Shown here: positions 1 through 10,420 of the stretch, piece by piece
Position numbering within the stretch: the first letter of the stretch is position 1
Layout: each line of letters opens with the position of its first letter
Assembly (NCBI GenBank): GCA_964248365.1
Contig: CAXTYC010000067.1
Span: 1-10,420 of the forward strand
From: an uncultured Chroococcidiopsis sp.
GTDB lineage: Bacteria > Cyanobacteriota > Cyanobacteriia > Cyanobacteriales > Chroococcidiopsidaceae
DNA length: 10,420 nt
Reading direction: 5' to 3'
Translations under genes and position numbers: made by a program
The notes under the pieces: generated by a model
Told to the model about the DNA's origin: nothing
The model's database searches: none
What the model saw: the letters and a program-made list of their open reading frames with translations, nothing else

Positions 1-506
1 GAGGTCGCGCGTTTTTCTTCGTTCCCTTGGTTGGATTGTTTCGTTCCGTTAGGTGGAACCAATTTAACCACTGGATTCCCTAGACTCATGTCACTGCTCA
101 ACCGATTAGCGTGACGGGAATAATGTTCCAGTAAAGTTGGGGTTTTGATGTTGTGCCTCCACTTCCTTGTAGGTTACTTTTCCAGGTTCTATTTTCACCG
201 TAGATACTTCCCATTAGCATGAGAGATTTGGGGGAGAATAATTCTTCCCCAAACTCTCTCGCCAGTGTCACCCCACAACGGATGTCTGATTGCGCCCAGC
301 TCCCAGCTTCGCTCTGCCGATTTCCCCGCAGGTACTCTGAGTCGGCTCGGCGTGGGCAGATAGGGGTTCACGTCTGAGTCTGACGGGTGGGACTTTCACC
401 CACATACAACCGAGAGTTCAACCTTTTAATGACAGTAATCTGCTGTCAGGTTGGGTAGCTTATGCTACGGGCTGATTACCGAGATTCGGCTACCAACGAA
501 TCGCAC
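1..506 (-). mobile_element. Group II intron (IIB/chloroplast-like type), 5' part (domain I); inner intron of a twintron; continues past the window's left edge
   Basis: Minus strand starts GTGCGATTCGTT at 506 (GUGYG 5' consensus), followed by stems GGTAGC..GCTACC and CAACCT..AGGTTG, the Ic motif GGGTGAAAGTCCC, an AACCTGGAAA Id-like motif and a candidate EBS1 hairpin at 55-79. No RT ORF or domain V is in the window. Confidence 0.9.
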
Positions 507-580
507 TAGTTGTCAAGGTTCAAACCTTGTGGGTAATCCTCCGCTCTTTTCAGAGCTAGTTTCTACCCAACGAACCGCAC
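507..580 (-). mobile_element. First 74 nt of a second (outer) group II intron, interrupted by the inner intron
   Basis: Minus strand GTGCGGTTCGTTGG at 580, nearly identical to the inner intron start, then GGGTAG..TTACCC and CAAGGT-TTGA-ACCTTG stems. It begins exactly where the nuclease-like protein sequence ends. Confidence 0.8.
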
Positions 581-1120
581 AAACCAATTTTTACCAACTT
601 CTAATGGACTGAATGAATTATTCCACTTCTTACTGTTTTTCCAGGTTTTAGCTTTGATATCCTCCACCACAAAAGCAGTAATGGGAAACATCTTGGCAAG
701 CCATTGGCAAATACGTAACTTCCACTGCCATCTAGCTTTTGTAGAGGGTGGTAGCTTCTGGGTATTAACTAATCTGTTGGCGCGATTTTGACGTAATGGA
801 GTTTTTCTAAATCGTCTAGCTCATCGCATATTACGGCGGGTTTGAACGGCATCTTTTACCCAATCAACCGCATGAAGAAGCAAGTTCAAGTAAGTATGGG
901 ATTGCGATTTCAAACTAATCGCCTCCCTTTTAGACCCACTATCAACCCCTGCCGCGATTGGTTGAATATTACGGTTTGATGGCTCTACATTTAGTCGAAC
1001 ACAAAATACTCCGCGTTTCCAAAATGGGGTAGCCTTACCCGACTTTATCCACCTTCTAGCTCTAGAAGGCGTTGTTGGCATCAGGGGACGTTGATTACTA
1101 TCGACAACTGGAACAAACAT
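581..1120 (-). pseudogene. isrB: IsrB/IscB-family OMEGA nuclease (RRXRR/PLMP), most like IsrB; premature stop and intron insertion
   Basis: PLMP motif (QRPLMPTTPSRARR), RuvC-I (AGVDSGSK), Arg-rich bridge helix broken by TGA at 823-821 (RRNMR*ARRFRKTP). The frame continues 80 codons: ...LPPSTKARWQWKLRICQWLAKMFPITAFVVEDIKAKT...SFSPLEVGKNWF, including the RuvC-II VVED motif. Confidence 0.85.
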
Positions 1121-1352
1121 TAAGATAAGTCCTATTTCTAGGTATGTACCTCCCTTCGCCTCTGGCTAACTCAGAAATACAAGACTTGGGAAGCATCCTG
1201 TATGTGATGCAGGACTGCCACGCCCAGTTAGCTCAGGTTACGTTTTCCGCACAGGCTAGACAACTATTTAGTCTTGTTGGAACTAATTGGCTTTTAGTTC
1301 TTCACAAGCCCCCGCTATATTGCTCGAATGCAATTAGCGGCGGGTAGTTGAC
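1121..1352 (-). ncRNA. omegaRNA (HEARO-like) scaffold and IS200/IS605 element end
   Basis: Minus strand starts GTCAACTACCC at 1352, then a CCGCTA..TAGCGG hairpin and GGGGCTTG, later GGATGCTTCCCAAGTC and GGCGAAGGGA motifs. About 230 nt directly upstream of the nuclease ATG, as in IscB/IsrB loci. Confidence 0.8.
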
Positions 1353-1618
1353 TGGGACTGTGAGTGTTGGCTGGAAGGATGACAGCATTTGATAAAGCTT
1401 TCACTATGTGCCGTATTTAAGCTTATTTGAGCGTTAGCAACTCTCAGTCCTGACGTGCGATCACAATCCACTAAACTACCTTTGTGGTTAGCGTAAAAAA
1501 CTAGGCATTAAAGAGCATGAGCAATTCTGTTAAGATGCTGTAGCTTTGGCATACTTCTGTGTCTGTCGTGATGGATTACTAATACGAGTCGCACTAACAA
1601 CGCCTTGAACCAAGCCTA

Positions 1619-1897
1619 TTACGACCAGGGTAGCCTAGAGGTGATCGCGCCCAGCAGCACGATAAACCCTAATGTCCGCCGGAAGTAGTTAACGCCCTCA
1701 AACAGTTCTAGCCACGCCCAGGTAAACAAGGAGCCAAATGCAATTGCGTCTAGCCCAGTGTGAATGTTGCCAGGAGGGGGAATTAGGTTGAGCAAAGTCG
1801 CTGCTAGCCAGACGAGAATCGGCAAATTAGGCATCTGAGCCAGAACAATATTGCCCTGGCTGTCCCGAAAAGTGCGATTGAACAGAGTGTCTTCCAT
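1619..1897 (-). CDS. Small hypothetical membrane protein (92 aa)
   Basis: ATG at 1897 (MEDTLFNRTFRDSQGNIVLAQMPNLP...) with about three hydrophobic segments and FTWAWLELFEGVNYFRR. The upstream extension to 2017 looks non-coding. Confidence 0.75.
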   Translation of the reverse strand: MEDTLFNRTFRDSQGNIVLAQMPNLPILVWLAATLLNLIPPPGNIHTGLDAIAFGSLFTWAWLELFEGVNYFRRTLGFIVLLGAITSRLPWS

Positions 1898-2220
1898 ATC
1901 TTTGAATATACCAAATGCCGTATCTTTGAGTGTAATGTATGCACTTGCTCTTTCAACCCTCGTAGCAGAACTCTTACTGTAGGACGATAAATCCTGCTCA
2001 AGTCTGGCTGGGTACAACTAGAGTTGGGGCTTTATCTGCCGCCAATGGCATAAATCTGCACTGTGCAACAGCGTTCATATTATCGCTTTGTTGTAGCTAA
2101 TGTGAGTGAAGTACCAATTGGTAGCTACCAAAATTCAAGTATTCAAGGCTTTTTAGCTTGGTAGTAGATTGCAAAGCGTGATCATACCGTAATAGCTTCA
2201 ACGGATAACCGCTCTAAGTT

Positions 2221-2246
2221 TCATAATCTAATCAGTTAGATTATGA
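2221..2246. promoter_or_regulatory. Perfect 11-4-11 inverted repeat, putative operator
   Basis: TCATAATCTAA-TCAG-TTAGATTATGA, ending 31 nt before the ATG at 2278. Confidence 0.55.
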
Positions 2247-2277
2247 GTATGGCGCAACTTTTTTGACTCTATTACAC

Positions 2278-2535
2278 ATGGCTATCCCCGATCTCGATTC
2301 CGAAGCTATTGACCGCATTGTAGAAATGGCGTGGGAAGACCGCACCCCCTTTGAAGCGATCACTTTACAGTTTGGGCTAGATGAAAATCAAGTCATTGCT
2401 CTAATGCGGCAACAAATGCTTGAGTCTAGTTTCAAAATGTGGCGTAAGCGTGTCAATGGGCGCAAAACCAAACACCTCAAACAGCGTGACTTCGTCCAAG
2501 GGCGGTTTCGCTCTCAAAATCAAAAGGGTTCGTGA
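2278..2535 (+). CDS. TIGR03643 (DUF2805) family protein
   Basis: Characteristic DRIVEMAWEDRTPFEAI..QFGL.E..VI.LMR....SSFKMWRKRV.GRKTKH motif. Confidence 0.9.
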   Translation: MAIPDLDSEAIDRIVEMAWEDRTPFEAITLQFGLDENQVIALMRQQMLESSFKMWRKRVNGRKTKHLKQRDFVQGRFRSQNQKGS

Positions 2536-2548
2536 TTTGGTAGACACG

Positions 2549-3010
2549 ATGATCCGCCTAATGCTTGTAGCAACTTTTCTGGTTTGTCTACTAGTTGCCG
2601 TCCTTGTGATTGCTGGTTACTCTAAAACAACAGCGATGATAATTTGGTTTTTGGGTAGTGGGTTAGTGCATATAGTCAAGCACCTTAAACATGGGCAAAA
2701 ACTGAATTCACTCCATATAGAAAAACTCGATCTACTAGATACAGAATATGCAGCAATTATTGCAGCTAGTAGAAACATAACTGGTGAAACGCTCTATAAT
2801 CCCGCTGCTGTCGTTAAAGACATTGTTAGCTATCGTACTGCGACAAAGCAGAGTGTGAAAGACGTTTTGCTTTATCGCTTGGGTAATCACTTACAATTAT
2901 TTACCGCACAACAGAAGCAAGAGATTTCACAGCACAACAAACAGCTTGACGACGATGGGCGGCTGTGGATGAAGGAGGTTGTGTTGGAAAGATTTGGCAT
3001 TACCCTCTGA
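2549..3010 (+). CDS. Hypothetical protein with two N-terminal transmembrane segments (153 aa)
   Basis: ATG at 2549, 13 nt after the upstream stop; hydrophobic N-terminus then a soluble helical-looking domain. Confidence 0.6.
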   Translation: MIRLMLVATFLVCLLVAVLVIAGYSKTTAMIIWFLGSGLVHIVKHLKHGQKLNSLHIEKLDLLDTEYAAIIAASRNITGETLYNPAAVVKDIVSYRTATKQSVKDVLLYRLGNHLQLFTAQQKQEISQHNKQLDDDGRLWMKEVVLERFGITL

Positions 3011-3116
3011 AAACTAAATGGTAGTGTGATCGCTTTAACAAAAGAAACTTTTTCTCCGGCTTTGTATTGGTACAAAAAAGGTAAATGGTTATTTAATTTC
3101 TCATGCGGCAGAGTAG

Positions 3117-3305
3117 CTAATTCTCTGGTTCGCTATTAATTTCGATATCCAGGGTTTGTTCATCAATAACAAGGAAAAGCACATTAGGCTGACAGCAAAC
3201 CTGGCAATCTTCAATATATGACTGCTGCCCTCCTGCACTGATGTCAACAAAAGTCATATTTGGTTCGCCGCAGTAAGCACAAGTATATTCAGCAGTATTT
3301 TCCAT
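3117..3305 (-). CDS. CPXCG-motif cysteine-rich protein (Cys_rich_CPXG, zinc-ribbon-like)
   Basis: CAYCGE..N...VD.SAG.QQSYIEDCQVCCQP signature, 62 aa. Confidence 0.9.
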   Translation of the reverse strand: MENTAEYTCAYCGEPNMTFVDISAGGQQSYIEDCQVCCQPNVLFLVIDEQTLDIEINSEPEN

Positions 3306-3363
3306 TTAGAGAAAAATTAGGATAAATCGGTTGCAACTTCTTCAACATGAATTCTTATGCCTA

Positions 3364-4566
3364 CTATTGTGAGCTTTGTTTCTTGAGTCTTGCCCTAGAT
3401 GGGGAAGCAGTTTTACGCCTATTGGTCGTCTTTGTGGCAGATTTACCCTTTGCTGGTGTCTTTGAATCCGGCTTGCCCTTTGCTGCTGGCTTTGAAGTAG
3501 CTTCTACTTCTGGTGACGCTTGGGGCATAGCTTCTGATTCTACTGTCGGTTGAGCAGCCGTTTCTGGCTCTAATGCCGGATTGGAGGTTGCCCCACCAGA
3601 GGGTTCTTCTTGGGCTTGAGTGTCCTCCTGTCGGTTTGGAGCTATTTTGGCAGGGAACTTGCGCGTTCCTTGTGTCTTTGAAGACGACTTGCGCTTTGCT
3701 GCTATTTTTGAAGTAGCATCTTCCTCTCCTGTTAGCTCAGAATTCGTTTGTGACTCTACTGGGGGTTGAGCAGTAGTTTCTGCCTCTGCTGATGGTAGAT
3801 CATCAGTTTCTATTTCTGCTATCGGGTCTAAAGTTTCCCTGCTCTGGGGTTCTTCTATTGCTTGATTACCTTTGTCTTGGCGCTGCTTTGTGGTTCTGGC
3901 AGCAGATTTATGCCTTGCTGGTATCTTGTCAGTAGATTTGCGCTTTGCTGCTGGTTTTAGCTTCGTTTTCGTCTGTGCTATTAGCTCAGGAGTTGTTTCT
4001 GGCTCTGCTAATGGTTGGGGCGTAATTTGTGCCTCTGCTGGTAGTAGATCCGCCTTTTTTGGCTCTAGTGTCTGGTTTGAAGTTGTTTGACTTTCAGGTT
4101 CTGCTGTTTGAGTTTGAGCTTGATTGTCCTGGTCTTGCTGCTTTGATGAATTAGAAGATTTATGCCGTGTTGTTTTTGAAGAAGATTTGCGCTTTGACGG
4201 AGGTGCGCTCTTAGTTTCACCTTGGGATTCAGGCGCTTGGGCTGGGGCTGAATGCACTTCTAGTGAGGACAATTCGACAGTAACTACACCTTTTGTTTGT
4301 GCTGTGACAAGAGCAACTACCATTTGATTTTGTGGGTTGTGCTGCGAAAACTCGAATTGCAAGGTAGGTAGCCCCATTTGTCTTGCATATCGCTTAATCT
4401 GGCTTGGCTTTAAAAACGAGGCTGACATTTGTGATACTTCCCCACTAGGGTAGTAATTCACCAACAATACTCCTGCTCCCCCGTCGGCAGACATTTCTCG
4501 GTAATAAGTACTCAGGCTGGGTAGGTCCCCGCTCAATAACTGCTTTAATTGTCCAGAAGAATCCAT
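3364..4566 (-). CDS. Hypothetical 400-aa protein: ~100-aa globular N-domain plus repetitive low-complexity tail
   Basis: Long open frame; tail rich in K/S/T/E/P/Q/A with recurring KRKS motifs. Confidence 0.8.
   Translation of the reverse strand: MDSSGQLKQLLSGDLPSLSTYYREMSADGGAGVLLVNYYPSGEVSQMSASFLKPSQIKRYARQMGLPTLQFEFSQHNPQNQMVVALVTAQTKGVVTVELSSLEVHSAPAQAPESQGETKSAPPSKRKSSSKTTRHKSSNSSKQQDQDNQAQTQTAEPESQTTSNQTLEPKKADLLPAEAQITPQPLAEPETTPELIAQTKTKLKPAAKRKSTDKIPARHKSAARTTKQRQDKGNQAIEEPQSRETLDPIAEIETDDLPSAEAETTAQPPVESQTNSELTGEEDATSKIAAKRKSSSKTQGTRKFPAKIAPNRQEDTQAQEEPSGGATSNPALEPETAAQPTVESEAMPQASPEVEATSKPAAKGKPDSKTPAKGKSATKTTNRRKTASPSRARLKKQSSQ
3440..4215 (-). repeat. Degenerate intragenic tandem repeat, 249-bp (83-aa) period
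   Basis: TTGCGCTTT anchors at 4187, 3938 and 3689 (249 apart) and variant TTGCCCTTT at 3473 (216 further). Repeat boundaries are approximate. Confidence 0.75.
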
Positions 4567-4924
4567 TTATAATCTACTTGCAATAATCACATCTACACTA
4601 CAACATCTAGATTACCTATCCGATTGGTACTTTTCGCGCCCCATGCGAATCGCGCGATTCGTCACTTACGCTTGAGGTATTTCTACCGCTGTGCGTGTAT
4701 TCTTTGTTTCTGGATGCTCATATCTAAGTGATGTTGTCTAATTGCATCATAAAATACAAAAATAAAACTCTCTAGCAGCTTTGCGGTTAACTTTAAGTAC
4801 GCCTTCGAGTAACCAGTCAGTCATGGCAAAAGTATCCTTGAGGTGCTGCCCATTCCAAGCAATGACTGTGTGGAATATAAATTCAGCCCTAGTATCAGCA
4901 CTCTTGCTCAAAACAACAACTGTT

Positions 4925-4932
4925 GCGATCGC
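4925..4932. repeat. HIP1 octamer (also at 5709-5716, 9791-9798, 9861-9868)
   Basis: GCGATCGC occurs four times in 10.4 kb, typical of cyanobacteria. Confidence 0.8.
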
Positions 4933-5130
4933 TCATAATCACTTTGGCAGCGGCTGATACTGATAGATACCGTTAATAGTAAGAAAGCCAAGCAGTAGTA
5001 TAAAAATTCGCTCTTCATCTGCCGCTCTAGTCGTTGACATAGGCTTGCCACCATTAAGCAACAATCTTAGGCTGTCGGCGCTGCTATAGTCAAAGCGCAG
5101 TTCACGCAAGGCGCGCCACCTTGGTTTTAT

Positions 5131-5800
5131 ATGCTCATCGTCCACCATCTCAACGTCTCCCAGTCCGAGCGGATCGTCTGGCTACTAGAAGAACTAGATC
5201 TGCCGTATGAACTGCGCGTGTACCAACGCGATCCGGTCACACAGTTTGCTCCACTCGAACTGCGCTCCGTTCATCCGCTCGGCAGTGCGCCCGTTCTGCG
5301 CGATGGCGAGATCGTGATAGCCGAGTCCGGTGCGATTATTGATTACGTACTAGCCCGCTATGGTCAGGGGCGGCTCACCATACCTATCACATCAGCGCAG
5401 TATCCCGACTATTTGTACTGGTTCCACTACGCGAACAGTAGTTTAATGCCGCAGATCAGCTTGGAACTGGATTGCGGGGATCGTTGCGGGAGCGGGCAGC
5501 GATTCTCCACTGCTATCCGCCCTACACGAGCGGCTTGATCGCCACTTGCAGATGGTCGAAGATTACCTGTCGCGTGCGACCTACTTTGCTGGGACACAGT
5601 TCACAGCTGCCGACATCATGATGCACTTCCCGTTCGGCACGATGAAGGCGTTCTACGACGTTGGTCTTGATAACCGTCCGAATGTCAAGGCGTGGCTTGC
5701 CAGGATTAGCGATCGCCCTGCCTACCAACGTGCGATGAAGGTGGCGGGACACGAGCCAGACCCTGCGCTCGACTGGGGAGCGACGCGAAGTGCGTTTTGA
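5131..5800 (+). pseudogene. Glutathione S-transferase family protein, single frameshift
   Basis: N-domain MLIVHHLNVSQSERIVWLLEEL..HPLGSAPVL..IAESGAIIDY. Removing one base near 5463-5464 gives ..QISLNWIAGIVAG..LHERLDRHLQMVEDYL..FAGTQFTAADIMM..KAWLARISDRPAYQRA, the GST C-domain. Confidence 0.9.
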
Positions 5801-6047
5801 CATTTGTCGTTTGCGCTTGCCGCCATACAACTAACTAAGTATTACACTTAGACTTTTTGTCAGTTCAGGGTTTCAAGCCCCGTTAACATCTATGCCACAA
5901 ACATTCTCTGAATTTGGCTGTGACTTCCTTTTGGGGTATTTCTGGTCACTTGGGCTGGATGGTTACTAGAAAAAATGATTAATCTACTCTTAAAGAAACC
6001 AGCCTCTTTTGTTAGCAGTTTGGCTCTCAAGCTCAAAGCCACAAACG

Positions 6048-6344
6048 TTAACAGATTAAACCGGATGCAAGTTCACGAGTGATTAAAATTTGGAACTTGC
6101 CAGCAGGAATACTGGTGCTGAGCCGTCGCACAAACAAGTGATAAGTTCCTGTGTCAGTACGAACATCTCGTTCAATCGCTACTAAGGGCGCATTACTCTT
6201 CGAGCTATCTTCTAAAAGATAGCAGGCATCTAACAAGGCTTCAAGCACAATAGGGTTGCCTGCTCCTACTATTGCCTTTTCAACTATAGCGGCAGCCCCA
6301 AGTCGAAGGCGATTCTTGAAGTCAACAGCAGGGTTAAGAGCCAC
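6048..6344 (-). CDS. Hypothetical protein (98 aa)
   Basis: GTG-start ORF preceded by the SD-like AGGAGAGGTGG; no recognisable motif. Confidence 0.4.
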   Translation of the reverse strand: MALNPAVDFKNRLRLGAAAIVEKAIVGAGNPIVLEALLDACYLLEDSSKSNAPLVAIERDVRTDTGTYHLFVRRLSTSIPAGKFQILITRELASGLIC

Positions 6345-6533
6345 ATCGTAATTCCACCTCTCCTAACATATCAATCTACATTAACCTACCAGCAGTCCTC
6401 AACAATCATGCGCTTTTTATAATCTTTTCAGCTTGCGTCAAGGTCACGCCAGCCTAACCAACACAATACGGCTGGCTGTAGGGCTTGGCAGAGTAGCAGT
6501 ATGGCGAGTGCCTGATTTGAGATGGGGGAACGG

Positions 6534-6659
6534 GGTATTATCAACTTAACTGGGTACGTTCAGAATTAAGCACAATCATTCTTCAATCATCAGGTTCGCT
6601 CAATTTAAGCGGCAGTTTTCAGGCAAGCGACTTCTTGCCAATCTTGAAATCGTTGGCGC
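6534..6659 (-). mobile_element. IS6-family remnant: terminal IR plus transposase 3' end
   Basis: IR GGTATTATCAACTTA (6534-6548); minus-strand RQRFQDWQEVACLKTAA* with stop at 6605-6607; paralogous to 7952-8142. Confidence 0.75.
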
Positions 6660-7050
6660 GTTGAAGAATATCATAAAATTCTGAAGTCAGGGTGCAAAGT
6701 TGAAGATTATCGCCTTGCCGCCACTAGTATGGAAGCAATGCTCGGTTTCTTGACAGTTATTGCGGCTGAATTATTACGAGTCACTTATCTTCATCGCACT
6801 CAACCAGATACTCCTGCCGCAGCTATCTTGTCTTCAATCCAACTGGATGTTCTCAAGGCAAAGTTTGCCAACTTGCCAAAAGTACTGATGGTTGCTTGGG
6901 CTGTTGCGGCTGTCGCACGCTTAGGGGGATACCTGGAACATCGAAAGAAAATACCAATTGGCATCATGGTACTTTGGCGTGGCTGGTTAAAATTGACATC
7001 TCTTTGTGAGGTTTGGCAACTTGCCCAACAGACTTAACGGGAAAAGTCAC
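6651..7050 (+). mobile_element. IS4-family (IS50/Tn5-like) transposase C-terminal fragment with right end
   Basis: RWRVEEYHKILKSGCKVE (YREK region) in frame with ORF 6729-7037 (VARLGGYL..GIMVLWRGW, Tn5-type dimerisation domain). ACTTAACGGGAAAAGTCA from 7032 resembles an IS50-type end. Confidence 0.85.
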
Positions 7051-7456
7051 GTGCGTTGGACGATTGAAAGCTGTTTTCAAAGTGCCTGCATGCGAGGTTC
7101 GTCTCGATCAGTATGAAGTACGCTCTTGGCGAGCGTTGGTATCGTTACATTACATTATCAATGCTGGCACATGCGTTTCTCACAGTATTAAAAGCCTCAT
7201 ACCTTGAGGTAAAAAAAGGGGCAATTCCCGCACAAAACAGTTTATTCGAGTTCACAAAGAGGCGTGGCCTTTATTATCTTTAACGTTATCCGAAGTAAGA
7301 AAGTTACTCGGATATTTATTTCAAGAGAAATTGCCTTCGATTGAAAAGCGATTATATTGGTTAAGTTGGCGTAGAAGACATAAAACTATCGCACAATACT
7401 ACGACTACAAACGCCGCAGAGCAAGGGTTATAGGCTATCTACAACTGTCTTACTAA
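7051..7456 (+). mobile_element. IS701-family transposase C-terminal fragment, degenerate
   Basis: RWTIESCFQ / EVRLDQYEVRSW / WYRYITLSMLAHAFLTV across frameshifts; tail LTLSEVRKLL..WRRRH..YYDYKRR..YLQLSY* ending at TAA 7454-7456. Confidence 0.8.
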
Positions 7457-7468
7457 GTTGACAATACC
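7454..7468 (-). repeat. IS6-family terminal IR, the partner of 6534-6548
   Basis: TAAGTTGACAATACC is the reverse complement of GGTATTGTCAACTTA (identical to 7952-7966; 14/15 to 6534-6548). Confidence 0.75.
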
Positions 7469-7660
7469 TTATGTATAGCTCCCCCTAGCAATAATTAAAG
7501 CTACTAGTGGAAAAATCAGTTAATAACTTTTAATAACTTTGTTTCCGCTAGCAGCTTGAGCCGGTAGATTCTCACCCAAATGCTTTTGCTTTTGAGTTAG
7601 GTTCAGAGTCGGACTACTGCTGCTAATGTTACTAGGCTCATGTGAAGGCAGCAAGTCATA

Positions 7661-7867
7661 TTATCTTCTTATTGTATTTTTAACTCTTTTGCAAGAAAGC
7701 TTTTTGCCTAAAAGTCCGGCTTTGTGGCATTTATAAGTTCCTTGTGCCGTCTGCACTATAGTCCGAGGTTTGCGTGCTTCAGCATTGGGAATGGAACAAA
7801 CCAAAGGAACAGCAAACGCAAAACTCATCGCCAAAGGAATAAGAGTAGATCTGATTGTTTTGTTCAT
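7661..7867 (-). CDS. Small secreted cationic peptide precursor (68 aa)
   Basis: MNKTIRS, a hydrophobic stretch and an AEA signal peptidase I motif; predicted 37-aa mature part with 12 K/R, no D/E and 2 Cys. Confidence 0.7.
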   Translation of the reverse strand: MNKTIRSTLIPLAMSFAFAVPLVCSIPNAEARKPRTIVQTAQGTYKCHKAGLLGKKLSCKRVKNTIRR

Positions 7868-7951
7868 AGAAAGCAAAAATCAGTTATCAATTGATACTCT
7901 TAACTTACTCAAGTTAATACCATTTGTCATAATCCTTTAGTCATAACAAAG

Positions 7952-8142
7952 GGTATTGTCAACTTAAAGGAACAGGTGCAAAATTAAGCACTTTTGTGCC
8001 TAGAAAGTAGCGCTCCATGAGATTATGCAGCAAAAACTAGACCAGCAACTTCTTGCCAATCTTCAAATCGTTGGCGCAGTTGTTCTCGGTATCGTTGTGC
8101 GGTGAGTTGATGTTGCTTGGGGTGAAAGTGGTCTCGAACCGG
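7952..8142 (-). mobile_element. Second IS6-family remnant (IR plus transposase 3' end), truncated by the adjacent IS6
   Basis: IR GGTATTGTCAACTTA; minus-strand PVRDHFHPKQHQLTAQRYREQLRQRFEDWQEVAGLVFAA* with stop at 8023-8025, 71 nt from the IR start as in the first copy. Confidence 0.8.
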
Positions 8143-8199
8143 GGCTGTGTCGCAAAAATGCTAGGATTAAAAGCCTGTTTTTCTCTAGCCTTGCTCTAA

Positions 8200-9062
8200 A
8201 TGACTGCTCAATCCCTGTTCAAATGGCGACACTTTCTGCCCGACATCATCTTGGTGAATGTGCGATGGTATTGTCGTTATGCTCTAAGTTAGCGAGATTT
8301 GGAACAAATGATGCAGGAGCCAGGAGTGGAAGTGGATCATTCCACCATAAATCGGTGGGTGTTGAAGTACGCGCTCCTATCTGGATAAGCGAATTCGACC
8401 CTATTTGAACTCGACAAATGATTCATGGAGGGTGGATGAAACTTATATCGAAATCAAAGGGAAGTGGAAATACCTGTACCCTTGCGGTGGATTCAGCCGG
8501 AAACACACAACCCTTCATGCTGAGTGCGAAACGGGATGGCAAAGCGGCGGAACGCTTTTTGCGCAAAGTCTTGGGAGCATCGCACACTCAAACGCCACGA
8601 GTGATCGCGGTGGATAAAAACGCTGCCTATCCCATCGCGCTCAAGAAACTCAAAAAAGACGAAACAAAGTTGAAAGTGGAGACACAATTACGGCAGAGCA
8701 AATATTTAAACAATATCATCGAGCAAGATCATCGGAACGTAAAGCGCATTGTGAACCTGATGATGGGATTTCAATCGTTCAACACGGCAAGGAGGACTTT
8801 GCGAGGAATTGAAGCAATGACTATGATCCGCAAAGGACAAGTGAAAGGAATCAACCAAGGGGACAGTGTATCTCAAGTTCGGAACGTAAAGCGCATTGTG
8901 AACCTGATGATGGGATTTCAATCGTTCAACACGGCAAGGAGGACTTTGCGAGGAATTGAAGCAATGACTATGATCCGCAAAGGACAAGTGAAAGGAATCA
9001 ACCAAGGGGACAGTGTATCTCAAGTGAAGTTTATCAACAAAATCTTTGGAGTTGTTGCTTAA
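8200..9062 (+). pseudogene. IS6-family DDE transposase pseudogene
   Basis: MTAQSLFKWRHF..VRWYCRYALS* (TAG 8290-8292) RDLEQMM..VDHSTINRWV; frameshifts near 8372 and 8480; WRVDETYI, AVDS, VDKNAAY and YLNNIIEQDHR motifs. Confidence 0.92.
8732..9025 (+). repeat. Perfect 147-bp tandem duplication (2 copies, in frame)
   Basis: 8732-8878 equals 8879-9025; the peptide RNVKRIVN...GDSVSQV occurs twice. Confidence 0.95.
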
Positions 9063-9287
9063 AGCAATACGAACCAGACCAGTTCGTTTCTCACTAAAAA
9101 GTTTTTGCGACACAACCTAAAAACGCACACTGGAGGATTGCGGCGGTTTGCTGCGTATTTTGATGGTCAGTCAGGGACGATGCAATCGCTGTATAACTGC
9201 GGCGGAACTCTTAAAGGATTCGAGCTAGGACGCGAACCAACTTAGTACGCTTAAACAAGCAGTAGATTGTTTAACTTCAGCAAATCA

Positions 9288-9315
9288 GTTTTGATATACT
9301 ATGTATATCTAAAAC
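9288..9315. promoter_or_regulatory. Putative mazEF promoter/operator palindrome
   Basis: GTTTT-GATATAC-TAT-GTATATC-T-AAAAC containing a TATACT -10-like box, just upstream of the antitoxin ATG at 9325. Confidence 0.65.
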
Positions 9316-9324
9316 CGTAAAGAC

Positions 9325-9564
9325 ATGAAAGCTCAAATTGGAAAGTGGGGGAATTCGTTAGCTGTAAGGCTCCCCAAGTATGTGACAGAGGAACTGAAAC
9401 TAGAAGTTGCGGATGAAATTGATTGTCGAATTGAATCAGGCTTGATTGTGATTGAATTGCTAAAAAATGACGATGATTTAACCCTAGAAGAATTATTGGC
9501 AATGCCTTTGGAAAAAGAATCGGAGGTTGACTGGGACCAGGCGCAAGGGGAAGAGATTTGGTAG
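9325..9564 (+). CDS. mazE: AbrB/MazE-family antitoxin
   Basis: MKAQIGKWGNSLAVRLPK N-terminus; acidic C-terminus LTLEELL..EVDW...GEEIW. Confidence 0.93.
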   Translation: MKAQIGKWGNSLAVRLPKYVTEELKLEVADEIDCRIESGLIVIELLKNDDDLTLEELLAMPLEKESEVDWDQAQGEEIW

Positions 9565-9893
9565 ATTACATTCCAAATCGTGGACATTTCATCCGGATCA
9601 ACTTTAATCCCCAGGCAGGACATGAGCAAAAGGGCAAGCGGCCTGCACTTGTTGTAAGCCACACCCTATTCAACCAAAAAAGAGGATTTGCTTTTGTCTG
9701 TCCTATTAGTAACACTGAAAGGAAAAACCCTTTTTACATCAAAATTCCTGAAGGCTTGCCTGTTACCGGAGTTATCATGACCGATCAAATGCGATCGCTT
9801 GATTACGCAATAAGACTAGCTGAATTTTTGGGTGAATGCCCAGAACAACTGTTAGTGCTTGCGATCGCAAGAATTAAAAGAATTGTTTTGTGA
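9558..9893 (+). CDS. mazF: PemK/MazF-family endoribonuclease toxin
   Basis: YIPNRG..INFNPQAGHEQKGKRPALVVS..FN..VCPIS..GVIMTDQMRSLD; TTG start overlaps the end of mazE. Confidence 0.93.
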   Translation: MVDYIPNRGHFIRINFNPQAGHEQKGKRPALVVSHTLFNQKRGFAFVCPISNTERKNPFYIKIPEGLPVTGVIMTDQMRSLDYAIRLAEFLGECPEQLLVLAIARIKRIVL

Positions 9894-9930
9894 ACATTTA
9901 GCTATTGCTAATCTAACAAAATTAACTCTA

Positions 9931-10143
9931 ATGGTTTCTGCAAATCACTTCAGTTATCTCAGTACCAATAAACTGGTGGAACAATTTAAATCAGCAACGC
10001 TTCAAGGTAAACCGTCTCAAGAACTCGTAGAAGAATTGGCGCTCCGACCTGGTATCGTATTTATTCAAGCAACAGACTCAACAGAGATAACCTTAGAAAA
10101 GGCTCGTGCTGCCATTCATCAAATCGAACAAAGTACCCAATAA
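9931..10143 (+). CDS. Hypothetical protein (70 aa)
   Basis: ATG at 9931, 37 nt after the mazF stop; protein-like composition, no known motif. Confidence 0.5.
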   Translation: MVSANHFSYLSTNKLVEQFKSATLQGKPSQELVEELALRPGIVFIQATDSTEITLEKARAAIHQIEQSTQ

Positions 10144-10175
10144 TCTGTCAGGGAAATTATTTTTTTTTCGCTAAC

Positions 10176-10205
10176 GCGACTCCTAAAAAAAGGATTAGGG
10201 GTCGC
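10176..10205 (+). terminator. Stem-loop (possible terminator or RBS-occluding hairpin)
   Basis: GCGACTCCTAA..TTAGGGGTCGC, an 11-bp stem with one G-U pair; only a weak U-tract follows. Confidence 0.4.
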
Positions 10206-10208
10206 ATT

Positions 10209-10415
10209 ATGTTACAACTCAATGCAGAACAGTTAGAACTTTTAGAAGCAGATACTTCCCAGTTTCAGCAATACTTTACTGAAGCTCGTTCTAGCTACAA
10301 CTCAAGAAATTCAACCTCAACTAAAACAAATAATGAAAGGCTTCAACTGTTAGTGCAACAAATGCCGATCTGTAAAAAATCCGTTGATGTCGGTAGACTG
10401 AGAGATATGCCCTAA
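10209..10415 (+). CDS. Hypothetical protein (68 aa)
   Basis: ATG-start ORF only; no motif. Confidence 0.3.
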   Translation: MLQLNAEQLELLEADTSQFQQYFTEARSSYNSRNSTSTKTNNERLQLLVQQMPICKKSVDVGRLRDMP

Positions 10416-10420
10416 AAGGG

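Follow-up and report, generated by a model that had tools for sequence, protein, structure and literature searches.

A stack of three group II introns in an IsrB pseudogene of an uncultured Chroococcidiopsis sp.

Results

The locus and its genome

The window (the whole stretch of DNA analysed, 10,420 nucleotides) is the complete contig C67 of an assembly of 5.58 Mb in 102 contigs (G000, hereafter the own genome), from which contigs shorter than about 2.1 kb are absent. Its first 1,352 positions carry, on the minus strand, the left part of an IsrB element and a series of group II intron 5' ends. IsrB is a small RNA-guided DNA-nicking protein and a relative of Cas9. The features are the following.

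1121..1352, minus strand: left end of the element and omega-RNA-like leader, beginning GTCAACTACCC at 1352
581..1120, minus strand: isrB exon 1, 180 codons (RRXRR protein, PF14239, E 1e-34)
821..823, minus strand: in-frame TGA within the bridge helix, at codon 100, where 105 of 111 motif-bearing homologues have Arg
507..580, minus strand: 5' 74 nt of group II intron A, between Phe180 and Tyr181 as read from empty isrB alleles
507..519, minus strand: target of intron B within intron A (IBS2, 519-514, ACCTTG; IBS1, 512-507, CAACTA)
11..506, minus strand: group II intron B, full domain I (EBS2, 169-164; EBS1, 104-99)
217..260, strand not assigned: hairpin insert of about 42 nt in domain I of B, perfectly conserved in four B copies
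1..10, minus strand: 5' end of group II intron C, directly after domain I of B; the contig ends here

No group I intron match was found anywhere in the window. The group II domain V/VI model matched 16 times in the own genome, 15 of these matches being above the cut-off, and several further intron-in-intron junctions exist there besides the nest described here. The far flank of the element was not reached by synteny comparison with five relatives. Elsewhere in the window lie a 400-aa ORF without Pfam match and with a long low-complexity, Lys/Ser/Glu-rich, repeat-like tail (3364-4566, minus strand), an IS6/IS240-type transposase (PF13610) in which about 47 codons are duplicated internally (8418-9062) and a MazE/MazF-type toxin-antitoxin pair (PF04014, PF02452; 9325-9893).

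The host gene is an isrB pseudogene

An initial annotation, made from the sequence alone, had placed here an omega-RNA-like leader followed by a PLMP/RuvC gene, and both lie where it put them, on the minus strand (a HEARO-like match, then the ORF 1120-581). The HEARO-like match (1352-1144) scores 26.1 bits with an E value of 0.036, below the gathering score of 83; scores of 24-36 bits, also under the gathering score, were obtained at the same place in 6 of 12 related loci. Two-sided changes were observed at 20 of the 62 consensus pairs of the leader, in an alignment of five sequences only. The left end is sharp at 1352 and common to four other loci with unrelated flanks, and related left ends are present in the own genome on C11 and at the ends of C30 and C80. 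The one on C11 (G000:C11:131472-131800) is a 100-nt fragment of the omega-RNA left end, followed at most 20 nt further on by the 5' part of a decayed group II intron. The right-end motif of the element was not found in the own-genome assembly.

Exon 1 encodes the PLMP motif, the RuvC-I Asp60, an Arg-rich bridge helix and the RuvC-II Glu153, and terminates in GKNWF. It is 86-90% identical to uninterrupted homologues of 337-350 aa, and the nearest named relatives in a protein homology search are cyanobacterial. One uninterrupted homologue (P0002) aligns contiguously to DtIsrB (8DMB, E 4e-37) without an HNH insert, which identifies the host gene as IsrB; the absence of HNH is read on these homologues, the part from RuvC-II to RuvC-III being missing from the window.

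The window's isrB copy is a dead pseudogene, since the stop at codon 100 would persist even after full splicing. It is also the only isrB ORF of the own-genome assembly, where the element is not shown to be multicopy as the initial annotation had supposed. An allele free of the TGA had been considered there as well; none with the same twintron was found. As for the nuclease exon expected beyond the contig end, neither isrB exon 2 (RuvC-III and C-terminal domain) nor the remainder of intron A was found in the own genome by tblastn, profile or blastn searches, and the assembly contains no 3' exon or right end, an absence that does not amount to proof of deletion because contigs shorter than about 2.1 kb are missing from it.

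Intron A interrupts isrB between two codons

The sequence GTGCGGTTCG begins at 580, directly after codon F (581). Matches to the uninterrupted alleles of two related genomes (G002 and G006) stop at query positions 820 and 819, that is at window positions 581 and 582, and these empty alleles read on through TTT|TAC (GKxWF|YNQL), so that intron A lies in phase 0 at 580. The end of protein similarity at codon F and the phase-0 intron in an IsrB element, both read from the sequence by the initial annotation, are thereby borne out. So is its assignment of 507-580 to an intron and not to nuclease coding sequence: positions 580-507 align with the 5' end of a family of RT-encoding group II introns, with 61-65 identical positions in six relatives, and a copy of intron A on contig C4 of the own genome reads past GACAACTA without an inner intron. 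This 5' end is present in 17 of 401 genomes. Translated, the 5' end of the window's intron A reads VRFVG followed by a stop.

Intron B lies in intron A and pairs with its site

A second intron start, GTGCGATTCG, is found at 506, 74 nt after that of intron A, just as annotated. The window's intron B is 80-84% identical to copies on C28, C95 and C37 of the own genome, the last of which has an RT ORF and domain V. Its EBS2 and EBS1 pair at 10 of 12 positions with the end of the 74 nt of intron A, a value that 0.28% of 300,000 random sites attain. With five A relatives, which have CAACTG at the homologous site, the pairing rises to 11 of 12. EBS positions and exons covary over the ten B copies compared, and in nine of these the own exon scores best; the sole exception is the copy at G000:C28:518-1, chimeric or ectopic, which pairs at 2 of 12 positions with its own exon. 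The host of this twintron is available empty at C4 and in the relatives of A, and both introns are on the same strand. A pattern for the A|B junction matched in 33 of 401 genomes, and among the 30 loci read none outside the window carries the junction.

The hairpin insert at 217-260 is known only from the four B copies of the own genome. It is identical in copies that are otherwise about 80% alike, which suggests gene conversion. Similar short hairpins occur in frame in the isrB of G006 (L019) and also in RT genes. The miRNA matches obtained at 208-268 were rejected, as they correspond to this hairpin insert of B and not to miRNAs.

A third intron and the reality of the nest

Positions 10-1 of the window are filled by GCGCGACCTC, the 5' end of a third intron (C), which starts GCGCG like its relatives. 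The same break after domain I of B is present at C28 and C95, C37 is uninterrupted there, and C68 holds the matching 3' junction; the relatives of the C68 3' end start with GCGCGACCT in five of the eight regions fetched. The B|C junction was not found among 40 relatives or in viral contigs, and the complete A+B+C arrangement was seen only in the window, in the same scan of A|B junctions. The nested group II twintron of the initial annotation thus stands as far as A and B are concerned; intron C had escaped it.

For each of A, B and C a GUGYG-like 5' end was found at a junction for which an empty allele exists, and the relatives of all three carry domain V/VI and RT-maturase ORFs, with 6ME0 as the nearest solved maturase in each case. 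These data confirm that the nest is real and consists of three stacked group II introns. Because none of the 3' ends of A, B and C is assignable to this locus and the assembly lacks exon 2, the nest may be truncated.

Stacked 5' ends at a contig edge could also be chimeric joins of repeats produced by the assembly. The contig does terminate in a repeat common to C28 and C95, one of these (C28) holds the B copy that scores poorly on its own exon, and the reads of the strain were not found (the runs contained at most 6% of the words, in pieces of other organisms). Against such an artefact, the EBS of B fit the preceding A sequence, which a misjoin would not yield; the isrB|A join combines an exact codon boundary with an exact intron 5' end; and the B|C join has its matching 3' join at C68. 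We regard an assembly artefact as extremely improbable.

No recurrence found at the Phe180|Tyr181 site

We looked for other introns at the window's codon junction. A pattern for it matched 14 times (five genome, six metagenome and three viral matches), and none of the 14 joins isrB to an intron; one was discarded as an intact isrB in which the VR codons are natural. The intron-derived tail was found in none of 104 longer motif-bearing homologues (best 120 of 2445) and in none of 89 such homologues of similar length (best 120 of 724), and among the close homologues listed none terminates at residue 180. The initial annotation had proposed that group II introns may target OMEGA elements repeatedly. 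The idea is not supported for this codon; it is supported at the level of the lineage, with insertions in tnpB, in an omega-RNA and in isrB three codons upstream, as described below.

Targets of the A lineage

We fetched 30 of the 34 matches to intron A; after removal of the window and of two matches without exon, 27 sites with a readable exon were left. Seven lie in intron RT ORFs, five in tnpB, one in an IsrB omega-RNA, one in a LAGLIDADG ORF, eight in simple repeats and five in other genes. IS200/IS605 nuclease elements (tnpB or IsrB omega-RNA) therefore host 6 of these 27 other sites, one of the five tnpB assignments resting on likeness to the exon of a neighbour. Judging from these target sequences, the A lineage does seem to favour OMEGA elements. 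A-lineage introns proliferate in GGGTGT-type simple repeats (L102-L104, L112, L113, L117, L119, L121), with nine matches in G229.

A recurrent intron site in a sister IsrB subfamily

A sister IsrB subfamily contains an intron site after VMVGQ, nine bases (three codons) upstream of the window's site. At least ten protein clusters of this subfamily end, at this one shared site, in the translated 5' end of the intron; the DNA was seen for one of them (G314, below), and the other nine of the ten are known from the protein tail. The ending VMVG[QL]-VRFVG was present in 8 of the 76 motif-bearing proteins of one library (best 120 of 630, with the G314 exon as query) and in 2 of 12 more from a second one (best 150 of 1248), and the first proportion overstates the frequency because both queries included the tail and one of the searches left out proteins longer than 350 aa. 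The eight tailed proteins are 52-83% identical and scattered among intact genes. On a tree of 70 rows, built quickly and without bootstrap after rows lacking the motif or shorter than 140 aa had been left out, intron presence requires 7 changes (shuffled mean 7.7), at least three of which are forced by well-supported branches; repeated intron loss would give an equal scatter. The site appears to be a recurrent homing site for related introns. Two other IsrB-like proteins (P0359 and P0525) carry the VRFVG tail elsewhere, after ..GNG and after the RuvC-I motif, respectively, and are probable further intron sites.

The G314 element (G314:C117) contains two complete introns:

L208:939-3470: complete intron in the omega-RNA
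L208:4152-6660: complete intron in the isrB ORF

A 2.5-kb intron containing an intact RT-maturase-HNH ORF interrupts its leader; the flanks of this intron are contiguous in three other loci. Exon 1 of isrB ends in VMVGL, at a site that aligns three codons upstream of the window's site, and is followed by the second intron and by an open, in-phase exon 2. The EBS of the G314 intron pair at 10, 12 and 10 of 12 positions with the unoccupied site of three other isrB genes. From its sequence G314 is the best candidate for a splicing-dependent OMEGA system, in which guide scaffold and nickase would both require splicing. A pattern search of 23 genomes gave a real hot-spot junction only in G314, the matches in G163 and in the viral locus L233 being rejected as chance; four cyanobacterial-type isrB loci in viral contigs, as well as plasmid matches, have no intron at the hot spot. 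The intron site in the G314 omega-RNA gave 16 matches in 15 of 401 genomes, of which only the G314 one is real, and none in viral contigs.

Another arrangement was found in G074 (G074:C31):

L207:2136-4476: C-type intron with an intact RT-HNH ORF, five bases before the isrB start codon

The intron separates the ribosome-binding site from the start codon, and the isrB that follows is intact (379 aa).

Discussion

Origin of the nest

We consider it probable that the nest arose by three rounds of EBS-directed group II retrohoming into what would be a non-autonomous IsrB (ISC1) element, A entering the isrB ORF, B the domain I of A, and C entering B. As part of the same probable reading, A would be a member of a IIB-type lineage of cyanobacteria which readily changes its target and builds up in other mobile DNA, and the window's site would be a one-off retargeting to a position next to the hot spot. 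Retrohoming of IIB introns by EBS-guided reverse splicing is described as established in the accessible part of PMC2882425. Four junctions, their empty alleles and the pairing of B with its site are observed directly; the outer-to-inner order is what we infer from them, and A would likewise have arrived by EBS pairing, its own EBS lying beyond the contig end. Mobile targets such as intron RT genes, tnpB and isrB may suit such introns, as an insertion there would be cheap for the host and new copies of the target would keep appearing. By analogy with the twintron partly described in PMC4649490, removal would require splicing of C, then of B, then of A, an order that is moot in the window in view of the stop at codon 100.

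An unlikely alternative is a chance pile-up, in which introns gather in any transcribed, dispensable DNA of an intron-infested genome, isrB is not special and the window is debris. The Phe180|Tyr181 site has no recurrence in any of our searches, including the ends of the listed close homologues, the A|B junction is confined to 1 of 401 genomes, the window's gene has a stop and the A-lineage targets are diverse, all of which speak for chance. Against it stand one junction common to ten protein clusters, the EBS of G314 that match the conserved codons of that site, and the IS200/IS605 nuclease elements among the A-lineage targets (6 of 27). For the window's own site the pile-up account is nevertheless largely right.

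At the opposite extreme, the intron-bearing IsrB would be a functional composite that moves and persists as a unit, the window being a decayed member: splicing would restore the omega-RNA and the mRNA, TnpA in trans would move the element and IsrB nicking would copy it back, as a group II counterpart of the IStron. The two complete introns of G314, one with an intact RT-maturase-HNH ORF, its open and in-phase isrB exons, the intact G074 intron upstream of an intact isrB start codon and three strong Y1 transposase matches in the own genome are in line with this scheme. Yet no intron-bearing element was seen twice at different sites, the omega-RNA site is occupied in 1 of 401 genomes, the window copy is dead and the introns are internal to the element instead of at its ends, and we judge the scheme very unlikely. 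It is likewise unlikely, if a little less remote, that a group II intron lineage is specialised on OMEGA elements, that intron-bearing IsrB elements are active, make omega-RNA and nickase mRNA only once spliced and carry the introns to new sites, and that RT-HNH introns, by landing repeatedly close to the HNH linker, are a living model of the gain of HNH that turned IsrB into IscB and Cas9. Retrohoming in three rounds remains the reading that we prefer.

Significance

Taken alone, the window is a dead nest of known parts, and the wider isrB pattern matters more. A recurrent intron site in isrB stands next to the linker whose place is taken in IscB and Cas9 by the HNH domain. An origin of HNH from a group II intron was proposed in PMC4810608, which in its available part gives TnpB examples only; the isrB hot spot and the G314 candidate make this proposal testable, together with the idea that introns ride on, or regulate, RNA-guided transposon nucleases. 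The hot spot corresponds to DtIsrB 181|182, a few positions beyond the HNH linker, residues 161-174 of which were deleted according to the portion of PMC9581776 at hand. A direct HNH-capture reading is weakened, as both intron sites follow the G-K/G-Q motif and the HNH of HfmIscB precedes it (in a weak alignment); being located after the G-K motif, both sites are neighbours of the HNH position and not identical to it. Finally, short RRXRR proteins ending in VRFVG should be read as intron-split genes and not as truncations.

Comparison with known systems

Published work, as far as the accessible parts of the sources go, already documents multi-level nests and the site-specific homing of group II introns into TnpB, and it raises the vehicle question for the latter. 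For introns in isrB or its omega-RNA no paper was found in a search of the open literature, and the available text of PMC10055086 and PMC7923331 has nothing on introns in isrB.

The closest precedent is Coleofasciculus chthonoplastes, whose group II introns home site-specifically into the TnpB of IS605/IS605B (Kapitonov et al. 2016, PMC4810608, supplement Fig. S9), a source that in its accessible part also raises independent homing versus composite transposition for TnpB. Both cases involve RT-HNH group II introns between codons of an IS200/IS605 nuclease gene in cyanobacteria, and the A-lineage intron L099 occupies the same EQQ|NC tnpB site as that reported in the supplement. Unlike there, the target here is isrB with its omega-RNA and not tnpB, the isrB hot spot adjoins the HNH linker and the window adds two nested introns.

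Nests of group II introns up to five deep are on record in the accessible text of PMC4424553. Those of Methanosarcina acetivorans and Thermosynechococcus elongatus (PMC4424553, PMC2882425) lie, in the parts of these papers available, without a flanking coding ORF or within an intron ORF, whereas in the window the gene of an RNA-guided nuclease is the outer host and the two inner introns interrupt ribozyme sequence. The Trichodesmium erythraeum twintron T.e.I7/T.e.I8 shares with ours a cyanobacterial protein gene as host; there, by the available part of PMC4649490, the inner intron begins about 150 nt inside the outer one, splicing was demonstrated and is sequential, and the host gene is intact, whereas the window's host has a stop and the stack has three levels.

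The protein and its leader resemble the DtIsrB-omega-RNA complex (PDB 8DMB; PMC9581776, as far as accessible) in the PLMP motif, the split RuvC, the bridge helix, the lack of HNH as read on the homologues and a leader RNA that is putatively structured; the window's gene differs in being broken, with the interruption at DtIsrB position 184|185. IStrons, finally, also combine an intron and an IS200/IS605 or IS607 nuclease element in one locus. According to the available part of PMC13565253 their introns are of group I and use the transposon ends as splice sites, so that the whole element splices from the host gene. Identity with an IStron was rejected for the window, where the introns are of group II and internal to the element and no group I match exists. 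Altogether, the window's nest probably works like the TnpB homing of Coleofasciculus and the nested introns of Methanosarcina, and unlike an IStron.
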